From Vermamoeba vermiformis (lineage: Eukaryota): a stretch of DNA of 64,000 nucleotides. Under the pieces are notes generated by a model that did no database searches, was not told the DNA's origin, and saw nothing but the letters and a program-made list of their open reading frames with translations. Numbering within the stretch: the stretch's first letter is position 1; every line of letters starts with the position of its first letter. This document shows positions 1 to 64,000 of this stretch, piece after piece. The translations under genes and the position numbers were made by a program. The DNA lies in contig JBEWZL010000163.1 in NCBI GenBank assembly GCA_045837725.1, forward strand, positions 496,001-560,000. The letters are read 5' to 3'.

Positions 1-291
1 TAATAATATTACAAATTCATCAGTATTTTTATGCGTATAGAAAATAAGAATTATTTTTGCGACGGCAGATCCATTACATAAAATTGTATGTAAGGCCTTA
101 TTCTCACCTTTATAAGGCTACTACTATAGTATTGACGCCAATTGTAATAATTGTGACGTGCATTGGTCATTTAAACGCTGTATAATTACTTTAATACCAT
201 GAATTGAACTGCCGATCCCATCTAATGCCCCAATATTTCATTTTACAATGCACCTCATTTTCTGTTTAATTAACGGCTATAATATTCGAAG

Positions 292-3200
292 GTGAGGAGT
301 TCAAGGATCATCCCCACGAATTGGCAGGAAACAACGATTTTCTCGTGCTCACACGACCTGATGTGATCTTGGACATCCACCGAGTAAGTAGAAATTCTCC
401 CTTTACGACCAAAATATTTGCATGCATTAAATGCCGCGAATTTTTTACTAATATCAGTTCGTGTCGTATCGAAATTTTGTGACCGTTGCGCAATCTGGAT
501 GTCTCACGATATTTTTCGTTTTAGAACTACTTGGAAGCTGGCGCCGACATCATCGAAACAAACACATTCTCTGGCACTACTATTGCTCAAGCCGATTATG
601 GTTGCGAGAAATACGTAAGTAAATTAATTCGATTTTTAACTTTCGCGAGGCAGATCTGAATAATTAAACGATAAATATAGGTCTATCGTATGAACAAGGT
701 TGCCGCTCAACTTGCTAAACAAGCTTGCGTTGAATATACTGCTAAAGACCCGAGCAAGCCTCGTTTCGTTGCCGGATCTATTGGTCCGACCAACAAAACT
801 AGCTCTGTCAGTGTTAACGTGAACAAACCTGATTTCAGAGCTATTAGTACGTATCTATATTTCATATATCATATTTAATTAAGATGATTACTGACGTATT
901 GAATTATTTCTAGCTTTTGATGAATTGGTTGAAGCTTACGCTGACCAAACTCGCGGTCTGTTGGACGGAGGTTCCGATATTCTTTTAGTCGAGACTATTT
1001 TCGATACTCTTAACTGCAAGGTACGTTTATAGCGCATTTACCCGTTTTAATTTGTTTCGATTTGTTTATTGTTGCAAATTAATTTTAATTTTGAATACAA
1101 CAGGCTGCCGTTGCTGCTATTGAAGATGTTTTCGCTGAAGGACATTTCAAGAGAGTCCCTGTCTTCGTAAGTACCGTCATATCAATTTTATTGGTGTCCA
1201 ATAACTCAACTCCTCGATCGCATCCAGCTCTCCGCTACTATTGTCGATAAAATGGGTCGTAACTTGTCTGGCCAAACCATTGAGGCCTTTTATAACAGTC
1301 TTCAACACTTCAAGCCTTTCTGCGTCGGCTTGAACTGCGCTTGGGGTGCCACTGATATGCGTCCTTATTTGGGTACGGATCTCGTTACAATAATTCGTCT
1401 CTACATATCTATTATTCATTTATATATGGCATTTATATTAATGTTGCTTTTGACATTTTTTTATGGCCTCTTACCGAGCTCATATATTTTATTTGGTTAA
1501 AACTACAATACGTTTTAATGCTTATTAATTTGAATATAGAGCGTTTGTCTCGTGTTGCTTCATGTTTCGTGCACTGTTATCCCAACGCTGGTATTCCTAA
1601 TGCTTTGGGCAAGTACGATCAAACTCCCGAGATTATGGCTCCTTTGGTCAAGGACTTTGGATCTGATGGTCTCATCAATATGATCGGTGGCTGCTGCGGT
1701 ACTACTCCCGGCCACATCAAGGCTATCGCTGAAGTCATGAAAGAATTCAAGCCTCGTCAGATCCCTCAAGCCGACACTAAATTGACCGTCTCTGGTCTTG
1801 AGCCCTTGATCTTTACTCCTGAAATCAGATTCGTTAACGTTGGTGAACGATGTAACGTTACTGGCTCCAGAAGATTCGCTAACCTCATTAAGGACGGCAA
1901 ATACGAAGTACGTAACGGATGCGCATCCAATTTTTTTTCTAATAATTTCAAATACTAATTAAATCGTATAATTAGGAAGCCGCCTCCGTCGCTTTGCAAC
2001 AAGTACAAGCTGGTGCTCAAATTTTGGATATTAACATGGACGAAGCTATGTTGGACTCCAAGGCAGCTATTGCCAAGTTCCTCTGCATGATCGGAGCTGA
2101 CCCCGAAATTGCTAAATTGCCTATTATGGTCGATTCATCGAACTTTGAGGTCATTGTGTCTGGTTTGAAGGTCTGTCAAGGCAAATGTATCGTCAACAGT
2201 ATCAGTTTGAAGGAAGGCGAAGAAGACTTCGTCAAGAAGGCTGCTGTTTGCAAGCGATTCGGTATGTATACCCCTCAATAGGTCCTAGTATAGCTATTAT
2301 AATATTCCAAGCCTCTTCCTATTTTTACTATTGCGGATTCGCATCCGAACTTATATAGAACGTATTTTCGTTGCTAACGCAAATTATGAATAGGCGCTGC
2401 CGTTATTGTCATGGCTTTCGACGAACAAGGCCAAGCCGTCACTGCTGACAGAAAGTTCGAGATCTGCAAGAGATCTTACGACATTTTGACTACACGCTGC
2501 GGATTCGCTCCTCAAGACATCATCTTCGATCCTAATATTTTGACCATTGCTACTGGTATCGAAGAGCACAACAACTACGCTGTTGAATTCATCAATGCCG
2601 TTAAAATGATCAAGGCTGCCATGCCGTTGACCCACGTGAGCGGAGGAGTCTCCAACTTGTCCTTCTCGTTCAGAGGCAACGACCACATTCGTGAGGCTAT
2701 GCACTCGGCATTCTTGTACCACGCCATCAACAACGGCATGGAAATGGGCATTGTCAACGCTGGTGCCTTGCCTATTTACAGCGACATCGAGCCGACTTTG
2801 TTGCAGTTGGTCGAAGACGCCATCTTGAACCGCACTCCTGACGCTACTGAAAAGCTGTTGGAGTTCGCTCAAAAGACTAAGCAAGCTGCTGGTGGTGCCA
2901 AGGCTGCTCAAGTCGAAGAATGGAGATCTAAGCCGACCGAAGAAAAGTTGACTTATTCTTTGGTCAAGGGTATCGATACGTACATCAACGAAGATACTGA
3001 AGAAGCTCGCGCAGCTGTAAGTATTTTATTAGCATTTTCGAATCACAGTTACGATCCCATAAGAAAATTTTGAGGGATCCGAGGTTCCCGTTACAAATTT
3101 GCTTATTATATAATCAATCGAATAATTTCAAGTCATTTGAAATTCATTCAAACTAAAGAACTCCGAGAGTCGCCAACAGAGCATTTCGCTAGGATATTGG

Positions 3201-5355
3201 CATAGTTAAGGGTTCGATATTCTTTCTTGCCTTTTTATTTTTGGATCCGCTTCTTTTTTTTGCAGCTTATTGACCTATTGTAAATAGTTGGGCAATCCTT
3301 TGAAGGTCATTGAAGGTCCTTTGATGGCTGGTATGAACGTTGTTGGAGACCTCTTCGGATCTGGCAAAATGTTCTTGCCTCAAGTCATTAAGAGCGCTCG
3401 GTAAGCACCAAAAAATACTTTATGTAATACTAGCAGTTTTTAATTCATTATACCTATAGTGTCATGAAGAAGGCCGTCGCCTATCTCGAACCATTTTTCG
3501 AGGAAGAAAAGAGGAAGGCTGCCGCTGCTATTGGTGGCGACGTCAATGCTGCCGCTGCTGAAGAACGATTTGCAGGCAAGGTCTTGTTGGCTACCGTCAA
3601 GGGAGACGTCCACGACATCGGCAAGAACATCGTTGGTGTCGTGTTGGGCTGCAACAACTACAAGGTCATTGACTTGGGTGTCATGTGCCCTTGCGAGAAG
3701 ATCATTCAAACTGCTATCGACGAGAAGGTCGACATTATTGGCTTGTCTGGCTTGATCACTCCTTCTTTGGACGAAATGATTTACGTCGCTAAAGAAATGG
3801 AGCGCAAGAAACTCTCCGTAAGTACTAACTTTCATGAAACGATTTCAGTGAACCAAAGCTAATTCTTTTGCACCAAGATTCCTCTTTTGATTGGTGGTGC
3901 CACTACCTCTCGTATTCACACTGCTGTCAAGTTGGCCCCTCAATACAGCCACCCTGTTATTCACGTCGCCGACGCCTCAAAGAGTGTTGTAGTTGCCGGC
4001 AGTTTGCTCGACTCTAACCCTGCTACTCGTGCTGAATTCGTTGAAGATATTCGCGACAGCTACACCGAGATCCGTGACGAGTACTACGCCTCGTTGAAGG
4101 ACCGCAAGTACTTGACCTTGGATCAAGCCCGCGAAAAGAGACTCAAGTTGGACTTCAAGAACTACGTCCCTGTCAAGCCTAGCTTCTTGGGCACCAGAGT
4201 CTTTGACAACTTCTCTATTGACGAGTTGCTTCCTTGCATTGACTGGAACCCCTTCTTCCAAACATGGCAGATCCGCGGCAAATATCCCAACAGAACTTAC
4301 CCCAAGATCTTCAACGACCCCGATGTCGGTGAGAAGGCTCGTGAGTTGTTCGATGAAGCCCAAGCCATGTTGAAGGACATTAAGGAGAAGAAGTTGTTGA
4401 CGATGAAGGGCATTGTTGGATTTTACCCTGCCAACACTGTCAACTTTGACGACATTGAATTGTACGAAGACGAGGCTCGTACTAAGCCCGTTGGAAAACT
4501 CTTCGGTCTGAGACAACAATCACAAAAGGAGACTGAACAGCCCTACATGTCCTTGGGCGACTTTATTGCTCCTAAAGAGTCTGGTGTCCACGATTACGTT
4601 GGCATGTTCGTCGTGTCTGGCGGTTTTGGCTGCGACGAGTTGGTCCAAAAGTACGAGAAGGACCACGACGACTACAACTCCATCTTGCTGAAGTCTTTGG
4701 CCGATCGTTTGGTAAGTGACACTCGTGCACGTTCTAACGTTATGACACTAACTCTCTGTCTTCTAGGCTGAGGCCTTTGCTGAAGTTTTGCACGCTAAGG
4801 TCCGACGCGAGTTGTGGGGCTACAGCAAGGAAGAGGCTTTGTCTACTGAAGACTTGCTCAAGATCAAGTACCAAGTAAGTGTTATCGATATAACTTTCCT
4901 TTTACGTGATTACCCGCCGTGGCATGATGACCTTTGACACATGATTTTGTTTACCAAAAAAAAATCTATGATTCCACAATCGAATTTCTTCACCTGAGCC
5001 ACGTTCAATTCATCAGATCTGCATCACTTTTCACAACTTTGTTCATTATATTAATGATCATTAATAGGGTATTCGACCTGCCCCCGGCTACCCCTCGCAA
5101 CCCGATCACACCGAGAAGGTTACTATGTGGGAGGTCATGAAGGTCAAAGAACAAACTGGCATTGAATTGACCGACTCTTTGATGATGTGGCCTGCTGCTT
5201 CCGTGTCTGGCTTGTACTTCGCTCACCCTAACTCCAAGTACTTCGCTGTTGATAAGATCACTCAAGAGCAAGTCCAAAACTACTCCGCTCGTAAGGGCAA
5301 GACTGCTGAAGAGATGCAGAAGTGGATGTCGAACATTTTGAGCTACGATGTCTAA
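292..5355 (+). CDS. metH: Cobalamin-dependent methionine synthase, multi-exon, 5' end outside window
   Basis: Exons translate to [72 protein letters not shown] (B12-binding DxHxxG), [13 protein letters not shown] and [15 protein letters not shown]. Stop TAA at 5353-5355; GT-AG introns link the ORF pieces. Confidence 0.97.
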
Positions 5356-5531
5356 CACCGTTCGATGAACCCGCGATAAAACTTGTTATTTTATTTACGA
5401 AAATAGCTTTCTGATATTCAGACAATAGAAATCCAGACTGATCTTGAGCGTTACTACATTGGGATCCCAATCCATAATTACCAACCGAAACCAAGAGTTT
5501 GGTATGTTTATTTAATCGTACTAATAACTAT

Positions 5532-6374
5532 TTAAAAAGCAAGAACGGTAGCGAAGACCAAGGCAGTAGCACCGAGAGTTGCAGCGCTGGACTTTTTGGC
5601 GGGAGTGGCAGCTTGCGGAGTGTTACCAGAGGTAGGACCAGCTTGAGGAGCGCTACCAGAGGTAGGACCAGCAGCCATAGGAGTGGATTGACCCGGACAA
5701 GTCACTTTAAGGCCAATTCCACCGCCAGCAACGCAAGTGGCTCCAACATTTTCATGTACAGTAGCACCAGTGTAGTTGCAATTGTTGGAACCCTCACTGA
5801 AAGTGCTTTGTCCACTAGCACAAGCCGTTAAAGTAAAGGTGTTGACGTAGTTATAGTAAGTGCACTGGTCGGGAACGGCTAAAAAAAATTATTAGATCGG
5901 GCAACCCGAAAAAAAAACGTTTACTTACCCATATAATAAGCATACGCCGTATCGCAAGTCATCTCGTTGTAAAGTATCATTGTGACCCAGGATGCCTCGG
6001 GAGTCAAGGGAGGATCGGCAAGGCATTGTTCGAGGACGTAATTAGTCCCAACTGCAGTACAGGTTGGGATCGTCATAACAGTTGAGCAGTTGTCTCCCTA
6101 TAGTTCCAATTGAAATCAGTTTACCACTTAAAGAACAGGATTCGTTGTCGGTTGAAAATTTTTAATCTTTACTACGACAATAACGATAATCTATCTTGTA
6201 TATAGAAGAGATCTACTATACTATAATATTACTTACCTTCTGGTAGAAATTTGTGGCTCGGCGGCCAATCATTGCAGTGCAAGATGAATCACTGTACATA
6301 GTTGAAACGAAGAAATCCTGGCAAGCAACGACGGCGATCAAAGCCAAAGCACAAACGAAGACTAGCGATCTCAT
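5532..6374 (-). CDS. Secreted Cys-rich surface protein with probable GPI signal (3 exons)
   Basis: ATG at 6374 gives signal peptide MRSLVFVCALALIAVVAC, then Cys-spaced domain, P/T/S/A linker and hydrophobic tail KKSSAATLGATALVFATVLAF-stop. Not shown in the correct frame by the ORF track. Confidence 0.8.
5611..5670. repeat. Two-copy 30-bp tandem repeat in the surface-protein linker
   Basis: gcttgcggagtgttaccagaggtaggacca / gcttgaggagcgctaccagaggtaggacca; encodes AGPTSGSAPQ / AGPTSGNTPQ on the minus strand. Confidence 0.9.
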
Positions 6375-6669
6375 GTTGTTCTTAGTTAGAGGAAGGATTG
6401 AAAGATAAACAAACCAACTTGATTCAAAAAAAAGGCCAAAAATTGCTTGATTCCAAAAAAGGAAACGACTTCTTTCTATAAATCGGTAGCTACTTCGTTA
6501 CTTGCGCGACGGAGAACCATGATTACGCAAGTACTACAAATCCTGCGACGTGAGTGACAAGAAAGTATTTTGTTCTGGTTCTAACAATTTTTCATCATTA
6601 AACCTCCTCTTTTTCCCCACAACCACAACTTAATCGCTAAGAATGGCTTAGTATTAAACGTGCTGCATC

Positions 6670-7316
6670 ATGTTCAGTTTCATAACGCGATCATTACAGT
6701 CAACTTCACTTGGCTTCAAAACACTAAGCCAAACCATTCTGCACTCCACTAAAGACACAAAAATTAGCTCTATTTTTGTAAATTATCGCAGTAGAAAATA
6801 CACGACGGAACACGAAGAGGAAGATGTTGATGAGGAAGATCCAGAGCCAATCCCAACCCCTGTCATTCCACGCCATAAAATCGACGTGAGCTTCTCGACT
6901 TCAAGCGGCCCCGGTGGGCAGAATGTAAATAAATTATCTACCAAAGCGGAGATTCGGTTCAAAATTGACGAGGCTGATTGGATTCCAGAGTCAGTACGCG
7001 AGAGATTAAAGAAAAAACAAGGTGGACGAATCAACAAGGACGGGGAATTTGCTGTAGTATCTCAAAAACACCGATTTCAAGACGCGAATCTGAAAGACTG
7101 CTTTGACAAGCTCGAAGAATTTTTAAAAGAGGCCTGTATCGTGCCAAAAAAGCGCAAAAAGACAAAACCCCCTGCGTATGCAAAGGAGAATCGATTACAG
7201 GTATTTATAAAATTATATAAAATTATGTAAAGCCAAATTACTGATCCATCTGACAACAGGAGAAGAAAATTCGTTCAAATGTAAAGCAAGGACGTAGCCA
7301 GAAGATAGACTGGTAG
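6670..7316 (+). CDS. ICT1: Mitochondrial peptidyl-tRNA hydrolase ICT1/ArfB-like (2 exons)
   Basis: SSGPGGQNVNKLSTKAEIRF (GGQ motif), RINKDGEF, basic C-tail and mitochondrial-type N-terminus. Intron 7201-7259, last exon EKKIRSNVKQGRSQKIDW-stop. Confidence 0.9.
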
Positions 7317-7381
7317 TAGATATGTAAAAAATGTACAAATGACTATTTATAAAGCACTTAAGCTTCGAAACAGCTCGTCGT

Positions 7382-8046
7382 TTAAGCTACAGGGATGCTT
7401 CTGCGGTGATCGTCACGAATGTTCTCCTCCATCTCTTCGTCCTCATACTCGTCTTGCTCCTCGGGGAGGTCTAGGGAAATACATAAGCTTATATTCGTGG
7501 CTAACGTAGAAATGCAAAGGTGGCTTACCGAAATCCGGATCTTTGTTCAAACGATCCGCTGCTGCAATGAACGCCTTCAAGGCTTCTTTGTCTTCGCATT
7601 GTACGTAGATAATGATATCAGGCAACTTTAATTGGAAGCTGGCCTTGCCTTCAATACCAGCTCTTGAAGAGAAGATTTGAACCAAATTGCCTTCAAACTG
7701 GAACGTGTCAGATTGGGTTCCTTATTTTCCGCAGAAGGTCAATGATAATTACCTCGAATGTTTGGCGCTTGCCAGAGGAGATTGCACGAATGACATAGCG
7801 TCCGTCTGTGGGAGGATATTAGTGGGAGTAGATAGTATCAACTAGAGAAGATTTGGATTCGTAAGTCCCGTATTATTATCTCTTAACCAAAAATAATTCA
7901 TAGCTTTATATATTGTATTTAATACAGGATATATTGCACTTACGGTCTTGATCCTTCTCGATGACGAGACTGGCCTTCTCGCGCATTCGGCTGTTGGCTC
8001 GCGCAGATGCTCTGTATTCAATACGTAACTTGCAGTCGATCTTCAT
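7382..8046 (-). CDS. Small protein consisting of an LRR1/PIF1-type N-terminal PH-like domain plus acidic tail (4 exons)
   Basis: MKIDCKLRIEYR...KASLVIEK; FEGNLVQIFSSRAGIEGKASFQLKLPDIIIYVQCEDKEALKAFIAAA resembles the LRR1 N-terminus as recalled (ENIEQFFTKFVDEGKATVRLKEPPVDICLS...LKGFLSAM). Ends LPEEQDEYEDEEMEENIRDDHRRSIPVA-stop. Confidence 0.7.
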
Positions 8047-8512
8047 TCGAGTATCTGTGGTAGTTATAATAAAATAATTGATTAACTCGAAGAAGAGTGG
8101 AATTATCCAAAACATGCAGTTCGTTGTTGTAACGGTCACTTTATTTAAATTTTTTCAGCCGGGTTTTTGGCGGCCAAATTTTTGTCAACCTTCGTATGCT
8201 TCCACTACGCTTCGATGCACCACAGATGGGTGTAACTATTGTCCATAGTAAGCACGCGAGTTATGCCGCCCATTTCCATGGTGTTGAATACCGTCTTTGG
8301 GTAAAGATTCGGATGAGTTAACCACGCAGCTATCAGCGTAATTACTAGAGTGCTCGGTATAGCATTGTGTCATGGCATTTATACTAGTCGCAGTTATAAA
8401 GGCGACGGTTAAAGGCAGCTTTACTCGGGAAGTGGCGGTGGTTCTAGAACGTTGAAGATTTTTGTCGAAGCGTCGTGTGTCTCTTGTTAGAATTAATTAC
8501 ATTGCTTCGTCA

Positions 8513-8896
8513 ATGGACACGGATGACTTTCCTTTAACGCCCGATTGTCAGAGACTCATCGGCACGGAGACTTATCAGTTCTTCTCTCCTCTGCACCTTG
8601 GCAACTTCGTGTTATGTTGTTGGCGCCGTGAATCTGTCACTCCTGCCAAGAAGAGCGTGATTAAGCCGAACGCTGGCTCATTACCTATAGTTAATGTCAT
8701 AGAGCCAAATGAAGATGCGTCAGAGTACGGCCTGACTATCTACGAGGAAGGTGAGATCATCGATCCAAGCACAGATAGGAGGTTTAAGAAGTATAAATGG
8801 TCCAAGTCGCATATTAATTGGTTTAGTCGATGTCTCTCGAAGGCTGAGATCTGTCAGATATGTACGGATGTCTATTTTACGGCTAGTAAGATCTGA
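8513..8896 (+). CDS. Hypothetical intronless protein (127 aa), no recognised family
   Basis: ATG 8513 to TGA 8896 open, followed by an AT-rich stretch with AATAAA. No motif recognised. Confidence 0.35.
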   Translation: MDTDDFPLTPDCQRLIGTETYQFFSPLHLGNFVLCCWRRESVTPAKKSVIKPNAGSLPIVNVIEPNEDASEYGLTIYEEGEIIDPSTDRRFKKYKWSKSHINWFSRCLSKAEICQICTDVYFTASKI

Positions 8897-9475
8897 TCCT
8901 AGGGCTCGCAGCACTGTTATTAACCGAACAGTGACCGTGTAAATAATTGTAATAAATATTCTATTTGTACTTTAGAAGAAGTGGTTGTTATTGGCTGAAC
9001 GGCTTCGCACGAACAAATCCATTGCTTTAATTACCTAGAGAACGAATTGGCTTACTTAGCTTCAACATGGCTCGAAATAATAGATAAGTGTAGAGGGCAA
9101 TTAATTGTTGCGGAACACCTCCGCAAAATGGGGAATGGTCCGAGGCCTGGATCTTCCACCACAAATCAGCAGTGGAGTTGCCATATTTATGGTGTTTAAT
9201 ATCTTAGTTGTTACGTGTAGTGTTGTGCTTATGCTCATAAGATTCTGTTTTAATCTCCCTCACAGATTTTTTTGTTTGTTGCGTGGAGCGAGATCTCCAA
9301 GTTGAGTTTTTTCAACTTTCTATGCCCTTATTATTGATATTGAATACCACATATTGTATATAGTTATTTTGTAAATGACCCGTTAAGCAGCCGGCGGACG
9401 TAAGCAAAAACCGAACGCGTTAACGAATTGAAGACTAATTTACATAATTTAAATAATTATAGAGGATAAATTATT

Positions 9476-12400
9476 ATGGCGACTACAAAAATAATAGATC
9501 CCAAAGACCGACCGCGGTTGCGTTGTAAAATAATTCCAGCGGGCATAACAAATCTGAAAGGCAAAAAGACAGAAGAAATTGGAATAGTGCGGTATTTTAG
9601 GACAGAAAAAGAAGCAGGTACGTTATATACAATATTTCTAATATTTAAATCCAATTCGCACGATGATTAATTTATTTCAATTTCGAATTTTTTACTAACC
9701 GATGCGCTTCGCACAGAACAATTTCTATCTGAGAGACCTTTTGGATCATGCGTATTGAGAGTGGCGGATGATGCTGCAGAGACTGGCAAATCACCGTATG
9801 TAATTTTAATTTTATTTTTTTCAATGGTTTATTGCCACAATTAAATTGAATTTGTTGTCGCCAAATTAACATTAAATATTATACACGAATCGAATATGAT
9901 AAAATGCACGATAAATTATTCCATTCGCTAATTTTGAATAAATTTTAAACCCCGATCAGATCGACGGTTCAGCTCGCTCTAATAATTTTCTAACGCAGGT
10001 TAATTGTATCATATCGTTATATATCAAAGATTTTCCATCGACCACTCAAAGGCATCATATTAAAAACAAAAGCAAAGAACGACACACTATTATGCAAGAC
10101 GGACCTGAAGTCATTTCGATTTATTCAGCGAGAGTTGGTTTTCTTTCTCGATAAATTGACTGTATTCATCAATGAATTTTGCATGAATAAGCATTTTATT
10201 GGTAAGCAAATCGAGATCCCGATCGAGCATAAAACACGATCCGACCTACTTTGCTATAATAAGATATGCAGTATTAACGGTATATTATATTTGCAGAGGC
10301 CGATATGGAGCACGAGATAACTCTCGAAAAAGAATTGACAATTAGAAAGTACATTATCTTTCCCAGCAGAGAACATATTGTTATCATGCGCCGAACAGAT
10401 GACAAGTACGGCAGCAAGTCAATTTCAGTGACGGTGGATTTCAGTGAATGCAAGTTCTTCGTGATTAAGAACAGTGGTGAACAGATCTCGTTTGTCAATT
10501 CGTTCAACGAGACGTTGTTGGAGTTTTTGGGAATTCCAGCCACGCATACATTTTTGATTCAAGGTGCTTTGGGTTACAATCCCAAGTCATTGGAACAAAG
10601 TGTGGCACGTGACAGATCGTATTCCATCATTTCTACACGTGAGGCACCGGTATGTTTGCGTTAATTTACCCGAAACTCTTGCAAAGATTAACGCGAAATG
10701 TCATCTAGATGCTCTTGTCCCCGAGCGCGTCTGTCAACAACAAAGGCAAAGAAAAGGCACAGTTACTCGCCAGCATTGATTTGTCACTTGATTCCTTGTC
10801 CAAGGACGACTTTGTATGTATTCCTAGTACTTAGAATATACCGTAACACGCGGCTAATTACTATTTGCATTATAGAGAGACTTCCCTGATTTAGTCTATG
10901 ATTGCTTGCTCACGATTGAGACGGCCATCAAAGGGCTGAACGAAGAGAATGTGGCCACGAAGGTACTCGACGCTAACCCAAAGGCAGCAGCCGAGAAGCT
11001 CGAATGGATGAAAAAGCGCATTTTCCGCACGATGATCAATGTTATTTGCTTCTGCGGAAAAGTCAATTTTGAGAACGGTCGTGAGTTGCCGTTATCAATT
11101 CTGCGCTTGATGTTGACGAATCCCATGGCCTGTGTCGTGTTCTACGAAGAGTTTTGGAAGCACATGGACGCTGGTTGCGAGTGCACTGGTTTGACCAGCG
11201 TGCTCGAGGAGCTGATCGATATCGAGAGCTTCAGATTGGTCTTCTTGAAGGAGGCTGGTTTGTCCAAGTTGATGACAGTCTACTCGACCATTTCAAAGTC
11301 GCTGTTCGGACAAAAAGGCTTGCTCGAGCGTCTGCCCAGCAAGGCCAATTTAGGACCGAGACCTAGTCCACTTTGGCGTCGTTCTCGCCTCGTCAATGAG
11401 ATGCCCCCTATGCCACAGTTCAACGGTATCAGTAATCTGGACGTCTCAGAAGTGAGCGAGGATAACAGTGACTCGGACAAGAGCTCGCCAGAGTCTTCAG
11501 TTGAAGAGAAGAAGGAGGTCAAGAAGCCTGCCATTCCTTTGCTGAAGTTGCCTGCTGGCAAGGACATGAAACCTAAACTTCAGTTCCCTTCGCGCTCATC
11601 TCGTCGATCATCGATGCACTTGGATAAAGGCACGTCACTTGACCTTTCATCGTTGAATGGGCCGTTGACCCCCAAAGAAGAGTACAATTTGCCGTACAGC
11701 CAATCACCAACTGGCGAATTGAAGTCTCTTGCCACCAGACTCGGTGAAACAAGTACGTAGTTGCCTAATTTAAGAAGGCGTTAACTAACTGCCGTTGCTT
11801 AGTGGGCGCATCTGACTTGACGTATCTCATCTCGTACAAACAATTTGCTGATGTTCGAAATCAACGTCGACTGACAAGAATGGATCATCAAGAGGACAAA
11901 ATAGTTGTTGAAATTGACGAGCGAATCAAGAGCAGCAATCAATACAAGATTAAATGTAATATTATCAAAACTCTCGCTAAGATTTCGGCGACACCTGAGT
12001 TCAACAAAGTACGTACATTATGAAGACCGATATTTTTGTACAAAATTTACTAACGCGTATTATTTGCAGTTGACGAGAAACCCTGTCAACTTGTTGTTCA
12101 TGGAGTTGACTATGCTGCACAAAGATAAGGATTTGATTCTCAAGTCAGACGATGAGACCGTGCCATTGATCTACGCGATCTTGCAAAACAACGCGGATAA
12201 CGTCGAAGCTGTACACGGAAAATACTGGGACAAATTGACTGTAGGCATGAGCCCTGACAGACAAGTAACCTTCCGAAGGAAACTGGATCTGCTCTTGTGG
12301 CGCCTTCGTGAGCGTATTAACACTTGTCTCGATGCAAACGTAAGTTACAATATGTTTTGAAGAATGTTATATTAACGTTTGTTTTCAGAACTACGATGAC

Positions 12401-15400
12401 GCAGCCAAGTACTTGAAGATTTTATCCGACTACATGAGCTACTGTTACACGCGTGTCATGGCAGCTCAAGTTGTCGAAGTGTTCATGGAACAGTTGCTCA
12501 AGATCAAGGCTCATATTTTCCTTTCTGATGACTTCTTCGATACGTCCAATATGAACATTAAGCGCATTCAAATGGTTCATCTGATTCTCCGCATCTTCGA
12601 CGAAGTCGCCAACCAAAACAAGTTCCAGCCGCTCAACGATTTGTTGTTGACTTTGTTCATGCAAAAACACGAGACATTCGACTTCATCAAGTATTACTCA
12701 AGTAAGTCGACTCGATATTTTAATGTTATGAGATAGTTGCTCATCCATAATTAGCACAATTGCTGTCAAACGAGAAGTTCGAGGAGACCGTACAAAAGTT
12801 GCCTCACGGCCAGCCGTTGCTCCGTGAACTCAGACTCCAAGCAGTGCGCCATTACACTACTTGCGTCAACATGATTCGAAAGCAGTACAAGAGCGAGGAC
12901 CATTTGGACGAGGTGTTGACTGCTGACGGCACTAAGGACGAGTTGTTGAAGAAGTTGGAGTTCTTATTGTTACCCGTAAGTTTCATATTTGTTATCATCT
13001 ACGGCCGCTAATGGTCGCGTTACAGAGCAACGGTATTATCATGCATTACTTGGCTGGCGAGACGTACCAGAACTTGAGCATTAAGCGCGAGATGTGCCGT
13101 ATGATCCACAAGGTTATGAGTATTAAGAAGAATCCTTTCATTCACAAAATTGAATACATCGAGGGCTACATCAACTTCTTCTACTTGCAGTTCATCAAGT
13201 TTTACAACAGTTACGCACTTGACCCTGTTTTGATGGACTTGAGCAGAGCTTACTTGAAGATTTTGACGGACTTTGCCGTGCAAAAGAAGAAGAAGACAAG
13301 AATGAAGTTCTTGCAATTGAAGGTGATGGACTTCTTGACGCACGAGGTCAATCTCGAATACGAAGTTAAGATCAAACGAAAGAAGTTCACAGCAGAGTTG
13401 GCTCGTCAAGAGCGAGAGAGAAATCAAATGCTCGTACAACCGCCTACTGTCTCACAGTTAGTGGTGCCAACATCATCTTCGCCTGCTACGTCGGCTGAAG
13501 TACCAACACCCGAACCAAAGCCCGCGGAAACAGGCATCAAACCTGCATTCTCACTCAAGTTGCCCCCGATTAGAAATCCTCAGCCTCAAGCTCAACCTCA
13601 ACAGCCAAAGCCAGCTCCGGAGATTCCCATCCCTGCTGTCGAGATCAAGACTAGCTCAAGCGTACCTACTGTTTCTGAGTCCAAAACGAACGAGTCACCG
13701 AGGAAAGAGGAAGAAGGACGTACTCGCGCATACAGCATTGCTGTTGCTGAAGGCATGTTGCGACCTACAACAAGTGTCCCGAAGCTGAACTTGGCTCCTT
13801 TGGAAGCTAAGCGTGGCGAGAACGTCATCAACTGGGCGAGTTTAGGAATCAACCTGACAAACGGAATTCCTTCTGTTCGTGAAACTCCAGTTGCCACAGA
13901 TCCTCACAGTGATGGCTCCAGACCTCGTGCTAAGACCTTAGAAGGCGATAACAAGCTGTAAGTACTCGATACCGATTAAGACCAGAACTGACACTGTTAC
14001 AGATCTGCTCGCAAAGACGGTGCTGCGAAAGAGGAGAAGAACTCGTCGGACGGTTCTGAGCCTTCATCGCTCGAGAAAGTAGCGCCTCAACCCGAACCTC
14101 AACAGACTAAGCCCGTCAAGCCGTTCGTTCCTTCACTTCGACTTGGCGGCGAGGGTCCTTCAATGCCAGCACCCGCTCCCGCCAAAGTAGTCCAAGAAGC
14201 ACCAGCACCTAAAGTCAGCTTACCAAAGAAACCTTTTGTTCCCAAATTGTCTTTGGACGGTGCGCCTCCACCAAATATGTCTTTAGCTCTTGGTGGTAGC
14301 CCTAGTGGTAGCGGAGAATTCAGCATTCCAAAGCCCGCTTTGAAGTTGCCTGTCAAGCGCGAGAGCAGTCCCGACAAGTCACCTAAGGGCGAGGACAAGG
14401 AGAGTCAGTCCCCCAAATCATTGGTTGATAAGAAGTTGGCCCTGAAGCGTATTCGTCCCAAGTCTATGATCATGACGTTGCCCAGTATGGAGGAGCATGA
14501 AGAGCATAAGGAAGCTTCTGCTAATGTCAACACAAACCGCGGTGACAATGATCTTGACAAGGAGTTGGAGAACGCTTTGGCTGGACTTAGCAACACTACT
14601 CCTAAGTCGATTAGATCAAGCCGTGGCATGGACTTGGACAAGGAGCTCGAGGCTACTTTGAAGCAATTGAACAGCCCTGGAACTAAGCCTGACGCTTCTG
14701 CTGATGACTTGGATAAGGCCTTGCAGTCCTTGACTGACGAAATGAACAAAAAGGATTCGGCCAGATCTGATCTTGATGCAACGCTCAAGTCTTTGACCGA
14801 TGACCTCGAGAAGAAGACCGAAAAGCAATCGCCGAAAGATTCAGATTCAGACTCGAATGACGGTCCCAAGAGTGCTCCGTTACAGATTGCTCCCGCACCT
14901 GCTAAGAAAAAGATGGCGATTCCATTGCTTCGTTTGGACGACGGTGCAGGTCCCAAGAGAAATAGCTTGCCTATTAATTTGGTTGTTGCTAGCAAAGAGT
15001 CTAAGACACCTAAGTCGCCCAAGTCCCCCAAAACACCCAAGACTCCAAAGACGCCTAAGACACCCAAGGACAAGTCAAAGAAGTCGCCTAAGGATAAGGA
15101 CAAGGACAAGGACAAGACCTCACCGAAGGACAAGAGCTCGCCTAAAGATAAAAGCTCTCCGAAGGACAAAGACAAGAGCAAGACACCCAGATCCAGCCGA
15201 GGTGATAATACGCCCAAAGATGGCAGTCCTAGGTCTGCAAGAAAGTCCCCGAAGAACAAGAGCAGCACATTCAGCGCGTCAACTGGCAGGAAGGTCGCTC
15301 TGTCGTTGAACTTGGGTGCATTGGCAGATGACGGACCAAAGGCTATGCTCATCAAGACCAAGAGCACGGCAACTTTGAATGATGCCCCCGGCGACGCTGT

Positions 15401-18400
15401 AAAGAAATCCACGTCCAACCCTGCCATGAAGAAGTTTGCAATCCCGAGCTTGAACGTTGTTGAAAAGGGCTTGGATTACAGCTCTATGGCCGCTGAGAAA
15501 GAGAAGGGCAGTCAATCGCCCAAGTCAGAAAAGATCGTCACCAAGCCGTCATTTGTTCCTCGTTTGGCTGTGACTGACAAGGCTGACATTGCTGCATCTA
15601 AGGAGCCCTCTCCTGCCAAGCCGAAGATTCCCAAGCTTAGCGCTGCTGATGACTCTTTGGGCAGGAAAAAGAACCTCAAAGAGAAGCGCTCAACAATCCA
15701 CCAAGACTCGTTCTTCAAGCCTCCCGCTGCTTCTACTTCAAAAGAGCACGGCGATGGCGTTGGTGACAAGATTGATTGGGACTTCTTAGGAGGCGGCAAG
15801 AGCTCGACGAAGGACAAGGCTAGCACAAGCACTGAAAAGATGGAAAAGAGTGCTAGCGAAAAGGCTGACTTGAACAAGATTGGAAAGGGGTCCGTGCGAG
15901 TTACCAGAGACCGAAAGAGCCGCGGATCCTTTAGTGGCTCTCAAACCTCTTCTAGCATGTAAGTACTCGCTGAACTTATAATTTTGTTTCAGTGTATAAA
16001 CACGTGTAATAGGGACATCCCATCCGTGAAGGCGTTGTTCGGATCCAAGCACAAGAAGTCCAGCAGTATTTCTGGCGATGAGTCGTTCAATACTTCTCCG
16101 TCCAAGAGTGATTCGAAAGACAAAGGCAAAGATAAAGACAAGGATAAGGATAAGAAGAGCAAAGATAAGAAGAAAGAAGAGTTGGATGATTCTTCTGGTT
16201 CCAAGGGCTCGCGTAGCTCAAAGTACGGCAACAAGCGCCACACGATGAACTTCTCCATGGTGCCTGTCAAGATTGTCGAAGAGGACGATGAGACTCCTCA
16301 AAGCGCTGGCCGAAACAAGCCAAAGAAGGGCATGAAGTGGTCGTTGTCCAAGTCTTTTAAGACTGACAAAGAAGAGAAGAAAGAGAAGGAGGTTGAGCCC
16401 AAACAAACTAAAGTCCCGATGCTCAACTTCCAGAAGAAAGAGAACAACGAGAACCCTCAGCCTTCTCAGCGCAACGATATCGAAGAGAGCTTGGACGAGT
16501 CTGGCGGTGACAGCACTCGCAGACCCAGAAAGTACACGTTGACGAACATGGAGCACGAGGTGCACGCATTCGATCCCAAGTTCCAAGTCATTCTTGGCAA
16601 GCAAAAGGCTAAGCAAGAAGACGATGATCAAGAGGAGCAACAGATGATCGAGTCGCCTGACGTGTTGAAGCTTGAAGACGACTTGTACCGAACTGAACGA
16701 GACAACAGAAAGCTCTACGCCGATCCTAAACTCCACGTGGCCATCTTGGAGTTGATCTTCATGTTGTTGATTCGTCCCAACGGTGTCACGTTAGATCCAC
16801 TTTACACCGATCAGTTCCCGATGGACAAGCTCAAAATCAACGTGCCCTTCATTCTCAAGCTGCACTTGAACCACCCGAGCAACCGTGCTATTATTGCTCC
16901 GTTGTCCAAGAAGACTCAAAAGCTCAACGAGTCTGCCTTCAGAATTCTCAAGCTGATCTCCACTCGTTTCTTCGTGCCGACTTTGTTCAAGGACTTAGAA
17001 CGTATTGCCGAGGGAGCGTACGGCCAAGTCTACAGCTGCAAGATGTTGGATCAACCAGTCGCCGTGAAGTTGATGCAAGTCCCACGTAGTGCTCACGATC
17101 GATGCGTTCTGCACGACATCTTCACGGAGATCTTGATTTTGGACAGGTGGAAGGCTGACGAGCGTATTTGCAAGTTGTTAGATTACGGTGTTGATGACGT
17201 AAGTATCACATGTATACATACCTTGGTCGCGGTATTAATATCGAAAAAATAGGAAAACTACTGGATCGTGATGAAGAAGTACAGGATGAGTTTGAAGAAT
17301 TGGCGTGTCAGACAAACAAAGTCGTTCGAGGAGAATTTACCGATCTACTTGAACATCTTCTCGCAAGTCCTTTCGATCTCGCGATTCTTGACTCAAAACA
17401 AGGTCAATCACTACGATATCAAGTGCGATAACTTCTTGATCGAAGCTCCCGAGACAGAAGACGAAGAAAAGATCGTGAATCAGACCGGAGAATCTCCGAA
17501 CTTTTCAGTGTGCTTGGCTGACTTTGGCGAGTCGCTCATTTACAACAAGAAGAAAGAAGGTTTCACGACTGACAATCGTGGCACGGAGTTCATTAAGAGT
17601 CCTGAAATGTTGACTGTTGCTTATGCTGGCAACATTGAACGTGCCACTTACGACCGAAGAAAGCAGCCTGGTGCTGATAAGGCCAGCGACATGTGGTCTT
17701 TGGGCTGTTTGTTGTACGAGTTGCTGACCGGCGAGTTCTTGTTCTACGATGAAGATTGGGTCAGATTCTTCATTCGTGTCACAGTGCCTAACCAGGTAAG
17801 TCTTTAGTAGTCAACGTGGTAGCAGATCCAAATCTGACTTTGTGTTAGGAATTGATCACGCAGGATAAGAAAGAAAAGATCAATAACAACAAGTTGTTGA
17901 TTGGTTTCTTGACCTGGATGTTGGCAAAGGAACCAGTCCACCGCCCGACTTTGTTCGACGTGATTGGTCGGTTCAAATACGTCAAAACTCAGATCCTTGA
18001 GGAGCTGTAAGTAGTGGCCGTTATCCTTACGAATTACGTTATTAACTAAAGTATCTTCAGTCGCGTGGCTAAGGAGCAACGCGAACAAGAATTGTTGGCC
18101 GCGAGCAGATTGGCTGCTAGTTCAACAAGCATTGAAGCACCATTGACTCCCAAGACTGATGGAGATAGCCCTGACATGAGCTCAAGTCTCGGAGCTGCCG
18201 ACAAGAGCGTCGCTGCTGCTGCCAAAGAAGGAAGTACTGACGGACCGAGCTCCGATGGCGTGATCAAGAACAAGAGCAAAACAACTCTTGCTCGTCGTAA
18301 GAGTCAACGTCGAAAGAGCATGCGTCGTCAAGACAGCGTGAAGGATAAGAACACCACTGCTTCGACGACCACGACTGCTGCCACGAAGAAACAACGTCGA

Positions 18401-19801
18401 AAGTCGACTCGTCGTTCAACGATTAGACAACGAGAGCGCAAGACTGTGCAAAAGTGAGTGTGAAAAAGTAACTAGTAGTGCGTAAATATTAACCGTGACT
18501 TACGTAGGACGGAGGTCCCGTTGGAATTTGACGAGCCCGAGAAGGAGTATTTCATTAAGAATCCAACGCGCATCACCAACTACTTGTACTTGGGCGCATA
18601 CGAGTGCACGTCCGACAAGAAGCGATTGAAGTCCCATTACAACATTACGCACATTGTCAACTGCACGAGCTCGCCGAACAAGTACCCCGAGCACTTCATC
18701 TGCTTGCAATTGACTATGGACGAGAACACCGACATCACGCTCTACTTCAAGCGGTACTTTGAGTTCATCAGATCCGCGGTCAAACAAAAGGGCAAAATTC
18801 TCGTGTGCAGTTCTGACGGCAGATGTCGTGCTGCAGCTATGGTGATTGCACTTTTGATGGAGACTAAGAAGCTGTCGTATATCGAAGCCTATCAAGTCGT
18901 GCACAAGCGACGATACATCGTTCAAATCGCACCGAAGCTGCAAACGGTGTTGATGAACTGGGGCAGCAAGATGTCTCAAGGCGATCAAAAGGAGCACTTC
19001 CGATGCATTTGCGGCAAGTGCAAGTGGGTCTTGTTGCGACCATTCGACAAGACCGAGCATCAGAACCCCGTGCCGTGTAACTGTCGCTTCGAAGAGATCT
19101 CGGACTGTCCTAACCTTGGCTGTGCAACCTTCTTGGAAGAAATGGCAGACAAGCACGACTGGCACGACACATCGTTGCAGTGGGGCACGACCACGCTTGA
19201 GAACGTCAAGTTGTGCAGCTCTGAAGAGATCGACGAGTTCTCGCCGGTCGATCAAGTGCCACGTCACTTACGCAACCGCGTGTCAGAGAAGGACTGGCAC
19301 ATTTACAAGTGTCGCACGTGCGCGTTCATTACGCACGCCGTCAGCAAGACAGATGTCAACGTCATTGCTTTAGTCACGAATATTAAGCAGACTAAAGAGG
19401 AGCACAACCCTGCTGGTTCACCGTTCTTGGGACCGCAGCAGCCTCCTAACGCAATGATGGCCTCGATTGGACCTATGAGCTCGACTATTTCCAACAGCGT
19501 TGGTATGGTTAATGGTAGCCCGGCGGGCTCAGTCAACACATCACTTGATGGCTTTTCACTGAACACTACACAAACGTCCATCGGTCCGCCAAGTAACCAC
19601 AGCGGATCTCAACCGATCACTCCCGGCCGCGCTGACTCACCTGCTTTGTCATCGGTTACAACGCCAGCGCAGTCATTGAACAATTCGTTGTTGATAGCTG
19701 CACCACCGCAAAATAATGGCGAAGGACCTGCATCCGAAAGTCCGAAAAATAACAGCGCTAATGTTAGTACGAACACTTCGAACGAAAAAATTGATAATTA
19801 A
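9476..19801 (+). CDS. Very large multidomain protein: SH2-like N-terminus, helical region, long low-complexity region, Ser/Thr kinase, dual-specificity-phosphatase-like domain, Cys-rich module
   Basis: Consecutive ORFs joined by GT-AG introns. Kinase motifs IAEGAYGQVY, VAVK, HYDIKCDN, DFG, SPE, DMWSLGCLLYELLTG. DSP fold PTRITNYLYLG...ITHIVNC...GKILVCSSDGRCRAAAMVIALLM...AYQVVHKRR. Exact start exon uncertain. Confidence 0.85.
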
Positions 19802-20178
19802 TTAAGTATGTAACGTGTTGTATTAATACCACTTGTAATAATGAATGTATTTTAACTTTACGAATAATTGCCTAATTTGGTTATTCAAATAATATTTGTC
19901 TGCCGCGAGATAATTTACCGGTTAATTCAAATGATGTTTATAAAGTGCTTCCATTTTAATCTTAATTAGATCCGAAGGCAGATGGTACCTAGATCCAAAA
20001 AAGGCAATTTTCGTTTATTAATCAGATGGCTGCAGCTACAATCTCGCGTACCGAGTAATAGATATAATTACAGTTTATTTAACAATTTAAGTGGTTAATA
20101 TTCGCAAATATAATTACAAGCTAGTTTGACTATTAATTAATTTCGTACTGGCAGTTAGATCTCGTTAGAATTGATTAA

Positions 20179-21228
20179 TTAATGACGCACAAATAATCTA
20201 ATAGATGATCCTGCACGAGCTATAATGACTCTGCCAAAGCAAAAGAAGATCGGGCACATCTTGCTCGCGCCATCCCACGAAAATCCATCGATGTGCTCTT
20301 CGGTGATGATAATAGGCACGCCATAATAACTCGTTTGATATGTAACTAGCACTGTATATTTATCTACGGGCGGAATAGCGTAATTTTCCAAAGTGAGCTG
20401 ATCTTTTCTAAACGTAACTCTGTTTGAACTATGAGCGCATGTATATGGCACAGATAACTCGGGCAATGCTGGCTTTAAGTACTCGAATATATTGGCGTTC
20501 TTTCTAAGCTGATTATGATGAATAAACAGTTGAAGTTGATTCACGTGCACAAAATTGAGCGAATCCACTGAATAATTTTCTTGCCGCCTGCCAATAGCGT
20601 TGCCAAATACTAGGACTTGATTATCATCTACAAAGGAGTATGCTGTATCACCATCGTAATAGATTCCGTGGTATTGTAGGGTGGCACAATCAGCGGTGTA
20701 TTTTTCCGTTTCAGGTTCTGGATCCGGCGTGTAAATTTGATAATAAGCCGCTTCTTTCTTTACTTCTAATAACTCTTCTTCTTTTAAATACGAGGAGAAT
20801 TCTCCGGTGCGCAGATAATCCAAAATAAAACTGAAATATTTGCCGTTTCGATCTATAAAATAATATCCTTCTTCGTCTTTCTCGATATCAAATCGTCCTG
20901 AAAACATTGATGAGAGCATTGAGTCTCTTTTTGATGTTAATGTCGTTAATGTAGTCGTGAACCGTTTGCCGCCAACATTGATTTTAATAATATTCGATAA
21001 TTTTTTAAATTGATCTCCATTTAAATAACCTTCAGATACGGCTCTTTTAACATTATCTTGTCGTATATGATTAATACGTGGATTATTTTGTGATTTTGTC
21101 AACGTATTCTTGCGATATACTTCGAATTCGTCAAACTGTTGCTGCATCTGGATTTCAAATTCTTTTCTTTGCTTTTCCAAGAGCTCTGAGAACTGCTGAT
21201 GCTGAACTTTATCTTCCATTTGTTCCAT
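20179..21228 (-). CDS. KCTD-type BTB/POZ (T1) domain protein, intronless
   Basis: IIKINVGGKRFTTTLTTL...SMLSSMFSGRF...YFIDRNGKYFSFILDYLRTG...EAAYYQI, preceded by a coiled coil. Confidence 0.9.
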   Translation of the reverse strand: MEQMEDKVQHQQFSELLEKQRKEFEIQMQQQFDEFEVYRKNTLTKSQNNPRINHIRQDNVKRAVSEGYLNGDQFKKLSNIIKINVGGKRFTTTLTTLTSKRDSMLSSMFSGRFDIEKDEEGYYFIDRNGKYFSFILDYLRTGEFSSYLKEEELLEVKKEAAYYQIYTPDPEPETEKYTADCATLQYHGIYYDGDTAYSFVDDNQVLVFGNAIGRRQENYSVDSLNFVHVNQLQLFIHHNQLRKNANIFEYLKPALPELSVPYTCAHSSNRVTFRKDQLTLENYAIPPVDKYTVLVTYQTSYYGVPIIITEEHIDGFSWDGASKMCPIFFCFGRVIIARAGSSIRLFVRH

Positions 21229-21698
21229 ATTAATTAATTTTAGTGGGTAGAGCTGTGGTCTATCGTGTTGCGAACAAAATTAAATCGTTGCCAAGTTTGC
21301 ACGTGAAAAAATCGGGCCTCGGCCGAAAAAAAAGATTTTCAATCTAAATATAGCACGAATAGCACCACAAGTGCCATATGTTATCTATATAATATTATAT
21401 TTTGATGCAGTATTATTCGTCGGTTGATTTTTGATCCGCGGATGTGCTTAATTTAAATAATAGACTCTATTTATGGCGATAATCTGTTAAGTAACAAAAT
21501 TGAATAATACCCAATATATATAAAATATTTATATGATCGGTAGATAATTTCAGACCTAGAATTTTTGATGCGATCAGACTTGGGTAATTATCATAGCAAT
21601 TCCAGACGGGATCTGCTCGCGATAACTCTTTTAATAGTTTTTATAATAACATTTATAAATACATTTTACAATTAACAAAGCGGATCTACCCTCAGACG

Positions 21699-23607
21699 TT
21701 ATTTCATGGATTCCACTCCAATATTTTTCGCTTTTGCTACTTGCGCGCCAGTGGTCTTAAGTAACTGCCAATAAGCTTGTGTTTGCAACGATACTGGCTT
21801 AATATTTTCGCGTTTAAAATGTTCAAGCGCAGATTTCGCCCATTTAACTACGATCGGATCATAAGAGTTAACTAGCATTTGCAATCTTCCGAATAGGCCT
21901 TGTTGGATTATAGTCTCCCTATTGTTAGCTATATATATTAAGTATTAGTTTCGGTATCCGAGATTAACTATCTGATTTAATTTTTTTTATGCAGATCCGG
22001 TCCCCGAAATTTCAATTTCTTTTGGCTTAAATAACTTATATATATAATTAAAGTATTCATTAAGTAATATACCTTGAATGGCTAAATGAGCCAGAGCAAA
22101 TGCACCAACACGTTGAACTTGAATGACACTACTTTCCAATAACGGGATCCATTGTCCTAGATTGCCCCACAAATAGCCGCACGCTTGTTCTGCAGCATCG
22201 ATTGCTTGGGGTGTATATTTAGTGATACTATAGTCTAAGGCATCGAACACTTCTTGTTTCGTCGTGACGGTCCAGATCCGCTCTACCAAAAAAAAAAAAT
22301 TCAGCAACCACCAACAAATTCATTGAACAACATAAAATATATAGATATATATCACTAATTACATAGTTATCATCGGTGTGATATTCAAGAGTGAATTTGA
22401 AGTAGAAAAAGAATTTTTTTTTCGTTGCGGATGTGGTCTACTTTACGTACCATCGTTAGCCATGTGAGCTAGTGCAGTGGCCAAATGAATCGATAGCAAT
22501 ATTGACTCCGGCTCTGCATCATCACCGCACCAAGTAGCCTCATCGAGCAATGTCTTGACTATGTGCGGCACTGCTCGCAACAGACCAGTTCGACACCCTT
22601 CTGCAAATTAAATTGTACGATTAGAATTGATTAATAAGCACTCGCAAACGATTTTACAATATTAATATATATATATATCCAACGTGCAGTGCATTAAATT
22701 ATAAAACGGTAAAATGTGGGATTTGGATGTGGATCGGATCTGACTGCCGAACAGATCGACCTTAAAATGCGTTTAAATACTCTTACCACTAATAGCGCAC
22801 ATTTGAGCGGCAGCAGCGAGTAGAAAGATGTGCTCACTCGCTGTCACAGTAAGCAATCGATCAGCGACCACATCCGCCACTCCCTCAGCAGCAGCGTGCT
22901 CCAGTAATGGAGTATACTCTATAAAGCCGCACACCCAACCTATCAAACCATATCAATATAAAGAAATAAGTTGCTAAAAGATGGATTCCGTCCGGATGTA
23001 CTTTAAACGTACCGAGCGTTAGAAGCCAGATCTCTTCGTTATCGGATTTGAATAAATCTACGGCAACTTTAATGCCTCCCGCATTGGCCAAAGCCAGAGT
23101 ATGCTCATCTATCAAGTACCATTAAAAAATAAAATATTTATCAATTAGATCCACTTTTGACCGGTATGAAATTCTGTTTTATCGAGGTTTCATTATGAAT
23201 ATTAACTTACTTAGCTCGCACCATATCCAGCAACACCTTATTAAGGCCAATTTGAAGTCGTGATTATCGCAAGTCTTGAGTTTTTCAAGTAGTCTTTTTG
23301 GACCATCGATTTCCATCAGGTATTTTTTTATAGCTCCTAATGTAATTTATTATTATACCGAAAACTTCCAATAAATTTGAAGACCGAGAAAAAATTAATG
23401 TATCGCTGAATTTAAATTTGAAATTGAATGTGGGATTGCCTTACGATTTTTAGCCTTTTTCCAGCCGAAAAATAATCGCAAATCTTGGGCTGAAGTGATG
23501 CAGAGCGGAATGGGATCGTGCTCAACACTGATCAACAAATTTTCTACCATCGCTTGCTCTTCCTCGTCCAAGATGTACTCTGGCAGATCGGTAAATTCTG
23601 ATGCCAT
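21699..23607 (-). CDS. Armadillo-repeat protein, multi-exon
   Basis: Helical repeats such as LALANAGGIKVAVDLFKSDNEEI, WIPLLESSVIQVQRVGAFALAHLA and LQMLVNSYDPIVVKWAKSALEHF, linked by GT-AG introns. Confidence 0.7.
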
Positions 23608-23993
23608 ATTTACTGCAGATATTATTGTCTACAACAATCTTCGTCAAGTGTACAATGCTAATAAAAAAATGTTAACGGTCATATTTTGCCGTGGAAATAT
23701 CGATTCCGCGACAAATTATCTCTGATAGACTTGATAGTCTTTTACGATATTACAATTAGATAAAATTGATCGCTTACCCGACTTAGAGTGATGATAAGGT
23801 CGTCACCTCATGAGGAAACAAGTTTTGAAAAAAACTAACGAACGCCACAGTACAGTAACTGCTTTATTTTCAGGTAATATGATCATCTCCGAATATATAT
23901 AATAAAGGTAGGAATTTGATGCCGTCGGATCAAGTAATCGCCTAAACACAACAAAATTTAATAACAAATGTACAAGATTACAATTCGCAAGGA

Positions 23994-25471
23994 TTATTGA
24001 AGTAGATTTCTAAGAATTGGAACGTCAATCTGAAGAAATCCTGCTGCTGTAGGAGTGGGCGCTGGGGTTGGCGCTGGAGTGGTACTCGATCCACCACCGA
24101 ATCCGACTGTAAAATAGATCGCGAGAACCACGGCAATGACAGCTGCTGCCACAACAGACAATACGATTATAACGATCATTAACTATTATACAACCAATAT
24201 ATGTTAGTTTCCAGTCCAAAATCTAATATATAAAATAAAATTGTCCAATCACATGACGATGCACACCTTTCGGTTCCGAGTGGCCCATTTGTTAGCTTTC
24301 CTCAGCTGACCTTTGCTTTGCACTACATAGTCATGGGCCTTCTCAATGTTATTCTCGACTGAATCGAGCATTTCGCCTTGTTCTGCGACGAGCATGGCCA
24401 TGTCAACGAACAGCTGTTGCAGCTCTTGCAAACTCTTTTCTATCATCATTATCTCCCGGTGACGATCCTAATTAGGAAATTATTAATATAGGTGCCGGCT
24501 ATTATTACCATATTAGGTAAATAGATCTACGTACTCTAATGTAAGTCAGTGCCACTTGCGCGGATTGGTCTCGTTGCGCTGAATTTGCAAAAATTCTTTC
24601 AGCCTCTCCGCTCTGAATGACATCGGCAATATCATCCGAAGTGGCATTCGGATTAACTATATTTCCATATTTAGTAATGAAATTGACACGTGTCATTAAG
24701 ATCTTGCGAATCTGATCCTTACCTGTCAAGACTTGTCGTGTGACGTTCTCTTCGTGCTTATGTTTGAATTGAGCTTGCACTTCTTGATATTTTTCCATGG
24801 CGCGAATAAAATCTTGCACGAGTGTCACGTGAACATTCTTTCTGATCCGTTCTTCTGCCGCCAAGGCTTGGGCTTGCTGGACTGTGACTAAAAATAGCAA
24901 ATATAAGATAAATTGCCTATAACCATAGTAATCAGATCGCACGTACTATTTGGATCGTTTTTGGCGATTTCTTCGAGTCTGTTTTTGACCTCGCGAGATG
25001 TCCGATTGATTTCAGACACGAGCTTCTCGCTCTCTTGGCCAAGTCCTAAATAGATATAATTAAGTTAGACTATTTTCTAACTAAATCCTTAGGGAAATAG
25101 GGAATTTGTTCAATGAAAGGAAATCTGCGTACGAATAGCCAGATGGCGCTTAGTAAAGAGACGCTAAGATAGATACTTACTTCTCCTATCGGAGGGATTG
25201 ATCTTCGTTAATCTATCGTTATAATTCTCTTGTAGCTTGTCGGTGTCGCCTTCAATTTTTCTCAGAGAAAGCTGAATCTGCTCAACTTGTCTGAAAAAAT
25301 CGCTCATGAAGTCCCTATCATCATTAGTAGCTACTGCCGCTTCTTCGTCGACATTGCTTTCGCGAGTTTGAAAATTCTGAGTTCCCTAGTACAAAGTCAG
25401 ATGCGCTCGAAGACTTCTTTATGAAGGCTTACCTCAGCGAACTTGAAAAGATCGCTTAATCTGTCGAGCAT
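23994..25471 (-). CDS. Plasma-membrane-type syntaxin (Qa-SNARE)
   Basis: N-peptide MLDRLSDLFK, Habc (DFMSDFFRQVEQIQ; ERIRKNVHVTLVQDF), SNARE motif RHREIMMIEKSLQELQQLFVDMAMLVAEQGEMLDSVENNI and C-terminal TM. Confidence 0.92.
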
Positions 25472-26383
25472 ATTTGTGGTGCTTATTCAATTCTATCCCT
25501 AAAATGATCCGAGCCAGGCACGAAAGATTTTTCGTTTGTCGTGACTTTCAATTTCAAATAATTTCGTTGTAATACGAGAGCAAAGAAATCGTGTAATTTA
25601 TAAACACTAGTGTGATTTCTTTACTTTAAAACGTAATAATGGACCGCTCTTAAAGCTTGATTGCAATTAGAGCCAAAAATTACTAGTTCTAAGCCAGATT
25701 TGGCGTAGTATCGAGAGACTTGTCCCTAATTTTATCACAGACTAAAAAAGTGATTATTGCACCACACATTGTAGAAATGAGTGTACAGTACTGTAGCGCA
25801 GGTAGGTAAAAAATTAAATTAAATTAAATCCGAAATACTTTTTAATTAATACGCGCTGCAATAATAAATAAATAATAAACGTGTGCCACATGTTTTAATT
25901 AATTTAACTAGGACTAAATGAATTAATTTGTGCAGGATTTTAACCCGCGTTATTGAAGATTGCGGCTCCAAATTACCTGTTCAGGTATGCTCATAAAAAT
26001 ACGTGCATATACATATACATCATACCACGTTGCAGTGTTAGCACATTCAAACGCTTTAATGTTTGTGTTGGCTTCACAAAAATAATTTTTGTAACCGTCA
26101 AATTTAATCAATTATTTTTCGTGTTGCGGTGCGAGGTTCGATCATATGTGTTCATTCAATCGAAAAGTCGCTCTTATTATTTTATGCTCGCTCAGTCAGA
26201 AGTTTGCAAGTCTACGTGCACACCAGATCTATGTGACAGCTGTCAAAGTTGTACAGTAATTTGCTTGCGCGCGATTTCTTCGCAAAATGTTTGTGACATG
26301 AATAATCTGCGTGATTGGAGATAGTACCTGCACGACAATATTTTATTCCTCTCTCAATCGACAACACCACATCCGGATCGAAA

Positions 26384-27312
26384 ATGAATTATAAGATCTT
26401 CGTTCTATTATTCGCTTTCATCGCTGCTTCGCAAGCATTTATCGTCATAAACACCTATTCAGGTACTTCGTGTAACGAGACTGAGATAGTAGCTCGACTT
26501 ATTGTAAGTAAACGTACATCCACATCCGTTACAAATAATTTTTATTGTGAACTCTGAATTAATTAATATATTGATTTCGTAACAGAGTACTACTTCGTGC
26601 CCGCAAGCAAGATCTGCAATGCAGTTGCCTCCATGCGGCAGTTTCAACGATGTCGTGTTTGGCGCGGATTACAGTTACTGCAGTGCCGCGGAGGCCCCGA
26701 TTCCTGAAGGCTGGCAATTCATTAAATACGGCACAGAGAAGACCTGCAATTTTACTTCGGAGTTCTCGGTCATCGCTGGTAATTACTTTTTATTCGTTTT
26801 CGATCCGCATCTGAATCTAATTTTCGAAACTTGCCTAGCTCCTCAACCCTTGAACAACGCTGTTGTTATTGTATATAATGATGCATCCGGTAATACCAAC
26901 GATGCTAATGTCACGTTGTCCTGCAACAATTCTTCTGGCGTTTTGACAGCCGAGAGCTGCGTACTGGTGGAGGGCCCATCGACCTACTTCTGCTTTAAAT
27001 TCAGCCTCGAGAACAGCGTCTGTGCTAGTGATAACAATAGTACTACCTTCGCATATTCAAGCTCTTGCGTTCTGCCGCCAGGTAAAGTTTTAGAATTTAT
27101 ATTTAATTTTTTGAGCGAATCCGCACTCGTCAAGACCGAACTAACTCCTATTATATCATATAGTTGCCCAACCAATTGATGAGCCTGTTGCTATTCCCGT
27201 TGGTGCGCCAATCAAAGCACCACTCAGGACTCCCAAACCTACCAGCGAAGCAACTTCGCAGAAATTAATTGGATCTGCCGCTGCATTCTTGTCTTTGGTA
27301 ATTTTAATATAA
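26384..27312 (+). CDS. Secreted Cys-rich surface protein with probable GPI signal (multi-exon)
   Basis: Signal peptide MNYKIFVLLFAFIAASQA, Cys-spaced domain with N-glycosylation sequons, Pro-rich linker and tail SEATSQKLIGSAAAFLSLVILI-stop. Confidence 0.8.
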
Positions 27313-27426
27313 ATATAATGCATTCTTAAAGGAAAATATGGTCCAGTACAATTTTACAAAAATAGCCATTTGTTTGCAGGATCTCGATACTTTATGAAAT
27401 TGCGAATGTTTTAATTGTATATTGAA

Positions 27427-27792
27427 TTACATTACGTGCATCAAAATGATCAAAATTGATGCGCCAATGCTGAGACTGCTGGCCAATGACGCTTTAAATG
27501 GTGTAGCAACCGGACCAGTTGATCCTGGAGTGGTTGTGCTCGAAGGGCTTGAGCTCGGTGAAGAACCGATTGATGGAGTTTGAACATCGGGGGAATCGAA
27601 TTCGTAAGGGCCTAAATCAGGGGAGCTACCCTTATAAGGCAACGAGACGGGATCTCCTTCGCTGTACGTAACGGATGTGGCCAGAACACCAGTATCGTAA
27701 TCGACGTCAGTAACCATTACTGGTGGGTTGGAACCGATGACGATAATATCACCGTCCACCATGTCCCATCTGTTAAAGAAGAAGTGCGGATC
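27427..27792 (-). pseudogene. 3' fragment of a GPI-type surface protein with bacterial-like PDLGPYEF end motif; 5' part absent
   Basis: DPHFFFNRWDMVDGDIIVIG...VTDVDYDTG...VSLPYKGSSPDLGPYEF + S/T/P linker + hydrophobic tail. No signal peptide or upstream exon; the upstream sequence is coding on the other strand. Confidence 0.6.
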
Positions 27793-28451
27793 TTCAGGCC
27801 CAATCTCATTGATTGACAAAGACATTGTCATTGGTGGCGGCAACTTGCCGGGCCTCAAACCCAACGACACGCTGCTGTTGCCCTACGCCATTGACACCAG
27901 CTGCACCTACTCAACCAGCACTGTGTTACAAGCCAAGTACGCCAACACTATCGAATTGCGTGATGGCTATTTCGTTGTTACGAGACAACAGACTCGCGAC
28001 ACTACGTACACCATTCAAAACAACGCTTTGGAGGGCGAAGTCGAAGTCATTATCGAGCACACCAAGTACGCCACGCTGTTGGGCCCGAATCCTTTCGAAG
28101 ACGTCAATGGCGTTTGCAGATACTCCGTTAAAGTTGGTGCTGGCAGGAAAGAGTAAGTCAGATCCAGCTCGAGATTCTAGTCAACTTACAGAGCTGTAAC
28201 TAATAACTTTAAATAGATCACTTGTCGTTAAAGAACAAGGTGTTATCACCGGCCGAGAAGTCATCGACTTGACTACTAAGCGCAAGACTATCAACAAATG
28301 GCCAACTTCATTCTCATTTGGCGGTACAACCCCTGCTCCTGCACCCACTCCTGGCTTCGGTACTGCAACCACTACTACTAACAGTAGCTCTTCTGGTGGC
28401 TTTGGATTTGGCACTTCACCGTCACCTCCACAACCGGCTGCAAAGAAATAA
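27789..28451 (+). pseudogene. 3' fragment of a DUF4139-like protein with FG-rich tail; 5' part absent
   Basis: GPISLIDKDIVIGGGNLPGLKPNDTLLLPYAID...TTYTIQN...VIIEH...RYSVKVGAGRKE, intron ~28153-28217, SLVVKEQ...FSFGG...GFG...GFGFG-stop 28451. Family call is from recall. Confidence 0.55.
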
Positions 28452-28570
28452 TCGTGTTACATTAGCTCGTGTTTCGTGATCAAGTAGTAGATCTCGAAAA
28501 ATAAACGGTGAAGCAAATTTCACTCAAAACAAACATGTATTTTCATACTTTATTTGCTAACAATTCTCTC

Positions 28571-30351
28571 TTACAATGTAGTTGTAATAAGAGCAGTAAT
28601 GACAGCTGTCAAAGAAAGGATTGTGCGTGACGATCCCGAGACGTTGTTGCCGGTCTTCGCGACGGGCACAGCAACTGATTTTGGAACGCTGGTTGGTTCT
28701 GTGATTGGTGCATCAGGTGCATTCAATAATGGACAAGTGACAGTGGCATTGCAAGAGGCCATCTTTACGCCAAATCTGGAAAAGTCGAGTGAAATCTCCA
28801 AGCCTTGTCCGCTGAATGAGGTTTGAGAAACCACCGGTTGAATTCCACATCCAGGGTTGTTGATCGTGTACAGATCTTCCGTTACAAAACTTTGCAAGTC
28901 AGAGCACGATGTTAGTTGTTGATTGATGCATGTCACGCCAATCGGATCGCTGTAGCAGAAGGGCACTGGGGTAAAGCCGCACATGGTTTCGGGTGTGCTA
29001 GGACCCGATAATGGAACGGGAATGCAATTCCAAACGAGAATCTCTTGATCGGTTTTGACCAAGTCAGCGCCCCAAATTCGGTCTTTGACTTCTTGTTGAA
29101 TTAGCGCTGTAATGCTCCACTGCATATCTGCACCTCGTTCAAGCGAGACAACGCTACCAACTCCATACAAGCCAGGGACATTAGCGGCGTTATCGAAGGC
29201 AGCGGCCAGTAACACTTTCGTACTGGAGACCATCAACATGTTTATGCCAAGGGCTCCACTAGGTTGGAGAAAACCTTTGCCATAAGTCTCCAGTGTAACG
29301 TTCCAAGTGTTCTCATTCTTGACGTAAACTCTTATCATGGTGAAATAACCTTCAACTGACGGGTGAAAATTATAGCCCATAATAATTGAATCGTTCATCC
29401 AAATAAGTCTGATTGGTATTGCCGTATCACCGTCTTGCACTATTTGAATTCTATCGAGCTCCGTCCAAGAGTAGTTATCGTTGCGTTGCATCAATACGGT
29501 GAAGTTGCCGCTGAGATAAGCCAAATGAGGGCCATTTAAGTGCATTGGAACGCCAACGGGACTGACACTTGTAGCGCTAATCGTTGTCTCGTCAACAATG
29601 TCCCAAGTGTCACCATTGTTGACACGTGTCACAAGGGAAGTGGTATTTATGGCAACAAAAGTGTTGTCGGGTAAAAATTGAATGCTGTTGTAGACTTCAG
29701 GATATGTTATCATCGTTCCAATGCTGGACGTAGTCTCGTTGAACGTGAAGAGTTGAAGTTCTGAACTTGCTGCGCAGGCAAACCAAACACCGTTAGTAGC
29801 TACTGTTTTACAGTATTGTGAAGTGAGCCAACGAGCGTAGAACAGTCCAGATGATTCGCTTCGTTTCAAGATCCGGATTTGAAGTCCATTCGACAAGATC
29901 GTGTAATTGCCAGCCGAGGACGCAGGAAGGTAAATCGCTTGGGGAAAATTTATGGCTTGAGTTGGAGCTCCAGGAATTTTGAATATCTAAATAAAATATT
30001 ACTATTTTGATGCCGGAAGCGAATTGCAATTTTCCATGGAGATCTCACGTTAAAGTAACGTTCAAAAAAAATTGTTTAAACGCCACGCGTGACTTGATTA
30101 AACTGCAGGCCGTTATCAAGTATGTTAAATGTTCGAACAATTTACGAATGATAAAAAAGGCCTGAAAGCGCCCTCACATTACTTTTAAAAATGGTACTTT
30201 TTTAGTGCCAATAGTATTGCAAGTTTAAAAATTATAGATAGTCAATCTTATCGCTTTCACGTGAAAAACTTACAGGCAGATCCGCTGCATATGCAGAAAC
30301 GAGGCAAACCAATAACCCGAAAAGAGCAGACTTCGTAATAACGCCATTCAT
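28571..30351 (-). CDS. Secreted beta-rich (propeller-like) surface protein with probable GPI signal (2 exons)
   Basis: Exon 1 MNGVITKSALFGLLVCLVSAYAADLP + GTAAGT. Exon 2 is in frame with the 441-aa ORF: repeated W-containing beta strands, Cys-rich stalk, PVAKT linker and hydrophobic tail. Confidence 0.8.
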
Positions 30352-31036
30352 CTCTGCTGTTGTGTTCGCGTTACTTCAGATTAGACTAGAAACCATTAAA
30401 GTTGTAAAGGTGATTCGCATCATACAAAGATCGGATATTTATGTATAGGTTTTGCAGGTCAAATTCTCGCTTACACTATTCTTTTAGATGGCCTCGGCAT
30501 CGTGACTGATCTATACTGTCTGTCGGATTGCAGATCCGCCCTTGATAAGTATTCCAAACATCAAAGGCGTCGACTTTGAATGTCCCTTGTCTGCGGTCTC
30601 ACATAGTACATATGCTAATCAGTAGTATATGCTCGAGAGTCAATCCGAACGTCTTTAAGTCGGTCGTCTTGTTATGCAAGTCGCGTTTTCAAGCGGAGAT
30701 CTTCTCCGCCGGTTGCCGAACATAGAGGCGAATCACATGTCACGCGATCGTAATTATATGTTATTACGAATGCGTAAATATTATTAGATCAGATAAACAA
30801 TACCCGTTCGAACGTACCTGAAAGGAGTGCACCTCGCTTTCTTTGCAGCACAATAGAGGAGCTCAGAATTCCGAACCAAAGATATCGTGCCCTATCTATA
30901 TTTGCTTCTTCAATATTTACTTGTGTTAATTGGTACAAGTCAACGTCGCAGTACACGCGGCTAACTGCACGCCAAATCTGCTGAATTCTAACGTTGACGG
31001 TACCTCGTCTTTGTGTATCCGATCAAACTCTATTGT

Positions 31037-33253
31037 TTATTTCATCTGCTTTAAGAAATGCTCGGCGACAAATCTACGTTGAATTTTACCGGTGGCAGTA
31101 CGCGGGAAGCTGTCAGTGATGAACACTTTCTTGGGCACCTTGAACTCGGCCAACTTAGTGCGACAAAAGGCCTTGACATCCTCTTCGCTCGTGTTCAATG
31201 AGGCGTCTTTCAGGACCACTGCGCAGAATACCTCTTCGCCGTACTTGGTGTCAGGAACTGCGAAGCAGATCGCATCCGAAACATTAGGGCATTCCTATTA
31301 ACAATGATCTATTAGCTGGTTGCCGCAAGAAAAGTCTCTTGAATAGTTTGTATTAACAAAACGAACCGGAAACGTTTTGGAATAAAATAGGATCCGCAGA
31401 CATCCAACCAAAAAAGGGAATGGATAACTAATCCATGAAACGTACGAATAATACGCCATCAATCTCAAGAGGAGATATCTTCTCGCCGCCTCTGTTGATG
31501 AGTTCTTTAATGCGACCAGTCAAGAACAAATAGCCATCCTCGTCCAAGTATCCTTGATCTCCGGTGCAGAACCATCCGTTGCTCGTCCAGTTGGCTTTGT
31601 TGGCTTCAGGATTGTTGTGGTAGCCTAGCGTGACGTTCTTGCCTTTAATGCACACTTGGCCCTTGTCGCCTCTTGGTACCTCATTGCCTAAAAGTCACGA
31701 TGAGCCACATATCTGAAACTATTACGCTCTCATAGCACTTACCGGCGTCGTCTAAGATCGCAATTTGGACATTGGTGCCAACACCGACTGACTTGACCTT
31801 TCGTTTGCCATCGACGGGGTTTGAAGCCATTTGATGTGATGCCTCTAGAAGTGCGGTACATAAGCTTAGATTTCCTAACGTGCTATTAAACTAGTTTAAC
31901 TTACCAGTCATGCCGTATGCCTCTAATACAGGTGCTTTGAATCTATGACGAGGTTTAGATGAAATTTCTTATTGCGACATTAATAACACTTACGTGCTCT
32001 CGAGTTGTTCAAACACTGCAGGGGCCAAAGCACTGCTGCACGAGCGAATGAAGCGGAACTTGACGCTCTCGAACTCAGTGGGGTTCGTTGATGCGCGTGA
32101 CAACAGGATCTGATGAATTGTTGGGACTGCGGTAAATGTTAGTTGGGGCCTTTAAGTTCAATCAATATAGCGTACCAGCAGTGTACCAAGTAACTTTATG
32201 CTTGATGACTTGAGGCCAGAAAGTTGAAGCTGAGAAACGAGGAGGAATGACGGCGGTACCACTGCATATTGTCATTAATACTGTTACGATAGACAGCTTA
32301 TAATACTTACCCTGACTTCAATGTTGATAAGAGACCGCCTAATAGACCGTGTACGTGGAACAGAGGCATGACGATCATACTGCTATCGTCCTATTATGAG
32401 CGGTCAATATGATGGTACGCGTGACACAAAATTTTTGGCGCGGACCTTTGTGAGCTTGTAGCTATCAGCGATATTTCCAATTGACGTGCACAAGTTCAGA
32501 TGAGTCAAGGGCACTAACTTTGGTCTGCTAGTAGTACCACTAGTGTGCAAATAAAGAGCGACATCGCTTTCAACCGGATCCTCCTAACATTTTATCGAAA
32601 TAAGAATACCGATATTGTCGGGTATAAAACTTACCGCTTTAGCATCGGCATGAGTGGCGATATTATCAAGAGGATGAAGATTGACGTGCACTTCGCTGCC
32701 TGAATGAGTAAAGCTGATCTCCCAAATAGGAATATTGAGTTCTTTTGCGGCTTCGCGAGCGGGCTGTGCTTCGTTATTAGAGGGTACTAATACTACTTTA
32801 GCCTTAATGTCCTCGAGATAGAATTTGAATTCGTCCTTTTTGTAAGCCGGATTCAGCGGAGCTGCGATTGCTGCACAAAAAATTTGTGAGTCATTCTTTG
32901 AAAAACATATACGCATTAATAAATTGCCGATGATTACAGCTTGGTACAATTTTGTGATAAATTTATTCAATTTTTTGACTATTTTGGTGGATTGACATAC
33001 CTTTTACGTTTGTGGTCGCCAAGAATGACACGACAAATTCTAAATTATTAACCAATACCGAAGAAATTACGTCGTGTGGCTTGATTCCATATTGCACGAA
33101 TTTTTGTCGGCATTCTTCGATTTTGCTTTGAAGAGATCTGAAAGAAACGACTACATCCGCATGGTCCGCCTCAGCCGCTGGGATAATAACAGCAGGCTTG
33201 TCGCCGAAGTTATTGGCAGAGTTATTAATAAGTTGGTGAAGTGTTGTAGCCAT
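31037..33253 (-). CDS. Oxalate--CoA ligase-like acyl-activating enzyme (AAE3/Pcs60 family), multi-exon
   Basis: [121 protein letters not shown] and [14 protein letters not shown] are characteristic of plant AAE3 and yeast Pcs60. Confidence 0.9.
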
Positions 33254-33481
33254 TTTGGTGGGTTTGAAAATATCTTGAAAACTTCTGGTTATTAAAGAAG
33301 GCGAGGCGGGACCGAAAATTCCTTGGATAATTTGTCTTTCGTTCTTTGCAAGCGGATATTCAATCCGTTTTTGTAAGCTCCGCACCAGGCTTTCTCGCAC
33401 AAGGTGTAAAAGTTTTGGCTTTATTAATCATTCAGATCTCGTAAATAGCAACACAAAACCTTGATTTAATATTGCATCATT

Positions 33482-35869
33482 ATGGACGGACCATCTTTTA
33501 TCGCAAAATGCTTTAAGAGCTTTGGAATCGAAGTTATCTTCGGCATTGTAGGGATCCCGATTACAAACACGGTCGCTGCAGCGCAAAAAGAGAAAATTAA
33601 ATTTATTGGTATGCGCAATGAACAGGTACGTACTTTTTTATTGTTAAACTCACCATGCATAAATTTCAGACGAGAAATATTTTTGATTTTCGAAAAATCA
33701 GATCTAATTGACATTAAATTAAATATATCGTACAATAGGATCGAATTAGCTTATTGCTTTCATTTAGGCGGCAGGATATGCGGCAGGCGCGTACGGATAC
33801 ATGACACAAAAGCCTGGAATTTGCATGACCGTTGCGGGACCAGGTATGTCACTCTATAGTATACTAATATGTTATAAATACTAATGCTATTAATATAGGC
33901 ATGTTGAACGTCATTTCAGGCATGTTTGGTGCGCAATCGAATTGTTGGCCTTTGATTGTCATCTCTGCTGGCAGTGAAGGGTACGTCTAATACGTCCATA
34001 ATAATTTAAATGCCTCATTATATCTACAATATCAATATTAACCAATTCAAAGAGCTAGTACTAATTTTCGTTTTCGATCGCAGATCTGAAGGTACTGTAC
34101 GTGGCTCAGAAGAGATGGGTGAAGGTGTTGGAACGTTCCAACAAGCACCACAAATGCCCGTAGCAGCGCCAGTCACGAAGTGGTCCGCTAGAATTCCTTC
34201 TTTGACTGAATTGCCTCGTGCTCTTTCTTTAGCCTTTCGTCATGCTACTTATGGTCGTCCTGGACCAGTCTATCTCGAAATTCCGGTAAGACAGACCCTC
34301 TATCATACGTTATTGTTTTCTATTCGAACTTTTATGCGATTGTTGTACCGTTCGTAAAACCATGGATCAGATCTTGACCTTTTATCTTAGTCACATTTGT
34401 TTGGAGAAAAAGTGCCAGAAAATGTTCATATCCCTCAAGGAGTACCTAAACCACCAATGACTGAAGCTTACTCTGAAGATCTGAACCAAGCCATTAAACT
34501 CCTGTCTGGAGCAGTACGTAGCACAAAAAATAATCCAAATGAACTTACGATACTAACCTTATACATATAGACTAAACCCTTAGTTATTTTTGGCAAAGGC
34601 GCCGCTTATTCACAAGCTGAAAAAGAAGCCAACGAATTGATTGAATTGACCAACTTCCCCGTGCTTACCTCGCCTATGGGCAAGGGTGTTATAGCCGACG
34701 ATCATAAATATGCAGGTAAGCCGATACCTTCTATATAGATACAAATTATCAATAGTATTCTAACATTACGTACCTAGTTAATGCCGCCAGATCTCTCGCG
34801 TTAAAGAGCGCCGACGTTATTCTCCTCGTAGGAGCGAGATTGAATTGGATGTTCCACTTCGGCCAAGGTCCTCGTATGAATCCCGATGCTAAGATTATTC
34901 AAGTTGAAATATTGCCCGAACAATGCCACATTAATAGAAATGCGGATGTGACCCTCGTCGGCGATTGCAAGATCGTCTTACGCCAGCTTATCTCGGCTTG
35001 GAAACCTAGCTCATTTACAACTGATAGTGACTGGTGGAAGAGTTTGAGACAGAACGTCGAGACTAACCAAGCGAATCTAGAAAAGAAATGTAAAGAAGAA
35101 ACAGTTCCCCTTGGCTACCACTTCACTTTGAAACAGATTGCCGATGCCATTCCTAAAGACGCTATTTTGGTCAGCGAAGGTGCTAATACACTTGATATGT
35201 ACGTACCTCTTCAATTTTTCTTTGCGAGTTGAGTGCTCTAACCGGATTTCAGTGGCCGAGTCATTATTAAGAGCTACGAGCCGCGCAGTCGATTAGATAG
35301 TAGCACTACAGCTGCCATGGGCATGGCGTTAGGCTTTACGATCGCTGCATCCGCTGTTTCTCCTGGTCGGAAAGTCGTAGCGGTCGTTGGCGACTCTGCT
35401 TTTGGCTTTAGCGGCATGGAAGTTGAAGTCCTATGCAGGTACGGCATATTTATATCCATTATAATACCATTACTAACCTCCCTATTAGATACAATATGCC
35501 CGTAACTATATTTTTGCTGAACAATAATGGAATTTACAGCGGAATTGAGGAAATTGAAGATGTGAACAATATCCCCGCGACAGGATTTGTGCCCAAAGCT
35601 CATTATGAGAAGGTAAGCGATATTTATAATTTGCTAAAATTAAATCATGAACGGGAGCTCAATTCAAGATTGGATGTGGTCTGATTTTCGAATATTAGGT
35701 GATTGAGGCATTCGGAGGAAAGGGATATTGCGTTGAAACGCCCGATGAGCTTAGGAAAGTGGTTCCCGAAGCAATTAATAGCAAAGTGCCGACGCTGGTA
35801 AACATTTTCATCAATCCGAAAGGCCCGATCCCTCAAAACGTACAGCAAAATAATCAAAACCAGAAATAA
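33482..35869 (+). CDS. TPP-dependent 2-hydroxyacyl-CoA lyase / oxalyl-CoA decarboxylase family enzyme, multi-exon
   Basis: IFGIVGIPI, GMRNEQAAGYAAGAYGY, TVAGPG, GRPGPVYLEIP, FGKGAAYSQAE, SPMGKGV, GARLNWMFHFG, VSEGANTLD and TPP motif GDSAFGFSGMEVE...NNNGIY. Stop 35867-35869. Confidence 0.93.
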
Positions 35870-36318
35870 AATATTAATATTTAACGATCGTCACTAAATT
35901 CGTATTATGGCGCTTATAATTTGAATGTAACCGAAGCGTAACAATTTTTGTGATACGATCTCGTTAATCGCCCAATTGTTACGATGAACTTGATTTAGTA
36001 TGTTGATTATATTGACGATAAAATGCTATTATTCGAATAATATTACCTGCAACATTTAATTTGAAGCGTAGCGGCGATTCTTCTTTTTTTTCGTGTTTGT
36101 GATCTTTGAGTCCTTTGCTGAACTAACGAATTGCCCTTAAGCGCCGCTCATGATTTGATCGGGTTGTGAAAATAAGAAAATAACGAAACTGCCCGAAAAT
36201 GCCCGAGTTTTGTTTTATGAACCGCGTGACATTTTCGTTGGGCCTTTTATGTTTGTCTTTTTTGAAATTACTGTTTTTTCTGAAACACTGAACAATAGCA
36301 CATCATCGGTCCTATACA

Positions 36319-37820
36319 ATGAGCGTTGAAGTGAAGAGGTTCAGCTGGGAAGAGATCAAAAAGCACAACAAGGAATCTGATGCGTGGTTCGTCGTGGATG
36401 GATTTGTGCACGACGTTACTCAGTTCATTACCATGCATCCAGGAGGAGCAGATTTTGTATTGGATAATTTAGCCATCGATGCATCAGAGAAATTCAGAGA
36501 CGAATTAATTCATCCTCACAGTCAGAATGCGGTTGACTTGCTCGCTACCTACAGAATAGGAGTTGTAGATAGTAAAGAATTAAGCCCCGAAGACCAACAA
36601 AAATTAAAAACGCCCGAAGAGAAAGCAATGGAATACGGCATAGACCTATCAAAGGGTCTTGTCTGGCCTGTATCTAGATTGGGCAAACGATATCAAGAAT
36701 TTATCGATTATATGGGTGTCTTACCTCATGGCAGATTAAAATACTTCGATAATCCTATTTTCGAGATGCTCACAGTCTGCCCTTGGTTCATGGTCCCGCT
36801 CTTTTGGATTCCCATCGCTTGCTACTTCTTCTACCTCTCTGTTCAAAATGGTCTTCCTGTTGAAGCACTCCCATTCTTATTGGTCACTGGTAAGCTCAAT
36901 TATGATTTTGCAAGTCACGCGATAATGCGTTGATATTTAATTTATTTCAACGGTTCTGATCAGAAATTCAGCTTTATTCAGATTAAAATCGATCATTATA
37001 TTCATCATGTATTAGGCATGCTGCAAATTATTTATTTAAATTATAGGATAATTCGCGAGATATTTAACATTATTTTTGGATTAGGCGCTCTTAACTGGGG
37101 CTTGGCCGAATGGTTATTGCACAAGTAAGTATTATTATAATTAATTACGTATTGTAATATTTAACATCATAAATTTGCCACTCGAATGCGGTTGGAAATT
37201 TTACCTCGGGCATACTGTTGATCCGGATCCCTCATACACGTTTCTAATGCTCTCTTTTTATTAGATATGTCTTCCATATGGACTCCATGTCGCTTTTTAC
37301 CAATATGTTGCATTTCTTGGTGCATGGCTATCACCATATCTTGCCGATGGATAACTATAGGTACATCCATCGGTCAATTATTCTGTGGCTATAATCACCT
37401 CGCTAATAATTTGTCGATAGATTGGTTTTCCCTCCTACGTTTGGTGTCATAATTGGCTACGCTCTTTGGGCTCCTATGCCTTTGGTAAGCAAACCAAAAG
37501 ATCCGATCGCAATCCGTTATGCCTTTACTTTATTCGTTCTTTTATTAATAATATGATTATAGCTATTGCCTATTCACGTTGCATATGCTCACTTTGCAGG
37601 CCTTGTATTGGGCTACGTGTTCTATGATTGCACGCACTACTTCATTCATCACCGCAGCACTAACTTGCCTTACTTGCGTATGATGAAGACGCATCATATT
37701 TACCACCACTACAATAACCATAACTCTAACTACGGCATCTCTTCGAAACTGTACGATATTTTGTTTGGAACGAATAACAATCCTGTCGCATCCAACCTCG
37801 CTGCTTCGGCTAAGCAGTAA
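36319..37820 (+). CDS. FA2H: Cytochrome b5-fused fatty acid 2-hydroxylase (FA2H/Scs7), multi-exon
   Basis: Cytochrome b5 HPGG and His boxes LHKYVFH, HFLVHGYHHILPMD, YDCTHYFIHH, KTHHIYHHY, then YGISSKLYDILFGT. Confidence 0.93.
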
Positions 37821-38090
37821 AGCTGGATAGTAAGGTGTGTACATAGTTGAGATCTTATTGTATGATTTCTCTTACGACACGTTATTCTCTTCCCTCATCG
37901 TTTTTGTTGTATAAATAAACCCTTTTTTGCTAAATCCAGGATCACGGCGTTCAAACCCGAGACAGAACGTCAAATTTCCATTCATTACCATAACAAGTAA
38001 CTAGCAAAACGAAATGTACCGAGTCTTCGCAAAAAAGAAAACAACGAAAGCAATTTCAATTAATGGTCGGTTTTGGCCGTCAAAAATTGA

Positions 38091-38111
38091 GAAATTTGAC
38101 TGTCAAATTTC
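38091..38111. repeat. Perfect 10-bp inverted repeat GAAATTTGAC-T-GTCAAATTTC (dispersed palindrome family)
   Basis: Read directly; near-identical copies at 43341-43359 and 43371-43389. Confidence 0.85.
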
Positions 38112-38235
38112 AATTATCCGTTATTTGAACCTCACACGCGCCAGTCATACCGAAGTAAGACCGATAGGATACCAAAACATCCGTGTAGCGAATAATATTT
38201 GTGTATAATATAATTTATTTGTATTTGTGGAGACC

Positions 38236-39754
38236 ATGGACGATTTGCAAGATTACAGTGATAGATTAGCTCAAAAAATTGAGGAGCTTCAAGACGGCTT
38301 GAATGAAGTCGGTGAATTGACTGGTGAAAAGAAACGTGAGGTAAATAATTGATTTCTGTATTTTTACAGCAAACCGCTGGTGGAATTGATCAAATATTCC
38401 AAAATTTAATCGTTATGTAACCTCCAAAATTTATTTCAATCAATATTTAGCATGCTTATACGCATAAATAACAGTTATAGTAATATATTTAAATTCCCTA
38501 TCAATACAATTAATTTTCGGTCGGATTTGCGCAATAACTTATCGGGCGCTTTGTTTGACTCGCTAACCTATATTTACTTGTCATATAATTAACAAATGAT
38601 TATTTTTAGGAATTGAGAAACTTGACAAACAATTACAAACGAGCCGAGACTATTTACCAATCACTTGATATTGAGCTTCGTGATTTTACAAAGGCTGAAG
38701 CTGAGGAATATTTTGACGTAAGTATTATATTATACTATCACTAAAGACAACAATACTCGAATCTTTACCGCGATCCGCGCTTATTTAAGCAAAAAGCGGA
38801 CTTAAATTTATCCGGCGGATCTAGCTAACTTGTCCTTTCAATTTTTCAGAAAAAGAAAGAGTACAGAGAACAATTAGACTTTATCAAAGAAGGCATTGAA
38901 GCCGCTAAGCGATTTGCCGACACAGACAAAGAAGGCAATAGTAAGTAAACCTTAAAAATGATTGCGGATGTGGCCACGCGATCTAACCCGAAATTTTTTC
39001 TGTGAAGAGCGAACAGCAGATGATATGCTCAAAGAAGCGGCTGATATACAAAACCAAGACAAAGAAACTATTAAGCGCTTGAAGAAAACAGTTGCTGATA
39101 CTGAAACGGTTAGTGGTTATCGACGCAAACAGTACAAAAAATAAGGCTTAGAATAGCATTAGCGCCTCTATAGTCATTATATATTGATGGGAGCCGTCGG
39201 GGATGAGATATTAATATATGTTTTATTATGTTTATAGTAATTTTATTGTTTGTAAATATATCAGCAAACACCGACCGGCATCCAGTTTTTTTTGGCGCTT
39301 TTTTTAAATTGAATTGAAGCAATTTTATTGACGAACCGTTCTATAATTAGGTTGGTAAAGACACTCTTATTACATTGCAACAAGACGGTGAGCGACTACG
39401 AGCGGCAGATTCAAAAATGAACGAGTTAGATGAGGCTATCGCCGGTGCTCGAAAAGAACTGAGGTAAATATTTAAGCTTGATACACTCGATAGATAATAT
39501 ATATTTACTGCATTGAATATATTAATTAGTAATTAGCAATTGAAATTGGGTTGATCGGTTTGCTGCAGGATCCGCTTACAAATTTTGTTCTGGATAGTTT
39601 CTAACGGCGCTTTTCTTCTAGGAAATTCATTATGGGTCTCGGTACTGATAAGATTTTGCGAGTACTGATGATTGTAGTGATTGCTGGTATTCTCGTCGTT
39701 ATCATTTGGCGTCTCGTGGCTGGTGCTCCTAAAGCTTCAGGAGACAAGCTATAA
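38236..39754 (+). CDS. Qb-SNARE (NPSN/VTI1-like), multi-exon
   Basis: MDDLQDYSDRL helical N-domain; IQNQDKETIKRLKKTVADTETVGKDTLITLQQDGERL...ARKELRKFIMGLGTDKILRVLMIVVIAGILVVIIW (SNARE motif, TDK, TM). Confidence 0.85.
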
Positions 39755-40258
39755 GAGCCTATATAATATCGAATATATAGTACCTGCCTTTTTCTTTGCG
39801 GTGATAATGTTGTCAATAAGAAGAGGGTTGGTACGACAAACCTTATTTAAGTGCAAGATGCGGGATCAAGATCTTGCTTTTTGCGGCATTGTACGTTAAT
39901 TTCCACCCCTTTTCCTTTATTTATACGTTTGTAAATAAACTCTCTTTTGGTAAACTGTTTCTTTGCTTTTATATTGGTTTTAGCAGGTTTTAACTTGAAG
40001 AGGATACATTTGGTTAGATTTGGATGCGGTGACGTCATCAAACACTCCTGAGCCCAGAAATAGCTCACGTGGTATCTAAGTATCTATATTAACAACATAC
40101 TGTAGCCTCAGTATATTTTGCTCGAGAGCTAGAGCGGTCGGTTGCTGGATTTTGGATGTGGCTCGTTGCTTTTCAATTGTCGTTATATTTTGAGAAATGA
40201 CCTCTAATTAAATTTTTAAAAATCTTTATTATCACGTACACGCATAACTAAGCCAAAT

Positions 40259-40769
40259 TTATTTGAGATCCTTCATGTTAGGAACGCTCTCGCCTTCCTC
40301 AAGAACGCCCAAAATTTCTTCTTCTCTGACCAACAAATAGCTGTTGTTATTCAATTTAACTTCTTCACCACCAAAGTCAGAAAGGTAAACAGTATCTCCG
40401 GGCTTGACGGTCATAGGGATCGTTTTTCCATCGGATGTGCGCTTGCCTTTGCCAACGGCAACGACCTTAGCGGTATTGCTCTTGACCTGAGCAGACTCGG
40501 GCAAGATAATACCACCAACACTCTTTTGAACGGGCTTTGTCTTTTCGAGCAAAACGCGATCGAACAAAGGAGTCAATCTCTTGAGAGCAGCCTAAATATT
40601 ATTAATGGTTAATTATATTGTACAAAAATAAGAGAATATTATTTGGAATATTTAGTAGTAACGCCGTCTCGCTAGAATATTATTTTATTTTTTGAAATTG
40701 GATGCGGAGCTGAGATGTGCTAGCGAGCTGGCTTATTTGCGTTGGTCGTATTGGTAAAATAATTACCAT
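40259..40769 (-). CDS. HSP10: Mitochondrial co-chaperonin Hsp10/Cpn10 (first coding exon is ATG only)
   Basis: PLFDRVLLEK...GGIILPESAQ...VVAVGKG...VKPGDTVYLSDFGG...REEEILGVL. ATG 40769-40767, intron 40766-40592, then AALKRLTPLFDRV. Confidence 0.95.
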
Positions 40770-41092
40770 TGTCTATATTAATTTATTGTGCGTGGTTTAT
40801 GGTGCTTTGCTTTGAATGGATAAATAAAATAAAAAAACATGTGCGTGACCTCACTCCGACGTGGCAGGCCCTGGTGGATCCCTTGTACTGCCACTACCGT
40901 CATTGAGACACCATAAACAACAAGGTCATGTTAAGTATGCAACCCGTATGATATTTTTAAGATAGGAAACAGTTTCAGATCGTATTTTTTTTCGATCGGA
41001 TCAAGATCGTTTACAACGGTTTCTATCAACAATAATTTATTTACTGGCAGACATTATAGCCATAAAAAGCGCTACTACAATGTCTTATACTC

Positions 41093-44000
41093 TTACTGGT
41101 CAATAATATACTTCCTCATCTCGTACGTAATTTCAGTTTCAGGCACGTAATAATTGCTCGTCAGCAGATCCTTGTAGTAAGCCTTCATAATCTCTACCAG
41201 GGCCTTGTAATAGTTCAACACATAAGTGTTAATCTTCTGCATCACAATCATGCCTCGTTTGTAGTTAGCAAAGTTGTGAATAGTAGCGCTATTCAAGTCA
41301 TCAATAGTCTTTTTCCACGTCTTCGAAAAATCTTTCAGCACCGATTTGACCACGTCTAAAAATAGGAACGATAAGTTATTGCCATATATGGTAATTCTAA
41401 AGGTACTCCTTTAACGTACCAATCTTATCTTTTGGCTGCACGATTCTCAATCGTCCGTCAGCTTCTTCAATGGTGTTGGCGCGAATGTAATTCGTGAGCG
41501 AGCCGAACAACTTGGTCAATTGCAAGCGGACCAATTCTTCTTCAATAAGACTCAACGACTTCTCGAACTTTTCAACGTCCTCACTCGTGACATTACGGTC
41601 CTACAGCCACTTCGTTAATAACATTTACATCGCAGTGTTAGCGTCGATAAGTTACGTACTCGAGCGGTCTGCGTGATCAAGTCGTAATTGTTCAAAATGA
41701 AAATTAACTGCTCCAAGCGCGTGGTCCAAGTCGTGTGGGCCATGCGGTCAATAAGACGATCGATCTCATCGGCCAGGACCTTCAACGAGGCTTGTAACTC
41801 GAACAATTGCGTCGGTTGTGGGTGGTTCTTGGCGATAAATAACAAAGCTACGAGGTACTCTGAGAATCGACGAGTTACCTAATAAGGAAAGTCAGGCACG
41901 TGCTTTTAGAATATCATCAAGTGCGTGACTTACGTAATGCGGACCGCTCTCAATAGGACCCAAGTTCTTCAAGTTCGCGTTGCGCACACTTTCAATGTTC
42001 GCTTGGAAAATGAATTTGAATCGTTGCAACAATTGATTGCTCAACGTGTCAAAGTACGAGTCCAAACCAGGCTCGTTGTGCTCGTGCATGATTTGCTTGT
42101 ACTTGTCGCTAATGCAGTAAATGAGCAACACACCCACGCTGTCGTAACTGTTCGCCAAGAAGTTTCTTGCGACATCCTAAGCATTACCAAATTAGGAAAG
42201 AGCTTAGTTAAAGCATCCTCGGCGAGCACTTACCAAGTATAGATTGACGGATGTCGTGAAGATTTTCTCGCTGAGATTTGATTGGAAGAACTCACGTGTG
42301 AACAAGAGCTCTTCGGAGACAGTGTGCATCAACATGTAATTGACGCAGCGCCACAAATATTCGAACTGGAACTTCTCGTTGTTGGTGGCTGCAGGGAACT
42401 CCATTGGCTTCTCCAAGTCCGACAAAGTCTTCTTGTACCTCGTGCCTAACGCGAACACGTTTGATTTGTTCTTTTTTACCAAATTAGGATTGAACAAGCC
42501 CATGAGACCTACGGAAAAATTTTTTATGAGTGACTGCCTATTGCCTTATTTGGTAATATTTTAGGCTTAGGCTTACTCCTCGAAGTCTCTTCTTCGAGAC
42601 CAATCAGATCGTTCTTAGTCGCGACTTCGTATTGCAGTCTCGAAATGGCCGTCAAATAATTCTTGAAGTGCTGGAAGTAAATCGACGAAATGGTCCTACA
42701 ATAGTTATCTACAAGCTACAAATAGGTATAAGACGTTAGACTAGGCACCCTTAACATATTGTTATGGTATTGACTTACATCGATTGCCTTATCAGCTTCG
42801 AAAGTGAACAAGAAAGTGAACAAAAACTTGTATTTCATCAATTGCTTTTGTTCGCGCGCCAAAACTTCAAGATTGGCTACAGCAGTATTAATCTTCATTA
42901 AGAGCCATTGGTACAGTTTATAACAAACCTACGATAGAATAGTTCATTAGCATAAGAAGATCAGGGACGATCGGATCTTTTTTTCGGCAATTTCGTTACT
43001 TACTTTAGTCTTAGCGTCGCGTAATTTAGGCTCAATATCCTTCAATGCAATAATTTCAGGTCCGCGCATTGAGTCAATGTAACTGAGCTTAGTGTACAGT
43101 TTGTTCAAGTATGGAATGAATGCCTCGTTAATAGGCAATGTTGTAACTGCTTGGACGAGTGCTGGATCCAAATTAACTTCGTCCACGAATCGATGCAGTT
43201 CTTCGGAGACTTTCTATAATATTAAAAAAGAGGTATTAGACCAGATCTATGCTGCGTAAAACGTGCATCAATTATTTTCTTTAATTTAGCGAAGTTTGGA
43301 TTATATGGAGGTAAATATTGCTAGGCGAGTCGGTACGCGTAAATTTGACCGTCAAATTTCAATGCTAATTAATTTTGACGGTCAAATTTTGATGCTAGTA
43401 CGCGGGTATTGAAATGGAACAAAAAGGCTTAAAGACGGTACAATAATATGAACAAGGTATATAATATGCATAATAAGTACCTTTCTATTATTGAGCTTTC
43501 GTTCTTTGTCCACTGAAGCACCTTGCATTTCTTGAATTTGATTCGTAATGGCGCTCAATTCAGTTTGGAAAATATGTAACGTCGTTTCAATCTTTTCTAA
43601 GGTAACGTCGCAGGAGTTCAAATTATTATACAAATCTGCGAATTGTTCTACATTTTGGAAATCTATATTCAGCAATACGTTAGTCTCGCGCTATAATGGC
43701 GTCTTGTTCAATTTGCCTAAGCCTTCATGCAATTTAAAGGGCAAATTAAATAGCAAATAATATTCTTAATGTAACATGATAAGCAAGTGAACTTACATTG
43801 ACGAACGGCGTCAGTTTCTACGTCTGCAAGATCGGATTGAATTTTCTTCATGTAATCACCAATGTCTTGGCCCTAAAATATCATATTAAAATTGAGTAAA
43901 TTATTGGTAATATATAGTATCCTTATTCGGGTTCAAATAAAGCGGTTGGAAAAAGATCCGATCTTCGAATCGTTGTAATTGATTGCAAGCGTTATTTTGA

Positions 44001-44507
44001 GCTGTAAATTTCAATATACCTGTTTAATAGCATCTTGCACAAAGCTATCTTCCAAAAACTCTGAAATATCCGAATCTAAATGGGCATTTAGTGATCAGAC
44101 CGGTACTACTTTTACAATTTCAAATAATTTTACCTTCAATTTCATTCATAACCTCTGCATTATTAATAAGATCTAATCGCTCTTCCACCGGTTTTTTCTC
44201 CTATTAATTGAAAATTGTAAATTATTTTTTCCAGATTCGATTGTGAAGACTCCTATTTTTCACTCACGCCAATAAAATACACTATCAAATCATATTAATA
44301 ATTAATATAGATATTTACCGGCAATAAAGGCTCTGGTTTAACAGCGTCGGGTAATTTCGCTTGATTACCGCTGAGACCCGGGATCGGTATGACTTTTGAA
44401 GGCAGCCACAATAGCGCTGTCTTCGTCTTCTCGAAGAAGTCAGTCATACCAGTGAGGCCACTCATCCTTGGTGTTTGCGGTGACTGATCGGTTTGCATGA
44501 AAGACAT
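41093..44507 (-). CDS. VPS52: GARP complex subunit Vps52, multi-exon
   Basis: LYNNLNSCDVTLEKIETTLHIFQTELSAITNQIQEMQ, KLNNRK, LMKYKFLFTFL, SNVFALGTR, YDSVGVLL, PHYVTRRFSEY, EQLIFILNNYDLI and FSKTWKKTI...HNFANYKRG. Confidence 0.9.
43333..43404. repeat. Intronic tandem pair of TTTGACnGTCAAA palindromes flanked by GTACGCG direct repeats
   Basis: gtacgcg(43333-39) t aaatttgaccgtcaaatttcaatgctaatt aattttgacggtcaaattttgatgcta gtacgcg(43398-404). Confidence 0.75.
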
Positions 44508-45047
44508 AAAATTCAGCTATCGTCCTTGAAATATTCAGCTGCCTTTCTATTCAATGAAATAAACTACAACGAGCAGCAATAATATCGCGATTGAAATTGA
44601 CACTGTTTGTTCGGTCAATAATTGTCAAGCGAATCACTCGTCAAACGATGACAGGTGAGCTTTTGTACGGACGGACGGATGGCTGGCTGAACTCGCGACA
44701 AAGATTAGCACCGAGAGTACTTAAATGGTGAGGTACAGGGCGCCAGTAGACTATTACCAGCCTCTCTCTTGGACCATGTCTTAAGGCCAAGACCAAGGAA
44801 CAACAGACCCAACTGAGTAACTGCTTGCCAGGAAGTGTTCGCACTCAAACTAAGTAAGGCAGCGCTTTATGACAAAAAGTATGCAACAATGACGGGAAGA
44901 GTAACGGAACTTCAATGAAAATGACCTGAAACTTCAGTTGGATCTCGGTGAAATTTATTGGGATCAGAATTACGGTCGACAAAAAGAACCAGAACAAACG
45001 GAGTTAATTCTTTACTCACACTTCAACACGTTAACACACATATCGCC

Positions 45048-46034
45048 ATGCAAGCCTTGCTCAACTGGAGTATTAAACACAGCGATCCCGAAAAGCTCAA
45101 ACAAGCTGCCACGGAGGCTAAAGAACCGAAGCAATTGTCCGAGACGGTAAGTAATTTTTAATTTAATTTATTAGATATTTTCATGCTATTATTCTTTTTC
45201 GGAACGTCTGACATTCTGAGATCTTTCGCTCCCGAGTTGTAAATTCTTCAATACTAATTTTAATTATTACCTTAGGACCGAAAAATGCTAGAAGAAATAT
45301 TAAAGAGCGATGTGGAGCGAATGAAAGATTTTATTAAAGTTTATCAAGATCCGACTAGTTCGACAGACGATAAATACGAAGCACTCGATGGTCTTCAAGA
45401 ATTATCAGAGAACCTCGATAATGCGAACGACTTGCATAAAATTAATGGACTTATTCCCATCGTTGAGGCCTTGGATAACGAAGATCCCGAAATTCAAATG
45501 CGCGCTGGCTGGATCTTGGCTTCACTCGTTACAAACAACGAGGCAATGCAAAAACTATTCGCAGAGCTTAATGTTATGGATAAGGTCATTAGCTTATTGA
45601 AGAGGACAGACGACGCAGCAGTTCGATCCAAATTAATTTCTACGGTCAGCGGATTCGTCAAGAATTTCCCCGCAGGTCTTGATCTGTTTAAACAACACGA
45701 TGGATTTGCTTCATTAGAACGCGTCCTAGAAACAAATGAAACAGCGTCTAAGCGAAAAGTCTTATTCTTATTGGGCCAATTGTTGCATGAAGGAGCCGAT
45801 CTAAAATCACATCTGCAACCAACAATCCCTTTGGCGATAAAGCAGCTCACTGTGGATGATGTAGATATTCAAGAAAAGGCATTAATACTCTTAGCAAGCT
45901 TAGTTCAAGGCAATACAGAAAATCAGAAAAAACTCAAAGAACACGCGGATGCGATCCGAGAATATAAGAAGACAGCGCCAACCGAACACGAGTTATTAAC
46001 TGAATCTTTAAACACCCTATCGAAGTTTATTTAA
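45048..46034 (+). CDS. FES1: Hsp70 nucleotide exchange factor Fes1/HSPBP1 (2 exons)
   Basis: MQALLNWSIKHS...KSDVERMK...ALDGLQELSENLDNANDLHKINGLIPIV...AGWILASLVTNNEAMQ, followed by ARM-like repeats. Confidence 0.9.
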
Positions 46035-46098
46035 CAAAGCGGTTGTATAATAAATTAAGATTAAAGCAAAAAATTGGTTGTTTGAACCGGATTAGCCT

Positions 46099-48279
46099 TT
46101 AAAAAGCGAAAAATCGGACCAAATAGACGTAAATAACAGCACATACGCCTAAAAAGATCGAGAAGGAGATGATCGATCCACAAGTAGGCGCATATTTGCC
46201 TTTCTTCTTTTCTTCTTTAGCTTTTTGTTCCTCGCTGTTGGATGTAGCAGCTTCAAGTCTCTTTTTCAAGCGCGCAGAGTAGATCTCGCTAAATACTTCA
46301 AAGTAGTATGTGGCACCTGTCCATGCTGCTGAGGAGAATACCAACAATAAGTAAGCAGCGTGGACCCAATAATGGCTCCAGAAGATCGGGATCGGGAACA
46401 AGGTCAGATGCGTGTAGACCAATTGTACTCCTGTATTAATATCGTTATAAATATATACACTATAGTTAATTGATGCGATTGTTTGTCGTACCAGCCAACA
46501 TTAAGAAGATCGGCAAGTTGATGCCCTTCTTTTTCAACCAGAGGTAGATGCCGTGGGGTTTAGCCTTGGACAACCAACGCGATGAGGTCATAATGTCGCT
46601 GTCTGCAGACAACTTCTTGCGGTCAATCACTTCGGTCTTCAAAATGTAGCAGATCTACATCCAAAAAATTCAAGGTTAATTCTTTCTCAACGTAGTAATT
46701 ATAATCAAATGCTATATTACCTGCCAGAATAAATAGAACACTACAGGTGCAATATAAGTCTCTTTCCAAGTCATCGCTGGTGCCATGTACGGATCGGCGA
46801 AGAGAACTTTTGTAGCGGGGTACCAACGAGCACAGAAAGTAACTGTATATATAGAGATTAATAAATAAATATCATTGGTGCTATTATGACAATAATCAAG
46901 ACAATGGACTGTTAGAGTTAACGAGTTCAAATGATGATCCCGTTACAAACAATAACGTAACAAGATCTAGTACTCACCCAAAGGAGGAGCAATGTGAATA
47001 TACAAAGAGGTAATCTTATCAATGTCGTGGAACACCAAGCTATTCTTCCAAGCGATAACTGCAATAGCAAGAGGGCCGTTGCTGGTTACAAAAATAATGT
47101 TAGATCCACGTACTTTTGTAACGATTATATTTAAGCTATTATAGGTACTTACTTTAATGCAAACATGATCTTAAATAGTGTTAAGTTTTCGGGGAACAAA
47201 AATATCGAAGTAAAAGTGACTAATTGGCAAAAATAACAAAAGTCCAACATGAAGTAATGAAATTTCTGCTTGTGGTACATAAAAAATCGTGTAACTAACA
47301 ACTATAGTAATATAATATTAGTACTATAATAATATGTTATTAGAATGAACGTACGGGCAACAGAACGATCATATAAAACTTGGGCATCCATTCAGGACGA
47401 GTCAACAAAACTGCTTCAGTAGCCATTAACAAGAAGATGCCTAAAGTAAAGGCACTATAATAAATATATCAGTATTATGTTAACTAGGGTTACGCGAGTG
47501 CGAGAGCGGATGTGGCCACAAAATTGTTCGAAAGTACGAAGTTACTTACACCTTGTCCTTTAATTTAACCATAGGAGTATCTTTCATTTTCTTGCGGAAT
47601 TCCTATAAACCGAACGGTTAGCTAATAAATTAAAAATCAAAATTAAAACGCTTCGAGAATTTCAGCGCGATCCACGAAAATAAATTTAAATCGGTTCGTT
47701 AGTGCGATCTATCGGTTCGTGGTATCATATAGTGATATATTATCGCTAGATACCTTTAATTTTCTGGCCAAGCGCTCGGATGAAGAAACACGTTGCAAAC
47801 CACCATTATTCTCTTTGCCCTCGCTCTCCTTCTGCTTCATTTTTTTGCGAATTACTTTCCTGATAATTTACAGGTTAATGTATTATTATTATAAGTACTA
47901 TTGGTAATCAAGATTGGTGTCATCGCTAAAATGACTGTTGATAATTTAATCAAGATCCGGAAAATAATCTTAATTTAAAATCGCTATAATTAGTGTGTAT
48001 AATATCAATATATTGTAGATAAATAACACCAGTTTTTAAATAATTATTTGGAATTATTTGCAATAAATTAATTTTGCAACATCTAGCTTACTCGACTAAG
48101 AACTCAGTGAAGCCCTTCAATAAATCCTTGGGCTTAGGAGTCGTATCCACGTAAAGGTTCGTAGTGTCCACGTGATCAAATGCATCGAAGAAGTGATGAT
48201 TTTCTTGCTCGTTAAGATCTTCTTGGGATGCGGACCTCTCCCGGTTTTTAATGACCTGATCAGGCGTGCTCGTCGACAT
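46099..48279 (-). CDS. GPC1: Glycerophosphocholine acyltransferase (Gpc1/DUF2838 family), multi-exon
   Basis: RFFMYHKQKFHYFMLDFCYF, NGPLAIAVIAWKNSLVFHDIDKITSLYIHIAPP, YLFWQ, TSSRWL, QLVYTHLTLFP and AWTGATYYFEVFSEIY. Confidence 0.85.
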
Positions 48280-48688
48280 GATGGATAAAATTAAATTAAA
48301 AATTGCACAATCTAGCGAAAACAAAAAAAGACTTTGCCGCTCTGAAAAACTACCCGAGAATTTTCTGAATGACGTCAGTAATGACGAATTACGCCTATTT
48401 GGAGAATAATTTGCACTCTATATTCTTATTTAGCGAAAGATAAGCCTCTCATACGACTATCTATCATTGTTAAGTTAGATTTGTCTTTGCAAGATAGCCC
48501 CACGTGTGTTCTTAGAGAAGTTCACGTGCGGTTTCTAGTATTCGGATAGTCTAATATTGTAGCGGACACGTATTCAGTGCAAAGTCTCTAGAAAATTCTC
48601 GGTTCATTCGTGTCTTAATACGAAACAATAAATCAACCGTATTTGTTTCAACAGTTAACGCACTCAAAATCAATACAGAGCACCACAA

Positions 48689-49207
48689 ATGACTGACACC
48701 GAAACAAAAGTATTCTCGCTAGATGATCTTGACCCCAAGGTATTGGAGGCAAGGCGATTAAAAGGAGAAACACTTGATCTGGACGACATCTGCTACAAAG
48801 GCATTGTATGGAACAATGCGTCCCCTTTGGAGTACATTCACGATAAATGTGGTTACAAATTTACAGATAGAACATTCCAGCTTTGCATGACATCAGGACC
48901 CGCAGACCTTGAGATGATCAAGTACATCCGCAGCGCTGGATGGGAATGGAATGGCGACGCAGTTGAATTTTCAACGATCCGTTTACCTATATTAAAATGG
49001 TTGATTGAAAGTGGCTGCCCACACGACCCACACAGAGTAGTTATGTCCTCGATCGTTTGGAAATTCGGTAATATGGAAGCTTTGAAGTATTTGCACGAAG
49101 AATTAGGCTATGAAATTACTGCGGCACATTTTACTGCTGCTGAATCGTTCAAACGAGAAGCAGCAAAGGAATACATTGTTTCTGTCTTAAGTAAAACTCC
49201 AAAATAG
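48689..49207 (+). CDS. Degenerate ankyrin-repeat protein, intronless
   Basis: Repeats LEYIHDKCG, DLEMIKYIRSAGWEW, LPILKWLIESGCPHD and GNMEALKYLHEELG. Confidence 0.8.
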   Translation: MTDTETKVFSLDDLDPKVLEARRLKGETLDLDDICYKGIVWNNASPLEYIHDKCGYKFTDRTFQLCMTSGPADLEMIKYIRSAGWEWNGDAVEFSTIRLPILKWLIESGCPHDPHRVVMSSIVWKFGNMEALKYLHEELGYEITAAHFTAAESFKREAAKEYIVSVLSKTPK

Positions 49208-49405
49208 AACCTACATATTTAAATGTGCCACACCTAGCTATACTACGTAAATAAAATAACTAGTAAATATATTTCGAAATAAACAATTTAAATTCAGAAG
49301 ATCCGTTAAACCCGAATTCTACCCCATAAATAGGAAAGTGCACTTTCATATGAACTTATATGATTTATTAATGTACAAACAACCCTACAGCAAGTTAAAG
49401 TCCCT

Positions 49406-52400
49406 CTATTCTGGAATCTTAGTTATAGCCTCGTTGAAGTTGAAAATAAACGGTCTCGCGCCGTACACAAAATTCTTCAATTCAGTGAACAAGTTGATTT
49501 CAAAGTCATCGCACTTAGTTCCTAATTCTACGAGACTCGGATCCGCTGCGATAGATTGATCGCGATGGAACTGTCCAAATAAGGCAATACGCATCCGGAA
49601 GAGGTTGGTTTGTAGGATGCCTTTGTATTGCATCAAAATATCCTGTATGTATTATAATAGCGTTAGATCCGGCTATTAGGTACTATTTTTCTATCAGACT
49701 TACTTTCAGCGTGAGATCTGGACAGCTTTTAGCCGTGTTATTGATCAGATTTTGAATGCTCAATAGTGCTCCACACACGCTAAATCCATCGATTATCCAA
49801 CTCTTCAAGTGCTCGTTGTTGAATTTAGTTTGAACGAGCTAATTAATAATAATAAGTATCCGGATCAGCTCTGTTACTTATGCCTTTGATCAAATAAAAA
49901 ATGCATTACTTACCTCCAATGAACCTGCAAGCTTGTTCAAGTTGGTTATCAGCATGCGTACCAGTCTGTTCGAGTTGAATTTTTCTTCGAACTCAGTCAA
50001 TCGTGTCAACTCCTCGCGAGTCTTTTTGAGGAAGAGCGTTTGATCTTCAACAGTATAACGTTGTTTCGGTGGCGGTAGTTTCAAAGTTGGCAATGATTTA
50101 ACGACAACATTAGACTTCTCAATGACAGCGTTGATCGTGTCAGGTGGCGTGTTGCTGTCTTCGCCAATCACAGCCGCTTGCTTGCACACGAACTAAACCA
50201 CGTGTTAGTACCTTGACTTGACAGCCCTAGTATTGCCGTACTTGAACATCCTTCGTGAACAACTGCAATGGCTCAATTAACGCTCTGACTTCAGGTACTT
50301 CAACACCTCGTGCATTGGCAAACGCGTGCAACTAGAAAAGTGTTAGATCCGCATGGAGTTGATGAGATCTTACTCTTGAAGCCAGACTAGCCAGTTCATA
50401 AACGCACTCGGAAATGACAGCTTTAGACTTGTCTCGCAGCGCTGTCACGAGTTTGCTGATCGAAGTCGAAATGTTCGCTTTGACAGCTTCGAACTCATCG
50501 CCCTAATCAAGCACAAGTCAGTTAGAGTCAATAGATTGTGCAGTAACATACTTGTAGCAAGTGCGTGAGCAAGGCACCGTTGTAATAACAAGCGCGTGAA
50601 AGTTGATCAATGGATTGCACGCACTTGTCAATCGCAGCTGGAAGGTTTTGCGCGTCCTCTGACACGTTGTTACAGACAATCTTAAAGTCTGCAATGACAA
50701 TGTTCACTGAATCACGAAGAACTCTCGCAAAGGCTGTGAGTTCGTTTGAATGCTGCGGCAACTTCGACATGTTCTGCTTAATTGTGTTGATGTACTGTGC
50801 CGTGGATTGCGTCACTTGTTTCAACAATCTGTTGATGGCATTCAAGTCATCCAAGGTGATCTGTAATACAGTTAGTTAAAAAATCTTCACGGCGTGATAT
50901 GCAGAGACTTACGTTCGGTGTCAAAGTCTGCAACGTCGTGCCAATGAACTGATTGGCCAAGTCAATCACAGCTTGAAGGTCGTACTCGAGGTAGCTCAAG
51001 TTTGACGGGGTCGAGCTGGCTTTAGGCGAATCAATGGTCGACTGAATAGGCTGCGGCACGACTGGCGGACCTGATGCAACTTTGGCATGACCAGCTGGAT
51101 TAGCTGTAGCTGCTCTTATAAGTCCAGGTCTCGGCGACACGATTGGAGCTTGTTGTGTGTTTATAGCGGGTGAGCTAATCGCTCCTGGAACGGCTCCCGA
51201 GCTCTGCACTTTGGTGTGCCCACGTGGGCTAAGCGTGCTCGTTGGTGCACCGCCGCTACTGTTGACTTTTTGATGATTTCGGGGGCTGACAGGCAACGGG
51301 CTAATTTTGTCTTTTTCTTGCTGTGTGGCTTGAATAGCAGTGATAAGTCCCACCTTCGGCACACTTGTTTTGGGTGCACTCAAGGCACCAGGGGGCAGTG
51401 CCTTCGGGGTATTGGCTAATGCTGGTAAACTTAACTTGGCTCCCATATCGTGCAAAGCACTATCAAACGCCATTAGCTCTGACGATTATCATTGGGCAGC
51501 AATGAAAACTTACACTCTAGACAAGGGCTTTTTAGGTGGCGGTGGTGCGACTTTACCGCCGACTGCTCGATGTTGAGGTCCGATGTTATTTTGAGCACGC
51601 CACTGGTCCACCTCGGTCTCATCGCCCGTTGACAAACTGCGTTTTCTCGCTCGCTTTGGCGCAGCTGGTGCTACGACCTTTGGCTCCTCCTCGTCATCCA
51701 GAGCAATAGCGTTCGAGAGTGGTCTCATAAATGTAGGTTGAGGGTACGCAAACTTGGGTGGGGCTTTAGGCACTGGTGGTGCCGCGCCTTTGGGAGGACC
51801 TCCTGCTAACATCGCTGGGTTGCTTGGCGGTTCGGAGTCCGAGCCAGCTTTGTTCCCCGCCTGCCGGAAAGTCCGTTAATGACTTTAGCAAGATAAAGCT
51901 ATTCTTTAACTTACACCTTCGAACAGTTCATTGTAGTTCTTGACTATAGTTGACAAGACGATGTTGCCGCGCTTGATCATCTCTAAGATATTGCCGAGAG
52001 AATCGTCTTTCGAGAACATAACCGTCGGTGCTAATACAGTGGCTATATTATCAGGGCCCATCATATTGTCTTTCTCGTACGAAGTGATCTGAAAGTCATC
52101 AATAAGCCACGCCCTCTTGCTAGCTAATTTCAACATCTACTTACCTTAGAGCACAGGCTCATAACGCACTTTAAAGTAGCGTAGTTTGCTGGAGGCAATT
52201 TAGCAATTAGCTCTTTTAGTCTGGCGGGCTGAGCCTCGACGAGCATATCTAAAAGCCGGTTAGTAAAGTACGACCAAGAACTTGTGCGATGTTAGCTTAC
52301 CACCAGTGTTGATAAAATCATTGTACAACTCGTTGGTTACGAGGCACTCAGGCAACGCGCGCAAAAAAGCTTTGATCACACCAGCAGCGGTGTGTCCATC

Positions 52401-53875
52401 CCATTCCTCGTAATTCACTACGCCACCTTCGTCAAACTTTTGCTGAATAGAGTCGAGTAACACCTTGTTCGCTGAAATACGAAATATTCCTTGCTGTATC
52501 AGGCCTAAAAGCACGTGTAAGTTAATCTGAGTACTTTTTTAGAGCCAATAGTGAACCGTACCTTTTCGTTCAACAATCTGCACAGCCTTTTCAATAATTG
52601 AAGGCACATTGCTCGATGAACCTTCGCGCTCAACGACCTCTTTCAAAGGAACATTGAATAATCGAGCCTAAAATACGAGTAAGATATTGAAACAGGCACA
52701 AAGCTAGTTATGCACGCACACTCGGTTTTTCGGTAATTGAGTTCGGAACCCATTCGCCTGACTTGATTTTAGCGCTCTTAGTCGCATTAGCTTGTTTTTC
52801 ATCTGAGCTGAACTTTCTGAAGCTCGTTAAATCACCGTGCAGCTTGGTGAGGTACGTGTAACCGCCTTTGAAGTATTGCAAATAGAGCTCAAGTATGTAA
52901 CATTGCTAATGTTGTATATTATTAATAAATATTTGTAATAATAATATTAGCTTGATTGAACGTACCTCTTCGAGCGTTTTGACCGCCAAATGATCGTTCT
53001 CGTCGGTAATTAATTGATGGACTTCATCTCCCTTTTTATAATACGCTCCCTTTGCTCTATCAATATCATCCTGTACAAAATAATATTTAGTATTATTTTT
53101 CGGGTGTGTGGGACAGGATCTGCTTACCTTGGATCGTTTGTTGGCGTTTGTATTCAAAATTGTTTGATAGTCTCGAGCAACATTATCGAATTTTTTCTTT
53201 TGATTCTAAATTTATTATAAGTCATAGTAAATGCGGACAAAGCAAAAAGATTGGAAATAAAAGATTCTCTTGATCTTTTAGCTTGAAACAAACATACCAA
53301 TACTTCGGGTATTTCTTTGTCGGTTAATAATTCTAATGGCCTAACCACTGAAAAGTCAAGAGATTCGACCTAGATCGAGGGGTTAAACTGACGGAAAATA
53401 TTTGTTTCGGCTTACAAAAGTTCTCTGAATGCCGCCAAGAAAATTTCCCCATTCCACAAGTGCTGCACTGCATTTTGCTGCAAAATTAAATATCATTCAG
53501 TAAATTTTCTGAATTACTGCGCAGAGGAAATTTGAATTTTTGTACCGTATTGAGTTCCTGAATACTGTGTTTCGATCGCAATAGAATGTGCATTAAGAGC
53601 TTCTATAAGAATTTTTTGCGCCTCGTCCAAGCCTGCGGAAGATCCGTTAATTTCAGTCAATTGATCTCGAGATCAATTACCTTTGTAAGCCTTCATTATT
53701 TTCTTAATACCTCGTAATGTGTACTCTTTGAAACCCTTGGTCTCATACAGAGTCTGAATCAAATTAGCAAGTTTGTTGTACCGGTAAAGTTACCTACTCT
53801 AGCCTCCGCATCTATTATTGGAGACGCTGTTTTGATCTCATTCTCCTTACGGAAAGGCCTCGTAAGCACGTCCAT
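49406..53875 (-). CDS. RhoGAP with N-terminal BAR-like helical domain, Pro-rich linker and C-terminal helical bundles, multi-exon
   Basis: LFNVPLKEV...VPSIIEKAVQIV...QQGIFRISAN (Arg finger)...HTAAGVIKAFLRALPECLV...NMMGPDNIATVLAPT. ATG 53875 (MDVLTRPFRK). Confidence 0.88.
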
Positions 53876-54050
53876 AGTGCTCTTGATAAAAATACAAACT
53901 ACAACAAGAAACTTTCAGGCAAAATTTTCTTTGTACCGATTTCCTTATTTAGAACAGATACGCTGCAGCAACCGTAGTTATTTAAAACTAATTTATTACA
54001 AATGGATCTCAAACAAATAAATAAGGGTTTTTAACGTACACGGTACCGCG

Positions 54051-55948
54051 TTACTGCTGGATGTCGTACACGGCTGATAAAAATAAGGCAGTAGCAGGCT
54101 TACGATACATAATACTGAACAAAAACGGCCTGTCGACGGTCATTTTGAAGGGTTCATCGGCGGAGTCCTCTGCATCCTCACTGTCGCACTCCTAAAATTA
54201 TCATTTGATCAGACTCTATTATGATGTACCATAAGCATTATTGAACTTACTACTACGGTGACTGCTGCAGCAACGGTGCCTTCCTCCGTGACCTCCATAA
54301 CGGCAGCGTGAATGACGTTGGAAATAAAAAGCTTCAAAATAAGGAGTCAATACCGGCTTCGCGTTAAGTTCAATTAAGTACGTACGTCCTCAGTAGTTGA
54401 CATTTTAGTAAATTCTCCGGAAGAGAAACATTTTTCAAGACCAAGTGCCTTTAAATTGTCCTGAATTTAAGTGATCAGTAACCACGTACAATTCACGATC
54501 AGTGCACACTTACAACGATAGAAGTGGGTCCAAAACGAACAGTAAACCTCGGCAGTTCAAGATCTCCCGCTTTAAACGTCATTTGGAGGTTTGTCACTTC
54601 GAAGTCAGTCTCGGTCAGCAGCACATCCAGCGATGTTTTACCTAAGTTGCAGTTTCATTAGAACAACGTTGGATAATGCTACTTTGGTCTGGTTACCGTT
54701 CTTTGCAAGGGATTTCTTCGGTAGTACAATACGTGCAAACCAGTTGCTGGATTTGTAAGGCAAATCAACGACTTGAACGTTTTCGTCTTCATAGTACCAC
54801 ATTTGCTGCCAGTATTTAATCATAAATTCAACGGTTTTTGCCTCCTTCTCTGCGACGTAGAATGGCTTCTTTATGTTGGACTCCTTGGTAAAGACTTCAC
54901 TCCACGCTCCCTTGAAAAATTGGTTAGATCCGTTTTTCAATAACTTTTTCCTACTTTGAAGTATATCGCATTGGCGATCAAGATGTTCGTCTGGGGTCTG
55001 ATTTGATCAATAATGTTCGTAATTTTGTCTTGTGTTTTCTCGGCGACCCATTTGTTGATCGGATCTGCGGTGGTGAGTTGGTTGACCTCTGCAGCAAAGA
55101 CATCACGCGTCATATCTTTGTAATTTTGCTCGATTGACCTACTCGACAAGTTAAGCACACTCGCGTACTTTGTAATAAGTAAATACTCACTCTTTAGCCC
55201 ATATTGAGTTCGCAATGATGACTTCGATATCGGCCTCGTTTTCAAAAATCTTCGAAACAAATTCTTTATAAGCTCGTTCCAGCTCTTCACCCTATTCACT
55301 ATCTATTAGTCTATGGATTTTCTAGACTATTTACTGCCACATACTTCGAGAGAAATGCCCAGGATCTCGAAGAGTTCTTTTCGAGTCTCACCAACTGAGC
55401 CCTCGCCGGCCATTGCCATGGCAACTGCGCGAAGCCAAATTATTATCGGCAAATAATAAGTGAATCGTTAGCGATATGGAATACCTTCAATACTGACGGC
55501 TGAGATCACGGTGTTTTCCAACGGATTTTCTTTTAGCAATTCTAGTAGAAGTTTCTTGCCGAATATATTGCAAGCTAATCGATATCAATAATAGGTTTTT
55601 TTTATAATTATATTTGCTTATTACCTGTTGAGATTGAATCACCAGCGCCGGTGTAAGCAACATAGGTCTAAAATATATTAGATAAAATAACGCTAATAAA
55701 ACAAAAATAGAGGTATGCTAAATCATGATAGCTGCAGCGTTCGTGGTCAGATGGGCAGTTGAAGATCTTCAGAAATTATTCCTTCGGGCTTACCGTTTTC
55801 TTCGCCGGACTAGTTGCAGTAGAATTTTTTGCTGGGGTTGATGCCGATTTGATGGTGGCATCCGCACGCGGTGACTTCTTCGATGATTGTTGGCCCCTGT
55901 TAGCGATTAGTACGTGCGATTAAAACTAAACATTAAACTTCGTTACAT
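54051..55948 (-). CDS. Serpin (serine protease inhibitor family), multi-exon
   Basis: NTVISAVSI, GSVGETRKEL, INKWVAEKTQDKI, ILIANAIYFKGAW, VDLPYK, IVLP, LELPRF, VIHAAVMEVTEEGTVAAAVT and VDRPFLFSI. Start AT|G split by intron 55946-55897; stop 54051. Confidence 0.93.
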
Positions 55949-56459
55949 TTTGCCTTGCGTTGTTGCTCTGTACTTCGGAAACAATGAACGCAAAAAGAGA
56001 TTTATTTATGGCAACCAATTTACTTTTATGGCAAGAGCAAAACAGAACGTCAGAAACCAATGTCACATCATGATATCGTAGTGTCATCCTACAAAAGCAA
56101 TGTTATCTTGGCACGACACGTAAATGAAAGGGAGGCTGCGCAACAACCGACGAGGACATCCAAATAAAAAATAAAAATCAATCCCATGGTTTCTAAAATG
56201 TCAACACATCGCATCATTACTTGCTCGTTCATGCACAAAAATTACGTGTATTTTCATTATTAATAGTCGGAGAGTACTTTCGAGCGGATCGAATCTGTCT
56301 GATGAGACACTTGTTGCGTTACTGTATTTAATACTTGCGCCATCTCAGGTTCTATCTTTAAAATTCAATTCGCATAAAGATATCTTTCAGTTGTTGCATC
56401 AAGTGGGTTGGTGAATAATAAATAATCATTTTTCCAAACAAGACTTTCTAAACACCACA

Positions 56460-58178
56460 ATGGACCAAGACCAAATTCTCCAACAATTTTGCAGCATTAC
56501 CGGTGCCAACCCTCAGGATGCACGATTTTTCTTAGACGCCAGTAATTGGGACCTTGAAGTACGGAATTCTCGAATTATTACTTTTGAAAAAATTTCCAAG
56601 ATCGGCTAGAAATTTAAAATACAGCCCATTAATTATAAAAAATAGTAGATATTTAATATTAATATTTTTCGATTTTAGGCCGCTACCAGCAGCTTTTTTG
56701 ATAGAGATCAAGGTGGACAACAAGCCCTGCCTCAGCAACCACAAGTTTCAGCACCAAAACCAACCACTACCGCACCAACCACCTCAAAGCCCAAGTAATT
56801 AATATTATTATAATTAATTTCCACCACATTCTAATATTCTGCCTAAAGACAACCTGCATCTTCCTCAGGCCGCATTAAAGGTTTTTCTGATTTTGGCCGC
56901 GATGAAGAATCCGATGATGACGAAGAAGGAAATTACTTCGCTGGTGGCGAAAAGAGGTACGAGCTTACTGCCCCAATCGAGATTTCCGTGCTAATATTCG
57001 GTTAGTGGTTTGCAAATTCAAGATCCGAACAAAAAGAAGAAAACTAACGCCGCCGATATTGTGCAGGACGTATTCGAAAATGCCAAAAAGTAAGTCCTTT
57101 ATTTTAATAAATTATTATTTTTTGAAATTTATTAAATTATTGTTTGAAGACATGGTGCTAAGCCTCGCGAAGATATGCCGGTAGAAGAAAAGGAAAAATT
57201 CACTGGATCAGGTAAAATATAATTAAACACCTTCATGAGAAAGAGAAAAAAGATCCGATCGAGCAGTGTTACTTTCGTTTTGAAGCAATCGATGAGCATT
57301 ATCTGATAGTACGTTTAGGCTACAAACTCGGCAACAGTGTCGAGCCTAGCAGAGTAGAACCCGCTGCAAATAAGCCAGCCAAGAAGGGCCCAGTCAATAA
57401 GAAAATTACTTTTTACAGAAACGGTTTTGCTGTTGATGATGGACCACTCAGAAATTACAATGATCCTCAAAACGCGAGCTTTTTGTCCGACATTAACAAG
57501 GGGTACGTTAAGACAACAATTTGCAAACGCGAGTTTTCTTTACAAAGTGAGCTTTTTGTCGTCGAAGCACGTGGATCAGATCAGTTTTAATTGATGGTGC
57601 TAACAATATTGTTTTGATAGTATTATTCCTCGTGAATTAGAACACGAAGCACAAAGTGGAGACATGCAAATCAGTTTGGAAGACAAGAAACACGAGGACT
57701 GGAAAGAGCCTCCCAAGCCCAAAATCGTCCCGTTCTCTGGCTCAGGCAACACACTCGGTGGTAGTTCAAGCCCTTACGTCGCACCCGTATCTTCTGAGCC
57801 TGTCAAGCCCGTTCAATTCTCCGTTGACGAATCACAGCCCATTACTACCCTTCAGGTAATCATCGCAGATCCATTACTTCGAGCGATTGAACTAACCAAC
57901 TATGATTAGATCCGCTTGCATGATGGTACTAGATTAGTTGCCAAGTTTAACCATACCCACACTGTCGCTGATGTTCGTCGATTTGTCGAAATGTAAGCTC
58001 GTGTAACGGCTGCATAGTGACTAGATCTGCGGATTACTAACATTACTTTTCCAGGGCCAAGAAGACTCCTCCTTTCGATTTGATGACTTCATTCCCTACT
58101 AAGGTCTTGGCAGATAATAATCAGTCGTTGAAGGACGCTGGTTTAATTAACGCAACTGTTGTACAAAAACTCAAGTAA
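56460..58178 (+). CDS. NSFL1C: p97/Cdc48 cofactor p47/Shp1 (UBA-SEP-UBX), multi-exon
   Basis: UBA (QQFCSITGA...[13 protein letters not shown]), YFAGGEKSG, FTGSGYKLG, SEP ([16 protein letters not shown]), [10 protein letters not shown] and UBX ([20 protein letters not shown]...TSFPTK...[10 protein letters not shown]). Confidence 0.93.
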
Positions 58179-58403
58179 TCGGTTCTTTTTTGGAAGATCT
58201 GCTTCGTTTGCATTTTAAATAGTACTAGGCAGCAAACACTGCCTGTAGTAAATAAAAGGTTATTGTTGTAACAGAGGCTCTCAACCTGTTGCCAACCAGA
58301 CTGCATTTTCTATCAAACAACTAATGTACGAATATTTTTATTAAATTACAAAGGTTCGCAAGTCGCGGCATTTTATCGCGATTAATAGGCAAAAATTATT
58401 CGC

Positions 58404-59592
58404 TCAGTAATCGTATTCAACACCACTGCTGCTAGAGGAGCTCGAAGACGAAGAGCTAGAGCTTGAGGAGCTAGAGCTGGAAGACGAGCTGGAGCTAGAA
58501 GAGGATGAAGAAGACGAAGACGAGCTGGAAGAAGAGCTTGAGGAGCTGCTGGATGAGCTCGAGCTAGATGAGGATGAGCTTGAGGACGAAGAGCTGCTGG
58601 AGCTAGATGAGCTCGAAGAGGATGAAGACGATGAGCTAGAGCTTGAAGAGCTCGAGGAAGAGCTGCTTGAGCTTGAAGACGAGCTGCTAGATGAGCTCGA
58701 GCTGGATGAGCTGCTGGAAGAGCTTGAAGAGCTAGAGCTGGACGAAGATGAGCTAGACGAGCTCGATGAGGATGAAGAAGAGCTGCTTGAAGAGCTAGAT
58801 GACGAAGAGCTTGAGGAAGACGAAGCAGAGTTGTGTTGACTGACAGCGTCAAATCCAACGATCGTTCTGAACAGAACAGTTAGTATTAAGTAAAATAAAA
58901 CATCGTATTCGTCTAGGATCCAATTGTAATGCGCTTATTTCAAATTTCCAAGCACAAAGATTGTGCATCCGGAGTAAAAAGATATCTTCGCTCCGTTAAG
59001 CGTACAAACTAATAATCAAGATTCCAATTGCAGAAGTTGACTATAGTGTGTAAATGCATGTTTGAGTACATGTTTGAAATGGAATTAGAACTTAAAAGAT
59101 GAAGGCGGTATCGTTGCAAAACAAAAGATTTTCGAGTTGATTAAATTGAATTTATAACCGCCGATTAAGCTTCTTGAATTAGAGTTAAACGCGCCATTAA
59201 GCAAGTTTCGGCTTTCCAAAATAGCACCGTTTTCGTATTAAAAAGAATAGGATGTAACGATCGCTATCCGTACCGATCGTGGACGGCAATTAAGCCAGGC
59301 ATTTAATCCTTTATAATTTAAATATACGGGCATTAAGGTACCGAACTTAATTTAATAAAACTAGCGCAGTAAATACAGCATCCGCGTCATCAATTATTAA
59401 CCGACCTAGATTTTCGCGACGGTATTATCGAGTGGCATTAAAAGTTAAAGTTTGCACTTACTCCTTAGCATAGATGTCTCTACGAGGAAGCTCGTTCGTG
59501 ATCGGCACCCTCTTTCGTTGGCTTGAAACAAGTTGAGGGACAGCGATCACCAAACAGATCAACAAAATGAAAAACAAGGTTGAGGATTGCAT
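58404..59592 (-). CDS. Secreted poly-serine protein (197 aa, 133 consecutive Ser), 2 exons
   Basis: Exon 1 59592-59462 (MQSSTLFFILLICLVIAVPQLVSSQRKRVPITNELPRRDIYAK), intron GTAAGT...TTCAG 59461-58867, exon 2 58866-58404 (ETIVGFDAVSQHNSA-S133-GVEYDY-stop). Exon lengths sum to 594 nt, in frame. Confidence 0.85.
58425..58823 (-). repeat. 399-bp low-complexity tract of mixed serine codons
   Basis: Minus-strand triplets read as TCN or AGY throughout; not a simple microsatellite. Confidence 0.92.
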
Positions 59593-59938
59593 TTCTCTCT
59601 TTACTTGAGGTGTTAATCACTGGCCAGGAGAATAAAATGACGTAAACAAACTCGGCTAGCAAAAAAAACGGAAAGTTGTGATTCGTGCAAAAACGAAACC
59701 CAAAGCCTTGAAATTACCCTTATATTCCAATCTTCCTCGATTTATGTACAATCTATGAAATTACATTACCCGAGTGCGCTCTAATTACGTCTTATAGTGC
59801 AATTAAAACTCACAGATCCCGCGTGATTTTTATTGCCGTGACAGATCTGGGCAACAAACATGTAAAACTGAATCACTGTGATAATTTTCAGCGAAAGGAA
59901 AAATCAAAACTCAATAATCGTCACTTCAAAGATTAGAA

Positions 59939-61350
59939 ATGGATGCGTTGCGCTTCGTTTCAGTTAATGGCCAGCGAGAATACAACGGCGCAATATTTCC
60001 CGCAGTCCTTAGCCCCAAATATGATATTAAAAAGGATCAATTAGTTCAATGGTTATCACAAAGCAAGGATCTCATTAACAATCTGGTCTTAAAGTATGGC
60101 GTCATCATCTTTCGGGGCTTTCCTTTGCGCAACGCGGAGGATTTTTATGACTTTCTTGGTAAGTTTCGCGATTTATAACATTTAGGGCCGTCTGGTTTCG
60201 CTCAAAAACTCTTCGGGTTAATCTGACCTTCGCAACAGAACCGTTCCATTGGGAATACAGAAATTATATTGGCGGTGGTGGTCCCAGAAAAAATGTACTA
60301 GGGCCTATAATGACTTCGACAGGTACGTTGCACAAACTTGATCGCGATCGAGATCACATCCTTATTGCTTCCACCAGAGAGTCCGCCAGATTTTTCGATA
60401 CCGTTACACCATGAACTAGCTTATTTAAATATACATCCAAGTAAGCTAATCTTCTTTTGCGAGATAGCGCCGTACGCTAAAGGTATGAGGCTACAAACAA
60501 TATTCTTTTACTCCTTAATCTCAGCTTGACCTCATACTAATCAATAATACTATATTTACACTAATCAATAAATACAGGCGAAACGCCGGTGTTACTATCA
60601 TCGCGGATAGTTGATCGGGTTAAAACAGAAAACTCGGCGTTTTATCAAGCACTCAAAACGAAGCATGTAAGATATATTCGTACTATAGAAGATAGGTCTC
60701 AATGCAAGAATGAATATCAAAAGAGTTGGCAAGATATCTACGAGACAGAGGATAAAATAGAGGTACGAGAAGGTCGGTACACGCGTCAATTCGTCAAGCT
60801 CGTGTAACCTTAGTATTTTATGTGAATCACTTAAACTTATACAAATAATACTAGGCGGAAAGAAGAGCAAAAGAAACAGCCACTGATACTATAGAATGGC
60901 TTCCCAACGGAGCAATGAGAGTGACAACTGTGCCAATGGATCCAACCCGAATTGAACCCAGAACACAGAAAGAAACATGGTTTAATAGGTAGATGCTCGT
61001 CTGTGCCATTACTTCGATACGTTTTAATATCTTATTGATGTCGTAGCGTTGTTCTACTGCATCCAGCAGCACACGATGATCTGAAAAACGCGCCTTGGAA
61101 CGTAGTCTACGGTGATTATTCAGCCATCAAGCCGGAAGATATCAAAATGGCTAAAAAGATTATGCAAGTAAGTAGAGTATGTAACAGTATTGAAGGCTTG
61201 CGTACTGATTGACTTCGACTGAAGGAAGAAAGCGTGGAAATTCCCTGGCAGCAAGGTGATGTAATGATTGTAGATAATATGCTCGCTATGCACGCTAGGA
61301 ATTCATTCGTACCTCCAAGACGGATATTGGCTGTAATGGTCCACAACTAA
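59939..61350 (+). CDS. TauD/clavaminate synthase-like Fe(II)/2-oxoglutarate dioxygenase, multi-exon
   Basis: YGVIIFRGFP, YIGGGGPRKNV, IPLHHELAY (HxE), PSKLIFFCE, GETPV, TWFN and PWQQGDVMIVDNMLAMHARNSF. Confidence 0.9.
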
Positions 61351-61558
61351 TTACGTCAGATTCGTCACTGCGAGGTTTACTTAAGTTACTGTAAATGTTG
61401 TATAAATGGCTTATCTAGGCGTTGTATCGCATTTATATCGCTTTATTTAAATTTCAAGCAAACAGATCCACGTAAAACAGAGCAGCTCGGGTTTAACGAT
61501 GCCATAAAATTTCAGATCGCACTTGCAATAACACAAGGTATCAGTAAATCAACAAAAC

Positions 61559-63060
61559 ATGAAGAAAGGAACTCCTCAGGTATGTTTAGCTTTATATGAC
61601 ACTGTGGAAACGCGTTATTACGTTCGCGATCGAATCCCAATTATTTCGGTTCACTAAATTATTTTATTATTTGAATAGGCAAAGCAACCTCAAAAGAACG
61701 TTAAAACAGTCGGTAAGATATCAAAATTAATATCTGGTTTTTGGATTTGACGATCGCGATCTAATTCCGAATTTTAACAGTTGAAGACAAAGACGAAGAA
61801 AGCGAAGACGACTTTTTATTGCTAAAAAAATCCAGTAATAATAACACTGCACCAGTTAATAATAATAACAAAAAAAGAAAATTAAACGATTTGCTCGACG
61901 ATCAAGAGGAAGATCAAGACGAGAATCAAGACGACGAACAATTCGACGATGAAGATAATGAAGGAGGTGATATGGAAGGCGAAGGTGACCAAGATAATGA
62001 CAATTCCAAGTCAGAAGAAACCAGCGTAGATCGCGAAGCCAGACGTCAAAAGCGGATCGAGAATCTGAAAATGTTGAAAGAAATGAATTCGCGCACAGTA
62101 TTTGTTGGTCGATTACCTCGAAATGCAAGACAAGAAGAAGTTAAAGCCTTATTTGAAGAATGTGGTAGCATCGAGTAAGTGAATTTTTTAGATCTCGCGA
62201 TCCACCATGTTTGCAGCATTAGCACTCAGAACCCAACTCTCTCACATCGCTCATACATTAACCTATTGTTATAGGACCGTGTCTCTATTGAAATTCAGTG
62301 ATACTGGTAAACCCACTGGTGCTGGCTTTGTGCGCTTTGTGGATGCAAGTTCAGTCGAGAAGGTAGGAAAAAAATCAAGCTTACATAATCCTAACATTGA
62401 ATTAATACCATTACATCCTTTTATCAATGCCCAGTGTTCGTTTATACTAAGATATTACTCATACTAGGCCTTGGCAAAGAACGGAGTTAGTTTCAAGGGC
62501 GCTAATATTACTGTAAATAAATCCGAACAAAAACCGCCCAGAGAACAAAAAGGCAAAAAGAGCAAATTCAACGACACGACTACCCTTTATATCGGTAAGT
62601 ACTATATTCATAATCAATACTACGATATAGTGCAAGTGTCGCTAATATCTGATGACAGGCAATATCCCGTTTGAAGTTACTACACAAGCCTTACTTAAGA
62701 GATTTAAACACTGTGGCACCGTGATGCGAATTGACATTCCTAAATTGAAAGCTAACGGAAAATCAAGAGGGTAAGCATTATTAAATCTACGGCAAACCTT
62801 CGCGTGACGACATGTTTGACGCATAATTGCAACAATAGTAGCTAATATTAAAATACAGATTTGCTATGATTCAGTTCCAGGACCCGGCTGCAGTAGAAAA
62901 GGCATTGAAATTGGACGGCAGTGACATTAGTGGCAGAAAAATTAAAGTCCGAACAGTCGAGAAGAAAGACCACCAACAAAACGACAACAAAAAGAAAAAG
63001 AAGACTGGTTCGTGGGAGAAATCTAAGAAGCGAAAATTGTCTACACCTGATGACGAATAA
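61559..63060 (+). CDS. Nucleolar-type RNA-binding protein with acidic N-terminus and two RRMs
   Basis: D/E-rich N-region, RNP motifs TVFVGRLP / GAGFVRF and TLYIGNIPF / RGFAMIQF, Lys-rich tail. Confidence 0.85.
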
Positions 63061-63319
63061 TAATCTAACCCTCGTACTATAAAGCAAACTTTTTCTAACT
63101 GATCCTCGTTCTTGTAGCAAGATCTGCAGCAGAGCGATTGCTTCAGGAGTCTTAATGGCTTTTTTACAATCTGAATGGACGGTAATCTCACCTTATGTCG
63201 TATTTGATCACGAGATTTAAAAATGAACGTATCTTTATGTAACAAAGGTGTTGATTTGATGCGTACCCTCGTCGATCAAATCAAGTACAAAATTCGACTA
63301 CAAGCTCTGTGTGAATTGT

Positions 63320-64000
63320 TTAGCACGAGCCATTGACAACAGGAACACGTGTCGCTGAGTCGATGAGTGAAGGTGCCAAAGTACCACAGTCTTGATCGTT
63401 AAAGTACATGTCCCAACCAGGCACATCCGCGCCCGCCATTTCCTCAGTTACATGCTCAGCAGGACTTAACTGTCCTTGTGAGTGGAATGCGTAACTCTCG
63501 GCTTGAGAAGAATTCGTTTCATATTGCCCTTCAATCTCTTCAGTAGCGTCATGCACCCCACCGAGAAACATGTCAGTGACAGGAGACTGCTGGTCTTCGT
63601 ACATGTTGTACGAGGTGGTATAAAGGGGCGTCATGTAGGCACTGTACTCGTGTTGTGGCACTGTTGCGTATGAATGATAGGGGCCAGAGACGTACTGTGC
63701 AGCATTAAACTGAGGTCGGTACTGAGGTGCTGCATAGTAGTCTTGTCTTAAAGGCTGAAGCCTCGAAGCAAATCGAGGGTCATTGAGCAATGATGGATCC
63801 GCGATAAGCTCCTTAGCTTCAGACACGCTCATTCCACGAGCCTTCAATCCGTCTTGTAATGCTCCCAACAAGCGACCAGTGCATCTGAAGTACTGAGCTC
63901 GATTAGCGCCTTGGATCTCTTCAATATGGCCGCGCAACAGTTGATCAAACCATTCTTCGCCTTCGTACCGCTCTTTGCGGGCAGTTGGATCTGTCTGCGA
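63320..64000 (-). CDS. C-terminal part of an unknown protein (5' end outside window)
   Basis: Frame open to the window edge (...ARKERYEGEEWFDQLLRGHIEEIQ...); Y/Q/P-rich then acidic low-complexity tail. Confidence 0.6.
   Translation of the reverse strand, partial: SQTDPTARKERYEGEEWFDQLLRGHIEEIQGANRAQYFRCTGRLLGALQDGLKARGMSVSEAKELIADPSLLNDPRFASRLQPLRQDYYAAPQYRPQFNAAQYVSGPYHSYATVPQHEYSAYMTPLYTTSYNMYEDQQSPVTDMFLGGVHDATEEIEGQYETNSSQAESYAFHSQGQLSPAEHVTEEMAGADVPGWDMYFNDQDCGTLAPSLIDSATRVPVVNGSC

What the first reader, a model, noticed from the sequence alone, without database searches (positions are those of the whole stretch)
31037..35869. Head-to-head oxalate-CoA ligase / oxalyl-CoA decarboxylase-like pair: candidate oxalate catabolism gene cluster in a protist
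Seen: an AAE3/Pcs60-type ligase (ATG 33253, minus) and a HACL/OXC-family TPP enzyme (ATG 33482, plus) diverge with only 228 bp between start codons. Neither C-terminus (..FLKQMK; ..NNQNQK) carries a PTS1. Known: in plants cytosolic AAE3 makes oxalyl-CoA and a HACL1-family enzyme decarboxylates it to formyl-CoA, so these are consecutive steps, whereas yeast Pcs60 and human HACL1 are peroxisomal. Inference: a co-regulated, probably cytosolic oxalate detoxification or utilisation module on a bidirectional promoter, plausible for an organism meeting oxalate-producing fungi or plants. Pathway clustering is unusual for such eukaryotes.
Basis: partly seen in the sequence, partly recalled or inferred. 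Interest (0 to 1): 0.82.

Follow-up and report, generated by a model that had tools for sequence, protein, structure and literature searches.

The report
Amoeba oxalate-ligase and lyase gene pair
Two neighbouring, oppositely oriented amoeba genes encode an oxalate-activating enzyme and a thiamine-dependent enzyme that may break its product down, but the second enzyme belongs to a sister branch whose substrate is unproven.

Summary
Two 10-exon genes diverge from a 228-bp spacer: an AAE3/Pcs60-type ligase (521 aa, 33253-31037, minus) and a HACL/OXC-family ThDP enzyme (557 aa, 33482-35869, plus). Spliced transcripts of both occur in two public runs. Neither has a PTS1, a PTS2 or an N-terminal extension. 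The organism is a Vermamoeba-like amoeba.

The ligase is a confident oxalate-CoA ligase family member. Its orthologue scores 530 bits to AtAAE3 against 211 to the next family, and 7 of 8 oxalate-pocket residues are kept, including the specificity pair Ser and His.

The ThDP enzyme is not OXC-type. It sits in the HACL-type clade (SH-aLRT 99), lacks the ESG lid shared by bacterial OXCs and the plant-type fused enzymes, and misses the NCBIfam OXC cut-offs. It also lacks 3 of 4 HACL/S lid contacts. Its lid is a third, amoebozoan type.

For coupling: 55 of 60 long homologues fuse these two families, 54 as ligase-ThDP and 1 in reverse. Against: human HACL1 barely decarboxylates oxalyl-CoA, and the next gene downstream is an Scs7/FA2H fatty-acid 2-hydroxylase, which suggests alpha-oxidation. 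Synteny in other genera could not be tested. The oxalate module is plausible (about 0.5) but not established.

The parts
31037..33253 (-). AAE3/Pcs60-type oxalate-CoA ligase gene. It has 10 exons: 33253-33001, 32870-32635, 32583-32446, 32390-32311, 32261-32176, 32126-31994, 31942-31905, 31844-31743, 31687-31446 and 31294-31037. The protein is 521 aa and ends LKQMK.
   Evidence: Gene model, and 485/521 identical to P0121. Spliced contigs seen. Pfam AMP-binding and AMP-binding_C. Best solved relatives of P0121 are AtAAE3, LsOCS and yeast Pcs60. Pocket motifs FHVHG, RSCSS, EAYGMTEASH and TGKIQRR are present.
33254..33481 (.). A 228-bp spacer between the two start codons. It is the presumed shared, bidirectional promoter and holds both 5'UTRs.
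   Evidence: Sequence. Only short, chance-level repeats were found. The related transcript P0001 reads open for 27 codons (81 nt) upstream of its ATG, so the two transcription starts are probably under about 150 bp apart (inference).
33482..35869 (+). HACL-type ThDP enzyme gene of the HACL/OXC family. It has 10 exons: 33482-33625, 33768-33843, 33899-33980, 34084-34285, 34391-34513, 34571-34715, 34778-35198, 35253-35438, 35489-35612 and 35699-35869. The protein is 557 aa and ends NQNQK.
   Evidence: Gene model, and 532/557 identical to EukProt Vermamoeba P0366. Spliced contigs seen. Pfam TPP_enzyme_N, M and C. Solved relatives, tree, lid alignment.
36319..37820 (+). Neighbouring gene 450 bp downstream: a cytochrome-b5-fused fatty-acid 2-hydroxylase of the Scs7/FA2H type. 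Only two exons were examined and no full model was built. Whether it belongs to the unit is uncertain; it is listed because it underlies the main rival explanation.
   Evidence: Pfam Cyt-b5 (3.5e-19) on 36292-36930 and FA_hydroxylase (2.5e-8) on 37563-37817. Yeast Scs7 (4zr0/4zr1) is the best solved relative of both pieces.

Best explanation
The pair is a two-step, CoA-dependent oxalate-catabolism module in a Vermamoeba-like amoeba.

Step 1: the ligase converts oxalate, ATP and CoA to oxalyl-CoA. Family membership and the specificity residues are shown; the activity is inferred.

Step 2: the divergently transcribed ThDP enzyme decarboxylates oxalyl-CoA to formyl-CoA and CO2. This step is inferred only. 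The enzyme is a HACL-type protein with an amoebozoan-specific C-terminal lid, not an OXC-type one.

Both proteins lack peroxisomal and N-terminal targeting signals, so they probably act in the cytosol (inference). Sharing a 228-bp spacer, they are probably co-regulated (inference).
For: 1. The genes are real, spliced and transcribed, head to head, 228 bp apart.

2. The ligase orthologue P0121 (485/521 identical to the window protein) scores 530 bits to AtAAE3, 530 to LsOCS and 467 to yeast Pcs60. The next family, malonyl-CoA synthetase, scores 211.

3. Of the eight AtAAE3 oxalate-pocket residues named in PMC8905533 (passages), seven are identical in the window protein. These include Ser289 and His319, which are conserved only in oxalyl-CoA synthetases. 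The one change is Ala313 to Gly.

4. Gene-fusion evidence. Of 60 long homologues examined (P0150 and P0241-P0299), 55 carry both a ligase part and a ThDP part. Of these, 54 are ordered ligase-ThDP and one, from Gloeochaete, is ordered ThDP-ligase. They come from bryophytes, streptophyte and chlorophyte algae, Galdieria, Chromera and Rhytidocystis. The Gloeochaete ThDP part falls in the same HACL-type clade as the window enzyme.

5. In plants the separate AAE3 and OXC enzymes are cytosolic, co-expressed and act consecutively (PMC8004701, passages).

6. Neither window protein has a PTS1, a PTS2 or an N-terminal extension.
Against: 1. The ThDP enzyme sits inside the HACL-type clade (SH-aLRT 99). 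It is apart from bacterial OXCs and from the plant-type OXC domains of the ligase-ThDP fusions.

2. It lacks the ESG[HRN] lid motif present in all 4 bacterial OXCs and all 13 ligase-ThDP fusion domains that were aligned.

3. Its 95.5% orthologue P0366 misses both NCBIfam OXC equivalog cut-offs: 547.9 against 557, and 508 against 739. It scores like chimpanzee HACL1 (562 and 522), not like a Lactobacillus OXC (913 and 896) or the Marchantia fusion (634 and 602).

4. Human HACL1 decarboxylates oxalyl-CoA at kcat under 1 per minute, against 98 per second for MeOXC (PMC7154664, passages).

5. 54 of the 55 fusions use the OXC-type domain, not the window's type. The only HACL-type fusion is a single transcriptome-derived sequence.

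6. Prokaryotic neighbourhoods give no support. None of 80 HACL-like metagenome loci has an AAE3-type ligase nearby. None of 80 bacterial AAE3-like ligase loci has an OXC/HACL gene within the fetched flanks.

7. A fatty-acid 2-hydroxylase gene lies immediately downstream.

8. No formate dehydrogenase or formyl-CoA transferase was seen in the 64-kb window.
Confidence: 0.5

Rival explanations
1. The ThDP enzyme is a true 2-hydroxyacyl-CoA lyase that serves fatty-acid alpha-oxidation together with the Scs7/FA2H-type 2-hydroxylase next door. In that pathway a 2-hydroxy fatty acid becomes 2-hydroxyacyl-CoA, which is cleaved to formyl-CoA and an aldehyde one carbon shorter. The oxalate-CoA ligase would then be an unrelated neighbour, or linked only loosely through CoA or formyl-CoA metabolism.
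For: The enzyme is placed in the HACL-type clade with SH-aLRT 99. The best solved relatives of P0001 are HACL/S enzymes: 8vzd 522 bits, 8vzj 516 and 6xn8 475, against OXCs at 383-407. It has the Phe-Gln active-site pair and no ESG lid. The FA2H/Scs7-type gene lies 450 bp downstream on the same strand. In mammals, 2-hydroxy fatty acids are shortened by HACL1 and HACL2 (PMC10398889, listing and start of abstract only). Human HACL1 is a poor OXC.
Against: Of the four lid residues that contact acyl-CoA in TbHACL/S (R540, K541, Q543, W547; PMC11271303), only Gln is kept. So it is not a typical HACL/S either. It has no PTS1, unlike the animal and fungal HACL1 sequences aligned. This reading leaves the head-to-head oxalate ligase and the many ligase-ThDP fusions unexplained. 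FA2H products are normally built into sphingolipids, so its adjacency may be chance.
Confidence: 0.25
2. The ligase, lyase and 2-hydroxylase genes form one three-gene neighbourhood around a promiscuous formyl-CoA-releasing ThDP enzyme. That enzyme would accept both oxalyl-CoA and 2-hydroxyacyl-CoAs, and its unusual lid would reflect the dual use.
For: Both neighbours have a textbook link to this enzyme family. The lid matches neither the OXC nor the HACL/S pattern. OXC and HACL form the same ThDP intermediate and show overlapping side activities (PMC7154664; PMC8411744).
Against: There is no direct evidence. Known family members are strongly specialised, with a roughly 10^4-fold or greater difference in OXC activity between MeOXC and human HACL1. 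Conservation of the three-gene arrangement could not be tested.
Confidence: 0.1
3. The adjacency is a chance product of a compact genome. The two enzymes act in unrelated contexts and merely share a short intergenic region.
For: Spacers near the pair are short, for example 450 bp between the ThDP and FA2H genes. No conservation beyond the species level was shown. Prokaryotic relatives are not clustered.
Against: Chance adjacency of these two particular families is of order 10^-4 (my estimate). The same two families have been fused in both orders in distant eukaryotes. First-exon fragments of both genes (P0359/P0360 and P0368/P0369) are recorded on contigs with the same longest lengths, 530,556 and 593,190 nt. 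This suggests, weakly, the same arrangement in other Vermamoeba-like assemblies.
Confidence: 0.15

Closest known systems
Plant cytosolic CoA-dependent oxalate catabolism (AtAAE3 with AtOXC)
   Same: It has the same ligase family with the same oxalate-pocket residues. Both enzymes lack peroxisomal signals. The two proposed consecutive steps are the same (PMC8004701).
   Different: AtOXC's C-terminus (...RLQHKN, read from the cloning primer in PMC8004701) matches the end of the ESG-lid tails of the fused streptophyte domains (for example Closterium ESGRLTHKN). The window enzyme is in a different clade and has a different lid. The plant genes are not reported as neighbours in the papers I read. 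Here they are head to head.
Yeast and fungal peroxisomal Pcs60 (oxalyl-CoA synthetase) with Pxp1/HACL1-like ThDP enzyme
   Same: An AAE3-type ligase co-exists with a HACL-type, not OXC-type, ThDP enzyme. Pcs60 (8aff) scores 467 bits to P0121.
   Different: The fungal homologues seen here end in -SKL or -AKL. The window proteins do not. That Pxp1 is an OXC is recalled as a proposal only; I saw no assay.
Natural ligase-OXC fusion proteins of algae, bryophytes, Galdieria and Chromera
   Same: They unite the same two families in a single polypeptide, which argues for a functional link.
   Different: They are fused rather than divergent genes. 54 of 55 carry an OXC-type (ESG-lid) domain. Many chlorophyte forms and the Chromera form end in PTS1-like -SKL, -AKL or -SKM.
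Animal HACL1 and bacterial HACL/S (TbHACL/S 8vzd, RuHACL 6xn8)
   Same: They share the large clade, are the best solved relatives and have the Phe-Gln active-site pair.
   Different: The window enzyme lacks the R-K-x-Q...W lid contacts, keeping 1 of 4. It has no PTS1. In Vermamoeba it carries an extra stretch of about 10 residues just before the Phe-Gln motif.
Bacterial oxalyl-CoA decarboxylase (OfOXC 2c31, EcOXC 2q27, MeOXC 7ayg)
   Same: Same three-domain ThDP fold family, and the same formyl-CoA-ThDP chemistry is expected.
   Different: The window enzyme has Phe-Gln where these have Tyr-Glu and has no ESG lid. Similarity is lower, at 383-407 bits. It falls below the equivalog cut-offs. The usual bacterial partner is recalled to be formyl-CoA transferase, not an AAE3-type ligase.

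Membership tests
AAE3/Pcs60 oxalate-CoA ligase (ANL superfamily) | AMP-binding N-domain plus AMP-binding_C domain | tested here: met
   Pfam PF00501 and PF13193 were found on window exons. PF13193 scores 61.6 bits against a cut-off of 24.5. The single-exon PF00501 matches fall below the whole-protein cut-off, as expected for fragments.
AAE3/Pcs60 oxalate-CoA ligase (ANL superfamily) | Closer to characterised oxalate-CoA ligases than to any other ANL family | tested here: met
   Tested on the 93%-identical orthologue P0121: AtAAE3 530 bits, LsOCS 530 and Pcs60 467, against malonyl-CoA synthetase 211 and 4CL 201.
AAE3/Pcs60 oxalate-CoA ligase (ANL superfamily) | Oxalate pocket: Val215, His216, Cys288, Ser289, Ala313, Met314, His319 and Lys500 in AtAAE3 numbering. 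Ser289 and His319 are specific to this family (PMC8905533). | tested here: met
   7 of 8 residues are identical and Ala313 is Gly. The window motifs are FHVHG (position 220), RSCSS (292), EAYGMTEASH (316) and TGKIQRR (504). Positions were mapped through the P0121 to 5ie0 alignment.
AAE3/Pcs60 oxalate-CoA ligase (ANL superfamily) | Catalytic activity and selectivity for oxalate | not testable with these tools
   Needs an enzyme assay.
Oxalyl-CoA decarboxylase (bacterial OXC and plant OXC type) | Passes the curated OXC equivalog models | tested here: not met
   Tested on P0366, which is 95.5% identical. NF006721 scores 547.9 against a cut-off of 557. TIGR03254 scores 508.3 against 739.4.
Oxalyl-CoA decarboxylase (bacterial OXC and plant OXC type) | C-terminal lid with Glu-Ser-Gly-(His/Arg/Asn). 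The Ser corresponds to OfOXC S553 and MeOXC S568. | tested here: not met
   The window lid is ...INPKGPIPQNVQQNNQNQK. All 4 bacterial OXCs and all 13 ligase-ThDP fusion domains aligned carry ESG. The role of S568 is taken from PMC8411744 and PMC7154664.
Oxalyl-CoA decarboxylase (bacterial OXC and plant OXC type) | Tyr-Glu pair near ThDP (MeOXC Y134 and E135) | tested here: not met
   The window has Phe-Gln (GTFQQ). The plant-type fused OXC domains also have Phe-Gln, so this feature defines only bacterial OXC.
Oxalyl-CoA decarboxylase (bacterial OXC and plant OXC type) | Groups with OXC clades in a family tree | tested here: not met
   It lies inside a 19-row HACL-type clade with SH-aLRT 99. 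Bacterial OXCs and ligase-ThDP fusion domains lie outside that clade (37 rows, quick IQ-TREE search, no bootstrap).
2-hydroxyacyl-CoA lyase (HACL1 and HACL/S) | Groups with HACL1 and HACL/S in a tree, and these are the best solved relatives | tested here: met
   Tree. Solved relatives 8vzd 522, 8vzj 516 and 6xn8 475 bits (tested on P0001).
2-hydroxyacyl-CoA lyase (HACL1 and HACL/S) | Lid residues that contact acyl-CoA: R540, K541, Q543 and W547 in TbHACL/S | tested here: not met
   Only Gln is kept; the equivalents of Arg, Lys and Trp are Pro, Ile and Gln. This comes from the P0001 to 8vzd alignment, which ends at Q543. The W547 equivalent was counted on from there by hand.
2-hydroxyacyl-CoA lyase (HACL1 and HACL/S) | Peroxisomal PTS1 (animal and fungal HACL1) | tested here: not met
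   The protein ends -NQK and matches neither the canonical nor a relaxed PTS1 pattern. No PTS2 was found.
2-hydroxyacyl-CoA lyase (HACL1 and HACL/S) | Cleavage of 2-hydroxyacyl-CoA | not testable with these tools
   Needs an enzyme assay.

The most novel reading that the evidence does not exclude
Amoebozoa (Vermamoeba, the dictyostelids Cavenderia and Synstelium, and unnamed relatives) carry a third functional subtype of the HACL/OXC family. It is defined by a proline-rich C-terminal lid, roughly P-x-[GS]-[PT]-[IL]-P-[KQ]-[IN]-[VL], and by the absence of a peroxisomal signal. In this reading the subtype became a cytosolic oxalyl-CoA decarboxylase independently of the bacterial and plant OXC lineage. 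In Vermamoeba it is wired to the oxalate ligase through a shared bidirectional promoter. A bolder variant has it serving both oxalate and FA2H-derived 2-hydroxyacyl-CoA breakdown in a three-gene cluster.
Probability: 0.2. Interest if true: 0.65.

Novelty: new variant of a known kind. Interest (0 to 1): 0.42.

Why it matters
CoA-dependent oxalate breakdown (AAE3, then OXC) has been worked out in plants. Outside plants, the second enzyme is assumed rather than shown.

This locus gives a cheap test of whether a HACL-type enzyme with a distinct lid can be the oxalyl-CoA decarboxylase of amoebae, and by extension of fungi, which also have only HACL-type enzymes. If it can, substrate specificity in this biotechnologically used family (C1 carboligases) has a third, unexplored lid solution.

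Two-gene metabolic pairs on a shared promoter are uncommon in amoebae. Together with the widespread ligase-OXC fusions, this pair shows a recurrent evolutionary pull to couple the two steps. If the enzyme instead proves to be an ordinary HACL, the finding reduces to a chance or loosely linked neighbourhood.

Tried and rejected
1. Whole-genome search. No genome is held for this window. A second OXC-type gene, formate dehydrogenase and formyl-CoA hydrolase could therefore not be sought outside the 64 kb. Inside it, a Pfam scan of 93 of the 173 open frames of 75 aa or more found none. I chose the longer, non-overlapping frames and left 80 out.

2. Synteny in relatives. The metagenome scan with alignment A1 returned 80 loci at 32-50% identity, mostly bacterial-looking. 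Only one, L053 (1,680 nt), has the window-type lid, and it has no flanks. No tool gave access to other amoebozoan genomes.

3. Prokaryotic neighbourhoods. None of 80 HACL-like loci has an AAE3-type ligase; 3 of 80 have only a 27-29% generic AMP-ligase. None of 80 bacterial AAE3-like ligase loci has an OXC/HACL gene; 2 of 80 have a 25% ThDP enzyme. This says nothing about eukaryotes.

4. Raw RNA-seq of the same species label (X21, X23). Only 7 and 15 reads laid, all 95-99% alike and mostly partial. That is too few to show starts, strand or level. No listed holder is on record as RNA. X5 and X6 are 'RNA?' by guess, though their contigs are spliced. Word depths (X5 about 39-42 for both genes; X6 10.7 against 3-6) are not a valid expression measure and were not used.

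5. Representative-library search with P0366. Of the 143 new representative proteins checked (from the 150 listed), 1 (P0502, a distant ligase-ThDP fragment) has a ligase part. No fusion with a window-type lid was found.

6. Spacer motifs. Only 8-13-nt chance-level repeats were found.

7. Earlier notes of this scan: none for this genome.

8. Literature searches found no paper on a natural AAE3-OXC fusion or gene cluster, nor on oxalate metabolism in Vermamoeba. The searches were: 'oxalyl-CoA synthetase' + 'oxalyl-CoA decarboxylase' + 'fusion' (the two hits I read use the word for tags or reporters); 'oxalyl-CoA' / 'bifunctional' / '2-hydroxyacyl-CoA lyase' / 'alga'; 'AAE3' + 'OXC' + 'gene fusion'; and 'Vermamoeba vermiformis' + 'oxalate' (one irrelevant paper). 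PMC5755239 lists Chromera HACL only as an alpha-oxidation marker.

9. Structure and complex prediction were not run. They would not separate the two substrate hypotheses, and I make no claim of binding.

Full report
**What is there.** The region holds two intron-rich eukaryotic genes in divergent orientation. I built the models by splicing GT-AG introns against two 92-94%-identical transcript-derived proteins found in the protein collection: P0001 for the ThDP enzyme and P0121 for the ligase.
- The ligase gene runs from ATG 33253 to a stop ending at 31037 on the minus strand. It has 10 exons and encodes 521 aa.
- The ThDP gene runs from ATG 33482 to a stop ending at 35869 on the plus strand. 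It has 10 exons and encodes 557 aa.
- All 18 introns are GT-AG and 49-151 nt long.
- My first automatic ligase model skipped exon 3. I corrected this.
- The two ATGs are 228 bp apart, and each is the first in-frame ATG after an upstream stop.
- Single-exon Pfam scans give AMP-binding and AMP-binding_C for one gene and TPP_enzyme_N, M and C for the other.

**Expression and splicing.** Contigs from two public runs (X5, X6) lie on the region at about 97-99% identity with the introns removed. The runs are labelled with other organisms and their kind is guessed as RNA.
- For the ligase, 8 of 9 junctions are listed at my coordinates. The ninth (32584-32634) appears with four differing letters at the exon end.
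- For the ThDP gene, 7 of 9 junctions are listed. The spacing of the pieces of X5 record 3 fits exons 5 and 6 being joined as modelled.
- The 35613-35698 junction rests only on an 8-letter loose end in X6.

Spliced copies mean both genes are transcribed and processed. Raw RNA-seq carrying the same species label as the DNA holder gave only 7 and 15 reads. It therefore says nothing about transcript starts or levels.

**Organism.** The 90%-identity cluster of P0001 contains a EukProt protein labelled Vermamoeba vermiformis (P0366), which is 532/557 identical to the window protein. The window is therefore from a Vermamoeba-like amoeba (Amoebozoa). No whole genome is held for it.

**The ligase.** P0121 is 485/521 identical to the window protein.
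- Against all solved structures it scores 530 bits to Arabidopsis AAE3, 530 to Lathyrus oxalyl-CoA synthetase and 467 to yeast Pcs60. All three are deposited as oxalate-CoA ligase or oxalyl-CoA synthetase. The next family, malonyl-CoA synthetase, scores 211.
- PMC8905533 (passages) lists the AtAAE3 oxalate pocket as Val215, His216, Cys288, Ser289, Ala313, Met314, His319 and Lys500. [quoted passage not shown]
- I mapped these positions through the alignment. The window protein has FHVHG, RSCSS, EAYGMTEASH and TGKIQRR, which is 7 of 8 identical with Ala313 replaced by Gly.

I regard family membership as established. Oxalate activity is the strongly favoured inference.

**The ThDP enzyme.**
- Solved relatives. 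The best relatives of P0001 are bacterial 2-hydroxyacyl-CoA lyase/synthases: 8vzd 522 bits, 8vzj 516 and 6xn8 475. The proven oxalyl-CoA decarboxylases of E. coli, Methylorubrum and Oxalobacter score 407, 392 and 383.
- Tree. I built a 37-row tree with a quick IQ-TREE search, SH-aLRT support only, rooted on four bacterial OXCs. Five rows with extra domains, aberrant C-termini or near-duplication were dropped first: Clydaea, Synchytrium, Myotis, Plakobranchus and P0001. The window protein groups with Vermamoeba P0366 and three unnamed eukaryotic proteins (P0002-P0004) at SH-aLRT 98. That group lies inside a 19-row HACL-type clade at SH-aLRT 99, together with animal and fungal HACL1, bacterial HACL/S-like proteins and the Gloeochaete fusion. 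The ThDP domains of the ligase-ThDP fusions lie outside this clade.
- C-terminal lid. The literature names the lid as the main determinant of specificity (PMC7154664; PMC11271303). The alignment sorts it into three types. The first is an ESG[HRN] lid, in all 4 bacterial OXCs and all 13 ligase-ThDP fusion domains. The reverse primer in PMC8004701 shows that AtOXC ends ...RLQHKN, which matches the end of the streptophyte fusion tails. The second is an RKxQxFxWLTR-like lid, in animal and fungal HACL1 and bacterial HACL/S. The third is a proline-rich lid (window: PKGPIPQNV) in the window group.
- HACL/S contacts. Of the four lid residues that contact acyl-CoA in TbHACL/S (R540, K541, Q543, W547), only Gln is kept.
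- Distribution of the third lid. The representative-library search found the same lid type in further proteins. Two of them are labelled Cavenderia fasciculata and Synstelium polycarpum. The lid is therefore an amoebozoan feature.
- NCBIfam. The Vermamoeba orthologue falls below both OXC equivalog cut-offs (547.9 against 557; 508 against 739). It scores like chimpanzee HACL1, not like a Lactobacillus OXC or the Marchantia fusion.
- Kinetics in print. PMC7154664 reports that human HACL1 decarboxylates oxalyl-CoA at under 1 per minute, against 98 per second for MeOXC.

Clade membership therefore argues against OXC competence. The distinct lid leaves the true substrate open.

**Evidence that the two families belong together.** A search with the 1127-aa protein P0150, which turned up by accident, showed that fusions of exactly these two families are widespread.
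- Of 60 long homologues examined (P0150 and P0241-P0299), 55 have both parts. Of these, 54 are ordered ligase-ThDP and one, from Gloeochaete, is ordered ThDP-ligase.
- Named sources include Sphagnum, Marchantia, Calypogeia, Closterium, Chlorella, Micractinium, Coccomyxa, Trebouxia, Polytomella, Galdieria, Chromera and Rhytidocystis.
- Having both orders implies at least two independent fusion events. This is classic gene-fusion evidence that the ligase product feeds the ThDP enzyme.
- The caveat is that 54 of the 55 use the OXC-type domain. The only fusion with a HACL-type domain is a single transcriptome sequence.
- Prokaryotic gene neighbourhoods add nothing. None of 80 HACL-like metagenome loci has an AAE3-type ligase nearby. 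None of 80 bacterial AAE3-like ligase loci has an OXC/HACL gene within the fetched flanks.

**Targeting.** Neither protein ends in a canonical or relaxed PTS1. Neither has a PTS2 nonapeptide in its first 60 residues. Both start at the first conserved residues of their families, so there is no room for a presequence. The nearest relatives of both (P0002-P0004, and P0124, P0125, P0132, P0140, P0158) also lack PTS1. Fungal and animal homologues, and many chlorophyte fusions, end in -SKL or -AKL. A cytosolic location is the default inference.

**The overlooked neighbour.** The gene 450 bp downstream on the same strand (36319-37820) has a cytochrome b5 domain and a fatty-acid hydroxylase domain. 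Yeast Scs7 is the best solved relative of both pieces. This is the FA2H architecture. In mammals, FA2H-type products are shortened by HACL enzymes (PMC10398889, listing and abstract start only). The ThDP gene is thus flanked on each side by a gene with a textbook link to one of the two activities of its family. The rest of the window holds unrelated genes: methionine synthase, a kinase, a phosphatase, a BTB protein, syntaxin, Cpn10, Vps52, Fes1, RhoGAP, a serpin and a SEP-domain protein. It holds no formate dehydrogenase or formyl-CoA transferase.

**Verdict.** My confidences for the competing readings are:

| Reading | Confidence | Main basis |
|---|---|---|
| Two-step oxalate module | about 0.5 | Fusion evidence and the shared spacer |
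| Alpha-oxidation lyase acting with FA2H | about 0.25 | HACL-type clade placement and the FA2H neighbour |
| Dual-use enzyme in a three-gene unit | about 0.1 | Lid matches neither known type |
| Chance adjacency | about 0.15 | Compact genome; no conservation shown |

The oxalate reading is not established, because the second enzyme is HACL-type with an uncharacterised lid. Conservation of the arrangement outside Vermamoeba-like strains could not be tested with the tools available. Within them, there is only a weak hint: first-exon fragments of both genes are recorded on contigs of identical longest lengths. I found no paper describing the fusions, such a gene pair, or oxalate metabolism in Vermamoeba.

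Noticed in passing
P0241-P0295, P0298 and P0150: Natural fusions of an AAE3-type ligase with an OXC/HACL ThDP enzyme, about 1100 aa long, are widespread. They occur in bryophytes, streptophyte and chlorophyte algae, Galdieria, Chromera and Rhytidocystis. 54 are ordered ligase-ThDP and 1 (Gloeochaete) is ordered ThDP-ligase. Databases label them '2-hydroxyacyl-CoA lyase' or 'hypothetical'. My four literature searches found no description of them.
   Followed up: partly
window 36319-37820 (+): A cytochrome-b5-fused fatty-acid 2-hydroxylase gene (Scs7/FA2H type) lies directly downstream of the ThDP gene. Only two exons were examined and no full gene model was built.
   Followed up: partly
window 34084-34140 (exon 4 of the ThDP gene): Vermamoeba-type proteins carry an extra stretch of about 10 residues (within SEGTVRGSEEMGEGVG) just before the active-site Phe-Gln motif. 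It is absent from the other 39 sequences aligned. It is present in the spliced transcripts, so it is not an unspliced intron.
   Followed up: partly
P0287-P0289 and cluster members P0392-P0404: A third architecture was seen in metagenome proteins of about 1149 aa: ligase, then an acyl-carrier (PF00550) domain, then a distant ThDP enzyme (28-30% identical to the window's).
   Followed up: no
P0122, P0151, P0330, P0331, P0337, P0338, P0340, P0343, P0344, P0346-P0351, P0353 and P0355: NRPS-like proteins of 1276-1973 aa, with condensation and carrier domains, have adenylation domains close to the AAE3-type ligase. They are 58-65% identical over the window's 80-aa exon. They may be oxalate- or small-dicarboxylate-loading synthetases.
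   Followed up: no
runs X5 and X6 laid on window 30800-36200: Runs labelled with other organisms (B and C) hold spliced transcripts of both genes that are 97-99% identical to the window. A Vermamoeba-like amoeba was apparently present in those samples.
   Followed up: no
P0361 and P0370: Full-length intron-free forms of both proteins are each recorded with a longest contig of 5,474 nt. If this is one contig, the two mRNAs were assembled together, which would fit overlapping or abutting 5' ends. This could not be checked.
   Followed up: no
window 1356-4768 (+): Exons of a cobalamin-dependent methionine synthase were seen, with S-methyl_trans, Pterin_bind, B12-binding and Met_synt_B12 domains.
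   Followed up: no
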